64,000 nt of DNA. Origin: Patescibacteria group bacterium (lineage in GTDB: Bacteria; Patescibacteriota; JAHJAL01). Position numbers and translations under genes: made by a program. The DNA lies in assembly GCA_049322675.1 (NCBI GenBank), contig JBMORM010000009.1:16934-80933 (forward strand), in the 5' to 3' direction. The notes beneath the pieces are model-generated. The model did not search any database. It worked only from the letters and a program-made list of their open reading frames with translations, and was not told where the DNA came from. Every line of letters begins with the position of its first letter. The first letter of the stretch is position 1. Positions 1 through 64,000 of the stretch are shown piece by piece.

Positions 1-2127
1 TTCACCGCCATTGATTTCAAATGATTCGTTGTAAGTCAATTCACAAACGTCATAGTTGCTTGTCCAATTGCAGCTGGAAAGGGATTTTGGTCCCATTACT
101 TTGTCTCCGGCTGATTGAGTAGAAGCAACATAGCCACTGTCGGTTTCTCTGATAGTAACATCATCAAAGAAGTAGGTAGTACCATCATAAAGATCAGCGC
201 CGCCTTGACCTTCTAGTCTGATTTTTAGTTTTCTGACTTCGATATCTCTTGAAGCAGTGGAAATTGCAAAGTTCATCATATTTTGATCTTTGCCATTTTT
301 GGTGATATCACCTGTTGTAGGACCACTAAAATTAACTGTGATATCTCCACCTTGTAAAACTACATATGAATAGTAATCTAAAGCGTCATTTCCATCATAG
401 AGATTTTCGATTCTTGCACCATAGCCATATTGTTGATCAATAATCAACATGTCTGTAGTGTATTCAAGATACATCTGGACGCTTCGTCCGCTTCGACCAG
501 ATGTTGTACCTTTGACGGTAAACAATCTGGTTGAATTTTCAGGCATTTCAAAAGGAGTATCCAAGACAAAGTTGATGTTGTCGCCGTCTAGGCTTTCAGC
601 TTCAGCAATTTTTTCATTGTTGTTGTCATTCCACAATTCTAGATCTGACAAATCGGTATTGCTGATATCGCCGACTTGGACCAATGAAACACGATAAAGT
701 TTGGTGTCATTGGCGCCATTTTCGATTTTGAATTTGGCTAGGTCAGCCTTTTCTCCAACATTTGGGTTGGAAGGATTGGTGCGTTTGCTGATAGTGACTT
801 GACTGGATTCTTCATCGCCAATCGCGAACAATTGTCCTTTGATCGGGAAAGAACCACTAACGGAAGACAAAGAGACATCGCTGGCAGAGAGAATCTCAAA
901 ACCATGTTGTCCTTGTTTGCCGTTAACGAAATCAGCTACAACAGTTAGATATTCGGTTCCGGAAACTGAATAGTTGAGGTTATTGAATTCAACCATTTGG
1001 CTTGATGACGAGACGCTGCGACCATTGGTCAAGCGCTTGTCGCCTTCATATAGATAGACATTGTCAATTGCATCGGTTGAGCCAACGCCGAAACGATGGA
1101 CTTTCAAGCTGGAAATAGTTCCAGTGCCGATCAATTTGAATTTAGTCATAGCTACACCGGTAGCACCTTGAGGAAGAGTTTCTCCTCGTGGAGTATCGGA
1201 AGCCAAGGAAATAGTAACGTCACCAGTGGAGGTGCCGCTGACTGTGATTGGGAAGCTGATTGGTAGATTTAACCAACCAAGATTTTCAGTCACTAGATTG
1301 AAAGTCTCGGTGTAAGTACCATTGGCCTTGCTGGAAGGAACTTTAACAGTGAAGGTAAAGGTTCCTTGAGCGCCTGGGGCAACAGAGGCTTCAGTCAAAC
1401 CAGTTGGGCGATTGGTAGAAAGCCAAGTGGCATCATAGAAGTCTGAGCTGCGATCTTGTGGATTCCAAGTACCAAGGTGCATAGGATTGGCACCGGTATT
1501 GGACCAGGTGGCGGTTCCAGTGTTTTTGACAGTCACTGTCAAAGTAGCGGAGTCGCCGGCGGCAACAGTTGGATCGGTTGATTTGCTGATAAGCTCAGCA
1601 TTGTAACCGCTAGTGCCAGCACCAGGAGTGACAGTGATATTCCAGTAAATACCATATTTACCATGTGGAGTAGCACTAAAATTGTCCATCCAGGTAAGAT
1701 TTTCGATAACAGGGGCAAAATACTCTGGATAGGTTCCAGGAGCAGGATTGCCAACAACAGTAAAGGTAAAAGTACCGATTTCGCCAGGAGCGACTGATGA
1801 TTCATTCAAGCTAGCAGCACGATTGGCGGTTAGCCATTCGCCACTCTTGAAGAATCCGCAGTTTCGATCCTGAGGATTGATAGCAGCCAGGTGCATTGGG
1901 TTGGAACCCGAATTGGTCCAGGCGGCTGTACCGGTATTTTTCAAACTCAAGGTAACAGTAGCGCTACCACCTTGGGAAATAGTTGGCCAATCGGATTGAC
2001 CAGCCCAAGCGTAGTCGTACTCTGCAGCCTTGGCAGAAGACAAAGCAAAAGCAAAAGAAGCTACCACGATGGCAAACATGCCAAAGATGCTAGCCAATTT
2101 GCCAAAGCCTGATTTTGTAAATTTCAT
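1..2127 (-). CDS. Large secreted/surface repeat protein, 5' end complete (ATG at 2127, signal-peptide-like N-terminus MKFTKSGFGKLASIFGMFAIVVASFAFALSSAKA); C-terminus lies beyond the window edge. Contains tandem ~95-aa beta-sandwich-like repeats (..TLTV.VKNTGTA.W.N.G.NPMHL...NPQDR..).
   Basis: Hand translation of the minus strand from 2127 down to 1 in one frame found no stops at the checkpoints examined. The track omits it because there is no in-window stop. Repeat units were seen directly. The gene is GC-richer than its neighbours. Confidence 0.6.
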   Translation of the reverse strand, partial: MKFTKSGFGKLASIFGMFAIVVASFAFALSSAKAAEYDYAWAGQSDWPTISQGGSATVTLSLKNTGTAAWTNSGSNPMHLAAINPQDRNCGFFKSGEWLTANRAASLNESSVAPGEIGTFTFTVVGNPAPGTYPEYFAPVIENLTWMDNFSATPHGKYGIYWNITVTPGAGTSGYNAELISKSTDPTVAAGDSATLTVTVKNTGTATWSNTGANPMHLGTWNPQDRSSDFYDATWLSTNRPTGLTEASVAPGAQGTFTFTVKVPSSKANGTYTETFNLVTENLGWLNLPISFPITVSGTSTGDVTISLASDTPRGETLPQGATGVAMTKFKLIGTGTISSLKVHRFGVGSTDAIDNVYLYEGDKRLTNGRSVSSSSQMVEFNNLNYSVSGTEYLTVVADFVNGKQGQHGFEILSASDVSLSSVSGSFPIKGQLFAIGDEESSQVTISKRTNPSNPNVGEKADLAKFKIENGANDTKLYRVSLVQVGDISNTDLSDLELWNDNNNEKIAEAESLDGDNINFVLDTPFEMPENSTRLFTVKGTTSGRSGRSVQMYLEYTTDMLIIDQQYGYGARIENLYDGNDALDYYSYVVLQGGDITVNFSGPTTGDITKNGKDQNMMNFAISTASRDIEVRKLKIRLEGQGGADLYDGTTYFFDDVTIRETDSGYVASTQSAGDKVMGPKSLSSCNWTSNYDVCELTYNESFEINGGE

Positions 2128-2439
2128 AGCAAATAGACCTAAATAAAATACGGATAAATATATCAAATAGGAAACTTAATCTTGAGCCAATTCAACCAAA
2201 GGTACTATATAGATTAAATACCTACCGACCACTTGAGTTGAACAAAAGAATACGCGGCTTAAGATTAGCGTTTGCCGAGAGGAGACAAAGATAAAAATAA
2301 AATTTCCAATTATCAATTTCCTATTTCCAATAAATATTGAAAATTGAATTGATAAATTTTTTTCTAGAATTCTGCCTGATTTTTAAAGTGCGATGGTGAA
2401 CAGGAGTATATAGTGGGGGGATAATTGACAAATTGAGGA

Positions 2440-3672
2440 TTATATGGCGGCTGGATCTTCAGCAGCTTCTGATTGCTCTAGTGTGGTAGTGGTGGTATTT
2501 TCAGTTGAGGTTGTGTCAACCGGAGTTGCAACGATTGGAGTTTCGGCTTGTTTGAGAATATCGTTTTCTTTTTTAAGGGTGATGTCGTTGACATTTTGAA
2601 CGTATTTTCCGTCTTTGTAGATGTATTTGGTAAAGAAGGAATGTTCTTTGGGTAAACTGGAAATTGGAATCATTTCTTCGCCGCAAACTGGGTCTTTGCC
2701 GGGTTTATCGGAAATGTAATCGCAGGTAGGAGAATAATACCATTGGTTTTGAATAACCAATGCGGCGCTTTCCGGGGTTGATGGTTGGGAATCTATGGGA
2801 ATATTTGAGTCTTCGGAAAGAATTATATTTTCCTCTGTTGAATCTGTCGGAGATAATTCGGGAACGGGATTAACGGGGTTCTCTTGATTGGAGGTAGAAT
2901 TTTCTATGTTGTTGTCAGGCGTAGTGTTGTCAATATTTACAATTGGTTGGTTGTCAGCTATTTCTTTTTTAACTTTGAGTGACTTTTCATCTTCTTTTAT
3001 TTCCGCGGCCAATTGATTTTTTTGTTCATTGAGTTTGATTATAGTTTCGTCCAATTTTTTGACCGTTTCTTTTTCGTCTGATTGAACAACTGCTTCGGTA
3101 GTTGATGTCTGTTCACTAACGACTTTTTCTTCGATTGGTTTTTTAACACTGACTACGGCTTGCATCAGATCCATTTGTGATTCTTGAATGGTTGATTTGA
3201 CAATAATCTTCACTTCTTCCTGGGCAGGCTGTTCATTGATTTTGCTTACGACCTTGGTTTGGATGGCTTGAAGCTGGTCGATTTGAGGAGAAAGATCATT
3301 GGCTTTTTTCTCGGAAGCAATAGTCTCGTCTTGACTAATTAATTTGGAGAATTTACTGATATTTTTTTGGTATTCATCTGAAATAGTAACGATATTGTCC
3401 AATGAAAAATCATTTTTTTCTGCCAGATAATCTAGTTCATTGAGTCTTTCAGTGCCATATTGCAGATGTAGTTGAGCTTGTTTTTGGTTGTTTTCTCCGG
3501 CGGAGATTAAGTTTATTTTTTCCAAATTGAGATCCAATTGATAAAAAGGACTATCAGGCATGACACCTTTGGAAAAATCCAGATTGGCAGCCAGCGAAGA
3601 CTGGCTGGTGAGAGTTACCAGAAAAATAAAGAGAACCATACCATAACTTATTTTTGGAAGAATATTTTTCAT
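2440..3672 (-). CDS. Secreted coiled-coil protein with a C-terminal degenerate heavy-metal-binding-domain-like motif (YYSPTCDYISDKPGKDPVCGEEMIPI)
   Basis: N-terminal hydrophobic signal segment; long charged/coiled-coil middle; the C-terminal motif resembles the CusB/CzcB-type YxCPMHP..DKPGKCPxCGM motif but with only 2 Cys. Confidence 0.55.
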   Translation of the reverse strand: MKNILPKISYGMVLFIFLVTLTSQSSLAANLDFSKGVMPDSPFYQLDLNLEKINLISAGENNQKQAQLHLQYGTERLNELDYLAEKNDFSLDNIVTISDEYQKNISKFSKLISQDETIASEKKANDLSPQIDQLQAIQTKVVSKINEQPAQEEVKIIVKSTIQESQMDLMQAVVSVKKPIEEKVVSEQTSTTEAVVQSDEKETVKKLDETIIKLNEQKNQLAAEIKEDEKSLKVKKEIADNQPIVNIDNTTPDNNIENSTSNQENPVNPVPELSPTDSTEENIILSEDSNIPIDSQPSTPESAALVIQNQWYYSPTCDYISDKPGKDPVCGEEMIPISSLPKEHSFFTKYIYKDGKYVQNVNDITLKKENDILKQAETPIVATPVDTTSTENTTTTTLEQSEAAEDPAAI

Positions 3673-3752
3673 ATATTGTCTGCGAAATCAGATAACGATA
3701 TTACCTACTTTTAATATTAAATCTTTGAAGATTAAATGAAGATAAAATTTTT

Positions 3753-5180
3753 TTAGGTTATCGAGTTGTTCTGTGGAAAAATTATTGTAACTCTAGTTCC
3801 CTTGCCGAATATGCTTTTTATATCAATTTGACCTTGATGATGATTGATAATTTCTTTGGCGATCGATAAACCCAAACCAAAGCCTTTTTTGGAATCAGTT
3901 TGACTTTTAGCGGTTTGAAAATGGCGGTCGAAAACAAAGGGCAAATCTTTTTCATGAATACCAATACCTGTATCTTGAATACTAAATATTATCTGATGGT
4001 CTTTGACGGATAGCTTGATAATAATTTTCCCGTTCGCTTGATTGTATTTGATAGCATTGTCCAAAAGATTGGTGATCAAACGTTTGATTTGGGCGTTGTT
4101 TCCCAAAAAAATATATTTTCGATTATCAATTGCTTTTTTATAATTTAGTTCCAGACCAAATTGTTTGATCTTGTTTTTGTGGCCTTCTACTACTTCGTCA
4201 ACGATTGAAGCAAAATTAATTTTTACTTTGGGGACATCGGCTAGATATTCCAGATGACTAAAATCCAGCAGATCGCCGATAATCAGATCCATTCTTTTGG
4301 TTTCAGATTTGATAGTAGTAATAATTCTGGCAAATTGGCCGGGAGTTAGATTTTTTTTGCGTAAAGCCAGGTCGGCATTGCCTTGAATGATCGTCAATGG
4401 CGTTCTCAGATCGTGGGAAACATTGGCGGTAAAGTTTTTTTCTCGAACCAATTCATGTTCGATTTTATCCAGCATTTGATTGAATGTGGAGGCTAAACGA
4501 GTCAATTCGTCTTGGTAATTTTTTGGGACCGGGAGTCGTTTTTCCAGATCTTGTGACTTGGTAATGGCGTTGACATTGTTTATTAGTTCATTGACATAAC
4601 TTAGAGTGCTGCGACCGAGAAAATATCCGGTAATCAGACTGATGACGATGGAAGCAAATATACCCAAAACCAAGATAATGGCTAGCTGGTCGAGAGCGTC
4701 AAAAGCGTTGTCAACCGGTTGGCTCAATTCGATCACGCCTACGATTTTTTCATTTTTTTTGATCGGCGCAATTAGGTAGATATTTTTTTTGTTGTCTTCG
4801 TCTTCAATGATTGAAACATATTCTTGTCCGGTCAATAAAGAAGTGTTGATTTTACTTTGACTGGGTTTTAGTTGATTTTTGAATGATCCAAGCTGGACAA
4901 TAATGTTTTTTTCTTGGTCAATAATACGTAGTGAAAGACTATTGGCGTGTAGTTTATCAGATAATAATGTATCTTGATCTTGAGATTTGAGAGCAATGGT
5001 TTGATCGGGAAATTCGATAAATTGATTGATAATCTCTTGATTTTGATTTTGTATAGAGCTTTTGAGATTGTTGGTAATATTGTGACTGAGCAAAATATAA
5101 CTAGTGACGGCAAAAATCATGACGATAACCGTCATGATCAGGGTATATAAGATAGTAAATTTTGTACGAATACTTTGCAT
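3753..5180 (-). CDS. Sensor histidine kinase (2 TM, periplasmic loop, HAMP, HisKA, HATPase_c)
   Basis: H-box VSHDLRTPLT; G-boxes DTGIGI and GLGLSIAKE; two N-terminal TM helices. Confidence 0.85.
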   Translation of the reverse strand: MQSIRTKFTILYTLIMTVIVMIFAVTSYILLSHNITNNLKSSIQNQNQEIINQFIEFPDQTIALKSQDQDTLLSDKLHANSLSLRIIDQEKNIIVQLGSFKNQLKPSQSKINTSLLTGQEYVSIIEDEDNKKNIYLIAPIKKNEKIVGVIELSQPVDNAFDALDQLAIILVLGIFASIVISLITGYFLGRSTLSYVNELINNVNAITKSQDLEKRLPVPKNYQDELTRLASTFNQMLDKIEHELVREKNFTANVSHDLRTPLTIIQGNADLALRKKNLTPGQFARIITTIKSETKRMDLIIGDLLDFSHLEYLADVPKVKINFASIVDEVVEGHKNKIKQFGLELNYKKAIDNRKYIFLGNNAQIKRLITNLLDNAIKYNQANGKIIIKLSVKDHQIIFSIQDTGIGIHEKDLPFVFDRHFQTAKSQTDSKKGFGLGLSIAKEIINHHQGQIDIKSIFGKGTRVTIIFPQNNSIT

Positions 5181-5237
5181 GGATAGTGAGATTTGCTAAA
5201 AGCCGAAAACAGATCGTGAAAAGATGATTATTAATAG

Positions 5238-5909
5238 TTACTCTGATAATTTGTAGCCGGCACCGCGGATGGTTTTTATCATTTTGTGATCAAAGTCTTG
5301 ATCGATTTTTTGGCGAAGATAGCGAATATGAACTTCAACGGTATTGCTAAAAGGGTCGGTATCAGTTTCCCAGACGTGTTCCAATATTTCTTGGCGGTTG
5401 ATTACTTCGTTGGGGCGACGAATGAGATATTCCAGTAATTTATATTCTTTGTTGGTAAGATCTAGAACCTTTCCTTGTCGGACAACCTCATGAGTTTTGG
5501 TATTGAGATTTAGTTCGCCCAGTTTGAGTAAATTGCCGGTGGCATTTTTTTGTCCACGACGCAAAAGAGCCCTTATTCTGGCCATTAATTCATCAAATTC
5601 AAATGGTTTGGTAAGGTAGTCATCCGCTCCGGAATCCAGTCCAGAGATGATATCGTCAGTAGTTTTTCTGGCTGTCAGCATCAATACTGGTAGGGCCAAT
5701 TTATTTTTTCTTAACTCTTTGCAAACATTTAGTCCATCCATGTCGGGTAGCATTAAGTCCAGAATTATCAGATCATACTGGTTTATCAGGGCCATATCTA
5801 TCCCTTCCCGACCAGTAAAGGCGGCGTCAACCAAAAAATTTTCTAGACGCAATCCTTCTTTGATCAGATTAGAAATACCCTTTTCATCTTCAATAAGTAA
5901 GATTTTCAT
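5238..5909 (-). CDS. OmpR/PhoB-family response regulator
   Basis: REC domain MKILLIEDE...DLMLPDMDG...KPF; winged-helix C-terminus ..TIRGAGYKL. Confidence 0.9.
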   Translation of the reverse strand: MKILLIEDEKGISNLIKEGLRLENFLVDAAFTGREGIDMALINQYDLIILDLMLPDMDGLNVCKELRKNKLALPVLMLTARKTTDDIISGLDSGADDYLTKPFEFDELMARIRALLRRGQKNATGNLLKLGELNLNTKTHEVVRQGKVLDLTNKEYKLLEYLIRRPNEVINRQEILEHVWETDTDPFSNTVEVHIRYLRQKIDQDFDHKMIKTIRGAGYKLSE

Positions 5910-5924
5910 ATTGAAAAAATTTAG

Positions 5925-6290
5925 TTAGACAAGATTTATCAATTTGGGGCCAAATATTATTATTCCGATTATGATACTGACGGCGCTTGCAAATAAGACA
6001 ACACCGGCCGTGGCGTCTTTGATGATTTTGATTTTATCGTGATAATCAGGGTGTAAAACATCCAAGATGTTTTCCAATACAGTATTTACTATTTCCGCCA
6101 TGGCCACGAAAGCAATAATAATCAGAATAAACAAAAATTCGTAATAATCAATTTTTAAGATTAAGCCGAGAATCAAAGCAGCAATTCCAAATAAAACATG
6201 AATTTTGAAATTTTGTTCGTAGCGCAAAAGATAAATCAAACCGCGAATGGCATGCCCGAAGCTGGAAATTAGTTTTTTAAAGTCAAACAT
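5925..6290 (-). CDS. dgkA: Diacylglycerol/undecaprenol kinase DgkA family
   Basis: 121 aa, 3 TM, AMAEIVNT..E motif. Confidence 0.75.
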   Translation of the reverse strand: MFDFKKLISSFGHAIRGLIYLLRYEQNFKIHVLFGIAALILGLILKIDYYEFLFILIIIAFVAMAEIVNTVLENILDVLHPDYHDKIKIIKDATAGVVLFASAVSIIIGIIIFGPKLINLV

Positions 6291-6292
6291 TT

Positions 6293-6706
6293 TTACAATA
6301 GGTTATTGATTTTTTGTAAAATCCTTGACCATTTCTTTTGGTCTGTCTTTGAATAGTGATCGTGTCCTAAAAGATGAATAAATCCATGGACGATGTACGA
6401 GTCGTAATTTTTACATTTTTCGTCCTGTTGTTTGATGTATTCCGGGCAAAGATATATGGAGCCAAAAATTGTGTGCTGTTGATTGTCTTTGAGGTGTGAA
6501 TGGTCAACCGGGAAAGAAAGTACGTCGGTTTCTTCATCGCGATTAAGATATTCGCGATTAAGTTTTTTGATTATTTTTCGATTAACCAATATCAATTCCA
6601 AAATATGCTGTGGTTTTATTTTGAAGTGGGAAAAAAGTTTTTGGTGGAGTTGGTCAGCATGTTTTTTAGAAAAATCTGTTTGGGTTAGATTGTAAATGAT
6701 AAGCAT
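6293..6706 (-). CDS. ybeY: rRNA maturation endoribonuclease YbeY
   Basis: DVLSFP and HGFIHLLGHDH motifs. Confidence 0.85.
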   Translation of the reverse strand: MLIIYNLTQTDFSKKHADQLHQKLFSHFKIKPQHILELILVNRKIIKKLNREYLNRDEETDVLSFPVDHSHLKDNQQHTIFGSIYLCPEYIKQQDEKCKNYDSYIVHGFIHLLGHDHYSKTDQKKWSRILQKINNLL

Positions 6707-6759
6707 AAGCCAAAATATACTTATAGAGACTAAAAAGTCTCTATAAAGTTGTTACGAAA

Positions 6760-6954
6760 TTATTTGAGTAATCTTCGTTTTAATCTAGCTGCTTTTTGAA
6801 TGGCAACAATGCGTTTGAATTTTCTTTTTACAGGTCGGACTCGCCTTTGTCTTTCTTTGGCATTGGTTATGACTTTGCTTTGTTGGACATTGCGAATAAA
6901 ACGACGTAATAGACTCTCAACGTTTTCATTGTCGCGACGAATTACTTTTGTCAA
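6760..6954 (-). CDS. rpsU: 30S ribosomal protein S21, TTG start
   Basis: VIRRDNENVESLLRRFIRNV.. matches the S21 family; the start codon is TTG (caa on the plus strand at 6952-6954). Confidence 0.75.
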   Translation of the reverse strand: MTKVIRRDNENVESLLRRFIRNVQQSKVITNAKERQRRVRPVKRKFKRIVAIQKAARLKRRLLK

Positions 6955-6960
6955 TTGATA

Positions 6961-6972
6961 TCACCTCCTCCA
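6961..6972 (-). promoter_or_regulatory. Strong Shine-Dalgarno GGAGGAGGTGAT 6 nt upstream of the rpsU TTG start
   Basis: Plus strand atcacctcctcc; complementary to the 16S 3' end CCUCCUUU found in this window. Confidence 0.55.
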
Positions 6973-7040
6973 GATAAGTAATTTATACTGATGCATATAT
7001 ATTATTGAATACCAGAGATATTTAGTCAAGATGTGAGCGA

Positions 7041-7382
7041 TCAGGCCATTGATCCGAGTATTTTTCCTCCCAAAAGATGCAGATGAAGATGATCTACGGT
7101 TTGTCCGGCGCCTGAACGAGTATTGATTACGAGACGATAACCTGTTTCGGAAAGTTGATAATCAAAAGCCAATTTTTTGGCCAAAATAAACATTTTACCA
7201 ATCAATTCGGTATCTGTGTCAGAGATTTCATTGATGTTTTTTATATGTCTTTTGGGGACAATAAGGACGTGAACAGGTGTTTTGGGATTTATATCTTTGA
7301 AGGCGACAATATGCTCATCTTCGTAAAGTAAATCGCAAGGAATTTCACGGGAGGAGATTTTGCAAAAAAGGCATTGGTCCAT
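7041..7382 (-). CDS. HIT-family nucleotide hydrolase
   Basis: Histidine triad HLHLHLL motif. Confidence 0.85.
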   Translation of the reverse strand: MDQCLFCKISSREIPCDLLYEDEHIVAFKDINPKTPVHVLIVPKRHIKNINEISDTDTELIGKMFILAKKLAFDYQLSETGYRLVINTRSGAGQTVDHLHLHLLGGKILGSMA

Positions 7383-7425
7383 ATTATATTTTTAATAATT
7401 ATTGCAAAGGTAAAAATAATTTTAT

Positions 7426-7926
7426 TTAATCCAAACTTTCGACAACCACAGTTTTAGCCAATAGATCCCCTACTCTTTGTGAATTTTTGGTGTAGGTAAT
7501 AAAAATAAAGCCTAGGAGATAAAAAGCAGTAAAATCAATCGGACGAAGCAGATTACGGATAATGACGGAAGAAATTGAAGGGCGATTGCCTTTCTCGCTG
7601 ACCAATGTTAGTTTAAATATCTTCTTTCCTAAAGTCCAACCAAAAAGGCTTTCAAAAACTATAAAATAGGCAAAGGTAATTAGGATGAAGATAATGAGAG
7701 TGTTATTTTCAAGTTTTATGTTCTCGGATGGAAAGGAGAAGAGTTTAAGATAGATAGCCAGTAGAGCAGCATTTATCAATAAATGATCGAAAATAACTGC
7801 AAAAATTCGTTTGTAAATATTGGCGTTAATCAGATTCATATTTTTACTCCTACAACTAGGATATAACAATTTTTTTAATAAAGAAAAAACATTGTCATTC
7901 TTGTTCTCCCATGAGGTCGTTTGCAA
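7426..7926 (-). CDS. RDD-family membrane protein (true start probably internal, near 7842)
   Basis: RPID..QRVGDLLAKTVVV motif; TM helices. Confidence 0.65.
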   Translation of the reverse strand: MQTTSWENKNDNVFSLLKKLLYPSCRSKNMNLINANIYKRIFAVIFDHLLINAALLAIYLKLFSFPSENIKLENNTLIIFILITFAYFIVFESLFGWTLGKKIFKLTLVSEKGNRPSISSVIIRNLLRPIDFTAFYLLGFIFITYTKNSQRVGDLLAKTVVVESLD

Positions 7927-9157
7927 CTATTTTTCTTATTTTGATGGGATAAATACGATTGGGTGACAATGGTTGGGAAGAGTTGATGATAACCGGCAGG
8001 TAACTATCTGAATATCCTCGATAAATATTTTTGTTTTGATCTTTTTGACGTATTTGCTCGATTAGGACTGGGACAATTTTGCCAATTTGACTAGTAAAAA
8101 AAAGGTGGCGAGACTTGCTAGCAACTGCATTAAGCATTTGATATCGTTTTTTTATTTCTTGATAATCGACTTGGTTGGCATATTTTGACGAATCAGTCTG
8201 GGAATGATTGGAATATGAAAATAGATGTACTTTTAGAAATGGAATTTGCTCAATGACTTGTATAGTGCAGTCAAGGTCTTGTTGATCTTCTCCAGGGAAG
8301 CCAACGATAACATCAGTAGTAATAGAAACTCCAGGAATTAATTTATAAATTTTTTTGGTTGTGGCTAGATATTTCGAAACGGAATAAGGGCGTCGCATTA
8401 ATTTCAAAATTTTGTCGGAACCAGATTGGAGAGCCAGATGAAAATGAGGACAGATAATCTTTGAATATGATTGATATAGGCTCAAGAGTTCATCGTTGAT
8501 ATCACAAACATCAATTGAGCTAATTCTAAGTCTTTTGATATTGGTTTGATCGAGAATAAATTTGATAAGTTGCTGTAGATCAAATTTTTCGTATTTATAC
8601 TGTCCAAGATTTGTTCCAGTAAGAACTATTTCTTGAAAGTCATGCTGGAGATAAAAATTTATTTGTTTAATGATTTCGTCAGGAGAGATGCTACTAGAGT
8701 TTCCGCGTTGAAAGGGAATGACGCAATAAGAGCAGCGGGTATTGCATCCACTTTGAATTTTGATAAAGCTTCGAGTTTTAGCCAGCTGCGGGCGGGTAGA
8801 TATGGGAATAATTGCTTTTTGACTTGGTTTGGTAATTAGTTTTTTTAGGAGGCCTGGGACAGTATTTTTTTTGGCACTAGGTACAACAAGAATATTATCC
8901 GGATTTTTTTGACGAATAAAAGACAATGGCATACATCCGGTGACTATAAAGATTTTGTCAGTTTGAATATTTTTTTGAATAAATTGTTGTATTTTTTCAA
9001 AAGCCCTACCGGTAACGTTGCAGGTGTTAATTAAAATCAAATCAGCGTGTCTGATTTGATTTGTTGAGGTATAACCCAGATCGAAAGCGGAAATTTTTAA
9101 TTCCTGTAACTCAGCCAGATTTAGCTTACAGCCAAAGTTTTGAAAAAATATTTTCAT
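7895..9157 (-). CDS. Radical-SAM methylthiotransferase (MiaB/MtaB/RimO family), start reassigned to the ATG overlapping the hisS stop (ATGA)
   Basis: MKIFFQNFGCKLN (MTTase N domain), CNTRCSYCVIP radical SAM cluster, C-terminal TRAM-like region. Confidence 0.8.
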   Translation of the reverse strand: MKIFFQNFGCKLNLAELQELKISAFDLGYTSTNQIRHADLILINTCNVTGRAFEKIQQFIQKNIQTDKIFIVTGCMPLSFIRQKNPDNILVVPSAKKNTVPGLLKKLITKPSQKAIIPISTRPQLAKTRSFIKIQSGCNTRCSYCVIPFQRGNSSSISPDEIIKQINFYLQHDFQEIVLTGTNLGQYKYEKFDLQQLIKFILDQTNIKRLRISSIDVCDINDELLSLYQSYSKIICPHFHLALQSGSDKILKLMRRPYSVSKYLATTKKIYKLIPGVSITTDVIVGFPGEDQQDLDCTIQVIEQIPFLKVHLFSYSNHSQTDSSKYANQVDYQEIKKRYQMLNAVASKSRHLFFTSQIGKIVPVLIEQIRQKDQNKNIYRGYSDSYLPVIINSSQPLSPNRIYPIKIRKIVANDLMGEQE

Positions 9158-10434
9158 TAGCCGAGACGATTTTTGATTTCTTGTACCGAATAATCCCAAT
9201 CGATAACGTCTTGAACTCCGGTTTTCATATCGCGAATGATGATGGTATTGTCTATGGCTTCTTTTTGGCCAATAATAACTGCAAAACGTGCCTGCATTTT
9301 GTTGGCTGCTTTAAGTTGAGAGGTGATGCTTTTTTTGTTTAGACTAGAAGATACTTTTAATCCGGCTCCTCTCAATTCGTGTAATAATTTGAAACATTTT
9401 TTCTTGGCTTCATTGCCTAGTTGAATCAAGAATACTTCCGGGATAATTGATATTTTTGGTAAAGATATATTTTGGGAAATCATTTTTAAAACTACCCGTT
9501 CCATGCCGATCCCAACACCTATGGCTGGGGTAGCTTCTTCACCAAACATGCCAATCAGATCGTCATAACGGCCACCGGCGGCAATAGTGAGATTGTCATC
9601 GGTAGAAATAAATTCAAAGACAGTTTTGGTGTAATAATCCAATCCCCGTACCAATTTTGGATTTAGGATATATGGAATATCCAATTCATCAAGGTATTCA
9701 AGCAGCTCATAGAAATGTTTCTTGGCCTCATCGTCAATATTATCGATTAGTTGAGGGGCTTCTGCAGCTATTTTTTGACAATTTTTTTCTTTACAATCTA
9801 GGATGCGGAGAGGATTTTTCTTTAGACGTTGCAGACAATCTTCGCAGAGTTGATTTTTGTATGGCGTGAAATAGTCCACCAATAGACTTACTAGCTTTTT
9901 GCGACTGGTGGAATTGCCAATGGTGTTTATGTGTAAATTGACGTCTTTGAGTCCCAGTTTGGAGAATAATTGCCAAACTAGACTGATAATTTCTGCATCG
10001 GCTGAGGAACTTTGCATGCCTATTTGTTCCAGGTCAAGCTGATGGAACTCTCTTACTCGACCGGCTTGAGGTTTGTTGTAACGAAAAACAGCTCCGTGAG
10101 TGTAAAGTTTGATTGGTTTGGGTAAGTTTTTTAGGCCGTGTTGGACATAGGCACGAACAATTCCGGCGGTAAATTCTGGTCGTAATACCAATTTTTCACT
10201 GACTTCTTTCTTTTTTTCGAGATAATACATTTCTTTGGAAACAATATCAGATGTTTCCCCGGCGGTACGTACGTACAAATCTTCGGCTTCAACCATAGGC
10301 GTGTCAATGCGAGAGTAACCGGAAAAAAAAGCAATCTCTTCGAACGTTTTGATAAGATATTGCCAGTGTGGCTGATTGATTGGCAATATATCGTGCATTC
10401 CTTTGGGGGCTTGAACTTTGATTTTTTTAGACAT
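9157..10434 (-). CDS. hisS: Histidyl-tRNA synthetase
   Basis: Class II motifs, GMHDILP N-terminus, anticodon-binding C-terminus. Confidence 0.9.
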   Translation of the reverse strand: MSKKIKVQAPKGMHDILPINQPHWQYLIKTFEEIAFFSGYSRIDTPMVEAEDLYVRTAGETSDIVSKEMYYLEKKKEVSEKLVLRPEFTAGIVRAYVQHGLKNLPKPIKLYTHGAVFRYNKPQAGRVREFHQLDLEQIGMQSSSADAEIISLVWQLFSKLGLKDVNLHINTIGNSTSRKKLVSLLVDYFTPYKNQLCEDCLQRLKKNPLRILDCKEKNCQKIAAEAPQLIDNIDDEAKKHFYELLEYLDELDIPYILNPKLVRGLDYYTKTVFEFISTDDNLTIAAGGRYDDLIGMFGEEATPAIGVGIGMERVVLKMISQNISLPKISIIPEVFLIQLGNEAKKKCFKLLHELRGAGLKVSSSLNKKSITSQLKAANKMQARFAVIIGQKEAIDNTIIIRDMKTGVQDVIDWDYSVQEIKNRLG

Positions 10435-10452
10435 TGTTTTTTTAGTTAATGG

Positions 10453-12606
10453 TTATTTGCCTTTTTGTAAATCCAGTACTCCGGGAAGACGTTTTACCCT
10501 ATTCATTAATTTGGTTAGTTCTTCCCAGTTGTTGATCTGAATTGCGATTTTTAGTTTAACACAATTTTTACCTTTTTGCATGACATCTATCCCTGCCAAA
10601 TTTAACTTTTCTTGCATGATGATTTCGGTGATGTCGTGTAGCATGCCGACGCGATCTTCGCATTTTATAATAATACTTGTGTCATACAAATAATATTTTG
10701 TCTGATCCCAATTGGCAATAATTAATCTTTGAGGGTCTTTGTGAGTGATATTTTTACAGTTTAGACGATGGACGGTAATCCCCTGCCCTCTGGTAATATA
10801 GCCCAGAATTGGTTCCGGATATTTTGGTTGACAGCAATTGGTAGCCAGTTTGTAGCCCAGAAGTTGATTTTGTCCAAAGGTAACCCCATGTTTGATGGTA
10901 GATAGATTTTTTTTGGGAGTTTTTTTTGACGAGAATATTTCTGATTCTGGAAATAGTATTTTGATGATTTTTTGAAAGGAAAGATCTCCTTGAAATATTG
11001 CCAGGTATACTTCTTCAAGTTTGTGATAATTTAATATATCTAACATGTGCCTTATTTTGGCTTCGGGAATATTTTTTAGCGATGGTAGATTGAGATTTTT
11101 TAAATTTTCTTGGAGAATTTTTTCTCCTTCTTTGACATTTTCTTGATAATTGGCTTTTTTTAAAAATGATCGGATTTTGTTTCTAGCAAAGTTGGTTTTG
11201 ACTATTTCCAGCCACTGTCTTTTGGGACTACTTGATGTTTTTGAGGTAAGAATTTCTACGATATCGCCATTTTGCAATTCATAATCAAGATTTACAATTT
11301 TTTGGTTGACCTTGGCGCCTATCAAACGGTCGCCGATGTCTGAGTGAATACTATAAGCAAAATCAATCGGCGTTGATCCCGAAGGCAGATCTTTTACATC
11401 ACCTTTTGGAGTGTAAATAAAAATGCGATCTTGAAATACATCAATTTTTAGCTCTTGGGAAAGTTGATTGAGGTCCAGATCTTTGATGTGCGTTAGTTCT
11501 TTTACCCAATCAGGCTGTTGTTTGGAAAGTCTTTTTTCTTTGTACAACCAGTGGGCGGCAACACCATACTCGCTTTGTTCATGCATTTTGGTGGTTCTAA
11601 TCTGTATTTCCATTTTTTGTCCGTCTTTGGCAAAGACCGAGGTATGCAGTGATTGATAGCCATTTGATTTGGGAGCGGCAATATAATCTTTGAAACGGCC
11701 GGGAATCGGACGCCAGAGATTGTGAATTACACCGAGAATCGTATAGCACTCTTTGATGTTTGGCGCCACAATACGCACTGCATAAATATCATAAATGTCA
11801 TCTAAATTTTTTTGTTTAAAAACTGTTTTTAGATATATACTATACAGATTTTTGGTTCGTCCAGAGATTTGAAAATCGGTAATTCCAGCAAGGGAAAGCT
11901 TTTTTTTGATGACTTTAATTATTTCCGTTAAATATTTTTTTCCTTGTTTGGTTATTTTTTTTACGCTGTCATATAATTCAAGATATTCTTTGGGGTATAA
12001 ATATTTGAAACAAATATCTTCCAAATTGGATTTGATATGCCAGAGACCGAGACGGTTGGCTAGAGGAACATATATTTCCATTGTTTCCTGAGCTATTTTG
12101 GTTTGCTTGTCTTTGGGAACGTATTGCAAGGTACTAATGTTGTGTAGGCGATCAGCAAGTTTGATAATAACAACGCGAATATCTTTGGCCATTGCCAAGA
12201 ATAATTTTCTTAAAGATTCGATTTGTTTATATTGTTCCTCATTTTTTGCTGACAAGGTAATATTTTTCAGCCGGATGTGACTGACTTTTGTTACCCCATC
12301 AATCAGATCGGCAACTTCCGGGCCGAATTTTTCCATTACTTCATCTTTTTTGATGGTCGTATCTTCCAAAGTATCATGCAAAAGACCAGCAACAATTGAC
12401 TGGTAATCCATTTTCATCTCAGCCAAAATGATTGCAGTGCTAAGACAATGATTAAGATAAGCTTCGCCGGAAAATCGAGCCTGGCCTTGATGAGCGATGG
12501 CAGCAAAATCAATAGCGGAATTGATTTGATTTTGTTGATCTTGAGGAAAATATGTTATTTTTTCCAGAAGATTTTTTTTGAGTTCGTCGGTAGTATTTTG
12601 TTTCAT
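10453..12606 (-). CDS. rel: Bifunctional (p)ppGpp synthetase/hydrolase RelA/SpoT family
   Basis: HD domain HDTLEDT, RelA_SpoT synthetase, TGS and ACT regions; 717 aa. Confidence 0.9.
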   Translation of the reverse strand: MKQNTTDELKKNLLEKITYFPQDQQNQINSAIDFAAIAHQGQARFSGEAYLNHCLSTAIILAEMKMDYQSIVAGLLHDTLEDTTIKKDEVMEKFGPEVADLIDGVTKVSHIRLKNITLSAKNEEQYKQIESLRKLFLAMAKDIRVVIIKLADRLHNISTLQYVPKDKQTKIAQETMEIYVPLANRLGLWHIKSNLEDICFKYLYPKEYLELYDSVKKITKQGKKYLTEIIKVIKKKLSLAGITDFQISGRTKNLYSIYLKTVFKQKNLDDIYDIYAVRIVAPNIKECYTILGVIHNLWRPIPGRFKDYIAAPKSNGYQSLHTSVFAKDGQKMEIQIRTTKMHEQSEYGVAAHWLYKEKRLSKQQPDWVKELTHIKDLDLNQLSQELKIDVFQDRIFIYTPKGDVKDLPSGSTPIDFAYSIHSDIGDRLIGAKVNQKIVNLDYELQNGDIVEILTSKTSSSPKRQWLEIVKTNFARNKIRSFLKKANYQENVKEGEKILQENLKNLNLPSLKNIPEAKIRHMLDILNYHKLEEVYLAIFQGDLSFQKIIKILFPESEIFSSKKTPKKNLSTIKHGVTFGQNQLLGYKLATNCCQPKYPEPILGYITRGQGITVHRLNCKNITHKDPQRLIIANWDQTKYYLYDTSIIIKCEDRVGMLHDITEIIMQEKLNLAGIDVMQKGKNCVKLKIAIQINNWEELTKLMNRVKRLPGVLDLQKGK

Positions 12607-12640
12607 AAATATATTAATCTTGGACTTATTGTATCATATA

Positions 12641-12680
12641 AAAAAACAAGGTAGTTTTGTTGAACGACCTTGTTTTTTTA
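12641..12680 (-). terminator. Intrinsic terminator hairpin (aacaaggt...accttgtt) flanked by A/T runs, downstream of clpC
   Basis: 8-bp perfect stem plus a T-run on the minus strand (also an A-run upstream, so possibly bidirectional). Confidence 0.5.
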
Positions 12681-12693
12681 AGGTAAATAGATT

Positions 12694-15222
12694 TTATTTT
12701 TTTGAGTGTTTGGAAAGACGAAGAGTATTTTTAAATTTATTGACGTTGATAATGTCTCCTTCTTTAAATTTTTCTTCCAAAAGCCCTTCCGCCAGAGGGT
12801 CTTCGATCAATTGTTGAATAACGCGACGAATAGAGCGCGCTCCGTTCTCCGGTTCAAACCCGATATCAGCAATCAATTTTTTGGCGGCTGGCAAAACATT
12901 GAGTTTAAGATTTTTGTCGGCAAGTCGATTGTTTAGTTCAGTCAATTGGATATTGATAATTTTTCCGATATCGGCCATATCCAACGGTTTAAATACGACG
13001 ATTTTGTCTAATCGATTGAGAAATTCGGGCTTGAAGTTTTTTTTCAATTCTTCCAACACGTGACTTTTGATTTCTTCGTAGTCAATTTTTTTGGTTTCAG
13101 AGGAGAGACTAAAACCGATTTTGGCCTGCTGATTGAATTCTTTTAGACCGAGATTGGAGGTTAAAATAATAATCGTATTTTTGAAGTTAACTTTTTTTCC
13201 TTTGGCATCGGTTAGTTCTCCGTCTTCCAGAATCTGCAGAAGAAGATTAAATACGTCAGGATGAGCTTTTTCGATCTCGTCAAATAGTATTATTGCGTAG
13301 GGACGACGACGAACGGCTTCTGTCAACTTCCCTCCTTCTTCGTATCCAATGTAGCCAGCGGGAGCGCCGACCAGACGGGAAGTTTGATGTCTTTCCATAA
13401 ATTCGCTCATATCTAGTTTGATTAGAGCATCTTCCGATTCGAATATCTCTCTGGCCAATACTTTGGCTAATTCGGTTTTGCCGACCCCAGTCGGACCCAA
13501 AAACATAAATGAGCCTATCGGACGCTTAGGATTGGAAATACCGGTGCGAGAACGTTTTATGGTTTTAGCAATGGCTTCAATAGCTTGATCTTGTCCAACG
13601 ATATGTTTTCTAATAATCTCGTCAATGTGAGAATATTTTTCTTTTTGAGAGGAAATTATTTTATCAACCGGTATCTTTAACCACTTTGAAATAATTTGGG
13701 CAATATCTTCTTTGGTTAGAGATATTTTTTTATTTTTTAATTTTTGTTGATTTTCTTTGATGGTTTGGCTGATTTTTTTCTGAAGTTTCAATTCTTCATC
13801 CCGAAATTTGGCGGCTGTTTCGTAGTCTTGATTGGCGACGGCTTGTTCTTTGGATTGATTCAATGCTTCCAACTTTTTGTTTAAATCCTTGAGTCCGGAT
13901 TTGTCAGAAAAATTGTGTTTTAAAGATAGAGCCGAGGCCGCTTCATCCAAAAGGTCAATTGCCGAGTCTGGGTGACGACGGTCAGTTAGATATCTTTTTG
14001 ATAGCTTAACGGCGGTTTCGATTGCTTCATCAGAAATAATGATATGATGATGCTCTTCTAGTTTGCTTTTTAAACCGTGAAGGATTTTTATGGCGTCATC
14101 AGTGGTCGGCTCTTCCACTACGATTGGTTGCAAGCGGCGTTCTAGAGCTGAATCTTTTTCGATAAACTTCCGATACTCTTCGGTAGTAGTAGCGCCAATG
14201 ATTTGCAGATCGCCGCGCGCCAAGGCTGGTTTGAGAATATTGGCCGCATCCAAGGCACCTTCGGCACTTCCAGCGCCAACCAACATATGTAGTTCATCAA
14301 TAAATAGAATAATATTTGATCTTTTAATTACTTCGCTGACTACTTTTTTTAAACGTTCTTCAAACTCACCACGATATTTGGTACCAGCAATAAGCAATGG
14401 CAAATCAAGAGTGAGAATTTTTTTGTTGAGTAACACATCTGGCACTTCTTCTTTGATAATTTTGATGGCCAAACCTTCAATGATGGCAGTTTTACCAACA
14501 CCCGCTTCTCCAATCAAGACCGGGTTATTTTTGGTACGGCGGTTGATAATTTGAATTATTCGCTCAATTTCCGAATTGCGCCCGATCACCGGATCCAATT
14601 TGTTTTTGGCCGCTCGGTCGGTAATATCAACGGTGAACTGCTCGATAAAATCTTTTTTGGTTTGTGTTCCGGGAGGATAGGGAGCGCTTTGGTTATTCCA
14701 ATCTTCTGAGCCTGATAAAGAAGCCAAATCTTCAATTTCTTCAATTTGTTCCTGGTCAGGGCTCTTTTGTGACTGTTCAAATAGAAATTGAATTTGACGT
14801 TTTAATTTTTTTATATTGACGCCTAGATTTTTGAGTACAAGACAGGCTTGAGAATTTTCGTGTCCGAGCATGGAGTACAATAGGTGTTCGGTCCCAACGT
14901 AATTATGGTTAAATCTTTTGGCAGTAAAAAAAGCTTCTTCGATGATTGTTTTGGCTTGTTTGGTCAGAGTGCTCGTACCTTGATCAACTTTAGGAGTACC
15001 CATTTCTTCTTGAATTAGATCTAAAACCAATTGTACTTTTTCGGCAGTGATATTGAGGTTGCTTAAAATATCATTGGCTAAGCTTTTTTTTACTAAGAGT
15101 ATTCCCATCAAGATTTGTTCACTGCCGATATTGGTCAAACTATCTTGGGAAATATCTTGAGCGTTATTTAAAGCTAACTTGGCATTGGGAGTAAAACGAT
15201 CAAAAAAGTCATTATTTTTCAT
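12694..15222 (-). CDS. clpC: ClpC-type AAA+ chaperone/unfoldase
   Basis: Clp_N repeats, two AAA modules, short M-domain with UVR-like motif [15 protein letters not shown] loop. Confidence 0.85.
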
Positions 15223-15232
15223 AAAAAAAGAA

Positions 15233-16588
15233 TTATTTAGATATCTTTCTTAAGCTTGCGATAATTTTTTTTGCCGTTGCCTGACCGATACCTGGAATTT
15301 CAGTCAGTTCTTCCTCATTTTTTCCTACCAATTGAGAAACCAGATTATAACCGTTGTTTTCTAACTTTTCTTGAATTTTAGGAGTCAGTTTCAGTTCAGA
15401 TATTTTATCTTCTTGTTCGGGTTTGGAAATATTTTCAACGACTTCTTCTTGTTTTTCAGGTTTTTCCGTTTCTATAATTGTGTCTTTTTTTTCAGTATCG
15501 GAATTTTCTTGTAATTTAGCTAATACTTCTTTGGATGCTTCGACGATGTCTAGTTTCCATCCGGTTAATTTGGAAGCGAGTTTGACGTTTTGTCCGTTGC
15601 GTCCGATGGCTAGAGATTGCTGATCGGCTTCGACGTAAATAGTTGCAGTCATCCGTGGTTGATCCAAGGATACTTTAGCTATTTTGGCAGGAGATAAAGC
15701 ATTTTTGATATAGACAACTGGATTTTCGTCCCAAAGGACAATGTCGATTTTTTCATTACCGACTTCGTTGATGATAGCTTGAACTCTCGTGCCTTTTTGT
15801 CCCACGCATGAGCCGATTGGATCAACTCCTTCCTGCTTAGCACAAACAGATACTTTGGTACGAACTCCAGGTTCCCGAGCAATGGATTGAATAGCGACTG
15901 ACCCTAGATCAATCTCCGGAATTTCCAAGGTAAATAATTGTCCGATAAATTCGGGGTTGGTTCGAGATAGGACAATCTGGGCACCTTTGGGTGTATTTTC
16001 GACTTTTTCCAAATAAAATTTGTGTCTTTGACCAATTGAATAATGTTCGCCTGGTACTCGTCCGCTAGGCAAAATCACACCAATTGCTTGGCCGATATCG
16101 ACAAAAATATTTTGCCCCTCGATTCTTTGGATAGCGCCGGAAATAATTGCTTTTTCTTTATTTTTGAATTCATTGAAAATATTTTCCCTTTCCGCTTCTC
16201 TTAATCTTTGGATAATAACTTGTTTAGCGGTCTGGGCAGCAATGCGACCAAAATTTTCTGGGGCAGGGGCTGAAATAATCACATTTTCTTCCAATTGCAA
16301 ATTTGGATCGATAGTACGAGCATCGGACAAATGCATCTGAGTAAGTTCGTCTTTCAACTCTTCTTCATCTGGAATAATTTCTTTGACAATAAAAAAACTA
16401 ACGTCATTGAGTCCACCGGGACCCATTTTGGCTTTTATCTCCATCTGGGGACGACCATAATCTTTGCGATATGCTACTGCCAAGGCGGCTTCGATTGTTT
16501 CAATCACCTTTTCCCTAGGCAGTTTTTTTTCTTCACTAATCATATCAATTGCGGCAAAAAATTCTTCTTCGTTAAATTGTTGATCCAT
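15233..16588 (-). CDS. nusA: Transcription termination/antitermination factor NusA
   Basis: NusA N-terminal domain, S1, two KH, C-terminal HhH extension. Confidence 0.9.
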   Translation of the reverse strand: MDQQFNEEEFFAAIDMISEEKKLPREKVIETIEAALAVAYRKDYGRPQMEIKAKMGPGGLNDVSFFIVKEIIPDEEELKDELTQMHLSDARTIDPNLQLEENVIISAPAPENFGRIAAQTAKQVIIQRLREAERENIFNEFKNKEKAIISGAIQRIEGQNIFVDIGQAIGVILPSGRVPGEHYSIGQRHKFYLEKVENTPKGAQIVLSRTNPEFIGQLFTLEIPEIDLGSVAIQSIAREPGVRTKVSVCAKQEGVDPIGSCVGQKGTRVQAIINEVGNEKIDIVLWDENPVVYIKNALSPAKIAKVSLDQPRMTATIYVEADQQSLAIGRNGQNVKLASKLTGWKLDIVEASKEVLAKLQENSDTEKKDTIIETEKPEKQEEVVENISKPEQEDKISELKLTPKIQEKLENNGYNLVSQLVGKNEEELTEIPGIGQATAKKIIASLRKISK

Positions 16589-16706
16589 GTTTAGAATATT
16601 AAATTTTAAAAAAATGGAAGCTTAGGATAGCTACCATTTATCTTGTTTATAATTTACCACAAAAATATCTGACACGCAATCTGCAGATCTTGACTATATC
16701 AATTAA

Positions 16707-17612
16707 TTATTTTGTATTAATTTTGGCAATCATTACAGTCAAGGGAAAGATCACGATAGCATTGATTATTCTTGAGATTCGATTTGGCTGCGTGACGAGA
16801 CGATAAAACCATTCAAGTCTATTTCTTCGCAGCCACAGGGGGGCTCGTGTGGCAGGCGGTCCGCCGTAAAAACTAACAGACCTAGCAATAAAGTCAAAGG
16901 CTCCACCAATCCCAGCAACTATTTTGACTGAGGGTATTTTTCTTAGATTGCGATCAATCCAGTATTCCTGCTTTGGAGCTCCGTAGGCCACCAATAAACA
17001 ATCTGGTTTTGTTTTATTTATCTGCTCGATAATTTGACATTCATGTTTGAAATCTGGATCCAGATTGGAGTAGCCGGCTATTGATAGATTGGGGTATTGA
17101 GCGACCAATTTTTGGCTGGTTATTTTGGCTACATTTGAAATTCCACCGAGTAAAAATATTTTTTTGCCTTGTTCGGCACATATTCGGCAGATTTCCGGGA
17201 CTAGATCGGTACCGGTAATATTTTCGGGAATTATTTGAGTGGCGTATTTTTTACTGAAAAAAAACAAAATGAGTGAAATAATCAATTGAATGAATGCCTG
17301 GATTTGTTTTAAAACCGGTAATTGGGTGAGAGGGATCTGATTGTAATTGGCCGCCCATTGGAGACCGGTACCATCAGCAACGTTGATTGCGGCTCGGTTT
17401 AAGATGGAGAGAAGATCGCGGTGACGATGCGCAAATAGCACAATTTCTGGATTGGGAGTGACAATATGTATTTGTTTATCACCTTCAAGATACTTTGAAA
17501 TTTTGTCCAGCACTTCGTCTAAGGTTTGAATATCGAGTGAACAGCCTAGGATGTTAACTTTTTTATTCATGGGGTTAATCGCTTTTGGGGTGGAGAAATT
17601 TGCTTTTATCAA
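16707..17612 (-). CDS. WecB/TagA/CpsF-family glycosyltransferase
   Basis: VNILGC..D...IVTPNPEIV...VADGTGL motifs. Confidence 0.75.
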   Translation of the reverse strand: MIKANFSTPKAINPMNKKVNILGCSLDIQTLDEVLDKISKYLEGDKQIHIVTPNPEIVLFAHRHRDLLSILNRAAINVADGTGLQWAANYNQIPLTQLPVLKQIQAFIQLIISLILFFFSKKYATQIIPENITGTDLVPEICRICAEQGKKIFLLGGISNVAKITSQKLVAQYPNLSIAGYSNLDPDFKHECQIIEQINKTKPDCLLVAYGAPKQEYWIDRNLRKIPSVKIVAGIGGAFDFIARSVSFYGGPPATRAPLWLRRNRLEWFYRLVTQPNRISRIINAIVIFPLTVMIAKINTK

Positions 17613-18717
17613 GATATATTTCTTCGACTAAATTGAAAAATTCTCGACGAAATAGCTGATGATCAAATTTTTTAGCGTGATTGATACATCCCTTGGCCGA
17701 GAAGCGCGACTGATTTTTTTCAAAATTTTTGATACAGACGACAACATCTTCTACGGTTTGTCGTTCGAAAAACAAGCCAGTAAAATTTTCTCGGACACTT
17801 TCAAGCAATCCACCTGTTTTATAGGCTAGGACTGGCGTTCCCGCAGCCATTGCTTCCACTGGTACAATTCCGAAATCTTCTTCTCCGGGGAATATAAATG
17901 CTTTGGCGGATTGCATTAGTTCAATTTTTTTGGTATCTGAGACTTGTCCTAAAAATTCTATGGTGGGACCGGCAAGTGATTCCAAATGTTTTTTTGCATC
18001 ACCATCGCCAGCGACTATTAATCTTTTTTTTAGTCGATTGCAAGCCAAAATTGCTAGATCGAATCGTTTGAAATGCTGCAATCTGGACAAAACAAGATAA
18101 TAATCACTTTTTTTTAAATTTTCTGGCGGGTGAAAACTTGATGTGTCAATTGAAGGATAGATTACTTTATAGGGAGTGCGACGGTAGTATTTTTCTATTC
18201 TTTGTCCAACATATTTTGAATTGGCAAGCATTACATCTACCCTGTCCGCGGCCAGTTTATCCCATATTCTCAGTTGGTTGAAACGCCAGTTGATAATCGG
18301 CGCAAAGAGATTAAGTTTTTTTTGATTAATCCACTCGTGACTCTGATCCCAGACATATCTGGTTGGCGAATGAATGTAGGAAACATGAATCGTACTAGGT
18401 TTGGTGATAGCGCCTTTGATAAAAGAATTACTGTCGGAAATTAGGATGTCATAATCGGAAAAGTCAAACAGTTCGGTCGCTATGGGAAAATATAATAAAA
18501 ACAATTGGTGATGATTTGTTAACCAGGACGGGAAATATTTGAGGGGACTGGTGATTATTTTAGCATTTGGCAAATATTGGTTGACAAAATTTGGATTGGA
18601 TGTGAGCGTATATATCGGAGCATCAGGGAAGGTATGGTGCAATTGGATCAAAACTTGTTCGGCTCCCCCGATGGTGTTTAAAAATTCATGTGCCAACGCG
18701 ATTTTCGGTTTTTTCAT
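17575..18717 (-). CDS. GT4-family glycosyltransferase
   Basis: FPGEEDFGIVPVEAMAAGTPV (EX7E). Confidence 0.75.
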   Translation of the reverse strand: MKKPKIALAHEFLNTIGGAEQVLIQLHHTFPDAPIYTLTSNPNFVNQYLPNAKIITSPLKYFPSWLTNHHQLFLLYFPIATELFDFSDYDILISDSNSFIKGAITKPSTIHVSYIHSPTRYVWDQSHEWINQKKLNLFAPIINWRFNQLRIWDKLAADRVDVMLANSKYVGQRIEKYYRRTPYKVIYPSIDTSSFHPPENLKKSDYYLVLSRLQHFKRFDLAILACNRLKKRLIVAGDGDAKKHLESLAGPTIEFLGQVSDTKKIELMQSAKAFIFPGEEDFGIVPVEAMAAGTPVLAYKTGGLLESVRENFTGLFFERQTVEDVVVCIKNFEKNQSRFSAKGCINHAKKFDHQLFRREFFNLVEEIYLDKSKFLHPKSD

Positions 18718-19850
18718 ATTTTTTTGCTTAATTTTACAAGTTCAAAAAATATTGAATTGGTAAATTCAATCCAGGAGTATTTTTTTATATTTGCCGTCCC
18801 TTTTTCTATCAAATTTTGTCTAAGAGCGGGGTTATCCAATATTTTTTTTATCGCTTGTGCAATTTCTTCTATTTCATTGGGATTGACTAAAAGTGCTCCA
18901 TTGCCGGCAATTTCCGGCATAGCGGTAATATTGGAAGTGATTACTGGAGTTCGGCAGGCTTGAGCTTCCAAAATTGGAAGACCGAAACCCTCATAGAGAG
19001 ACGGGAACAATAAAATTTCTGCTTCGGAAAAAATGACAGGTAAATCTTTTTGGGGAATATGCTCGGTAAATACTACGTCTTGCTCAATTTTGAGTGATTT
19101 AATTATTTCAATAAATAAAGGCTGATGATGAGTTTTACTGCCAGACAAGACGAGAATGTGCGGATAACCTGTTTTTTTCTTAAAGAATGCAAAAGACTTA
19201 ATCAGGTTGGAAATATTTTTTCTCAACTCCAACCGTCCCAAAAACAAAAGATATGGTTTTTTGGAAATGCGCGAGTCGTATTTTTTTAGAGTTTTATTGA
19301 TTCGACTTTGTGAGATATTGGGGTGAAAAATAGTGGTGTCAACGCCCAGATTCGTACAAACTATTTTGTTTGGATCAGCAAAATAATGTTTAATAATTGT
19401 TTTTTTAGAATAATCCGATGGAGTAAAAATTAATGAAGCGCTTTTTATGTCGGAGGCAGTGGTTTTTTCAAGATGAAGAAATTGTTGTTTGAGATAATTG
19501 TTGGGATAATCAAGAAAACCAATATCGTGAATCATAATGACTGATTTTTTTGGTTTAATCGGCGGCAAACTATGCGAAGGAACAAAAAGGATATCCGGTT
19601 GATGCCAATACATTTCCCAAGAGAGGGCAACTGTATTCCAAAGGAAAGGGAATTTGATGATTTTATTGGTAACGTTATCTGGTAATTTGGTTATAATATC
19701 TCTTGGTAATTTTTGATGAGAATACAGGATTATTTTGTCAAATTGATGTGCCAATTTGGGAGTAATATTTTTTATGAAATAATATGACACATTTTCTGTG
19801 CCAGTTTTTTCTTTAAAGGCTAGTTTGTGAGCATCGATACCTAAAATCAT
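18714..19850 (-). CDS. GT4-family glycosyltransferase
   Basis: FPSLYEGFGLPILEAQACRTPVI. Confidence 0.7.
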   Translation of the reverse strand: MILGIDAHKLAFKEKTGTENVSYYFIKNITPKLAHQFDKIILYSHQKLPRDIITKLPDNVTNKIIKFPFLWNTVALSWEMYWHQPDILFVPSHSLPPIKPKKSVIMIHDIGFLDYPNNYLKQQFLHLEKTTASDIKSASLIFTPSDYSKKTIIKHYFADPNKIVCTNLGVDTTIFHPNISQSRINKTLKKYDSRISKKPYLLFLGRLELRKNISNLIKSFAFFKKKTGYPHILVLSGSKTHHQPLFIEIIKSLKIEQDVVFTEHIPQKDLPVIFSEAEILLFPSLYEGFGLPILEAQACRTPVITSNITAMPEIAGNGALLVNPNEIEEIAQAIKKILDNPALRQNLIEKGTANIKKYSWIEFTNSIFFELVKLSKKI

Positions 19851-19868
19851 TTTTAAACGAAAAATTAA

Positions 19869-20879
19869 TTATGCTTTAATAGCGCTGCGTTTGTAAGATT
19901 CAAGATTTTCCAAGGCAATATTGCACCCACGAATAACACAAAATTCAGGTTCGTCGGCAATATGAACAGGAACACCAGTAACGCGGCTTAGCAGTTGGTC
20001 AAGACCTCGGAGCATACTACCTTTGCCGGTTAATATGATTCCACGATCGATTACATCGGAAGCCAATTCCGGCGGAGTGTGTTGCAATACCAGTTTTACT
20101 GCTTGGATAATTTCTTTGATAGGGTGTTTTAAGGCTTCGATTGTGTCATCACTCTTGACAGTGATTATTTCCGGTAATTCGGAGATAGTATTATTACCAC
20201 TGATTTCTAAAGAGGTAAATTCAGTTTGAGGAACTATGGTACCAATGGTAACCTTGATTTTTTCAGCAGTTTTTTCCCCGATTGCAAGGTTATATTTTTT
20301 ACGAATGTAATCAATAATTGCGTTGTCCATGGCATCACCGCCAATACGAATCGAATTGGAGGAAACAATATTGCCGAGAGAAATTACCGCGATTTCACTG
20401 GTGCCGCCGCCAATATCAATCACCATATTCCCGTGAGGTTCGGCAATAGCTATGCCTGCACCCAAAGCGGCTGCCAGAGGAGCTTTAATGATATATACAT
20501 TGCTTGTCCCTACCGATTTGGTCGCATCAATAATCGCTCGGCGTTCAGTACTGGTTATGCCGGCAGGGACAGAAACCATAATTTCCGGTCCGATTAATCT
20601 GATATTTGGCAATATTTTATCAGTATAATATTTGATAATAGCTTCCGTGATACGATAATTGGCGATAACGCCGTTTTTTAATGGTTTGGCAGCAACAATA
20701 TCATAAGGAGTTTTGCCAAGCATGTTTTTGGCTTCTTCACCAATAGCTAGGATTTGATTGGTATTTTTGTTTACTGCTACTACCGCCGGCTCATTGATAA
20801 CCAATCCTTTTTTGGGGACGCAGAGCCTGATATTGGTGGTACCGATATCAATGGCAATTTGTTGTTGAAGTGAAAACAT
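19869..20879 (-). CDS. mreB: Rod-shape determining actin-like protein MreB
   Basis: IDIGTTNIR.. and DIGGGTSEIAVIS motifs. Confidence 0.85.
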   Translation of the reverse strand: MFSLQQQIAIDIGTTNIRLCVPKKGLVINEPAVVAVNKNTNQILAIGEEAKNMLGKTPYDIVAAKPLKNGVIANYRITEAIIKYYTDKILPNIRLIGPEIMVSVPAGITSTERRAIIDATKSVGTSNVYIIKAPLAAALGAGIAIAEPHGNMVIDIGGGTSEIAVISLGNIVSSNSIRIGGDAMDNAIIDYIRKKYNLAIGEKTAEKIKVTIGTIVPQTEFTSLEISGNNTISELPEIITVKSDDTIEALKHPIKEIIQAVKLVLQHTPPELASDVIDRGIILTGKGSMLRGLDQLLSRVTGVPVHIADEPEFCVIRGCNIALENLESYKRSAIKA

Positions 20880-20888
20880 TTTTCTTGG

Positions 20889-22151
20889 TTATTGAATTTG
20901 ATGTCTGATAACTGAGGCACCGAGTGATTGTAGGCGTTGATCAAGATTGGCATAACCTCGGTCAACCAAATCAATATTGTCAATTTGACTTTGTCCTTCG
21001 GCGATCAAGCCGGCTATAACTAGGGCAATCCCAGCTCGAATATCCGGACTAACTATTTTTTTACCTGATAATGCAGTGGCGCCAAAAACTATTGCCCGAT
21101 GCGGATCGCAGGTAACAATATTGGCACCCATTTTATTTAGCCATTCAACATAGTTTAAGCGTCCTTCAAAAATAGTCTCGTGGATCATGCTCAAACCTTT
21201 GGCTTGAGTCATCAAGACGGTATAAGGCGCCTGCAGATCAGTAGGAAAGCCGGGATATGGATTGGTAGTCATATCTTTGGCTAAAAGATTAGTTGAATGT
21301 TTTACTTCAATGGAGTCTTCATTGCGAGAAAATTCTACACCAACATTTTTCATGCTAGCCAGAAATACTTCCAAGTGATCGGGCCGGCAATTTTTGATAG
21401 TTATTGATCCTCCCCCGAGTGCACCCAAAATGACAAAAGTTCCAGCTTCAATTCGATCAGGGATAATAGAATTTTTGCCCCCCGTGAGCGATTTTACTCC
21501 TTCGATTATAATTCTGGGGCTGCCAGCGCCGGTTATTTTTGCCCCACGCTGATTGAGAAACTCAGCCAAAGCAACGACACTTGGTTCGCACGCGGCATAT
21601 TCAATAACAGTTTTTCCTTCGGCCAAAACGGCTGACATTAGAATATTTTCTGTTCCGGTCACGCTAATTAATCTTGGGACTATTTTATTCCCTATTAATT
21701 TATTGGCTTTTATATGATAGTTTTCTTCATCAACTTCAATTTTTGCTCCCATTTGCAGAAATGCGTCAAGGTGTATATCGATATCTCTTTTACCGATAAT
21801 GCAGCCTCCCGGATGAGGAATGGTCACCTCCCCAAATCTGGCAAGCATAGGGCCGATTAGAACAGTCGAGGCTCTTAATTTTTTTGCCAAAATTGGATCA
21901 ATGATGGTTTTATTTATTCCCGAACAGTCAAATTCAAAACTATTTTTTTGCAATTCTTTTATCTTTACACCTAGGTCTTCCATAATCTGCATCATGATTT
22001 TTATGTCGGTTATATCCGGAACATTGGAGATAATACATTTTTCTTGGGAGAGAATAGTTGAAGGAATTATTTTCAACGCGGTATTTTTGTCGCCGGATAC
22101 CGATATTTCCCCCTGAAGTTTTTGGCGACCATTAATGATGTATTGATACAT
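20889..22151 (-). CDS. murA: UDP-N-acetylglucosamine 1-carboxyvinyltransferase MurA (start moved to the MYQYIINGR Met)
   Basis: EPSP-synthase fold motifs; KLQGEISVSGDKNTAL N-terminus. Confidence 0.85.
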   Translation of the reverse strand: MYQYIINGRQKLQGEISVSGDKNTALKIIPSTILSQEKCIISNVPDITDIKIMMQIMEDLGVKIKELQKNSFEFDCSGINKTIIDPILAKKLRASTVLIGPMLARFGEVTIPHPGGCIIGKRDIDIHLDAFLQMGAKIEVDEENYHIKANKLIGNKIVPRLISVTGTENILMSAVLAEGKTVIEYAACEPSVVALAEFLNQRGAKITGAGSPRIIIEGVKSLTGGKNSIIPDRIEAGTFVILGALGGGSITIKNCRPDHLEVFLASMKNVGVEFSRNEDSIEVKHSTNLLAKDMTTNPYPGFPTDLQAPYTVLMTQAKGLSMIHETIFEGRLNYVEWLNKMGANIVTCDPHRAIVFGATALSGKKIVSPDIRAGIALVIAGLIAEGQSQIDNIDLVDRGYANLDQRLQSLGASVIRHQIQ

Positions 22152-22268
22152 AATATTTTGAATAAAAAATAAATAACCCAATATTAATCATAATAAATTT
22201 TGATGGTATTACCAATTACTATATATTTACTCTTTGGTTTAAAGAAAATATTTGATATCTATTTATAG

Positions 22269-22298
22269 TTGACCAATTGGGGTTAATAATGTTATAAT
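22269..22298 (+). promoter_or_regulatory. sigma70-like promoter TTGACC-N18-TATAAT ending 10 nt before the ATG (near-leaderless transcript)
   Basis: Hexamers read directly; no SD between the -10 and the ATG at 22309. Confidence 0.35.
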
Positions 22299-22308
22299 GT
22301 AGGGATTT

Positions 22309-23856
22309 ATGATAAATAGAAAATTGAAAAAATTTGGTTTGTTTCTTTTTGTCAACATACTTCCGGTAGCAATCGGACTGTTTTTGATATGGCCAAAGGA
22401 GATATTGGCGAGTGATCTGGTTGTTTTTGAATACCCGCCCAATGACACGACAGTGGTTGAAAAGTCTGAGAATGTCATAATAAAGGGTTTTGTTAAAAAA
22501 AACACCAATGAATTGGCATCCGTTCAGATTAGTTTTGACGGCCAAATATGGAGAAATGTTGTTGTTGATAAAAACAATAGTGATTCATTTTATCATTGGC
22601 ACTATCCATGGACAGCAGCAGGAAAAGGAAAAAACTTTATTCAAATCAGCGTAAAAGATAAAAAAGGTGAGGAGACTTTAACCTTAAAGATGATTGAAGT
22701 GAAACCAAAAGTCGGGGAAGAAGAAGATAATTTACGGGAAATGTTGGAAAGTTACAAGCAAGAGATTATGGATAAAAATAACAAAGTTTCTCCTGAGGTG
22801 GTGTATAAAGACGACATCGTTTTTATGATCGAATATATTTTGAACAATAACTTCGGTAATTGGATTGACAAAAACTGGGGAGTATTATTATTTGGTAAAG
22901 AAAATTTGGAGTATAGTTTGAATTTAATGATAAAATATAATAATTTTGTTCGCCAATATCCGATTGGAACAGATCTAGTAGTGGCATCTTCCTGGCCAAT
23001 CTTGATTTTTGATGTTTTTATTACGATTTGGCTGATAATATTTGGTAAAATACTTTCTTCTCTCCATATTTTCCAAGCAAAATTTGCAAATGCACGATCG
23101 CAAAGAATATCGAAAAAAACGGTTACTGTTTTCGATGCTATGACTTTGGAAGTAGTTAGTTTGGCCAAAATGTCATTCAGAAATTCATTTGGACGAGAAT
23201 ATGTTTTGTATGCCAATGAGGAGGGAAAAATTAACTTGGAATCTCTGCCGTCGGAAACGTACACGTGGACAAATCTTTCCAAAGGATATAAAAATTATAT
23301 TTTAGAATCAATATCGCAGAATATATATCGACAAAAGACAATAGCAAAAGACAATATTATTGTCGGCGATTATGATATAGATTGCGCTATTGCCGCAATG
23401 CCGATTGTCGGACAGGAGAGAGCGAGTAAATTTACAAAAGCTAATTTTCTTTTTCCTAGTCAAAAATGGTTGATCAATAATTTTATCTGGTTAGCAGTTT
23501 GGGGTATCTTGGCTGGAATCAATTTGTATTACTTCCAACCGCAACGCTCAGTTTTAATTATTATTTGCATTTTAGTATTAGGTCTTTTTGTTAATTATTT
23601 GTTGTCTCCCAAAAAAGTTTGGGGAGTCATGAGGACTCTCAATGGCACAAGATTGGCTTGGAAAATGATAGTACTAAAAAAAGAGGAAGAGATTTTTGCG
23701 AAAACTTGGACGGACTGGGAAGGTAAGTTTTCTTTTAAATCAATTCCCGAAGGAGATTATCAAATTCTGGCACAAAGAAATGAGGTATATAGAAAATATG
23801 ATATTTTTGTAGAAAAAACCGGTCAGCCCAAGAAAATAGTGGAGGTAAATATTTAA
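22309..23856 (+). CDS. Hypothetical membrane protein with an N-terminal Ig-like region, central TM helices and a C-terminal carboxypeptidase-regulatory-like beta-sandwich
   Basis: Hydrophobic segments; ..EGDYQILAQRNEVYRKYDIFVE.. C-terminus. Confidence 0.5.
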   Translation: MINRKLKKFGLFLFVNILPVAIGLFLIWPKEILASDLVVFEYPPNDTTVVEKSENVIIKGFVKKNTNELASVQISFDGQIWRNVVVDKNNSDSFYHWHYPWTAAGKGKNFIQISVKDKKGEETLTLKMIEVKPKVGEEEDNLREMLESYKQEIMDKNNKVSPEVVYKDDIVFMIEYILNNNFGNWIDKNWGVLLFGKENLEYSLNLMIKYNNFVRQYPIGTDLVVASSWPILIFDVFITIWLIIFGKILSSLHIFQAKFANARSQRISKKTVTVFDAMTLEVVSLAKMSFRNSFGREYVLYANEEGKINLESLPSETYTWTNLSKGYKNYILESISQNIYRQKTIAKDNIIVGDYDIDCAIAAMPIVGQERASKFTKANFLFPSQKWLINNFIWLAVWGILAGINLYYFQPQRSVLIIICILVLGLFVNYLLSPKKVWGVMRTLNGTRLAWKMIVLKKEEEIFAKTWTDWEGKFSFKSIPEGDYQILAQRNEVYRKYDIFVEKTGQPKKIVEVNI

Positions 23857-24887
23857 TATTTTTTGGGATATTTTTTTGCCAGTTGAAAAATGCGGTTATT
23901 GATTGCGGTCAAACCATCGTGAGTAACGGCCGAAATGGCGAATATTTTGTTTCGCTTTTTTTTGATTTTGTTTTTAAAATCAATGATAAATTTCTTTATA
24001 TCAGGATGATCAGCCCGTAATCCCAAGGCATCGATTTTGGTAAAACAAATTATTTCTGGTTTTTTTGATAACAAGGGATTGAATTTGTTTAGTTCCTGAC
24101 GAATATTTAGATAATCTCGAGCGACATCCGGGTTGAGAATATCTATCAAATGGACTAAAATCCTAGTTCTTTCGATGTGTTTGAGAAAATTAAATCCAAG
24201 GCCACGACCTTGACTGGCCCCTTCAATCAGTCCAGGGATATCGGCTACGATCAGATTTGTATCATACAAAGTCATTACACCAAGATTGGGAATAATAGTG
24301 GTAAATGGATAAGAGGCGATTTTTGGTTTAGCCGAAGTTACTACTGACAAGAAAGTTGATTTGCCGCTATTCGGCAACCCTATTAAACCAATGTCGGCGA
24401 TGGTTTTTAATTCTAACCATATCTTTTTGCTTTCGCCGGGCAGACCTGGTTGTGCGTAACGAGGAGAACGATTGATAGAAGTGGCAAAATGGGTATTGCC
24501 TAGTCCGCCCAATCCTCCTTTTGCTGCAACAAAGGACAAATCTGGTTTATTTAAATCGGCCAGTACTTGGTACGAACCATCTTCAACAATCTGATAAACA
24601 ATGGTTCCTACTGGAACTTCAATAATTTGATTTTCACCGGCGGCGCCACTTTTGTTTTGGCGACCGCCATTTTGTCCATCTGAGGCAGTAAATTTTTTCT
24701 TGCCTAAAAAAGAAGAAAGTGTGTTTAGATTATGATTGGTCTTGAAAACTATATCACCTCCCTTGCCGCCATCGCCACCATCTGGTCCACCGCGATAATT
24801 TGATTTTTCCCTGAAAAAAGAAGCTAGTCCTTTCCCACCATGGCCGGCAGATATTTTTATTTTTACTTGGTCGCAAAATGTGTTCAT
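23853..24887 (-). CDS. obg: GTPase Obg
   Basis: Gly-rich Obg fold GGKGGDI.., G1-G4 motifs. Confidence 0.9.
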   Translation of the reverse strand: MNTFCDQVKIKISAGHGGKGLASFFREKSNYRGGPDGGDGGKGGDIVFKTNHNLNTLSSFLGKKKFTASDGQNGGRQNKSGAAGENQIIEVPVGTIVYQIVEDGSYQVLADLNKPDLSFVAAKGGLGGLGNTHFATSINRSPRYAQPGLPGESKKIWLELKTIADIGLIGLPNSGKSTFLSVVTSAKPKIASYPFTTIIPNLGVMTLYDTNLIVADIPGLIEGASQGRGLGFNFLKHIERTRILVHLIDILNPDVARDYLNIRQELNKFNPLLSKKPEIICFTKIDALGLRADHPDIKKFIIDFKNKIKKKRNKIFAISAVTHDGLTAINNRIFQLAKKYPKKY

Positions 24888-26797
24888 ATTTTTGGGGTAA
24901 AATATTGGATCAATTTTTTTGATAGGTAGTTTTTAAATTCTATCTTGTTTTTTTCATTTTCAAAGTGAAAATACATTTGAGGATTATCTAATCTATCTTG
25001 GAGAAAATATTCTTTTAATTCGCCGATTATTTTCCCCCCAGAAGGATTATTGATCATGAAATTGATCGATGACATGAAAGACGAGGTTGTGTTTTTTTTA
25101 AGAATCGGGAAAATATCAATTATTAATTCTTTTAGTAAATCACCAGATACAGGATATGGTGTTTTTTTATTGATTAGCTTGGTAAGAATTTTTTGAAATT
25201 TGGAATGACTATCTTTATTGCTTTTTTTTGAATTTGCAGCCAATAAAATATTGTTAATTGTATCAACTTCAGACTGCCCCAGAATACTGCAATTTTCTAT
25301 TTTTTGTACAAGTAATTTTATGTTTTTCTTGGCGATTTTGTCTCGGTAAATAGGCAATTTTAATTCAGTTATTACAATATCGATTTCTGCTTGATTTAAA
25401 GGGGTAACTAGTTTTTGTTTGACTTCTTTGATACGCTTGATAAATTGTTCAAGACTGTGAAAATTTGGTGGCTTATTTCCTGATTTGACTGCTGACGAAG
25501 CATCCAAATAACAAACTTGTAACAACTCCAAGCCCTGAATTTCATCATCAAGAAAATACTTGATGATTTTTCTTTCTTTTATTTCATTGGCTTTGACATT
25601 GAAAGGCATCATATGTTTACTTACCAGAAATTCCACTTTTTTGATATCTACGTGCAATTTATCAGTTTTCGCGAAAGGACTTGTCAATTTGAGGTGTTTG
25701 ATAAACTCATGGCACAATTCTTTGGAAACTTCAGGATGATTGTAATAAGTATAATTGTTCTCCTTGAGTACAAAGGTGGATACTTTTCCAAAATCATGCA
25801 ACAAAATTGCCAATTTAACATTGATAGAAACATCTTTGGGTAAGCCAATTTTATTGAAGGCGAGTTTGGGTATATTTTTAAGACCCAAGACAGTGTGATT
25901 CCAAACATTACCCTCGGCATGATAGTCATATGGTTGTTCTGTAGTTTTCAGTCCTTCCCATGTTTTTTTTAGATTAGGAGTAAGTATAGATTTATATACA
26001 CCACTTTGATCTAGCAATTCAATCATGTATGACGGATTAGCATTGAACCCTTTGAGAAACTCTGCCGCCAACACTTCCCAGGCTACTCGAGTAACTTTTT
26101 TTTGGCCATTTTTTGAAGACAAAAGAAAAGTGGCGCAAATCTGGTGATGGTTATTTTTTATTATAGAAAAAGTTTTTTTCTCGATTTCAAAATTCAATTG
26201 AGAAGAAAATCTTATTGCTCTCAGCATTCTGGTTGGATCTTCTTTCACTAACCTTTCATAAGGATCGCCGACGGCTTTGATTTGACCTTTTTTTTCTTCT
26301 AAGCCGAGATCATTTAGTCCATCAAAAGGATCAATCAACTGATAAGTAGATAAATTGACGGCAAGAGCGTTGATAGTAAAATCACGACGAGACAGATCGT
26401 CTGATATAGATATATTTTTATGAGATATAGTTTCGACATCTTGATGACCCAAGAAGTATTCTCGATACAAATCTAGACGAGGCAAAGCGATATCGATGAT
26501 TGTTTTGCTTCCAGGTGACCGATATTTGAAAACGCCAAAATTTCTACTTTGGATATCTACCAACTTCCCAGGTAATTTGCTCAAGAAATTATATAATTCC
26601 TCTTTTTCTACTCCTTCAACGACAAAATCATAATCTTTGAATGGCCGTTGCAAAATATAATCTCGAACTGCTCCACCGACGAGATATGTTTTGGGGTACT
26701 TTCGAATAATTCTGCCAATTATTTTTCCAAATTCAGACTTTTTTAGAAGTTTATCAACTAGTGGCTTAAAATTTATTTTTGTAATCTTTTTTTTCAT
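24884..26797 (-). CDS. cca: CCA-adding tRNA nucleotidyltransferase family protein with an HD domain and a ~200-aa C-terminal extension
   Basis: GGAVRD..DYD head domain, HDFGK HD motif; 637 aa. Confidence 0.75.
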   Translation of the reverse strand: MKKKITKINFKPLVDKLLKKSEFGKIIGRIIRKYPKTYLVGGAVRDYILQRPFKDYDFVVEGVEKEELYNFLSKLPGKLVDIQSRNFGVFKYRSPGSKTIIDIALPRLDLYREYFLGHQDVETISHKNISISDDLSRRDFTINALAVNLSTYQLIDPFDGLNDLGLEEKKGQIKAVGDPYERLVKEDPTRMLRAIRFSSQLNFEIEKKTFSIIKNNHHQICATFLLSSKNGQKKVTRVAWEVLAAEFLKGFNANPSYMIELLDQSGVYKSILTPNLKKTWEGLKTTEQPYDYHAEGNVWNHTVLGLKNIPKLAFNKIGLPKDVSINVKLAILLHDFGKVSTFVLKENNYTYYNHPEVSKELCHEFIKHLKLTSPFAKTDKLHVDIKKVEFLVSKHMMPFNVKANEIKERKIIKYFLDDEIQGLELLQVCYLDASSAVKSGNKPPNFHSLEQFIKRIKEVKQKLVTPLNQAEIDIVITELKLPIYRDKIAKKNIKLLVQKIENCSILGQSEVDTINNILLAANSKKSNKDSHSKFQKILTKLINKKTPYPVSGDLLKELIIDIFPILKKNTTSSFMSSINFMINNPSGGKIIGELKEYFLQDRLDNPQMYFHFENEKNKIEFKNYLSKKLIQYFTPKI

Positions 26798-26835
26798 GTA
26801 TAAATATTTTTATCAATTTATATTAACAGATTTGA

Positions 26836-26875
26836 CTAAAAAAATAAAGGGAACGTTTAGATCGGCGTTCCCTTT
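26836..26875 (-). terminator. Intrinsic terminator (10-bp stem aaagggaacg/cgttcccttt plus T-run) after the M23 peptidase gene
   Basis: Perfect inverted repeat followed by atttttttag on the minus strand. Confidence 0.5.
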
Positions 26876-26899
26876 ACGATAAGATATTTTTATAAATGA

Positions 26900-28285
26900 T
26901 TAAAGGTAATTTAGCGGATTTAGATATGAACCATTGTAGCGTATTTCAAAATGCAAATGGGGACCGGTTGACCAACCGGTGGAGCCCATAGTTCCTATTC
27001 TTTGTCCTTTGCTTACGGATTGACCGACAGACACATCAAGTGACGAAAGATGGCCATACAATGTCTGATAACCATTGCCATGATCAATGATCACATGATT
27101 GCCATATCCCCCACCCCATCCATAAGAGGCGGTAGTAACCGATCCGCTGTCGGAGGCAAAAATATCCCAACCAGATCGCGCATCCAAATCAAGACCAGTA
27201 TGCCAAGGATTAAAACTGGTTGAGCCAAAATACTGACTAATGAACATGCCTGATGTTGGCCATCCAAATTGACCACTGCCAGCCAATGGTGAGGCAGAAG
27301 AATCGATTTGAGGTTGATAATAATCGTTTGAATAATCATTTGTGGTAATCGGATTGCTGACAACTGGTTTTGGAGGAGGGGGAACTTCACCACCAGGAAG
27401 AATAATCTTTTGACCAATAGATACTTCTCCACTCGAGAGATTATTCCATTTATAGATGTCGTCCAAATTACTTTTGTACTTTTCTGCAATAGAAGAAAGA
27501 CTATCGCCGTCTTGGACAGTATAGTAGATACCGTCCATCGGCATGATATATATTTCTTGTCCTTCGATAATAGTGCCACTATCATCCATTCCATTTGACC
27601 ATTTGATGGTATCGGCGGAAATAGCATACTTGTCGGCAATTGACCATAGAGTTTCATCGGCTTTTACTAGATGGACAATAACATTTTTTCTGGAAATTTC
27701 TGACACTTCAGTAACAGGAGTATTAGTTTTTTCCAGATATGAGTTTTGAATCAAGGCCAAGTCTTTTGGTTGATTTTCTTTTTGATTTTGAATAGCTTGG
27801 TTAATTTGGTCTTTTTTATCATCTGAAGAAGTGTAGTCTGCAACAGTGGAAGCTATTTGAGCGATGTCTTTCGAAGTGACGATATTGGATTTAGAACGGT
27901 CGTCGTCAAGATTTATTTCTATTAAATTGGAATCAACGGAATTGGCTAGAGCAAAACTTCCAGGGTTTAAATTTTTATTACAATATGAACCAAAACAACT
28001 GTTGGTGAGTATGGTAAAACCAGCGACAGCAACAATGCCGGCGTGAGTAAGATACTTTTTTAAGTTGTTTAGTCTGATTGGTTGATTTTGTCGTGATTGA
28101 CGGGGTAGAAAATAACTGTTTTGATCGTCATAGCTTGAGTGTGTATGATTGACGGAAAATTTATTTTCTTTTGATACAGGAAGAAAGCGACTAATGGTAT
28201 TTTTTATCAAAGAAAAGTAACTGGAAGATTGCGCTCCGGAATTGTAGTGCCGAAGGTGTCGCGACCTGAGGTTAACTTTTCGCAT
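26900..28285 (-). CDS. LysM-domain M23 family peptidoglycan endopeptidase
   Basis: Two LysM repeats; HxxxD...HLHFE M23 motifs. Confidence 0.85.
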   Translation of the reverse strand: MRKVNLRSRHLRHYNSGAQSSSYFSLIKNTISRFLPVSKENKFSVNHTHSSYDDQNSYFLPRQSRQNQPIRLNNLKKYLTHAGIVAVAGFTILTNSCFGSYCNKNLNPGSFALANSVDSNLIEINLDDDRSKSNIVTSKDIAQIASTVADYTSSDDKKDQINQAIQNQKENQPKDLALIQNSYLEKTNTPVTEVSEISRKNVIVHLVKADETLWSIADKYAISADTIKWSNGMDDSGTIIEGQEIYIMPMDGIYYTVQDGDSLSSIAEKYKSNLDDIYKWNNLSSGEVSIGQKIILPGGEVPPPPKPVVSNPITTNDYSNDYYQPQIDSSASPLAGSGQFGWPTSGMFISQYFGSTSFNPWHTGLDLDARSGWDIFASDSGSVTTASYGWGGGYGNHVIIDHGNGYQTLYGHLSSLDVSVGQSVSKGQRIGTMGSTGWSTGPHLHFEIRYNGSYLNPLNYL

Positions 28286-28429
28286 AAAACCCTCTTGGGT
28301 TTATAACAAATAAGCAGTCTTTTCTTTTGTTTTTTAATCAAATTTTAATTTTACAGCCTTTTTATTGTATTATCTGTGATAACATTTGTCAATGTGTATA
28401 TCTTATGGAACTGACCGGCATGTTCAAGA

Positions 28430-30151
28430 TTAATAGCCAGATTTTTTGTTTATTTTTTCTTCCGCGAAAAAAATCCGGTCAAGGATACCCTTTCCTTCAT
28501 TTTTATTTAGTATTTTCACTTGAGAATAATCTAATATTTGCGTGGGAACTAGATCGATATTTATTATTTTTTTGTTGTAGATCTGTATTGGTAGTAATAC
28601 CCCTTCAGTTGTTTCCTGCGACCACATTTGGTCCATAATAAAATTGCCAAGACTATAGATAATGTATTTTCCTTTGTAAATTTCATCAGCTTGAACCACA
28701 TGGGGATGGGTACCAATAATTAAATCGGCGCCGGAATCAATAGCGGCGTGCGCAAACTGTATCTGTTGTAGGGTTGGATCAGGAGTATATTCTGTTCCCC
28801 AATGGAAATTAACAAACAATAGATCGCAATCTTTTTTCGTATCAGAAATAATAGTTTGTACTCGCGATAGGTCGGATTCCGAGTTTAGATCAATCCAAGC
28901 AGTTCCAGCGATATCTCCCGAAGCGCCGTAGCTGTCAGGCATTATACTAACAAAACTAATAAAACCATATTTTGTCCCATTTTTGTCAATGAATTTGGGG
29001 GAAAAAGCTTTATTTTCGTCCCTCCCAGCGCCCACGTATTGTATATCGTTTTTCTCAAGAATTTGAAAGTTGCTTTCCATTCCATCTCTTAGCGCATCGC
29101 CAAAATGATTACTGGAAAGAAAAACAAGATCTATGCCGGATTTGGTCAAACCTTCTACTGTCTCTGGTTGAGCAACCAAAATCATTCCTTCGCCGGTAAG
29201 CGCAGTTCCGTCTGAAATTGGAGCCTCCAACTGGGCAATTGTAATATCAGGTTTCGATAAATATTCTTGGACAAATTCAAAAGAATGAGCAGGATCTCCC
29301 GAGCGATTGATTTTCACTCCAACAAATCGTCCCATCATAATATCTCCGACTACTAAGAGATTAGTTGTTTTAGGAGTTGATATATTATTTTTTAATTCCC
29401 CAATAAGTTGTTCTTTTATTTTTTGATTATCGGTTGATAAATATATATTTATTTTGAGCGGATATAATTCCGGCTGATCAAAAGGAGAAAAACCATTTAT
29501 CAATAGAGAGTGAACTGATAGGTTAAGTTGAGATATTGGAACGAAACCAAGTGCATTTTTGTCTTCGGCAACCAGATCTATTACACTTTCGTTGTCTGGC
29601 AATATTCCCAATTGATCAAGATTTTGATTTGGAAATGTTTCTTTTAACTCCGAAGAATATTTCTCAGAAATTACGATTTTATTGAAAGTGTAACCATCGA
29701 TCTCCATCTGATTTGTCAAAGCAGGAATCTGATCAAATTTTATGTCGTCGAGATATATCTGACGACTAACGATTGCTACCAGAGGCTCTGAAGTCAATTT
29801 GACCGAATTTTTTAAACGAGAATAACCGATGGAGACAACAGACTTATCCGGAGTAACAATATCGTATTTTGCAGTTGAGTTATTGGAAAAATAGTCTTTA
29901 ATATTGCGATAATTTGGATCCTGCTCATCGATATTCAATGAAATACCATAGGTTGGATCGATAATGTTAATTTTTTCCAGTTTAATATTACCTAATTTTG
30001 TTTGAGAAAATAGAAAAATAATCGACGTGGTTGCGATACAAAACAAAGTAAAAGTAGTTACAAACAGAATATTTTTCTGACTAAACATATTTTTATGTTT
30101 ATATTTAGTATGATTTAGCAAATAGAACTCGTTTTTCTGATCGAGATCCAC
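28430..30151 (-). CDS. CapA/PgsA-family metallophosphatase-like membrane protein with a long N-terminal extension (start may be the internal Met at ~30088)
   Basis: VVGDIMMGR...SNHFGD...HWG.EY...HPHV motifs. Confidence 0.7.
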   Translation of the reverse strand: MDLDQKNEFYLLNHTKYKHKNMFSQKNILFVTTFTLFCIATTSIIFLFSQTKLGNIKLEKINIIDPTYGISLNIDEQDPNYRNIKDYFSNNSTAKYDIVTPDKSVVSIGYSRLKNSVKLTSEPLVAIVSRQIYLDDIKFDQIPALTNQMEIDGYTFNKIVISEKYSSELKETFPNQNLDQLGILPDNESVIDLVAEDKNALGFVPISQLNLSVHSLLINGFSPFDQPELYPLKINIYLSTDNQKIKEQLIGELKNNISTPKTTNLLVVGDIMMGRFVGVKINRSGDPAHSFEFVQEYLSKPDITIAQLEAPISDGTALTGEGMILVAQPETVEGLTKSGIDLVFLSSNHFGDALRDGMESNFQILEKNDIQYVGAGRDENKAFSPKFIDKNGTKYGFISFVSIMPDSYGASGDIAGTAWIDLNSESDLSRVQTIISDTKKDCDLLFVNFHWGTEYTPDPTLQQIQFAHAAIDSGADLIIGTHPHVVQADEIYKGKYIIYSLGNFIMDQMWSQETTEGVLLPIQIYNKKIINIDLVPTQILDYSQVKILNKNEGKGILDRIFFAEEKINKKSGY

Positions 30152-31544
30152 ATTTTATACATTTTCCTTGCTCTTCTTTGCTTTCAAAAGGAATATTGCG
30201 AATAGTAGCTTTGGTTATTTCAGTAATCGATTTTTCGCATTCCGGATTGCCGCACCAGTGGGAGTAGATGAATCCAGGATTGGTTTCAAGAATATTTTTG
30301 AATTGATCCCAATCGTCGAGATAGTGAGTTTTTTGTTGCATGTATTTTTGAGCATCAGCGAATAAATTGGATTGAATACTGTCGAGCAATGTGGGAATCA
30401 ATTGGCTCAGTTCTGAAAGAGCGGCAGTTTGTTTTTGTCCAAGATCTCGACGGAAAACAACAATCTGATTTTTTGCAAAATCTTTGGGTCCAAATTCCAA
30501 TCTAATTGGCACACCTTTTTGTTCCCATTCGTTGAAACGCCAACCGGGCGATTTGTTCTCGTCGTCATCTATTTTGATGGTGTAATTTAATAATTCTGTT
30601 TTTATATTATTGATGGTAGCAAGAATATCTTTTTTTTCTTCCGGTGTTTTATAAATTGGAATTATGACAATTTGAATTGGAGCAATTTTGGGTGGCAGAC
30701 GTAATCCTTTGTCGTCAGAATGAGTCATAATTAAACCACCAATCATGCGGGTAGTAACCCCCCAACTTGTTTGATGAACAAATTGTTGTCGGTTGTCTCT
30801 ATCCAAGAATTGAACATTGAAAACTTTTGCAAAATTTTGTCCGAGCAGATGCGATGTGCCTGCTTGCAAGGCTTTGCCGTCCTGAGTCATCCATTCAAAA
30901 GAGTATGTTGATACCCCGCCGGCAAATTTTTCCGATTCACTTTTTTGGCCAAGAATTACTGGGACGGCCAAATATTCTCTGACGAAATGATTATAGACAT
31001 TCAACATTTTGAGCGTCATCTCCAAAGCTTCTTCGTGGGTAGCGTGAGCAGTATGCCCCTCTTGCCAAAGAAATTCCGTTGTTCTTAAAAATAATCTAGG
31101 TCTTTTTTCCCAACGAACAACATTTGCCCATTGATTGATGAGCAAAGGCAAGTCGCGATAGGATTTAATCCAACGCGAGTATGTATCGTACATGATCGTT
31201 TCCGATGTAGGACGAACAACAAGAGGTTCTTCCAACTTTTTTCCACCTGCGTGAGTTACGACGGCTACTTCCGGCGAAAAACCTTCAACGTGCTCTTTTT
31301 CTTTTTCTAAAAAGCTTTTTGGAATAAACAAGGGGAAATATGCGTTTTGCACACCTTCGTTTTTTATTAATTTGTCTAAGATTGATTGAAACTTCTCCCA
31401 AATTGCATAACCATATGGTTTAATAATCATACAGCCTTTGACAGGCGCATGCTCAGCTAAATCACATTTTTCGATTATGTCGTTGTACCATTTGGAAAAA
31501 TCTTCCGAACGAGGAGTAATTTTGAGAGAAACGTTTTTATTCAT
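30105..31544 (-). CDS. proS: Prolyl-tRNA synthetase, archaeal/eukaryotic-type, with a C-terminal zinc ribbon
   Basis: Class II motifs; no INS editing domain; C-terminal CGNPEC...CIKCG. Confidence 0.9.
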   Translation of the reverse strand: MNKNVSLKITPRSEDFSKWYNDIIEKCDLAEHAPVKGCMIIKPYGYAIWEKFQSILDKLIKNEGVQNAYFPLFIPKSFLEKEKEHVEGFSPEVAVVTHAGGKKLEEPLVVRPTSETIMYDTYSRWIKSYRDLPLLINQWANVVRWEKRPRLFLRTTEFLWQEGHTAHATHEEALEMTLKMLNVYNHFVREYLAVPVILGQKSESEKFAGGVSTYSFEWMTQDGKALQAGTSHLLGQNFAKVFNVQFLDRDNRQQFVHQTSWGVTTRMIGGLIMTHSDDKGLRLPPKIAPIQIVIIPIYKTPEEKKDILATINNIKTELLNYTIKIDDDENKSPGWRFNEWEQKGVPIRLEFGPKDFAKNQIVVFRRDLGQKQTAALSELSQLIPTLLDSIQSNLFADAQKYMQQKTHYLDDWDQFKNILETNPGFIYSHWCGNPECEKSITEITKATIRNIPFESKEEQGKCIKCGSRSEKRVLFAKSY

Positions 31545-31548
31545 ATTA

Positions 31549-32274
31549 TTAATTTAATAGACCAAAAGCATAAATAGCTATAACGGCCATAGAATTTTTA
31601 ATCACGTGAGTTAAATATGATGGCCACAATGATTTGCTCGCTATATATAAATAGCTGAGGATTATACCAAAGATAAACGTGAAGATAATAACATTGAGTT
31701 GAAAATGTAATAATGACCAGATTAGAGTACTAATTATTATTCCAAAATATATATTTACTTTATTGGTTAGACACGGTAGCAGAACACCGCGAAAAATAAT
31801 TTCTTCAACCAATGGGCCAATAATTACCGCATAAAATATCATGAGTACTTGAGCTGTTATGGTCATATTTTTTTGAAAAATCTCTTGTGATTCTGCCAGG
31901 TCTATACCTGGAAGAAAAACGATAATAAAAGGAGCGATGGCAATCCAGCTAGCAAAAGTCGCTAAAAAACCTAGTGCCACATACCCGATTATTTTAGCTA
32001 TAGATATTTGCTTAAAACCAAAATCCGATAGAGATAGCTTGTATTTTTTAACGATAAAAAAATAGACGACAGTAAATACGACTCCCGATGCAAATAATTG
32101 TATTAATACCGATAATGCATCACGAGACAGGTGTAAAACCGAAGATATGTCATTGATTTTGAAGATTATCTGCCAAGCATAAATAAAAATTACAATAATT
32201 ATGCTTATAAAAAAACTGCCCAATACTAATAGGGCATCTGTAAGTCGATATGCTTGTAAATGAGAATATTTCAT
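31549..32274 (-). CDS. CPBP (CAAX) family intramembrane metalloprotease
   Basis: EEIIFRG and LLHF motifs, multi-TM. Confidence 0.7.
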   Translation of the reverse strand: MKYSHLQAYRLTDALLVLGSFFISIIIVIFIYAWQIIFKINDISSVLHLSRDALSVLIQLFASGVVFTVVYFFIVKKYKLSLSDFGFKQISIAKIIGYVALGFLATFASWIAIAPFIIVFLPGIDLAESQEIFQKNMTITAQVLMIFYAVIIGPLVEEIIFRGVLLPCLTNKVNIYFGIIISTLIWSLLHFQLNVIIFTFIFGIILSYLYIASKSLWPSYLTHVIKNSMAVIAIYAFGLLN

Positions 32275-33347
32275 TAAAACAAATTTTTGATATCGGAAAT
32301 GGTTACTAAAAGAATAATACCAATAATAACAACAAAGCCAGCAGTATGGACAATATTTTCCAGGTTAGCAGATATTTTTTTCCCTCGAATTTTTTCTAAA
32401 ACAATAAAGAGCAGCCGACCACCATCGAGAGCCGGGATAGGTAGAATATTGATAAGAGCAAGGTTGATGCTAAGTAAAGAGGTAAGTTGAATTAGGTACA
32501 CAAGTCCCATTTCAGATGCAGTGGCAGCAATTTTATAAATCCCTACTGGCCCAGCAATAGCTACGGGTACTTGATGAACAGTGATTAGATCGCGAATGAT
32601 TTCATATAGAGCAACGATCATGGATTTCAATAATTTGAACATTTCCACAAATCCCATGGGTATTGCCAGATAAAATGGGTATTTTATTGTTTGTTCTTCA
32701 GTCAGGACAACACCGACTTGATAAGCTTGATTGGTTTCGGAAAAAATAGGATGACCGGATACGACAAAAAGATCTTGATTCCGTTTTATCTGGAGGTTAA
32801 TTGCCTGATCTTTGTAATTTTGAATTATGCTTTTGAATTGCTCTACTGAATTGACAGATTGTCCGTTGATATCCATAATCTTGTCACCGGGGATAATTTT
32901 CTCGGAGAAGTCAGATTCTTTGTTTATTTCATAGGCTACAATGTTTGTTGAGACTTGAGCATAAGGATATTCTTTTTGATAATCGCTATTGATCGTAGGT
33001 AACCCTATCATAAATGCTAAGCCCAAAAATAATCCGCCAAGAATCAGATTCATGGTGATACCGGCAACAATTATCGCTGCTTTAGCAAAATGGCTTTTAC
33101 TTACGAAAGAACGAGGATCGTCTTGATTAGTTCCATCTTCGCCCAAGAGTTTTACATATCCACCAAAAGGAATAAGATTGATCATGTATTTGGTTTCGCC
33201 TTTGGTTTTAGACCATATTGTGGGTGGAAAGCCGAAAGCAAACTCTTCAACTTTTACTTTGAATAATTTGGCCACAATAAAATGCCCAAATTCATGGACT
33301 AATACCAAAATACCTAAAATTATCAAAAAGATTAGAGGGGTTAACAT
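32274..33347 (-). CDS. rseP: RIP zinc metalloprotease RseP (site-2 protease) with a PDZ domain
   Basis: HEFGHF motif in TM1, PDZ, LDG motif. Confidence 0.85.
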   Translation of the reverse strand: MLTPLIFLIILGILVLVHEFGHFIVAKLFKVKVEEFAFGFPPTIWSKTKGETKYMINLIPFGGYVKLLGEDGTNQDDPRSFVSKSHFAKAAIIVAGITMNLILGGLFLGLAFMIGLPTINSDYQKEYPYAQVSTNIVAYEINKESDFSEKIIPGDKIMDINGQSVNSVEQFKSIIQNYKDQAINLQIKRNQDLFVVSGHPIFSETNQAYQVGVVLTEEQTIKYPFYLAIPMGFVEMFKLLKSMIVALYEIIRDLITVHQVPVAIAGPVGIYKIAATASEMGLVYLIQLTSLLSINLALINILPIPALDGGRLLFIVLEKIRGKKISANLENIVHTAGFVVIIGIILLVTISDIKNLF

Positions 33348-33355
33348 TTGTGGAT

Positions 33356-33910
33356 TTAGATAGTGAGTAATTCGGTTTCTTTTTTGTCGGCCAAATCGTC
33401 GATATTTTTGTTGGCCTCGTCAATAAACACTTGTAACAATTTTTTTCCTCGTTCAAACTCATCTTCGGATATTTCTTTTTCAACTTTATCCCATTCCGAT
33501 AGTAAATCTTGACGAAGATTGCGGATGGAAATGCGCATTTCTTCAGCTTTGTCTTTGACAATTTTTACAAATTCCTTTCGGCGTTCTTCAGTTAGAGGTG
33601 GTAACTTAATAAAGATTCTTTCGCCGTCATTGGATGGACTTAAATTTAAGTCAGAATTGCCAATTGCTCTTTCGATTTCGCCGAGCGAGTTTTTGTCCCA
33701 GGGTTGAATGAAGATTGTTTGAGCATCAGGAATGGTGATATTGGCCATCTGAGAGATAGGAGTGTGTGCGCCGTAATAAGGAACCCGAATATTTTCGACC
33801 AAACCGGCTGAAGCTCTTCCTGTGCGTATAGAGGCGAGTTCGGTTTTAAAAAATTCAATTGTTTCATTGATCTTTGGTCGATATGATTTTATCAGATCGT
33901 CTGTAGTCAT
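33356..33910 (-). CDS. frr: Ribosome recycling factor
   Basis: RRF family sequence; SD AGGAG upstream. Confidence 0.9.
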   Translation of the reverse strand: MTTDDLIKSYRPKINETIEFFKTELASIRTGRASAGLVENIRVPYYGAHTPISQMANITIPDAQTIFIQPWDKNSLGEIERAIGNSDLNLSPSNDGERIFIKLPPLTEERRKEFVKIVKDKAEEMRISIRNLRQDLLSEWDKVEKEISEDEFERGKKLLQVFIDEANKNIDDLADKKETELLTI

Positions 33911-33984
33911 AATATCTCCTAATTTTTTTATTTATTATTTAGTTAATTGTATTAAAAATCAGAAGAAATAACAAATAATTTATT

Positions 33985-34020
33985 TATAAAAATATAGGGC
34001 AGAATATTATTCTGTCCTAT
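33985..34020 (-). terminator. Intrinsic terminator after tsf (12-bp stem with one G-U, then TTTTT)
   Basis: atagggcagaat/attctgtcctat inverted repeat. Confidence 0.45.
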
Positions 34021-34049
34021 ATTTATCTGTCGCAAGAATTGACTTTTAA

Positions 34050-34661
34050 TTAATTGCATATTGTAGCGCCGGACGAGATTTCAAAACGGGCAAAGCGGGC
34101 GATTTTTATATTCTCCCCAATTACTGAAATATTGTTATTGATCAATTGTTCTATTGTTTGATCAGGGTCTTTAACAAATGGTTGTTGGGTAAGACATATT
34201 TCGGAAAAATATTTGTTGATTTTTCCTTCGACGATTTTTTCGATAATATTGGCCGGCTTTCCCTCATTGACTAATTGTTCTGAATATATTTCTTTTTCTT
34301 TGGCGATGAGTTCGGCTGGCACTTGATCGGGAGAGATGTACAGTGGATTGCATGCGGCAATGTGTAAAGCAATATTGTGAACTAAATCTTTAAATTTTTC
34401 ATTTTTGGCAACGAAATCGGTCTCACAGTGAACTTCCAATAATACACCCACGCGACCTTCGCCGTGAATATATGTTTCGATACGGCCTTGACTAGTAGCT
34501 CTTTCGGCTTTTTTTGCAGCTTTGGCGGCACCTTTTTTTCGCAACAATTCTGTCGCCAGATTGATATCACCGTTTGTCTCTTCTAAAGCTTTTTTGCATT
34601 CCATCAGACCACATCCAGTCTGATTACGCAATTCATTGACTAAAGTAGCTTGAATAGCCAT
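34050..34661 (-). CDS. tsf: Elongation factor Ts (short form)
   Basis: UBA-like N-terminus LVNELRNQTGCGLMECKKAL; SD GGAGG upstream. Confidence 0.9.
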   Translation of the reverse strand: MAIQATLVNELRNQTGCGLMECKKALEETNGDINLATELLRKKGAAKAAKKAERATSQGRIETYIHGEGRVGVLLEVHCETDFVAKNEKFKDLVHNIALHIAACNPLYISPDQVPAELIAKEKEIYSEQLVNEGKPANIIEKIVEGKINKYFSEICLTQQPFVKDPDQTIEQLINNNISVIGENIKIARFARFEISSGATICN

Positions 34662-34673
34662 ATATCCTCCATT

Positions 34674-35390
34674 TTAATTAGATTTTGGCGCGCCAATATT
34701 GGCGGCAATTGTTTTAATAAGCAGATCTAGTGACTTGTAAGAATCATCATTGGCCGGAATTGGATAATCGATGAGATCAGGATCGGCATTGGTGTCCATG
34801 ATAGCAATAACGGGAATTTTTTTTCTGACTGCTTCGGCAACAGCTGTCTTTTCATTGTGAGAATCGATAACAAAAACCGCATCAGGCAATCTATTTAAAT
34901 TTTGGACGCCTTCGTAAATGTTTAATAGATTTTTTTGTTCTTCTTTGAAAGCTTGTATTTCTTTTTTTGTATATTTCGCCAAAAAATCATTGTTGGCCAA
35001 ATCTTTAGTAAGACTGTTTAATCGATTTATATTATGAGAAACAACTTTGTAATTGGTTAATAAACCACCAATCCATCTGTTGCTGATGTATGGCATATTT
35101 ACGCTCTGAGCATATGATTTGACAATTTGCCAGGCTTGTTTTTTGGTGCCAACGAATAATATTTTACCGTTACGTTTACTGATTTCGGAAACAACTTGGC
35201 AGGCCTTTAACATGAGTTGGTGAGTTCTCATGAGGTCAATAATATGAATCCCGTTTTTTTTCTGGAAGATGTATAGTTTCATTTTGGGGTTCCAGCGGGT
35301 GGCCTGGTGTCCAAAATGTACGCCTGCTTCCAGCAATTCTTTGACTGTGGGCAAACTAACCATAGTCTTTTTTTCCGTTGCATTTTCCAT
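34674..35390 (-). CDS. rpsB: 30S ribosomal protein S2
   Basis: LLEAGVHFGHQ motif. Confidence 0.9.
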   Translation of the reverse strand: MENATEKKTMVSLPTVKELLEAGVHFGHQATRWNPKMKLYIFQKKNGIHIIDLMRTHQLMLKACQVVSEISKRNGKILFVGTKKQAWQIVKSYAQSVNMPYISNRWIGGLLTNYKVVSHNINRLNSLTKDLANNDFLAKYTKKEIQAFKEEQKNLLNIYEGVQNLNRLPDAVFVIDSHNEKTAVAEAVRKKIPVIAIMDTNADPDLIDYPIPANDDSYKSLDLLIKTIAANIGAPKSN

Positions 35391-35524
35391 TTTTTATCCT
35401 TTTTTACTTCTACTTCCAAATCTACCTGCTCAAAGAGCAAGAAGGATATGTCGGAAGTATGTTTAATAAAATACGTATTTTAATTCTAACAGATTGTTTA
35501 ACTTATGCCAAGGAGACAAGTCAC

Positions 35525-36091
35525 CTACTCACTTTTTTCGTAAAGCAAGATTTTGGTTTTGTCTCCCAAATTGATCGTTTCTCTAAATTCGACCGGTTGA
35601 TGTTGGGAAAAAAGAAAGGACATGGAAATAATTTTTGTTGTTTTTTTTATATTAGAAAAAAGCCAATTTTCAATTTTTTTCAATACATTGGGCAAAAGAT
35701 ATACATAAACAAAATCAGCTTTTGATAGATATTTTTCCACTTTTTTGAAATCTCCATATAGTATTTTTATATTCTCTTTTTCTCCACTCAGATACACTTT
35801 TAGTAGAGAATAAAAATAAAAATATGGCGATCTTTCAACGCCAATTCCTTTGGTACCATATTTTTTGGCAGCCAAAATCAAGCTGCTGGCATCTCCGCAG
35901 CCTAAATCAATAATAAGATTGCCCGGCTTAAGACCAGCATACGAGAATGCATCATCCAGAGCCCTTTTATTGGTGTAAACTACTGGGGCTCCAAATAAAA
36001 GAGCGAGCAATAAACTTAATTGCCAGAGTAGAACCCAGATCAAAATGATCATGAGAAAAAAAATTATTATCAGGGAAATAGTGTGATTCAT
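35525..36091 (-). CDS. Class I SAM-dependent methyltransferase with an N-terminal TM anchor
   Basis: IDLGCGDAS motif I. Confidence 0.7.
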   Translation of the reverse strand: MNHTISLIIIFFLMIILIWVLLWQLSLLLALLFGAPVVYTNKRALDDAFSYAGLKPGNLIIDLGCGDASSLILAAKKYGTKGIGVERSPYFYFYSLLKVYLSGEKENIKILYGDFKKVEKYLSKADFVYVYLLPNVLKKIENWLFSNIKKTTKIISMSFLFSQHQPVEFRETINLGDKTKILLYEKSE

Positions 36092-37108
36092 TTAATTTAT
36101 TTTATTAATCTGATCCAATAAGCGATATATTTCTTTGGGCCACAAATGTAAATATATATTTTTCGTTGAGCAAAAATTTTTTTCTCCGATAATTGGTTTG
36201 AATACGTGATCAAGGCGACCAGAAAGAAAGTTTCCCGACAAATGACATAATCTCATAATCCAGGAGAGATAGAATAATGTTTTAAATGTTTTGCCGGGGT
36301 TTTTCCGAGTTATTTCTTTTTCAAAATATCTGTTCCAGGTGGAGAGATAAGGATTTATAACAAATGAGGAAAAATCAAATGCGGGATTTGATATTTGGAC
36401 TTTTTCAAAATCAAACAGAACCAATTTATTTTTATTAGAAAATGCAAAAGTGTCAGATACCAGATCACCATGAATAATATTTTGAGAATTTTCATTCCAA
36501 ATTTTTTCATTTTTTATCAGTATTCTGGGAACAAAAATAGTCAATGGGGAAAATTCTCCGGTAAACGATTGGCTTAAAAATTGAAACCAATTGATTAAAT
36601 CCTGCATCTTTTGTCGGTAAAATTTTTTGGGATTTATTTTTTGTTGGTGCAATTCGGTCAAACCATCGATGACAATGGAAGCAAAACGAAGTGGTATTTT
36701 TTTTCTACTAAAAAAGGTATTGGCAGGCAAAGCAGATATTTCTTTTTGATTTATTTTTTTGGTTATTAGCCAAGGATTCGGTTTTTTTCCTGAATGGTAG
36801 TAGTTTGGAATTACCAATTTTTTAAATTTTTTTGTTTTGAATTCTTGATAAAAATTTATTTCGTTGGATAAATTGTATTGGCGACGCGACCTTATATCAT
36901 GCTTTTGGCGAGATTTGTCTCTTTGAAATTTTAGAAAAAATTTTTTATGGTGCTCATTTTTTGTTTGGCAAAAAAAGCGGAAGTTGTTTTCATTATTTAT
37001 TATCGTATTCTCTACAATTTCTGAGAGGTCTCCTATCGATTCAAGTTGGTATTTTTCCAATTTTTGGTTTATTTTTTGAATATATTTGTTTTTTTGATCT
37101 GTCGGCAT
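36092..37108 (-). CDS. Phosphotransferase (APH/ChoK/CotS kinase-like fold) protein
   Basis: IIHGDLVSDT catalytic loop and DFE metal-binding motif. Confidence 0.55.
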   Translation of the reverse strand: MPTDQKNKYIQKINQKLEKYQLESIGDLSEIVENTIINNENNFRFFCQTKNEHHKKFFLKFQRDKSRQKHDIRSRRQYNLSNEINFYQEFKTKKFKKLVIPNYYHSGKKPNPWLITKKINQKEISALPANTFFSRKKIPLRFASIVIDGLTELHQQKINPKKFYRQKMQDLINWFQFLSQSFTGEFSPLTIFVPRILIKNEKIWNENSQNIIHGDLVSDTFAFSNKNKLVLFDFEKVQISNPAFDFSSFVINPYLSTWNRYFEKEITRKNPGKTFKTLFYLSWIMRLCHLSGNFLSGRLDHVFKPIIGEKNFCSTKNIYLHLWPKEIYRLLDQINKIN

Positions 37109-37217
37109 ATTTTATTTAACTAGCTTTTTTATTTCTCCGATTTGTTTTCAAATAAACAACCTTGGATTGAGGCAATTCAAAATCAATAAATTGAGGTTGA
37201 GTTATTTGATAGAAAAA

Positions 37218-37290
37218 TGGACCCTACCGGATTCGAACCGGTGACCTCCTGCTTGCAAAGCAGGCGCTCTACCAACTAAGCTAAGGGCCC
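37218..37290 (-). tRNA. tRNA-Ala (anticodon UGC), G3:U70 present, CCA not encoded
   Basis: Cloverleaf folded by hand: acceptor GGGCCCT/AGGGTCC, anticodon stem CCTGC/GCAGG, loop TTTGCAA. Confidence 0.9.
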
Positions 37291-37311
37291 GGGAGCTGAA
37301 ACAAAATTTTC

Positions 37312-37403
37312 AATTTCCAAACATATTTTGTAATTGATATTGGAAATTATGAGAATGAATCATTGGAAATTTTTTGGAAATTGGAAATTGAGAATTGGAA
37401 ATT
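37312..37403. repeat. Cluster of five direct TTGGAAATT copies (37340, 37363, 37374, 37381, 37395) plus one inverted copy (37312-37320), upstream of tRNA-Ala
   Basis: Read directly; irregular spacing of 23/11/7/14 bp. Confidence 0.6.
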
Positions 37404-37456
37404 TAATAGATAATCAAATCCTTCCGCTGAGACTTTGTACAATGGGTTACATCTAA

Positions 37457-37720
37457 TTAGCCAAAAAATATCAACTGTGTCGGGGCGAGCCAACCAAACA
37501 TTTGATCCATAGCTTTGGTATGCAGACCGGTGATGTATAATAGGCCAATTATTACTGCTAGTCCTCCAAGAATTCGTAAAAAAGCATAAGACCCTGCTGG
37601 ACCCAGATATTTTTCTGCGAAACCAATTCTACCAACCCATTTGATAATCGGATCAGTTTTTAGAATAAGCAAGAAACCTACTCCTTCAAATAACAGAAAA
37701 ATTATTATTTTTTGCAACAT
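37457..37720 (-). CDS. Small two-TM membrane protein, hypothetical
   Basis: 87-aa ORF with two hydrophobic helices. Confidence 0.4.
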   Translation of the reverse strand: MLQKIIIFLLFEGVGFLLILKTDPIIKWVGRIGFAEKYLGPAGSYAFLRILGGLAVIIGLLYITGLHTKAMDQMFGWLAPTQLIFFG

Positions 37721-37828
37721 ACCCCTTTGATTAAAAATATTTGATTATAATTTAACAAATATTTAAAAGATTTAATAGAGACGCGACCAAAAATCGCGCC
37801 TCTACTATCTTTATGCGCTTGGGAAAAA

Positions 37829-38248
37829 TTATTGCAATTCTACTTTGGCTCCAGCTTCTTCTAAAGTTTTTTTCATTTTTTCTGCATCTTCTTTTGGCAC
37901 ATTTTCTTTGACAGTTTTTGGAGCGCCTTCTACCAATTCTTTAGCTTCTTTCAAGCCCAATTCCGGTACGACACTGCGAACAGCTTTGATGACGTTGATT
38001 TTGTTGGCACCGGCCTCCTTTAAAACGACAGTAAAGGCAGATTTTTCTTCTACTGGGGCAGCACCGGCGGCAGCACCGGCAGCCATCATGGCAACTGGAG
38101 CAGCGGCTGAAACTCCAAATTTTTCTTCTAATACTTTCACCAATTGACTCAATTCTAAAACTGACATTTTTTCAATTTGCTCAATCATCTTTTTTGTATC
38201 GTCAGACAAAGCTGACATGTCAATTTCTTTTTTTGCTTCATCGCTCAT
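37829..38248 (-). CDS. rplL: 50S ribosomal protein L7/L12
   Basis: Ala-rich hinge; C-terminal domain [12 protein letters not shown]; SD AGGAG. Confidence 0.9.
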
Positions 38249-38293
38249 AAAATACTCCTAAATATAAGATTTTTGATAAATTTTACAAATAAA

Positions 38294-38824
38294 CTATACG
38301 GCTGGTTTTTGGTCTTTAATGGCATTTAAAACATTGACTAGGCCTCGAATATTACCTGCCAAGACGTTGACAAAACCTGAGATTGGCGAATTGATGCTTC
38401 CTACCAGCTTGGCGTATAATTCTTCTTTGGAAGGCATGGTCGCTAGTTCGATTACTTGCGGTTTGGGGATAAACTGACCGTTGTAAATTCCACCGATTAT
38501 TTCAACTTTGTCTACATTGGCTGCAAAGTCATGAATTGTTTTAGGACCGTTTATTTCGTCATCAAAACTAAAAACCAAATTAACAGCTCCGTCCATGGAA
38601 AAATCAGGCGGTAAAACTAATTTGTTTTTCTCAAGAATCTTTCTGAGAATGGTTTTTTTAGGAACTGCATATTTGCAATTGTTTTTAACCATTTTTTTTC
38701 TTAGTTCAACCATTTGTTCGGCGTTGATGCCTTTATTGACTGTAATGACTACTGATTTGCTCCTAGAAAAATGATTATCAATTTTTTGTAATGACTCTTC
38801 TTTTTGTGCTCTAGTTTTTGGCAT
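38294..38824 (-). CDS. rplJ: 50S ribosomal protein L10
   Basis: L10 family sequence. Confidence 0.9.
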   Translation of the reverse strand: MPKTRAQKEESLQKIDNHFSRSKSVVITVNKGINAEQMVELRKKMVKNNCKYAVPKKTILRKILEKNKLVLPPDFSMDGAVNLVFSFDDEINGPKTIHDFAANVDKVEIIGGIYNGQFIPKPQVIELATMPSKEELYAKLVGSINSPISGFVNVLAGNIRGLVNVLNAIKDQKPAV

Positions 38825-38861
38825 ATATTTTTATCTTTTTAACGTAAATAAATATCGACCA

Positions 38862-38904
38862 ATAAAAAAACCTTGTTTCTCAAGACAATTGAACAAACAA
38901 GGTT
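38862..38904 (-). terminator. Intrinsic terminator (10-bp stem aaccttgttt/aaacaaggtt, 16-nt loop, T7 run) after the beta-propeller gene, upstream of rplJ
   Basis: Read directly. Confidence 0.5.
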
Positions 38905-39031
38905 ATTGTTTTATAACTATGGATTGTTCCTAGGTTGGCAATTTGAAGATATTTAAGAGCTTTCGCTCGCCAACTGTCTTGGGAAAAATGATTGTAATGT
39001 TATTTTACCAAATAGATTTGTTTTGTCAAAA

Positions 39032-41065
39032 TTACTTGATATCTAGTTTGCCCAATTCCTCCCAGGAATTTTCATCATAAACTTTAATTTTATCATCACC
39101 GATAATATACAAATTGTCGTTGATATATATTGCACGTCGAGCAGAAATGTCGCTGATAGCTTTACTTAGAACCAATTTATTGTTTTTATAGGAAAAAATA
39201 TAACCGCTGTTGGATCCCGGCAGGAAAAATAGTTGGTGTTTGTCATCCAACATAAAAGCATGGTAGTTATTGAGGATATCCGACCAATACTCTTTTAGAT
39301 TGTATTTGTCGATCTCGGTTGGATTTCTGGGATCACTAATATCAAACAAAGATACTTTGACGTTACTATCTTCTTTACCAATGCCCAAGATCAATTTGTC
39401 GGAAATTGGGTGGAGATAAGATGAATAACCGGGAATTTTTAACTCACCGGTTTTTTGGGGATTGGAAGGATTTGATAAATCTAAAACATAGAAAGGATCG
39501 GTTTCTTTAAATGTGACAACATAACCTTGATTGGAAAGAAAACGAACGGAGTAAATTCTCTCCCCTACTCCCAAATCCTTTATGCTGCCGGTGGTTTTTA
39601 AATTATTATCAAGGACATAAACGTCATTGACCGATTCCAAGTTTGATGATGAAAAAGGAAACGACCAAAAATTGCGCCCGATCGTAGTGGCAACCCGAAG
39701 ATGATCTTGATATTCATCCAGTGAAAATTGATTCAATAAAACACCGGGGACTTCTCCAATCGAATCAACTTTAAAGTCAGCTAAATTTATTTTATTGATC
39801 TGAGTTGTTGTCAGTGAGCGTTTGTTGGCTTCCAGGTATTGTTTGACTTGGTTCTCCAAATCATTTTCCAGTTTGGTTTTTTCGTCTTCAGTTAGGGTCA
39901 AAATGTAATTGCTGACGATCGAGTTGAGCTCAACTAGTTTGGCATTGTTGGATAATTCGTAGTCTTTGATTTTTTTCACTTTACTGTAAACATCCTGAGA
40001 AAATAGACTTTCGTCTTGAGAAAGAAAATCAAAGAACAAATTGGTGGGATCTGGGCTTTTTTGGTAAGTAATATATAAGTTATCTGGTGACATATAGACT
40101 ATCGATTGACCGGAGGAACCGACAAAAGACGTATTATTCATTAATTTTCCATCTTTGGGGGCGAATTTCATGATAGTATAAACTGCGTCCGAAGAAACAA
40201 TTTCTCCGGGGTGATATATTTCCTCGCAAGAAATTTTGAAATCCAAATCTGACCCGGACAAAAGAGGCATGGGGCAAACGGGAGTGGAATAAATATTGGT
40301 ACTGGCAATAATATATAGCTCGTCATTGTACGACCGAGATTGATATATTGTGCTATTGTCTTGCAATTCATATTCCCAGGACTTGGTTGGATTGACGGGA
40401 TCTTTAATGTCATAAGCGATGATTTTTGTGTTGTAGTTGAAAATAATCAGCGTATCCCCGATGAGTAACAAGTCGCCATTGGTGTCAATTTTTGATAATT
40501 CGGAAATTTTGTCAGCGGGCAGAGCGTTGATAACTCGAGTGCTTGGGGCTTGATAACCCGGGTAAGCCATATCGCTTGAGATTGCTTCTTCTCTGAAAAT
40601 CGGCACATCATAGTAATAAGATGAGGGGGAAAAGAATATTTCTTGGCCGTTGGTTTTTACAATATCTGGTTCATCAATATTAGCAACCTGAACATTGGTC
40701 GAAGAGTAACGATCGGGCGCGACAGAATCAGAAGATGCGCGAATTGGAGATGGCAAAGCATCACCCTCCATCATTTTACTGGAAGTTGGCATCATTTCCG
40801 CGCTTAACATGTTTCTGGATGAACCGAATGAATAATATGACGAGGAATTCAATTCTTGGCTTTGGGAAAAATAATTTTTGAATTCGGTATCGCTCTTAAA
40901 TTTGGCAAAAGTGGCAGGACCGGTTTGGGTTTGATAAGTTGATTCTCCGCCTGTTTTCCCGGACATATTTTGATAGTATCTCACCAAAAAAAATGCACCC
41001 AAACTACCCGCGATCAAGATAAATAGTAAAACGAAAACTAAGATTGTGATCAAGGTTTTTTTCAT
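39032..41065 (-). CDS. Secreted or membrane-anchored beta-propeller-like protein, hypothetical
   Basis: N-terminal TM/signal; Ser/Tyr-rich N region; repetitive beta-strand-like C-terminal 450 aa. Confidence 0.5.
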   Translation of the reverse strand: MKKTLITILVFVLLFILIAGSLGAFFLVRYYQNMSGKTGGESTYQTQTGPATFAKFKSDTEFKNYFSQSQELNSSSYYSFGSSRNMLSAEMMPTSSKMMEGDALPSPIRASSDSVAPDRYSSTNVQVANIDEPDIVKTNGQEIFFSPSSYYYDVPIFREEAISSDMAYPGYQAPSTRVINALPADKISELSKIDTNGDLLLIGDTLIIFNYNTKIIAYDIKDPVNPTKSWEYELQDNSTIYQSRSYNDELYIIASTNIYSTPVCPMPLLSGSDLDFKISCEEIYHPGEIVSSDAVYTIMKFAPKDGKLMNNTSFVGSSGQSIVYMSPDNLYITYQKSPDPTNLFFDFLSQDESLFSQDVYSKVKKIKDYELSNNAKLVELNSIVSNYILTLTEDEKTKLENDLENQVKQYLEANKRSLTTTQINKINLADFKVDSIGEVPGVLLNQFSLDEYQDHLRVATTIGRNFWSFPFSSSNLESVNDVYVLDNNLKTTGSIKDLGVGERIYSVRFLSNQGYVVTFKETDPFYVLDLSNPSNPQKTGELKIPGYSSYLHPISDKLILGIGKEDSNVKVSLFDISDPRNPTEIDKYNLKEYWSDILNNYHAFMLDDKHQLFFLPGSNSGYIFSYKNNKLVLSKAISDISARRAIYINDNLYIIGDDKIKVYDENSWEELGKLDIK

Positions 41066-41101
41066 AATGATATAAATTATATTTTTTTTATTATAACATT
41101 T

Positions 41102-41839
41102 TTACCATTGCGAAAGCCGACGTGAAATTTTTTCTGCCTCAGTTTCTTTTTCAAAATTACTAAATCGATTATTGGAATAAATTTTTGCCTTAGCTTGTAA
41201 AAAATTTTGGCATATTTTTTGATATGCTAACTTGCGTACAGAAGGAGAAAAAATTTTTTGGGCGTTTTCTGGCAGTAAAACGTGATATATTTCAGATTGA
41301 ATCATTTTTTGCCAGCAGGACTGACAACACCAATAGTGACCGAAGAGATATAATTTAATATTTGAATATTTATTGAGATGGTTTTGCGGTAAGTGATTGC
41401 AGGCATTTACTTCAGCATGACTATCTTGATAACAAATATCTTTGCATAATTTATATCCTGTTCCACTGGCACAGCTTCTTTCAAATCTGGGACAAGGAAT
41501 GACGCATTTTTTCCCTTCATTGGCTCCTTTGCTGATTATTCTTTCTGATCCGTTTTTATCAAACCCAGTAATAACCGCACCGGTGTTCCAATACGAACAA
41601 CCGGATTTTTCCTGAGATATTTTTTTAGCCAATTGAATATATTGATTATCGAGTTTTACGAATTCAATTTTAATTTTTTTATTTATCGATTCAACCTGAT
41701 TCCAATTGGTAAGAAAATTTTTAATATCTTCTGCATTTGGAAAATATGGTATTCCAAAATCTTGAAAATTATTACCGTTGGCAATCTTTTTTTCTCGATT
41801 TTCAATATCGCTTGAATTGTTGTTTAATTTTTTTTTCAA
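41102..41839 (-). CDS. dCMP deaminase (ComEB-like) with an N-terminal extension
   Basis: HAEVNA and C..C zinc motifs. Confidence 0.75.
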   Translation of the reverse strand: MKKKLNNNSSDIENREKKIANGNNFQDFGIPYFPNAEDIKNFLTNWNQVESINKKIKIEFVKLDNQYIQLAKKISQEKSGCSYWNTGAVITGFDKNGSERIISKGANEGKKCVIPCPRFERSCASGTGYKLCKDICYQDSHAEVNACNHLPQNHLNKYSNIKLYLFGHYWCCQSCWQKMIQSEIYHVLLPENAQKIFSPSVRKLAYQKICQNFLQAKAKIYSNNRFSNFEKETEAEKISRRLSQW

Positions 41840-41845
41840 GTTAAT

Positions 41846-42508
41846 TTAAAAGCAATATTTCTTTTTTAAGACATCTATTTGACCTTTTTTAATTAGATCC
41901 GTCTCGTCCTTTTTGTCAATTTTTGAATTGATCGTTTGGGCACATGAGCCAACATACTTGGCTTTATGTATTCCGTGCAAGGAGGCTTCATTTTTGTTTA
42001 AATGAGAGGATAGTTTTTGAAAAACCACCTGACAAAATCTCTCTCCCGGATAAATACGTATTGGTTGAGTTTCAGTATTGTTGATAATCGGAACCATTAG
42101 GTTTCCCTCATACCAGACATCAATAATACCTGACAAATCGACAGAGAGCCCACGCCGATTGATAGAAGAGCGTGGATATAAAACCGCCATGATATCACCT
42201 TGATTTATTTTAATTTTTTCCAGGGAAACGCCGATAACAAATTCTTTGGGCATCAATTCAAAGAATTGTCCATTTTTCAATTTAACGACTTCGAACAAAT
42301 TACCATTAGAAGAATAATCAAGAGGATCTACTTTGATTATTTCCCGACCGTTTTCGGTTAGATGCCAGGTTTTGGGAAGATAAAAGTGATAGCCAAGTCG
42401 AAGATCAATTGCGTGAGGTTGCATTTGAAATTGGTCCAAATCTGGTGAAAAAATAATTTTTTTACTGTAAATCAGTTCAATGATTTCTTTTTTGGTCAGA
42501 ACACTCAT
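41846..42508 (-). CDS. dcd: dCTP deaminase (dUTPase-fold) family protein
   Basis: QPHAIDLRLG and PRSSINRRGL motifs. Confidence 0.75.
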   Translation of the reverse strand: MSVLTKKEIIELIYSKKIIFSPDLDQFQMQPHAIDLRLGYHFYLPKTWHLTENGREIIKVDPLDYSSNGNLFEVVKLKNGQFFELMPKEFVIGVSLEKIKINQGDIMAVLYPRSSINRRGLSVDLSGIIDVWYEGNLMVPIINNTETQPIRIYPGERFCQVVFQKLSSHLNKNEASLHGIHKAKYVGSCAQTINSKIDKKDETDLIKKGQIDVLKKKYCF

Positions 42509-42512
42509 GTTT

Positions 42513-43028
42513 TTATTTAATTATTTGATAATGAATGAGATATGTTTTTTTTGATAGTTTTTTTATCTTGATTATTTTCAAATTGATATCGTTTTTTAAT
42601 TTGGTTGTCAATGACAAACCTTCACCAAAAATGATACCTTCTACAGTTAAATAAATTTCGTCAACCAAATCAGAGTCGAAGAATTGACTATTTGTAAATG
42701 CTCCACCTCCAAGAATGGCAGATTCGTAACCTTTTTGTTCAAGATATTTTGTGACTTGGTATGGTGGCATATTAATAAATTCCAAATGGTCAGTTTTTTG
42801 TTTTGAAATATACTTTTCCGGATTTTGAGTAAGAATTAGATTTAGTCTATTTGGCAAGGGTCTGCCAATGGTGAGAAAAGTAGATTCCCCCATGATTATT
42901 GCTTTATGTTTTTTTGTCAATTGAATAAAATGTCTTTTATCTTCCTTGCTCGTCCAATCGGCTAAATGATTAGAATCTTTTGCAATCTTTCCATCAGCAG
43001 TTTGCGCCAAACATAAAATTATTTTCAT
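42513..43028 (-). CDS. folA: Dihydrofolate reductase family protein
   Basis: IIMGESTFLTIGRPLPNRLNLILT pattern; adjacent to thyA. Confidence 0.7.
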   Translation of the reverse strand: MKIILCLAQTADGKIAKDSNHLADWTSKEDKRHFIQLTKKHKAIIMGESTFLTIGRPLPNRLNLILTQNPEKYISKQKTDHLEFINMPPYQVTKYLEQKGYESAILGGGAFTNSQFFDSDLVDEIYLTVEGIIFGEGLSLTTKLKNDINLKIIKIKKLSKKTYLIHYQIIK

Positions 43029-43032
43029 ACAT

Positions 43033-43881
43033 TTATAATACGATTTTTAAACCTTTAATTGTTTTTTGTGGTCTGTATTGATGAGATAGCTTATCGTAAA
43101 TTTCTTCAACTAGAGAATGATCTTTCTTTTCAGCTCTTTCAAAATAATCAGCCTTAGCTGCAAATTTTATATTTGGATGTCTCGTTTCTCGAGAAATGAT
43201 TTTTTTGGCAGCTTCGTAGTGTATATCGTAAATATGAGCATTTGAAATGGATACTACAAGTTTTCCTGGTTGAATTCCTAATTTCGCGGCAAGAATGTAT
43301 GACAACAGTGAGAATCCTGCTATGTCGTGGGGAGAACCCAAAATCATGTCGTTTGATCGGATAAATAAATGGGTATTTAGTTTATTGTTGATGATATTTA
43401 CGACGAAACAAAAGGGACACGGAACATTCATTTTGCATGTACCAATACAATCCGGTCCGGTAAGGCCATCATCAGAAGGATCCCACATCATTACTACTCC
43501 TTGCCTTGAGTTTGGTTGATGTTTAAGATGAGTAATTAATTGTTTAAGTTGATCCCTACCAAAGTGTGACCGCCAACGGTATCCATAGGCCGCGGCAACA
43601 GTTCCATCTTCTTCAATAAAGTCATCCCATATTTTGGTATGTTCATGCAAAAAATCCGACGGTTTGTTGCTACCACTAATAAACCATATTTGTTCGGCAA
43701 TAAATATTTTTAAAGGAATTTTTCTTAGTGTTAGAATAGGAAAACCATCTTCCAGATTAAATACTAAGTTTTCACCAAATAATGACAATGTTTTATGCCC
43801 TGTTCTTTCATTGGTTTGTTCGATCCCTTCTTGAAGAATTTTTTTTATTAAGTTTTGATAGGGTACGTCAAAGTTAGACAT
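43033..43881 (-). CDS. thyA: Thymidylate synthase ThyA
   Basis: RTGHKTLSLFG, LWFISG and PCPF active-site region. Confidence 0.9.
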   Translation of the reverse strand: MSNFDVPYQNLIKKILQEGIEQTNERTGHKTLSLFGENLVFNLEDGFPILTLRKIPLKIFIAEQIWFISGSNKPSDFLHEHTKIWDDFIEEDGTVAAAYGYRWRSHFGRDQLKQLITHLKHQPNSRQGVVMMWDPSDDGLTGPDCIGTCKMNVPCPFCFVVNIINNKLNTHLFIRSNDMILGSPHDIAGFSLLSYILAAKLGIQPGKLVVSISNAHIYDIHYEAAKKIISRETRHPNIKFAAKADYFERAEKKDHSLVEEIYDKLSHQYRPQKTIKGLKIVL

Positions 43882-44506
43882 ATTCTTTTGTTAATATTTT
43901 CGATATATCTTGATTAATTCTTTCTATCGATTGCTCTCCATTAATAACGTACAATGTTGAACTTTGGTTGTTTTTTGGATGAATTGATAAAATATCATAG
44001 TAATTTTCTATCATTTTTTGGTAGTTTTCTTCTACCCTTAGAAGTGTATCTTTTTTCTCAAAAAATTCATGATTTTTTCCTGGATCGCGGAAATTAATTC
44101 TTTCCAGACAAATTTCTATAGGTGTATTTAAATAAAAACACAAATCAGGTGCCGGAAAGTATTTATTTATCTGATTGAGCCAGTCAAAATCAAGACCCAT
44201 GGCGGCACCGAAAGCGATGGATGACAGAAAATATCGGTCGGTAATAACAGTTTGATTATTTTTTAGACTTGTTAAAATTTCTTTAATCACGTGTTCTCCC
44301 CTATCGGCGGCGTACATTAGTTGAAATGTGTGATGGTCGATTGTCAGCTTTTCATTTTTTAAATATTCCCTAATCAATCTTCCAATTGGCAAATCACTTG
44401 GCTCTTTGGTATATATCGCATTTAATGATTCAGCCAATAATTTTGCTTGTGTAGTTTTCCCGGATCCGTCTAGCCCTTCAATACAGATGAAATGTGGTTT
44501 TTTCAT
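43874..44506 (-). CDS. tmk: Thymidylate kinase
   Basis: P-loop GLDGSGKTT, DRY motif. Confidence 0.9.
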   Translation of the reverse strand: MKKPHFICIEGLDGSGKTTQAKLLAESLNAIYTKEPSDLPIGRLIREYLKNEKLTIDHHTFQLMYAADRGEHVIKEILTSLKNNQTVITDRYFLSSIAFGAAMGLDFDWLNQINKYFPAPDLCFYLNTPIEICLERINFRDPGKNHEFFEKKDTLLRVEENYQKMIENYYDILSIHPKNNQSSTLYVINGEQSIERINQDISKILTKEYV

Positions 44507-44572
44507 AAAAATTTAGGGTTATGTTTTTAGTATAACCCAAGTCCTAATATTTTCTAAATTTTAAATAGAAGA

Positions 44573-45310
44573 TTAATTTATATATATTTCTTTTCCTTCA
44601 GGTATGTTTATAAAAGGATTTTTTTGAGAAAGATAATCGGAAAATTCCGGTAAATTTTTTGCTCGGAAAAGATCATTTATTATAACTAGAATTTGAAATA
44701 AATATTTTTGACGTTCCTCGAATGTTTTAAGGTAAGTTTGATAATTTGCTTCAAGACAAAATTTGTATTCATCTTCCTTCAATAGATATTGAAAAAAATG
44801 TTCATTGAGGTCATTTTTGTTGTTAAAACTTTTAATATATTTGTTTATAAATTTTTCTTTGTCATACAAATCGCGAAGTTCCGAATGTTGACTGTCGAAA
44901 AAGGCAAATTGCATATTAAAAAATTGACAGGTAAAGTTTAGATTTTCGATTAATTTGTCATATGTATCGACTGACTCTCTACGACTTTCCTGAAGTACAT
45001 ATTCATACACTTCCTTGCCATTTATTATGTTTGTATCATTGTAATAACGATTTTTGAAATATTCATAATAAGTTGGAAAACGATCGATAGGAGTATAGTT
45101 GATATTAAAATTTTTGCATTCTTTTCTTTTTCTGTTAGCACAGATCCATAAACCGTGACCACTACATAAAGAATTTAACACATCCGAATGTAAACCAATT
45201 GGACATAATTGGTCCTTAAGCGTTTCTTGATTATAATAGTTATCGTGTTTCCTATTGTGTTTTACCAATTCACGGTCACTCAAAATATTGGGGTTTTCCA
45301 AACCTTGCAT
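44573..45310 (-). CDS. Cys-cluster hypothetical protein at the head of the dTTP operon
   Basis: C-x11-C-x6-C-x8-C cluster; no recognisable family. Confidence 0.4.
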   Translation of the reverse strand: MQGLENPNILSDRELVKHNRKHDNYYNQETLKDQLCPIGLHSDVLNSLCSGHGLWICANRKRKECKNFNINYTPIDRFPTYYEYFKNRYYNDTNIINGKEVYEYVLQESRRESVDTYDKLIENLNFTCQFFNMQFAFFDSQHSELRDLYDKEKFINKYIKSFNNKNDLNEHFFQYLLKEDEYKFCLEANYQTYLKTFEERQKYLFQILVIINDLFRAKNLPEFSDYLSQKNPFINIPEGKEIYIN

Positions 45311-45396
45311 AATTGCCCTCCTGAATTTTATTACTTAATTTACTTTATCAAATAGAAAAATAATTAAAAGAATATAAATGAAAAAATATACTAACA

Positions 45397-45427
45397 AAAG
45401 AAAAATGACTCACATGTGGAGTCATTT
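45397..45427 (-). terminator. Intrinsic terminator after rplA (9-bp stem aaatgactc/gagtcattt plus T-run)
   Basis: Read directly. Confidence 0.45.
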
Positions 45428-45453
45428 TAGAAAGCGTTAAGATTCAAAAAAAA

Positions 45454-46224
45454 TTATTTTACCTCGTCTAAACCAATTTTAATACTTGGACTCATGGTAG
45501 GAGTAATATGAAGAGAAACAAAAAATTGACCTTTCGTTTTGGCCGGTTTAGCTTTTTTTATGCCATCGATTAAGACGAGAAGGTTTTCCTTTAATTTTTC
45601 TGGATCAAAAGATGCCTTTCCGATTGAACAATGGACTATACCATAACTATCTGCCTTAAATTGTTCTTTTCCTTTAGAAAATTCCTCAACTGCTTTAATT
45701 ATATCTGGAGTAACGGTCCCGGCTTTGGGGTTTGGCATTAATCCTTTTGTGCCAAGTATTTTTCCCAATTTTCCTACCTCAGCCATCATGGCCGGATGAG
45801 AAATGGCAATGTCGAAGTCTAACCAACCCTTACTTATTTTTTCAATTAAATCTTTATTACCAGCGTCTATTGCACCGGCTTTTTTGGCATCTTCGGCAAT
45901 CTTATCGTCTGCAAAAACAATTATTTTTTTCTTTTTTCCAGTTCCATGAGGGAAAACGACTGTTCCCCTAACTGCATCTTTGGTGGTGTCAAAATTTAAT
46001 TTAAGATGACAATCTACACTTGCGTCAAATTTGGTGATTACAATATTTTTTATCAATTCACAGGCTTCAGATATACTGTATACTTTATTTTTATCAACTT
46101 TTTTATTGACATCAAAATACTTTTTACCATGAGAAAAATTGCCGTTTTTTTTCTGTTTTTTCTTTTCTTCGTTCTTTTTAACCATAAAATCCTTGGTGGT
46201 ATTATCGCCTACACAGGCTCCCAC
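45454..46224 (-). CDS. rplA: 50S ribosomal protein L1 (start probably the internal Met at ~46185)
   Basis: L1 family core FDASVD..HGTGK. Confidence 0.85.
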   Translation of the reverse strand: MGACVGDNTTKDFMVKKNEEKKKQKKNGNFSHGKKYFDVNKKVDKNKVYSISEACELIKNIVITKFDASVDCHLKLNFDTTKDAVRGTVVFPHGTGKKKKIIVFADDKIAEDAKKAGAIDAGNKDLIEKISKGWLDFDIAISHPAMMAEVGKLGKILGTKGLMPNPKAGTVTPDIIKAVEEFSKGKEQFKADSYGIVHCSIGKASFDPEKLKENLLVLIDGIKKAKPAKTKGQFFVSLHITPTMSPSIKIGLDEVK

Positions 46225-46252
46225 AAATATAATGATATAAGATATTAAAAAA

Positions 46253-46678
46253 TTATTTTTCTACTTCTACTCCCATGGATCTGGCGCTACCAGCAATTAT
46301 TTTTACGGCAGCATCAAGATCGTTTGCTGAAAGATCCGGTTCTTTGATCTTGGCTATTTCTTCCAATTGTTTTCGATTAATCTTGCCAACTTTCTTTTTG
46401 TTTGGCTCTCCTGAACCTCCTTTCAAATTAATTGCTTTTTTGATTAATTCGGTAGCAGGAGAAGTTTTTAGAGTAATGTCAAAAGTACGATCTTCATAGA
46501 TAGTGATAATCACGGGAACGATAGTACCTTTTTGGTTTTTAGTCTTTTCATTGAAAACATTACAAAAACCCATTAGATCAACCCCATGTTGACCTAATGC
46601 CGGACCAACTGGTGGAGACGGATTTGCTGCTCCGCCCATTACTTGTAGTTTTACCTTAGTCTTGATCTTTTTTGCCAT
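46253..46678 (-). CDS. rplK: 50S ribosomal protein L11 (start at MAKKIK)
   Basis: [12 protein letters not shown] motif. Confidence 0.9.
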
Positions 46679-46688
46679 AATTGTAAAT

Positions 46689-47312
46689 TTAAATTTTCTT
46701 AATTTGTAAAGCATCTAATTCTACTGGTGTTTCTCTGCCAAACATCGAAACTAAAACTTTAATTTTTCCTTTGACTTTATCTATTTCTGATATTGTACCA
46801 TCGAAATCTTTAAATGGGCCGTCAATTATTTTTACACTTTCACCGACAGCAAAATCAATTTTGTACTCAGGTTCATCAGTTCCGATTCTTTTTTGTATAT
46901 TCTTGTATTCGTCTTCTGAGAGAGGAGTGGGTTTATTTCCAAAGCCAATAAAACCAGTTACTGATGGTGTATTGCGCACCACATACCATGAATCTTCATC
47001 GAGTACCATACATACTAAAACATATCCAGGAAATATTTTCTTTTCAACAATTTTTTTCTTACCATTTTTGATTTCAACCTTTTTTTCTTTGGGAACTATA
47101 ACGTCAAAGATTTTTTCTTTCATGTCCATACTTTCAATTCTTTGCATTAAAGCTTGTTTGACATGATCCTCGTAACCAGAATATGTGTTGATGACATACC
47201 AGTGCTGTTGCTGGTCAGAGACAAATTTGTCATCAAAATCGGTATTTACCGTACCCTGTTTGACAATTTCGTCTGAATCGTCGATTTGATCATTTTTTTG
47301 AGACAAATCCAT
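46689..47312 (-). CDS. nusG: Transcription antiterminator NusG
   Basis: NGN domain [11 protein letters not shown]; C-terminal KOW. Confidence 0.85.
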
Positions 47313-47315
47313 ATT

Positions 47316-47507
47316 TTATTTAATTAAAAAATTTTTAATGACAAGAGTAAGCAAATAATCAATTGCCCCAATATACAAACCCACTACAACAGTAGCTCCT
47401 ATTACCAATAATGTTGTATTAATAGTTTGCTTGGAACTGGGCCAGCTGATTTTTTTTATTTCTTCTCTAACATCGATAAAAAAACTGGAAATGGGGTTAT
47501 TTTTCAT
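47316..47507 (-). CDS. secE: Preprotein translocase SecE
   Basis: 63 aa, single TM, REEIKKISWPS motif. Confidence 0.75.
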   Translation of the reverse strand: MKNNPISSFFIDVREEIKKISWPSSKQTINTTLLVIGATVVVGLYIGAIDYLLTLVIKNFLIK

Positions 47508-47802
47508 ATTTAATAGAGTTAATTTTGAAGAAGGAAATAATATCGCGATGACCGGTTTTTCGACGATAATTGCTTTTTGACTTAAATTTGTAAACGTAAA
47601 TTTTTGGACTTTTTCCGTGTTTTACAAAATCTGCTTTTATTTTTGCATCTGACAAAACCGGAGTTCCAAAAATAATTTTTTCTTGATCTAAAACTGCCAA
47701 GATTTCAGGTTTGAATTCTTCATCTTTGGTGAGACTAACTTGAATAGTGTCTCCTTCATTGATTAATTGTTGCTTGCCACTATGTCTGATAATTGCTTGC
47801 AT
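47497..47802 (-). CDS. rplU: 50S ribosomal protein L21
   Basis: Aligns to L21 (SGKQ..EG..; KF.SK..YRRK.GHR); overlaps secE by 11 nt. Confidence 0.8.
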   Translation of the reverse strand: MQAIIRHSGKQQLINEGDTIQVSLTKDEEFKPEILAVLDQEKIIFGTPVLSDAKIKADFVKHGKSPKIYVYKFKSKSNYRRKTGHRDIISFFKINSIKYEK

Positions 47803-47885
47803 AAAAAGTATTTAAGAATAAAAAAATATAGCGTTGCTATATTATACGATATCATATCTTGATAAACAAAGGCAACACAAAGCTG

Positions 47886-48572
47886 TTACACTTCTCTTTC
47901 GGCAAAATCAAGCAATCTAGCGTTGTTTTCGATTTTCTGATATATTGCGAAAGGAACTCGCGATATTCTTATGGTTGATAAGCCAAGTTTACGAGCTTTT
48001 ATTTCTTCCACTTTATCAATATTTTTGCCATATTTTAAAATATCAAATAAAGATAAATTTTGATTCCTGAGTGGAGATTGGTGATTGTTTATTATTAAAC
48101 CACCGATAAGCAATTTATTCAGGGCATCTGGTTTGAATAGAGTGTGGTCAAGTTTGCTATTAAATTCAACAATATAACCTAGGGGTAATATTATTTCATA
48201 CTCCTGGTATGTTTTTGCCACTAGATCCACATGCACTTTTTCAGGACCACGACCGAAATCGAAACAAAAACTTATGCGAGTGTGCCAAGAAGAAATTCGG
48301 TTTATTTCCGGTTGTCCACTGTCGTAGGTAATAACTTTCTGCAGTATTTTTCCAATGTTCTCTTCATTAGAAAAACAGGGATCAAGCATTATTATTTTCT
48401 TTGCTTGAAGAATAAGAGGAAATTCCAAATCCAAATTTGATCCTATGTATAAGAGGGGGTAATGACTAATACTGCATTTGTCTATCAATGGAAGAAGAGT
48501 AATACCGGTTTTAATCTTGTGAAAAGTAGAGAGTTGCCTTATTTGTTTGAGACTAATATTCATTGTTTGCAT
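47886..48572 (-). CDS. Hypothetical protein (possible Rossmann-like fold)
   Basis: ORF only; start overlaps the upstream small ORF's stop. Confidence 0.4.
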   Translation of the reverse strand: MQTMNISLKQIRQLSTFHKIKTGITLLPLIDKCSISHYPLLYIGSNLDLEFPLILQAKKIIMLDPCFSNEENIGKILQKVITYDSGQPEINRISSWHTRISFCFDFGRGPEKVHVDLVAKTYQEYEIILPLGYIVEFNSKLDHTLFKPDALNKLLIGGLIINNHQSPLRNQNLSLFDILKYGKNIDKVEEIKARKLGLSTIRISRVPFAIYQKIENNARLLDFAEREV

Positions 48573-48757
48573 TAATTTTTTGCAGGTAATGTGGTATCAA
48601 AATTTTCTAACAATTGCATAAGTGATTTTTTAGGAAAACGATTTGCTTCCGCGAGTAGTTCTTGCAATTCTGTCGGGCTAACTATATTGGTTGGTTTATC
48701 AAGAGTGTAATTCTTTTTGGCTGATAAATTGAGTGAATTTCTTTCAATTGTTTCCAT
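48572..48757 (-). CDS. Small hypothetical protein (61 aa) translationally coupled to the 228-aa ORF
   Basis: ORF only. Confidence 0.3.
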   Translation of the reverse strand: METIERNSLNLSAKKNYTLDKPTNIVSPTELQELLAEANRFPKKSLMQLLENFDTTLPAKN

Positions 48758-48947
48758 GATTTTTATGTTTTTGATAGGATATTACGTTATCACAAATAAA
48801 ATATTTGGTCAAGGTTTTGATGGTAATGGAGGTAAAAAATATAATAAATTAGGTGTTAGCCTAATTTATTAGTAAAAAAAATTAAAGATTAAAATTTGAT
48901 TAAAAGTGTAAAAGTGCCAAGAGTTAAATTTACATAATTATTTAATT

Positions 48948-51665
48948 CTAAGCAAGTCTTTTGTTAAAAAAAGATGGATTATTTGATAGTTTATTTTCAA
49001 AATATTTTTCTATTTCAATGATGATAAAAAGCGAAAGTCCTAAGCAAATAATCAAAATAAAATCTTGGTATTTTAGTTGGGAAAGGGAGAAAATATTTCT
49101 AAAGAAAGGAACATATAAAACAAGGATTTGAACAAGAGATGTAAGGATTGTGACATAATTTAAAAATTTATTTCCAAAAAGATTAAACGAGAATTGAGAT
49201 TGACCCAATGAGCGACAGGCATAGACACCAAAGATGGAAAAAAATGAGGTTAGAGCAAAAATCACTGTGCGTGCATATTGCAAGTCGGTGTGAGATAGAA
49301 AAAAATTGTAGGTGAAAAAAGATATTATTGTAATTGATATTCCTATTGTCGCAATCCTTCGCCACATCATATAAGTAATAAATTTTTCTGTTTGAGGCCT
49401 GGGCGGCCTTTCCATAATATCTTTTTCTGGTTTTTCGAAAATTAAAGCTTCATCAATTAACCCGTCTGTTACTAAATTCGTCCATAAAATCTGTGTTGGT
49501 AAAAGAGGAAGGGGCATTCTCAAAATAAGTGCCAAAAAAATAATTCCCATTTCACCAATATTATGACCTAGTAGATACAGAACTGATTTTTTTATATTGT
49601 CATATAATAGACGACCATATTTTATTGCGTCAACAATTCTGGAAAAGTCATTTTCTAAAAGAATGATCTCGGCGGCTTCTTTTGCGACATCTGTCCCGTT
49701 GCCCATCGCAATGCCAACGTCAGCTTTTTTTAAAGCTGGAGCATCATTTACGCCGTCGCCTGTCATTGCCACAACTTGACCGTTTTTCTGCCAATAGTCA
49801 ATAATCATCATTTTTTGTTCGGGGAGAGTGCGGGCAAATATTAAAATATTGCTAGCTTTTTTTTCAAATTCTTCCTGAGACATTTTTGCTAGGGTTTCAC
49901 CCGTAATGATATTTTCATCTTCAATCTTTATTCCTAAAGATTTAGCTATATTTACAGCTGTATAAGGATGATCCCCAGTAATGATAATTGTTTTTAGCCC
50001 CGCCTCAGATGCTAGTTTAAAAGAAGGCTGAGCAGTAGGTCTTATTGGATCGATCATGGCAACAAGACCCAAAAACACAATTCCGTATTTCAGGTTAGTT
50101 TCATTGAGTTCTAATTCACCACTGTTTGCTACCTCCTTGTAAGCAACAGCTAACATGCGGTAAGATTTTTGCGCCAAATCATCGGCCGAATCAAGAATGT
50201 CTTTTTTATCTTTTGCGTTCAGTTTAACTGTTTTGCCAGCTATATTTTGATAGGAACATTTTTCAATTATATTTTCTGGCGACCCTTTTAGAAAAATATA
50301 TCTTTTTTTTGACAATGGACAACTATTGAGAGTTGCCATGAAATTTTGACCGGAGACAAAAGGCATTGTCTGCTCTCGAGGACAATCATCTATCAGTTTG
50401 TCTGGATCCATGTTGGCTTTTGCAGCGGCAGCAATTAAGGCAGACTCTGTGGGATCGCCTATAGCAACCCATTCTCCTCTATTATTTTTCTTGATTCTAC
50501 TATCATTACATACTGTTCCCGCTAGCAACAATAATTCAAGTTCCGGATAATTTATAGGTTTTACAGTTTTATTATCAAGGAAATAATTGCCTTCAGGCGA
50601 GTAATCTGTTTGGTCGATAGAGAAAATATTTTTGTCCGCAAGCATTATTTTTTTAACAGCTAGCTTGTTTTCAGTTAAAGTACCTGTTTTATCAAGACAT
50701 ATGATCGAAGTAGATCCTAGTGTTTCCGCCGCGGGCAAGTGCTTGACGACTACTTTTTTTCTTGCCAATTTAGCGACAGTTACAACTAAACATATTGATA
50801 TAATAATTGGAAAGCTTTCTGGAATTGCTGCTACGCTAATGCTGATTGCTAAAATAATTAGATCATATATGCTTTTTTCTAAAATTAATCCTGTAATTAT
50901 GAAAACAATCGCAATGATTAATACCATCAAGGAAATGATTTTTGTGAACGATGTGATTTTCTTTTGAAGAGGAGTTTTATTTCTTTTTATTGAGATAGTT
51001 TTGGCAGATATTTTTCCAAACTCTGTTTCTATCCCAATAGATGTGACAATGGCCACGCCGGAGCCCGAGGAAACGTATGTACCCTGAAACAACATATTAT
51101 TTCGTTCATTTAATGGTGAATTTACATCAATGATTACTGCTCTTTTTTCTTTTGGTTCAGCTTCTCCGGTTAAGATTGATTCATTCGTGGTCATGAACTC
51201 TGTTTGAATAATCCTAGCATCTGCCGGAATTTTGTCTCCATTATCAACTCTAATAATGTCTCCTGGCACAATATCCTCAGAAAAACATTGTTGCCAATTT
51301 CCTTCTCTAAGGATTTTGACTCTGGTTTCAGAGATCTGGGCTAGAGCGGATACAATTTTGTCTGAACGATATTCTTCAATAAATCCAATGATAAATTCGA
51401 TGGTTATAATCGCCAAAATAATATACAGATCCTGTAAATGGCCAACAAAGTATGTTAGAATAGCGGAAGCAATCAAAATCATTATTAGGGGGTCAAGAAG
51501 TTGGTTTATTATGAGTTTATAGATAGTGAAAGGTTTCTCTTGCGGAAGTAAATTTTTTCCGTGCTTTTTAATTCTATTTTCTACCTCCGATGAATTTAAT
51601 CCCGTTTTTTCTGATGAATTTAGTTTTTCAATAGTTTTTTTGGCAGAAAGAGAGTAGTAATTCAT
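48948..51665 (-). CDS. P-type cation-transporting ATPase (type II, Ca2+-ATPase-like)
   Basis: DKTGTLT, TGES-like, TGDGVNDAPAL motifs, 8-10 TM. Confidence 0.9.
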   Translation of the reverse strand: MNYYSLSAKKTIEKLNSSEKTGLNSSEVENRIKKHGKNLLPQEKPFTIYKLIINQLLDPLIMILIASAILTYFVGHLQDLYIILAIITIEFIIGFIEEYRSDKIVSALAQISETRVKILREGNWQQCFSEDIVPGDIIRVDNGDKIPADARIIQTEFMTTNESILTGEAEPKEKRAVIIDVNSPLNERNNMLFQGTYVSSGSGVAIVTSIGIETEFGKISAKTISIKRNKTPLQKKITSFTKIISLMVLIIAIVFIITGLILEKSIYDLIILAISISVAAIPESFPIIISICLVVTVAKLARKKVVVKHLPAAETLGSTSIICLDKTGTLTENKLAVKKIMLADKNIFSIDQTDYSPEGNYFLDNKTVKPINYPELELLLLAGTVCNDSRIKKNNRGEWVAIGDPTESALIAAAAKANMDPDKLIDDCPREQTMPFVSGQNFMATLNSCPLSKKRYIFLKGSPENIIEKCSYQNIAGKTVKLNAKDKKDILDSADDLAQKSYRMLAVAYKEVANSGELELNETNLKYGIVFLGLVAMIDPIRPTAQPSFKLASEAGLKTIIITGDHPYTAVNIAKSLGIKIEDENIITGETLAKMSQEEFEKKASNILIFARTLPEQKMMIIDYWQKNGQVVAMTGDGVNDAPALKKADVGIAMGNGTDVAKEAAEIILLENDFSRIVDAIKYGRLLYDNIKKSVLYLLGHNIGEMGIIFLALILRMPLPLLPTQILWTNLVTDGLIDEALIFEKPEKDIMERPPRPQTEKFITYMMWRRIATIGISITIISFFTYNFFLSHTDLQYARTVIFALTSFFSIFGVYACRSLGQSQFSFNLFGNKFLNYVTILTSLVQILVLYVPFFRNIFSLSQLKYQDFILIICLGLSLFIIIEIEKYFENKLSNNPSFFNKRLA

Positions 51666-51750
51666 ATTTTGATTTTTTGTAAAATAAATTTATTCAAAAA
51701 TATACATTATATTTGTTATTATATAATATTTTATCTTTAGACATACTATT

Positions 51751-53004
51751 ATGAAGAATACACCGACAGAATCTTCATCCAATGAGAAAAAAGCAGGCAG
51801 ATTTCCAACTAAAATTTTGTCTCTGGCCAAAGACAAAGTAAAGGAGAATAAGTACGGAAAAGACAGTTATTTTCTTGTCGAGGGTAGTGACAAATTATAT
51901 TATTGCGACAAAGATGGTCAAGAATACGTTTTTTTGAATTCAAAAGATGATCTAATTACTATGGAAGAAGTAAAACTAAAGAATGAGAAAAAAAAATCTT
52001 ATCTTGATTATTTGGTTGACAGCGACATTGATTATTTAAGTTCGAATTCAAATCTTTGTATCAAAGATCTTGAGATAATTAATCAATCTCGAAATAGACT
52101 TTTTGCCTTGCAGAACTTTGGTTTTTTTCTTTTAAAAGAACAAGATACGGTTAAACTCTGTATAAAAACTAGTAACGATGGGAATTTTAATATTATTAAC
52201 TCTTCTTTTTCGCTTGAATGGAAGGATATAAAATCAGAAATAATTCCTCTCTCAGAAAACGAAGCAAAGGATTTCATCAATAAGAACAATGTTTTTTCCA
52301 AAAAAAATAAGGACCAGATTATTGTCATGCCAACCTCCAAATCCAAGACAGAAAAAGAGAGTGATTTAAAAAATATAGAAGAAAAAGTATTCTCAGATAA
52401 AAAAGAAACTAGAGACGAAAACCAGAGTCATGATGACAGTCTTGAAGAAAAAGATATTATTAATAATTTGCTTTATTGGCAAGATTCAAAGACGGTTAAA
52501 TTTCGTTACGCCGAAAATTGGTGCGGGATAAATGTATGGCGAGAGACAAATGATATATGGGGTATTGCCCGCAGAGTCCGAAATTTCTTCGCGGAAAAGA
52601 GAGGAAATTTTTTTGATAATGAACGATATAAATTGTTGTGGGAAAGTGATTATAGACATTTTGTCAATCAATATCGAAAAATGGCTTGGATAAAAAATGA
52701 TCTGGGAAAAATAATATCAGAAAATTGTTCATATATTTTTAACGATTCCAGATCCTGGATAGATCAATTACCCTCAGAAATACAGAAAAAAATGGTTGTT
52801 GATTATATTAATAAGGAAATAAAATCGGAGATTTCTTGCGATTGCGCGATTGATTTTTGGGGCAAAAAAGACAATATTGACACTTTGGTCAAAAACATAA
52901 ACATCAAAAATTCTGAAAACGAATCAGGAATCAACAATATTGATCAGTCTTTTTTTCAAAAAGCAAAAAACAGAATTGTTGGTTGGTTTAGCAAAAAAAA
53001 GTAA
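51751..53004 (+). CDS. Lys/Asp-rich soluble hypothetical protein
   Basis: ORF only, no TM. Confidence 0.45.
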   Translation: MKNTPTESSSNEKKAGRFPTKILSLAKDKVKENKYGKDSYFLVEGSDKLYYCDKDGQEYVFLNSKDDLITMEEVKLKNEKKKSYLDYLVDSDIDYLSSNSNLCIKDLEIINQSRNRLFALQNFGFFLLKEQDTVKLCIKTSNDGNFNIINSSFSLEWKDIKSEIIPLSENEAKDFINKNNVFSKKNKDQIIVMPTSKSKTEKESDLKNIEEKVFSDKKETRDENQSHDDSLEEKDIINNLLYWQDSKTVKFRYAENWCGINVWRETNDIWGIARRVRNFFAEKRGNFFDNERYKLLWESDYRHFVNQYRKMAWIKNDLGKIISENCSYIFNDSRSWIDQLPSEIQKKMVVDYINKEIKSEISCDCAIDFWGKKDNIDTLVKNINIKNSENESGINNIDQSFFQKAKNRIVGWFSKKK

Positions 53005-53057
53005 TTTTATTGCTCCCGTTGCTAAAGAGTGTTATTTTATTAATGTGAAAGAAAATT

Positions 53058-53131
53058 GGGCGATTAGCTCAGATGGTTAGAGCGCGTCACTGATAATGAC
53101 GAGGTCGGAGGTTCGATTCCCCCATCGCCCA
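53058..53131 (+). tRNA. tRNA-Ile (anticodon GAU), CCA not encoded
   Basis: Cloverleaf folded by hand; anticodon loop CTGATAA; one A-C mismatch in the T stem. Confidence 0.85.
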
Positions 53132-53135
53132 CTTT

Positions 53136-53162
53136 AAAAACAAGACAAATGTCTTGTTTTTT
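53136..53162. terminator. Bidirectional intrinsic terminator (aacaagac/gtcttgtt) between tRNA-Ile and the convergent 53167-54441 gene
   Basis: 8-bp stem, A5 upstream and T6 downstream. Confidence 0.55.
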
Positions 53163-53166
53163 GTAC

Positions 53167-54441
53167 TTAAATAGTAAATTTTGTTTCAGCAAAAAATTTG
53201 GTATGACTTTGACCAAAGTATCCATTTAATTCTGCTCGATATTGCCCTCGATCCAAAGAATATTTATATTGCCAGTTGGTTGTTATTTTTCTGGTGCTCC
53301 CAGGTAAAACGTTTTCAATATCGAGATCTATTTCAGCGATTATATTATTTTTTGCATCATAAACTGTGATGGCTCCAAATGGTTTAAAATGAACATTCCC
53401 AGTATTGGAAAATTCTAATATTAATTCAATGTTGTTAGTATTTTTATTTATAGAAGAATAAAATTTTTCCACTGATCCACTTTCGGAAAGTTCACTACCG
53501 TTGACTCTGAGTAATACCAATGATCCGATCCCACTTTGTACAGCTAATTTGTTTGGATCAGAATTTTGATCTGAATTTTTAGTCATAAAAGTTAATGCAG
53601 CATAACGTCCACCGGCCTTGGCGTCTGGGGGTATACTTAAGTGAAATTTTATTTCTTTTTGACTTGCTGGTTCTAATACTATTTGAGGTGGATCAAAACT
53701 AATCCAATCTTTCATGGCATAATCTGTGTTTTTGTCTGTCATTTCCGGAACTCCATCTGAGTTTCCTTCTTTAGGTAAAAAGTTTTGAATTGATATTTCC
53801 AGCAACATAGGTTTGCTGCTAGGATTCTTTATTGTTTCAACAATAGACAATTGTTCACCTGGATTTCCCGTCAGCTCGTCAAATAATACGGGGTTGATTT
53901 TTGGCGCTTGATTAGCATAATTGGTTGGTTCATCGATTGTTTCAATGTTATTTTCTGAGCTTGAAATACTATCCCCTTCTATCCCTCGGTCAATTGTTTC
54001 AGGTTTAAGAAGTAAATATTTTATTTTTAATATATATCCTTGGCTTTCCTTTTTAGTACTATAAACAACGCCACATCTTTCAGTGTCTTGGTTAATTTTG
54101 CCACATTCTTCTGGAAGTGATGGTTCTTTATCTATTACTTTTCTATTTCCGCTCCAAAGATATTCTATGTGATTGTCAGGCGGGTAAAAACCATTGATTG
54201 TGTAATATGCTTCCAGAGCTATAGTTATTTGTTCAGTTGTTGCTTTTATTTCATGATCTTTAGCTTTGGTTTGTACTTGGGAGATATCGCTTTGTATTTT
54301 TTTACTATCCAAAGTGGGAGAAATTTTTATTAAAACAAAAATAATAATTCCTCCAATTGTCAGCAAGGACAACATTATGGCGATGATCAGAAAGTAAATA
54401 ATTTTATTTTCTGATTTGTTTTGAAAAAAATTCGTTTCCAT
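53167..54441 (-). CDS. Secreted or membrane-anchored hypothetical protein with Ig-like beta-rich regions
   Basis: N-terminal TM IIYFLIIAIMLSLLTIGGIIIFVLI. Confidence 0.5.
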   Translation of the reverse strand: METNFFQNKSENKIIYFLIIAIMLSLLTIGGIIIFVLIKISPTLDSKKIQSDISQVQTKAKDHEIKATTEQITIALEAYYTINGFYPPDNHIEYLWSGNRKVIDKEPSLPEECGKINQDTERCGVVYSTKKESQGYILKIKYLLLKPETIDRGIEGDSISSSENNIETIDEPTNYANQAPKINPVLFDELTGNPGEQLSIVETIKNPSSKPMLLEISIQNFLPKEGNSDGVPEMTDKNTDYAMKDWISFDPPQIVLEPASQKEIKFHLSIPPDAKAGGRYAALTFMTKNSDQNSDPNKLAVQSGIGSLVLLRVNGSELSESGSVEKFYSSINKNTNNIELILEFSNTGNVHFKPFGAITVYDAKNNIIAEIDLDIENVLPGSTRKITTNWQYKYSLDRGQYRAELNGYFGQSHTKFFAETKFTI

Positions 54442-54450
54442 TTTTGCATA

Positions 54451-54483
54451 AAAAAATAATCCACTTTGATTGTGGATTTTTTA
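54451..54483. terminator. Hairpin (aatccac/gtggatt) flanked by A6 and T6 runs, between the 16S 3' flank and the next gene
   Basis: Read directly. Confidence 0.35.
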
Positions 54484-54700
54484 TTATACTTTTGCAAGAG
54501 TTAACCACATTTTAATGACAAGAAGATTAGACCTGACAAGTGAATCACAAAATGTAAACATTTTGCATCGACCTCTAAGGTAGTTATCACTTTTTGGAGA
54601 TCATATCGTTAAAGGCTAGAAACCAGAAAACGAAAAGGTAAACCAGTTACTAGTCCTTAACAAAATGATCTCCAAACAAGGAAACTAAATAATCCCTAGA

Positions 54701-56190
<1,490 letters not shown>

Positions 56191-56314
56191 TAATAAAAAG
56201 AAAAAAAATGCGAAATGAATTGAAATTGAACAAGGTCTTTATCTTCTTGCCAATAAAATGTTGTTAAAGTTACAAAATAAATACATGATTCACATGTATT
56301 ATCTTACATGTAAT

Positions 56315-56343
56315 AACTTATCATAGTCATTTTTTAATGTCAA
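56315..56343 (-). promoter_or_regulatory. Candidate 16S promoter TTGACA-N17-TAAGTT (minus strand), ~115 nt upstream of the mature 5' end
   Basis: Plus strand tgtcaa at 56338-56343 and aactta at 56315-56320. Confidence 0.35.
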
Positions 56344-56362
56344 AGAGTTTTTTAAATTATTA

Positions 56363-56390
56363 TCAAAAAGAAGCAAAATGTTTGCTTCTT
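56363..56390 (-). terminator. Intrinsic terminator (perfect 10-bp stem aagaagcaaa/tttgcttctt, 3-nt loop, T-run) ending the upstream 180-aa gene
   Basis: Read directly. Confidence 0.5.
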
Positions 56391-56422
56391 TTAATACAAA
56401 AATAATGAAAAAATATCTTAAT

Positions 56423-56965
56423 TTAGTTGAGGACATTTTCGATACACGCCCAATCACTATCTTCGTTGGCAGGAATGATGATAGTGACTTCATTGCCCGG
56501 GTTCGCTTTAAAATATGTTACAGATGCCAATAAAACATTATATTTTTTTCCATTTGCCATGACAAAGAAATGAATTCCATCTTGCTGGAGCATTCCAATG
56601 ACTGATTTTCTATCAACCGGCCCGATTTGTTTGTAAATAAACTTTCCATCCGGCATAATGGTTAGTTTTAAAATATCTCCTGCAACTAACTTTGATTTAC
56701 TGGCATAGTTTGCCGGAACAGGATATTTTTTTCCCTCGGCGTCTATCATAGTTTGACCGTCAAAAACACCTTCGATTATTTTAGCTAGCGATTGATCTGA
56801 AATTGGAATGTTATTTTCTAATGGTTCAATATTTGCTTTCGCTTCTCTAATGGATTGTATTTCTCCTCCTTCTAATTCGGAGAGAATTGACTGTGCATTT
56901 TTTAGATTAGCAGATGCGATTTCTAATAATTTCTTTACAGATTCGATTTGAACATTGGTACTCAT
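56423..56965 (-). CDS. Hypothetical protein with an N-terminal coiled coil and a C-terminal beta-rich domain; strong SD AAGGAG
   Basis: ORF plus canonical SD 7 nt upstream. Confidence 0.5.
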   Translation of the reverse strand: MSTNVQIESVKKLLEIASANLKNAQSILSELEGGEIQSIREAKANIEPLENNIPISDQSLAKIIEGVFDGQTMIDAEGKKYPVPANYASKSKLVAGDILKLTIMPDGKFIYKQIGPVDRKSVIGMLQQDGIHFFVMANGKKYNVLLASVTYFKANPGNEVTIIIPANEDSDWACIENVLN

Positions 56966-57132
56966 TTGTTTCTCCTTAGGTTTGTTTTTTATTATATTTT
57001 ATATTCTCAATATTAAGTAAATTATATATCAAGATTTTATATATGGAAAATGTACTTTTTTTACTTTAATATGACTTTAACATATATGCCATACTGTGTC
57101 AAGATTTATTATGTTTTTTTTGATTATGGGTA

Positions 57133-57161
57133 TTGACTATATTCATTTTTTTATTTATAAT
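57133..57161 (+). promoter_or_regulatory. Near-consensus sigma70 promoter TTGACT-N17-TATAAT, ~60 nt upstream of the 57220 ATG
   Basis: Hexamers and spacer counted directly. Confidence 0.45.
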
Positions 57162-57219
57162 AGTTGGAGTGAGATAGTATTTGTGTATTATATAGTGATA
57201 GTAATATTTAAATAAAAAT

Positions 57220-57579
57220 ATGGTTGTTCTTTCGGGGTCTGATCAGATAGAAAATAATGACTTTAATCGTCAAGTTCCTACATTGGAGGGGCAGGATTTT
57301 TTGAGTCTAAATGAAAGCAAGCAACAATCCAAACCTGCTGATTTAAAGCCAAGATTTGGAGAAGGGTTAAAAGTTAATCAAAAAAAATCAGAATTGCCCG
57401 AGCGAACTATTGAAGGGTCACAAACAACTGAAAAGTCACAAACAACTCAACAGAAGAATAGTTTAACTCTAGGAAATAAGCCAATTGTTATGTTAGAGAA
57501 ACTTTACAATGATACAGCTTTTGATCCCTGCAAAGAAACTACAGAGTTAATTGAAATATTAAGAAGTTTAGATAAATAA
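57220..57579 (+). CDS. Small hydrophilic hypothetical protein (119 aa), first gene of the ATPase operon
   Basis: ORF only. Confidence 0.4.
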   Translation: MVVLSGSDQIENNDFNRQVPTLEGQDFLSLNESKQQSKPADLKPRFGEGLKVNQKKSELPERTIEGSQTTEKSQTTQQKNSLTLGNKPIVMLEKLYNDTAFDPCKETTELIEILRSLDK

Positions 57580-57606
57580 AAACAAAAGATAGATAATTTT
57601 CGTTTA

Positions 57607-60066
57607 ATGGATTTTTTCTATTATATTGGCTTTGCTTTACTAGGCTCAGTTTTTTTATTTTTGATACTGTGGCTTGTTTTTTTGTATGTAAAAAAACACT
57701 TACGCAACCAGGAGAGTTTCAAAAAGACTCTCAATATGACTTTTTTACAGGTTAGGGTTCAAAAAGAAGCTCCTGAAGATGAAAGAAATTTAAAGCCAAA
57801 GGAAGTGATTGCCGTGGCCGAACACTTATACAATAGTTTTTATAGTATATATGCAGGTGGATGGAAAAATAAAATATTAGGAGAGCAGCATATAAGTATC
57901 GAAATTGCCACCAAAAAGGGCATGACGGATTTTTACGTTGTTATTCCCAGAAATTTGGTTGAGTTGGTGCGTAAACAAATGAATGCACAATTGCCAGATG
58001 CCATAATTGATGAAGTAGAAGGATATAATATATTCAATCCAGACTCAAAGTATGATGCTACTAGTTTGACTTTTAATAAAAATTTTATGTATCCGATTAA
58101 AACATATGATCAGATGGAATCGGATCCATTGAACAACATTACAAATGCTTTAAGCAAATTAGCAGAAGATGAAGGTGCAGCAATACAGTTTTTGATAAGA
58201 CCAATAGACAACAAGTGGCACAGGAGAGGGAAATATGCTGCTCATAATATGCAGCAAGGTAAACCAATTTTTGAGCAGAGTTGGCCGCTTAAGGTTTTAA
58301 ATTTTATTGGTCAAGCAATTACTTTTTTAATTAGTAATATTGCTAATCAGGCTACGGGTAACGAAAAGAATGTCAAAGCTGAAGATAAACCAATACAATT
58401 GACGCAGGTTCAAACAGAATTAATCAAGGCTTTGGAAGAAAAATCATCAAAAGTTGGCTTTGAAACAATGATTAGAATTATTTCTTCCTCAAGCAATGAA
58501 TTGTCTGCGAAAAGCAATATGGATAATATTTTCAGTGCCTTCAGCCAATTTTTGTCGCCTGACATGAACGGTTTTAAAAAGATTAATGACAAAAAAGAAA
58601 AAATTGTTAAGGACTATATTTTTCGAAGATTTGTCGATGATAGTAAAATGATTTTGAATACAAAGGAGTTGGCAACTGTTATTCATTTTCCTAATCAACA
58701 CGTTGATACACCAAACCTAAACTGGCTTTTGGCTAAAAGAGCACCAATGCCTCCTGACGCTCCCACACAGGGTTTGCAGCTTGGAGTAAATGTGTATCGC
58801 GGAGTGAGAAAAAATGTTTACATTGAAGATGGCGACGAAGGACGCGGAAGACATATATATAGTTTGGGCCGTACCGGTAGTGGTAAAACTCAATTTCTTT
58901 TCAGTATGATGAAGCAAGACATGGACAGTGGAAAAGGTTTTTGCGTTTTGGACCCGCATGGTGATTTGGCTGAAAAGGTTTTATATCATGTTCCAAGGGA
59001 GAGAGCGGATGACGTAATATATTTTGATCCTGGTGGCGACTTGGAGATGCCTATGGGTCTAAATCTATTTGAAGCTAGAAGTGACGAAGAAAAGGAATTG
59101 AGAGCAATGTCTGCTTTGAATATAATGATAAAAATGTTTGGCGAAGAAATATTTAGTCCGCGTTTGCAGGACTATTTTCGCAATGGTTGTCTTACATTGA
59201 TGGCCGATGATGAAAATCCAGGGACAATTGTCGATATAGTAAACCTGTTTACGGATGAAGAATATCAACTGGAAAAGGTGGCTAAAGTAAAAAATCCGAC
59301 GGTAAAATCTTGGTGGATAAAAGTATTTGGTTCTATGGGCTCAAGAGAGAAAGAAGAAATGATCCCTTATTTTGCGGCAAAGTTCGGTCAGTTTATAACT
59401 AACGTTACTGTTCGAAACACTTTGGGGCAATCGAGATCATCTTTTAATATTCGACAAGTTATGGATGAAGGAAAAATATTGATTGCAAATCTATCAAAGG
59501 GAAAATTGGGAGAGATAAATTCAAACTTGATTGGTATGATCTTGGCTGAAGAAATCACCATGGCTGCGTTGGCTAGAACTGATCAACCAGAAGAAAACCG
59601 TCGGCCGTTTTATTTATATGTTGATGAGTTTCAAAATTTTGCGACAAAAACTTTTGCGACGATATTGTCGGAAGCCAGGAAATACAAACTAAATTTAATT
59701 ATTGCTCACCAATTTATAGACCAACTCAGTGTTAACGGCAAAGAAGAAATAAGGGATGCAGTATTTGGTAACTGCGGAACGTATATAATATTCAGAACTT
59801 CAGCTAAAGATGCGGAATTTTTAGAAAAAGAATTTATGCCGGTTTTCAATAAATCAGATATATCTAATATCGACCAGTATGTGGCATATGTAAAATTGAT
59901 GGTAAAAGGTACTGTTAGTAAGGGATTTTCTATGTCAACCGTCTATTTAAATAACCCTCATAAAGAACTTGGAGAGGCAATCAGACAATTGTCTCGTTTA
60001 AAATTTGGCAGAGAGAGAGCAGAGGTAGACGAGGATATTAGAAGGAGATTAAAATTATTAGGTTAA
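57607..60066 (+). CDS. N-terminally membrane-anchored FtsK/HerA-superfamily ATPase with type IV coupling protein (VirD4/TraG/TraD)-like motifs and an unusual ~390-aa pre-ATPase domain
   Basis: TM helix at residues 6-28; Walker A LGRTGSGKT; T4CP-like VLDPHGDL after the P-loop; ~230-aa insert; Walker B LYVDEFQNF; LIIAHQFIDQL and GNCGTYIIFR C-terminal motifs. Confidence 0.65.
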   Translation: MDFFYYIGFALLGSVFLFLILWLVFLYVKKHLRNQESFKKTLNMTFLQVRVQKEAPEDERNLKPKEVIAVAEHLYNSFYSIYAGGWKNKILGEQHISIEIATKKGMTDFYVVIPRNLVELVRKQMNAQLPDAIIDEVEGYNIFNPDSKYDATSLTFNKNFMYPIKTYDQMESDPLNNITNALSKLAEDEGAAIQFLIRPIDNKWHRRGKYAAHNMQQGKPIFEQSWPLKVLNFIGQAITFLISNIANQATGNEKNVKAEDKPIQLTQVQTELIKALEEKSSKVGFETMIRIISSSSNELSAKSNMDNIFSAFSQFLSPDMNGFKKINDKKEKIVKDYIFRRFVDDSKMILNTKELATVIHFPNQHVDTPNLNWLLAKRAPMPPDAPTQGLQLGVNVYRGVRKNVYIEDGDEGRGRHIYSLGRTGSGKTQFLFSMMKQDMDSGKGFCVLDPHGDLAEKVLYHVPRERADDVIYFDPGGDLEMPMGLNLFEARSDEEKELRAMSALNIMIKMFGEEIFSPRLQDYFRNGCLTLMADDENPGTIVDIVNLFTDEEYQLEKVAKVKNPTVKSWWIKVFGSMGSREKEEMIPYFAAKFGQFITNVTVRNTLGQSRSSFNIRQVMDEGKILIANLSKGKLGEINSNLIGMILAEEITMAALARTDQPEENRRPFYLYVDEFQNFATKTFATILSEARKYKLNLIIAHQFIDQLSVNGKEEIRDAVFGNCGTYIIFRTSAKDAEFLEKEFMPVFNKSDISNIDQYVAYVKLMVKGTVSKGFSMSTVYLNNPHKELGEAIRQLSRLKFGRERAEVDEDIRRRLKLLG

Positions 60067-60099
60067 TATTTTGATTTAAAAAAATAAAAATAAAAAAAA

Positions 60100-60330
60100 A
60101 TGAAGTCAATAAACGAAAGAAATGTAGACTCTTCTCTTTCGACACTTGAAGTATTAAAAAAACAATTTTCGGAAATGATGGGAACAATTGGAAAATTACG
60201 TGAAGAAAATATGGGTCTTAAATCTATGGTTGAAGAGTTGAAGAAGAGAAATTCTATGTTAGAAAAAAATATCGAAGAAATAAGTTTGATTGCCAATTTA
60301 AGAGTTAGTAAAAATAAAAATGAAAAATAG
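60100..60330 (+). CDS. Small coiled-coil protein (76 aa)
   Basis: Heptad-like KLREENMGLKSMVEELKKRNSMLEKNIEE. Confidence 0.4.
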   Translation: MKSINERNVDSSLSTLEVLKKQFSEMMGTIGKLREENMGLKSMVEELKKRNSMLEKNIEEISLIANLRVSKNKNEK

Positions 60331-61261
60331 CAATCTTGGTTCTTTAGAGAATAATAAACATCAATTTGCTTCGGAAGCAATAAGATATGATTTTTTAAAA
60401 AAGATTTTTTTAAAACAGGCAGATTTAACTTTGGAAAAAATCGATTTTAATAAGATTAAAGAAACTTATTCTGAATATTTAATAAAGAATAATTTAGATT
60501 TAAGGTTACTTAACAAGCTAATTCCAAAAGAATTAATTGGCTTTTCTAACGTAAATAGATCAGTGGCTGAATATTCTCCATTAACCAAAGAGATAAATTA
60601 TAATCTCTCATATCCTTTGATGGATTGGTTAGTAACAAATATTCATTGCAGTCATCTTGATAGAATTTTAAAACAGGATTTAATATCTTATACTTTTCAT
60701 GAGCAATCCCATGCACTTTCCGATAACGATGGTAAAATTGGATTTGAAAAAAGAATTGATGATAGTGGAGGTTTTAGAACATACAAAAAGAATTTTGAAT
60801 TGCTAAATGAAGGTATAACAAAAAAAGTAGAAAAAGAATTACTGGATTTATACAATAAAAAAAATCAGCTGGAGGTCAATAATAAGTCTAGTCTTTTTAG
60901 AAAAATTTATAATCTAATTCTTGATGGTTATTCAACATCAAGTTTTTTAACTGATACAATTATTTCTCGAATAAGCAAACAATGCGATCTCGATCAAGAA
61001 ATAGTATGGAGAGTGATTCTAAAGGGATATTTTAACAGTATTGATTTGACTAAAAATAAATATCAAAAAGTATTTACTAATCTCTTACCGGAAAATTTTT
61101 TCCATGAATTTAAAGAAATGCAACCTTGGCCTTCGATACACCAAAAAGCCCAATTATTTGTCATGATGGGAAAAATCGCTACAAGAGCGTTGCCTTTAAG
61201 AGATAAAAAACTAATTCGAAGATGGTTTAAAATGGTGGACAATTTTGAGGAAAAAAATTGA
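60320..61261 (+). CDS. Putative gluzincin-like metallopeptidase, paralog 1 (HEQSH ... NEGITK)
   Basis: HExxH followed ~40 aa later by the NEGIT motif; a shared C-terminal block with paralog 2. Confidence 0.5.
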   Translation: MKNSNLGSLENNKHQFASEAIRYDFLKKIFLKQADLTLEKIDFNKIKETYSEYLIKNNLDLRLLNKLIPKELIGFSNVNRSVAEYSPLTKEINYNLSYPLMDWLVTNIHCSHLDRILKQDLISYTFHEQSHALSDNDGKIGFEKRIDDSGGFRTYKKNFELLNEGITKKVEKELLDLYNKKNQLEVNNKSSLFRKIYNLILDGYSTSSFLTDTIISRISKQCDLDQEIVWRVILKGYFNSIDLTKNKYQKVFTNLLPENFFHEFKEMQPWPSIHQKAQLFVMMGKIATRALPLRDKKLIRRWFKMVDNFEEKN

Positions 61262-61341
61262 AATTAAAAAATAATCGGATCTAATTACAAAATTAATAAA
61301 AGCAATGTTAATAAGATTGGAAAAAATATAAAAACAAAAAA

Positions 61342-61497
61342 ATGAAAGAGAAAATAGGAGAAAATATTGGGGCTAGCCTTGATGAAATCTCTGATTTCCC
61401 TATCCCAAAAACAGCAAAGGATTTTTTTCAATTTGAATACTATCAAAAACTACTCAATCATGATTTGAAACAAATTCTGGATAGTAGTTTTTTCTAA
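61342..61497 (+). CDS. 51-aa ORF (MKEKIGENIGASLDEISDFPIPKTAKDFFQFEYYQKLLNHDLKQILDSSFF), possibly a detached N-terminal fragment of paralog 2
   Basis: Weak similarity to the paralog 1 N-terminal region (DFLKKIFLKQ); different frame from 61514. Confidence 0.2.
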   Translation: MKEKIGENIGASLDEISDFPIPKTAKDFFQFEYYQKLLNHDLKQILDSSFF

Positions 61498-61513
61498 GAT
61501 TAAATTTGATCAG

Positions 61514-62368
61514 TTGAAAGGCTTATTTGAGAAGTACCTATGCGAAGATGTCGGCATAGACAAAGACTATACAAAGAGAATCACAGGAAGATTCATCGAT
61601 AAGAAAAGATTTGAAAGTTCCAATTTGCAACATCTGCTGATGACTCCTCATCATGGAGCTTATTATAGTTTTCTTAATAAAAAAAATATACACCTCAATC
61701 CAATAGCGTTCTTCGAAAGAGGACTTATTGGGGATATAGCACGCGATCTTGGTAATGACAAATTAAAAAAACTGATAGATGATTCAATTTTACGAATTTT
61801 AATTCACGAAGAGACTCATGCTGTATCGCACGATATTTATCAAACTGAGGAACAACTCGGGAGGGAAAACACGCATTCTCTTGGATATAATATAATCACT
61901 ATTAATCGAAAGAAATTGGGAGTAGTTGAATTTTTATTTAGTAAATCGGAAAATATGTTGATAAATGAAGGGATTACGGATTTGATCGCTGACAAGATAG
62001 CCGACAAATACTATTTGAATAATAATATGGAAATTCCTCCAAGAGAAAATACAAATAAGCTTATTTATATGATAACTGGTCACGGTTATATTTCGACAAA
62101 AGAGATAATCAATGAATTAATTGATGAAATTTCAGACGAATGTCAGATTGATAAAAAAGTAATATGGGACAGATTGGTTAGGGATTATTTTGGTGGACTA
62201 GAAGGAAAAAAACAAATAATTGAAACTTTATTATCATGTTTTTCGCAGGATTTTTTGAAAAAATTTATAAAGATTAGCAATGAAAATAACTTGCGTAAAT
62301 TGATTAGAAATTATCTAATGAAGAATAAACCAATGGTTGAATGGAATGACGAGAAAAGAAAAAAATAG
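61514..62368 (+). CDS. Putative gluzincin-like metallopeptidase, paralog 2 (HEETHAVSH ... NEGITD); the ORF begins at TTG right after an in-frame TGA; the first ATG is at 61640
   Basis: HExxHxxxH plus NEGITD; aligns with 60320-61261 over the IY..GY.S..IS..C..D...W....YF block. Confidence 0.5.
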   Translation: MKGLFEKYLCEDVGIDKDYTKRITGRFIDKKRFESSNLQHLLMTPHHGAYYSFLNKKNIHLNPIAFFERGLIGDIARDLGNDKLKKLIDDSILRILIHEETHAVSHDIYQTEEQLGRENTHSLGYNIITINRKKLGVVEFLFSKSENMLINEGITDLIADKIADKYYLNNNMEIPPRENTNKLIYMITGHGYISTKEIINELIDEISDECQIDKKVIWDRLVRDYFGGLEGKKQIIETLLSCFSQDFLKKFIKISNENNLRKLIRNYLMKNKPMVEWNDEKRKK

Positions 62369-62416
62369 GCAATTTTTTTCATTTAGAATTGGAGAATATA
62401 GGGTGATGTTACTTAT

Positions 62417-62445
62417 TTGCGTCTTTTTTGCGATTTTGGTATAAT
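62417..62445 (+). promoter_or_regulatory. Promoter TTGCGT-N17-TGgTATAAT (extended -10) upstream of rpmE
   Basis: Counted directly. Confidence 0.45.
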
Positions 62446-62471
62446 TCTTTTGTTATTAAATAATTTTTATC

Positions 62472-62888
62472 ATGAAAAAAGAAATACATCCAAAATATGC
62501 TAAGTCGGTGATAACCTGTGCATGCGGTAATGTGATTGAAACAAGATCTATTAAACCTGAAATGAGAATCGAAATATGTTCAAATTGCCATCCGGTATTT
62601 ACCGGAAAGCAAAAGTACGTTGACACTGAAGGTCGTCTTGAACGTTTTCAGGCAATGTTTTCTGCTAGTTTAGAAAAGGGGAAAACAAAAAAAGATAAGA
62701 AAGTAAGAGTGCGAAGAAAAAAAGTTAGTATGGATATAAAAAATATTATTGCCGATCAAGAAAAAAGAAAAAACGAGAGACAAGCTCTAAAGAAGAAAAA
62801 AGAGATTAAAAAGAATGAAGAAGAGGCGAAAAGTGTTAAAGTTGTAAAGAAGGCCGCGAAGGCAAAAGAAAAAAAGAAGGATTTGTAA
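62472..62888 (+). CDS. rpmE: 50S ribosomal protein L31 with a Lys-rich C-terminal extension
   Basis: MKKEIHPKY...C.C...C..CHP zinc ribbon. Confidence 0.85.
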
Positions 62889-62897
62889 CTACAGAAA

Positions 62898-62960
62898 ACA
62901 AGAGTTGCTCAAAGGTAACTCTTGTTTATTAATTAAGACGAGAGCATTCTTGTCTTTTTT
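62898..62960 (+). terminator. Two tandem hairpins after rpmE; the second (aagacgag/cttgtctt) is followed by T6
   Basis: Read directly. Confidence 0.5.
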
Positions 62961-62978
62961 ATTTGATTATTTAATAAA

Positions 62979-64000
62979 TATGCTACCATATTGGGAAAAT
63001 ATAAAAAAAGAATTGTCGGAAATTGAGAAGAAATTATTGAAGCCTGAGGTAATTTCAAATCCCAAGCTCTTACAAGAACTTTCGGTGGAAAGATCCAGAT
63101 TGAAAGAAATGGCTGATGATATTGACAATTTGGAAAATATTGAAAAAGAAATTTTGGGAAGCAACTATTTAATTGATACCGAGCAAGATGGGGAATTGAA
63201 GGAAATGGCACAAATGGAGTTGGAATCCCTGAAACAAAAAAAGAGCGAGTTGGAGAATAAGTTAAAAATATGTTTGATACCGCCTGACTTGAGAGATAAA
63301 AAAAATGTGATCGTGGAGATAAGAGCTGGCGCAGGTGGAGATGAAGCTGGTATATTTGCGGCAAACCTGATGCGAATGTACATGAGATATGCCGAAGAAA
63401 ATGGATGGAAATCGAAAATAATTTCTACAAATAGTACAGGAGTTGGTGGTTTGAAAGAAGCTATTTTTTTGTTGGAAGGCCAAAATGTTTTTAAAAAGAT
63501 GAAATACGAAAGTGGGGTGCATAGAGTACAGAGAGTACCCGTTACAGAAAAATCGGGTCGTATTCATACCTCCACGGCGACAGTGGCAGTATTACCAGAA
63601 GCCGAAGAAATCGACATTGAAATAAAACCGGAGGAAGTCAGAGTAGATGTATATCGGGCTTCAGGACATGGTGGACAAGGAGTTAATACAACTGATTCAG
63701 CGGTGCGAATAACCCACTTGCCGTCGGGAATTGTTGTAACTTGTCAGGATGAAAGATCACAGTTGCAAAATAAGGCCAAGGCTATGATGGTCTTACGAGC
63801 AAAATTGCTGGAGGCTGAAGAAGAAAAATCAAGAAAAGAAAGGGGCGACGCGCGAAAATCACAGGTAGGCACAGGAGATAGAAGTGAAAAAATTCGGACT
63901 TACAATTATCCACAAGATCGAATTACAGACCATAGAATTAAAGAGTCATGGGGAAATATTGCGTCGATATTAGAAGGTAACCTTGAACCAATTTTCAACA
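62979..64000 (+). CDS. prfA: Peptide chain release factor 1 (3' end beyond the window edge)
   Basis: PVT tripeptide motif, GGQ motif ([21 protein letters not shown]). Confidence 0.9.

Follow-up and report, generated by a model that had tools for sequence, protein, structure and literature searches.

A family of predicted gluzincin-type proteins in Patescibacteria, represented by two diverged tandem genes

In thermolysin (M4) and neprilysin (M13), an HExxH motif is combined with a third-ligand Glu in an N-E-x-x-x-D/E context, as in the NEAISD motif of thermolysin and the ENIAD motif of neprilysin. In thermolysin, Asp170 orients a His ligand, and the His-to-Glu spacing of M4 is about 20 residues. 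The M1 enzymes (PepN, LTA4H) carry HExxH followed, at a spacing of 18 residues, by L-N/K-E-G-x-T, which reads SLKEGLTVF in E. coli PepN. The zincin core, as described in PMC5512222, combines a sheet with two helices, one bearing HExxH and the next bearing the Glu. The same minimal layout is found in the minigluzincins of about 110 aa (selecase, projannalysin and proabylysin; PDB 4qhf, 4jix, 4jiu) and in the M48/M56 cores (BlaR1). Furthermore, the C1 domain of phage N4 vRNAP (residues about 2124-2375; PDB 9pnq and related entries) is a zincin-like metallopeptidase (MPTase) domain of polyvalent proteins and sits inside virion proteins of 3,500 residues. Here, we compare with these systems two adjacent genes, A and B, located in a window of 64,000 nucleotides of a Patescibacteria contig, which a preliminary description had presented as divergent paralogs with a gluzincin signature.

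Both open reading frames, with the HExxH and downstream Glu motifs ascribed to them, are present on the forward strand. Paralog A (60320-61261, +) is intact, encodes 313 aa and matches the family HMM with E=1.6e-54. Its translation contains FHEQSHALSD, with HEQSH at residues 127-131 (60698-60712), and LNEGITKK, with NEGITK at residues 163-168 (60806-60823), and E164 is the predicted third metal ligand. A and the 76-aa gene upstream of it share 11 nt, from the start of A to the stop of that gene. The body of paralog B (61514-62368, +), called as 284 aa from a TTG and matching the family HMM with E=5e-52, carries IHEETHAVSHD (HEETH at 61805-61819) and INEGITDL (NEGITD at 61964-61981). The NEGITD-type motif assigned to the pair is therefore found in B but not in A, which has NEGITK. 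The common C-terminal block, on the other hand, was confirmed by BLASTP (E=4e-12, 24% identity over 104 aa), in an alignment that begins at the NEG motif and ends with the IY..GY...W...YF block. This similarity is far beyond chance and, at the sequence level, identifies A and B as homologous, diverged tandem copies. The proposal of an old duplication or of rapid divergence holds in part, as in a neighbour-joining tree they form sister long branches with a weak bootstrap of 34.

The 284-aa frame of B, taken previously as a gene, does exist as an open reading frame, but it is incomplete. Indeed, the frame of the body is open from 61469, and a +1 frameshift divides it from an N-terminal fragment, a 51-aa open reading frame (61342-61497, +) that matches P0002 (residues 1-50), an intact ortholog of 354 aa with 88% identity to B. 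DNA alignment places this first frameshift in a T6 run (61488-61493, +) carrying one extra T, the run being T5 in the loci L001 and L002. The second site is a one-base deletion relative to the orthologs (62351/62352, +), which adjoins an A-rich run and creates a premature TAG at 62366-62368. Reconstruction against P0002 recovers the C-terminal tail, IGNFFHLELENIG (62365-62406, +), out of frame with the body. Repair of both indels yields an open reading frame of 354 aa (61342-62406) that aligns with P0002 without gaps at 85% identity. The true gene of B thus comprises 354 codons, broken by two one-base indels, and the activity of this frameshifted copy in the present genome is uncertain.

Word-index homolog searches gave just 3-5 relatives, and the family became visible only by an exhaustive HMMER search, which returned 656 relatives at E≤1e-3 and 357 at E≤1e-10, the 656 being counted as clusters at 50% identity. 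Family members are about 320 aa long (median 322 aa) and come mostly from tiny uncultured Patescibacteria. Conservation was scored on the best 153 of the 656 relatives and also on a set of 113 sequences. H127, E128, H131, E164 and Y178 (A numbering) are invariant in 153/153 relatives and likewise in the 113 sequences, so both motifs of the preliminary description hold throughout the best 153 homologs. Among the 153 relatives, G141 is conserved in 99%, Y204 in 95%, A132 in 92% and W230 in 90% (A numbering), and the family alignment also shows conserved positions G/A83, Y85, N90 and I92 in the strand region. The fourth residue after the ligand Glu (Glu+4) is Asp or Glu in 145/153 relatives (95%); it is Asp in B and Lys in A, and Lys occurs there only in A and its ortholog. 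A also departs from the consensus of the 153 relatives at other conserved positions. Since it lacks the acidic Glu+4, the activity of A itself is uncertain. The second His and the Glu are spaced 33 residues apart in A and 50 apart in B; across the family this spacing ranges from 24 to 93, with 50 as its median.

Neither A, B nor any of the 113 relatives matched a Pfam model at E≤0.1, and the NCBIfam, PHROG and PADLOC models gave no consistent family match. The HEXXH-motif domain model of NCBIfam, which was presumably among the models scanned, did not match either. Isolated weak matches to DUF4344 and to HTH domains were seen in 1-3 of the 113 members. The cluster names of the relatives offer nothing beyond 'hypothetical protein', and literature searches found no description of the family. 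Collectively, this is an unannotated, previously unnamed zincin-like family, absent from Pfam, NCBIfam and PHROGs.

The AF2 model of A built with the 113 sequences (pLDDT 88.2, pTM 0.87), which replaced a 6-sequence run (pLDDT 71), predicts the layout of a minimal zincin core. According to DSSP, strands 73-75, 83-86 and 91-94 form a three-stranded sheet preceding the active-site helix; helix 113-133 bears HExxH, and the next helix, 160-181, bears E164 and Y178. The top Foldseek matches in the PDB, led by minigluzincins, are zincins (selecase, jannalysin, abylysin, BlaR1, PZ peptidase and IrrE), none of them significant (best E 0.24-0.5, TM below 0.45). For the minigluzincins and BlaR1 in particular, E ranges from 0.24 to 1.5 with TM below 0.45, and the family adds about 65 N-terminal and about 130 C-terminal helical residues to the minigluzincin size. 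Outside the zincin core, no significant fold match was found among solved or viral structures, and a core-only profile searched against PDB sequences gave a best E of about 0.9. The invariant motifs, the position of the Glu in an ExxxD/E context and the predicted core layout nevertheless argue for the gluzincin-like reading of the preliminary description, the hits to solved zincins being non-significant.

Assignment to the described families is more restricted. The family shares with M4 and M13 the HExxH motif and the third-ligand Glu in its N-E-x-x-x-D/E context, but it is much smaller than M13 and has no signal peptide, its spacing differs from that of M4, and A has Lys at Glu+4. Membership in M4/M13 was rejected, as Pfam gave no match and the spacing is not family-typical. 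The likeness to M1 is at the motif level only, with a different spacing; M1 membership was likewise rejected, since hhalign against the catalytic domain of E. coli PepN gave 1% and Pfam again gave no match.

In the window, A and B lie downstream of three genes of the same strand, encoding a 119-aa protein (57220-57579, +), an 819-aa TraD/VirD4-like coupling ATPase (57607-60066, +; Pfam PF10412, PF02534, PF12696) and the 76-aa coiled-coil protein (60100-60330, +). A promoter-like site is located at 57133-57161, past the ATPase, A and B, sites resembling terminators occur only after rpmE (62919-62956), and the gene order is identical in the ortholog locus L001. The genes of 57220-60330 together with A and B are a probable operon, in this lineage only. 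Co-occurrence with the ATPase, raised in the preliminary description, was not observed elsewhere, as the ATPase is absent nearby in 17/17 other contexts. These contexts comprise 10 GTDB loci with flanks of up to 10 kb where the contig allowed (only about 1.4 and 3.6 kb upstream in two of them) and 7 metagenome contigs, several of just 2-4 kb. Their neighbours are housekeeping genes, including dnaE, thrS, topA, prfA, rpoB, clpS and folD, and a conserved-neighbour analysis revealed no neighbour common across lineages and none hinting at a substrate. Synteny is local only, with prfA nearby in 3 lineages and Amidase_2 together with rpoB in 3 loci. No signal peptide, transmembrane segment or N-terminal hydrophobic segment was found in the family proteins. 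Comparison with the orthologs gives a dN/dS of 0.16 in A and 0.12 in B, with no 40-codon window above 0.33 in either, which indicates purifying selection on both genes; positive selection was rejected on these values.

Since export signals are lacking and the neighbours are housekeeping genes, an intracellular peptidase is the most likely role. We consider it probable that A and B are tandem, fast-diverging copies belonging to a family of soluble, stand-alone proteins of about 320 aa with a gluzincin-type metallohydrolase core. The preliminary description had likened the pair to effector or toxin families; in this case, A and B would be secreted or injected zincins directed at a host or competitor cell and recognised by the adjacent ATPase. 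Such a role would agree with the position of A after the ATPase and coiled-coil genes, on the same strand and with a start/stop overlap, an arrangement kept in L001. It would also agree with the divergence of A and B between two strains (83% and 88% identity, versus 99.4% for the ATPase) and with a tandem duplication whose copies both lie on long branches; moreover, substrates of coupling proteins need no signal peptide. However, the ATPase is within reach in 0/17 other contexts, the dN/dS values are purifying rather than diversifying, no other secretion-system components were detected among the window proteins scanned against Pfam, and tblastn with one family member found no homologs in phage and plasmid collections. 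Given the missing export signal, the contexts without the ATPase and the dN/dS values, the effector or toxin claim is unsupported and we regard it as very unlikely, whereas the gluzincin reading is supported. Very little weight can also be given to a scenario in which a Patescibacteria-wide zincin, akin to the peptidases of polyvalent proteins, would in some lineages including this one have become a TraD/VirD4-coupled, exported effector, fast-evolving and present in duplicate, whose target would be the host cell of these episymbionts, with homopolymer indels that might switch the copies on and off.

A relationship to polyvalent proteins is also conceivable in another form, the family being a descendant or domesticated relative of the MPTase domains in polyvalent proteins from phages and conjugative elements, and acting in genetic conflict or in the processing of proteins that are injected. 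In the PDB, the best profile match is indeed the zincin-like C1 domain of N4 vRNAP, which is the only one below 0.05 and the sole one at E≤0.02 (HMM E=0.01). Against a 13-sequence C1-domain profile of Schitoviridae, hhalign gave 60% (E=8.7e-5), rising to 82% (E=1.1e-5) with the core-only profile, while the control, A2 against residues 190-450 of E. coli PepN, gave 1.1%. Both groups have a β-hairpin, then an HExxHA helix, then a helix with an invariant N-E, the latter in LNEFMAW of N4-like phages and FNEGVTE of the family. The match, though, spans just the hairpin and HExxHA (37-44 columns), and unlike N4 C1 the family is a stand-alone chromosomal protein of some 300 residues, which has helical regions of its own at the N- and C-terminus and lies among housekeeping neighbours. 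Furthermore, tblastn of the representative P0003 against 50,697 phage and 72,556 plasmid records returned nothing, and no PHROG or PADLOC family matched, so we find this origin improbable. A non-peptidase metalloenzyme, or a dead scaffold keeping the HExxH...E site, is unlikely; it could be another hydrolase, an Fe/alpha-KG HExxH-type oxygenase or a regulatory pseudo-peptidase, and A might be a pseudo-enzyme partner of B. HExxH also occurs in enzymes of other chemistries, such as the alpha-KG-HExxH oxygenases (PMC12636437, PMC13434306). No peptidase family or structure is matched significantly, A carries Lys at Glu+4 besides its other departures from the consensus, and in three loci the gene adjoins that of an Amidase_2 cell-wall amidase. 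Nevertheless, none of the 153 relatives, A included, deviates at any ligand position or at the catalytic Glu, which argues against a dead scaffold, and the succession of sheet, HExxH helix and ExxxD/E helix is the layout of zincin peptidases. The NCBIfam scan also gave no match, with the inclusion of its HEXXH-motif domain model assumed as above.

The relationship between A and B, the size of the family, its invariant motifs, the predicted secondary structure and topology and the setting of the genes are shown directly. Following the preferred reading of an intracellular gluzincin-type peptidase, we infer metal binding, peptidase activity, the substrate and the cellular role of the family as follows. 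H127 and H131 of the active-site helix and E164 of the next helix would bind one Zn2+ (A numbering), and E128 would serve as the general base activating the zinc-bound water. By analogy with thermolysin Asp170, the acidic Glu+4 residue, Asp in B and replaced by Lys in A, would orient a His ligand. Residues 73-94 make up the three-stranded sheet, along the edge of which the substrate peptide could lie, and Y178, which is invariant, or Y204, which is nearly so, may stabilise the transition state. The remainder of the cleft would be built from the N-terminal helices (6-66) together with the helical bundle at the C-terminus (about 190-312). The protein would most likely act in processing or turnover of peptides or proteins inside the cell, rather than as a secreted toxin.

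The genomes of Patescibacteria are tiny, and among their conserved genes a large share has no assigned function. While overturning nothing known, the present analysis would add one more branch to the zincin superfamily and offers experimentalists a defined target. A sizeable unannotated family of these bacteria now carries a testable prediction, that of a zinc peptidase whose ligands and catalytic residues are named.

Genes A (60320-61261, +; a 313-aa ORF) and B (61514-62368, +; called as 284 aa from a TTG start) had been taken in the preliminary description for divergent paralogs with a gluzincin signature, an HExxH motif followed by NEGITD or a variant of it. The motifs are present exactly as quoted there, and BLASTP aligns the two proteins from the NEG motif through the C-terminal block (E=4e-12, 24% identity over 104 residues), confirming both the paralogy and the common C-terminal block. 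Given this E value and the motifs, the likeness of A and B is real and not due to chance. They are the only family members in the 64-kb window, a Patescibacteria chromosome segment; NCBI lists them under ACOZAR_01105 and ACOZAR_01115, both as hypothetical proteins, in the MAG of a Patescibacteria group bacterium.

Word-index homolog searches returned almost no relatives; the family was delineated by an exhaustive HMMER search with a 6-sequence profile, which gave 656 representatives at E<=1e-3, of which 357 pass E<=1e-10. Their length is almost always 280-400 aa, with matches from end to end. Over the best 153 of these 656 relatives, H127, E128, H131, E164 and Y178 (A numbering) are invariant, and G141 (99%), Y204 (95%), A132 (92%) and W230 (90%) are highly conserved, giving the consensus [C/I/V]HEExHAxS ... 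G[Y/F] ... FNEG[V/I]T[E/D] ... E ... Y. The spacing between the second His and the Glu ranges from 24 to 93 residues in the 153 sequences, with a median of 50 and a value of 33 in A. In 145 of the 153, the fourth residue after this Glu is acidic (Asp or Glu), which is the ExxxD arrangement of the motifs that the preliminary description cited for thermolysin (NEAISD) and neprilysin (ENIAD); Lys at this position is confined to A and its ortholog. Since a strongly hydrophobic 19-residue segment occurs in just two of the 153 sequences, in neither case N-terminally, the proteins are predicted to be soluble and devoid of a classical export signal. Source annotations read only 'hypothetical protein', Pfam, NCBIfam, PHROG and PADLOC models gave no consistent match, and tblastn with a representative member (P0003) found none among 50,697 phage and 72,556 plasmid records.

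AlphaFold2, run on a 113-sequence alignment, produced a confident model (pLDDT 88.2, pTM 0.87). It consists of N-terminal helices (residues 6-40, 43-56 and 61-66), three strands (73-75, 83-86 and 91-94), the HExxH-bearing helix (113-133), a hairpin (143-157), a helix carrying E164 and Y178 (160-181) and, beyond it, a C-terminal helical bundle. In this model the sheet and the two helices bearing HExxH and the Glu correspond to the zincin core laid out by Iyer et al. (PMC5512222).

[quoted passage not shown] For comparison, a C1 profile was assembled from 13 sequences of diverse Schitoviridae; in N4 the region is vRNAP residues 2124-2460 (22647-23657 of the phage locus L019). In all 13, HExxH is invariant, as is a Glu in LNEFMAWGL about 80 residues downstream, as would be expected if these virion polymerases retain an intact gluzincin-type metal site. 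With hhalign, the C1 profile was matched at 60% (E=8.7e-5) by the full family profile and at 82% (E=1.1e-5) by the core-only profile of the family; the family profile reached 38% against the N4 sequence alone, and the comparison with the M1 catalytic domain of E. coli PepN, included as a control, gave 1%. The aligned part covers only the hairpin and HExxHA, 37-44 columns, which supports a zincin core in the family but falls short of demonstrating that the two are specifically related by descent. Membership of A and B in M4, M13 or M1 was rejected, considering the PepN control and the lack of a consistent Pfam match. The gluzincin-like reading is supported by sequence conservation and predicted topology, and is putative as regards site geometry and activity; a zincin-type metallohydrolase identity is reasonably probable.

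On the forward strand the gene order is a 119-aa low-complexity protein gene (57220-57579), an 819-aa TraD/VirD4-like coupling ATPase with an N-terminal membrane segment (57607-60066), a 76-aa coiled-coil gene, A, B, rpmE (L31, 62472-62888) and prfA, an arrangement kept in a related genome (L001). An operon is plausible in this lineage, because the start of A overlaps the coiled-coil stop by 11 nt, 57133-57161 forms a good sigma-70-like site, and past the ATPase, A and B no terminator-like sites occur until after rpmE. Co-occurrence with the ATPase does not extend further: the ATPase was absent near the family gene in all 17 other contexts, comprising ten GTDB species-genome loci, whose flanks reached at most 10 kb depending on the contig, and seven metagenome contigs, several just 2-4 kb long. 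Neighbours there include dnaE, thrS, topA, prfA, rpoB, Amidase_2, NUDIX, UbiA, clpS and folD. The scanned window proteins included no further T4SS components; the other scanned genes are housekeeping, ClpC, RelA/SpoT, NusA, ProRS, ribosomal proteins and a P-type ATPase among them. The ATPase shares 99.4% protein identity with its ortholog, in which DUF8128 is recognized, at about 5% DNA difference. In L31 (138 aa), a normal 65-residue domain is extended at the C-terminus by about 70 residues rich in Lys and Glu.

Seven of the ten GTDB loci are labelled Patescibacteria (Liptonbacteria, Paceibacteria, Moraniibacteriota, Parcubacteria, Saccharibacteria) and three as Bdellovibrionales or Gammaproteobacteria MAGs. 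In L013, L015 and L016, two Bdellovibrionales-labelled MAGs and one Moraniibacteriota MAG, the family gene (at about 3601, 9710 and 9947) is flanked on one side by a gene for an Amidase_2 (N-acetylmuramoyl-L-alanine amidase) and on the other by rpoB. Since this synteny is common to the Moraniibacteriota MAG, the two Bdellovibrionales labels may reflect mis-binning.

Upstream of the cluster, a complete 16S rRNA gene (54700-56197, -) is followed by a 180-aa gene (-) before the 119-aa gene. An Rfam scan of the adjacent 53-64 kb gave no 23S or 5S match and the neighbouring tRNA-Ile (53058-53132, +) lies on the strand opposite to the 16S, so the rRNA genes may be unlinked. A hypervariable stretch (53887-54486; 62-66% DNA identity to the ortholog vs about 90% background) falls within a gene (53167-54441, -) for a protein of 424 aa that weakly matches a WxL-interacting peptidoglycan-binding domain and is possibly a variable surface protein.

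The related genome, a close one, is covered by five independent metagenome contigs (L001-L004 and L006); its gene order is unchanged, and its B ortholog (P0002) is intact at 354 aa. Compared with orthologs from four independent assemblies, DNA alignment reveals an extra T in the run 61488-61493, which cuts off the first 51 codons of B as ORF 61342-61497, and the loss of a base at 62351/62352, through which a premature TAG arises and the final 13 codons (to 62406) fall out of frame. Repair of both restores a 354-aa ORF (61342-62406), gapless against P0002 at 85% identity. These are the sole frameshifting indels across 13.7 kb aligned and could be assembly errors, recent pseudogenisation or population polymorphism. 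Over the long term B is under purifying selection (dN/dS 0.12).

Against the ortholog locus, where dS is about 0.3-0.6, dN/dS is 0.16 for A and 0.25 for the coiled-coil gene, 0.02 for L31 and 0.009 for the ATPase, far more constrained than anything else nearby. A and B are thus constrained, less so than core genes, and since their dN/dS is 0.12-0.16 and no 40-codon window exceeds 0.33, neither whole genes nor windows give any sign of diversifying selection. The effector or toxin idea finds no support beyond this lineage. The 119-aa protein has a dN/dS of 1.4 (28.5 non-synonymous vs 5.5 synonymous differences, with in-frame indels) and is either very fast-evolving or no constrained protein. Neighbour-joining places A and B together as sister long branches, at a weak bootstrap of 34%. 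Another tandem pair of the family, at 8771-9745 and 9914-10921 of L014 (a Gammaproteobacteria-labelled MAG), is monophyletic at 100%, indicating that tandem duplication occurred independently at least twice.

Collectively, A and B define a family of zincin-like proteins that is unannotated and occurs mainly in Patescibacteria. No context hints at a surprising role, and its members would most likely act as intracellular zinc peptidases; the family is new, its kind, the zincins, very well known.
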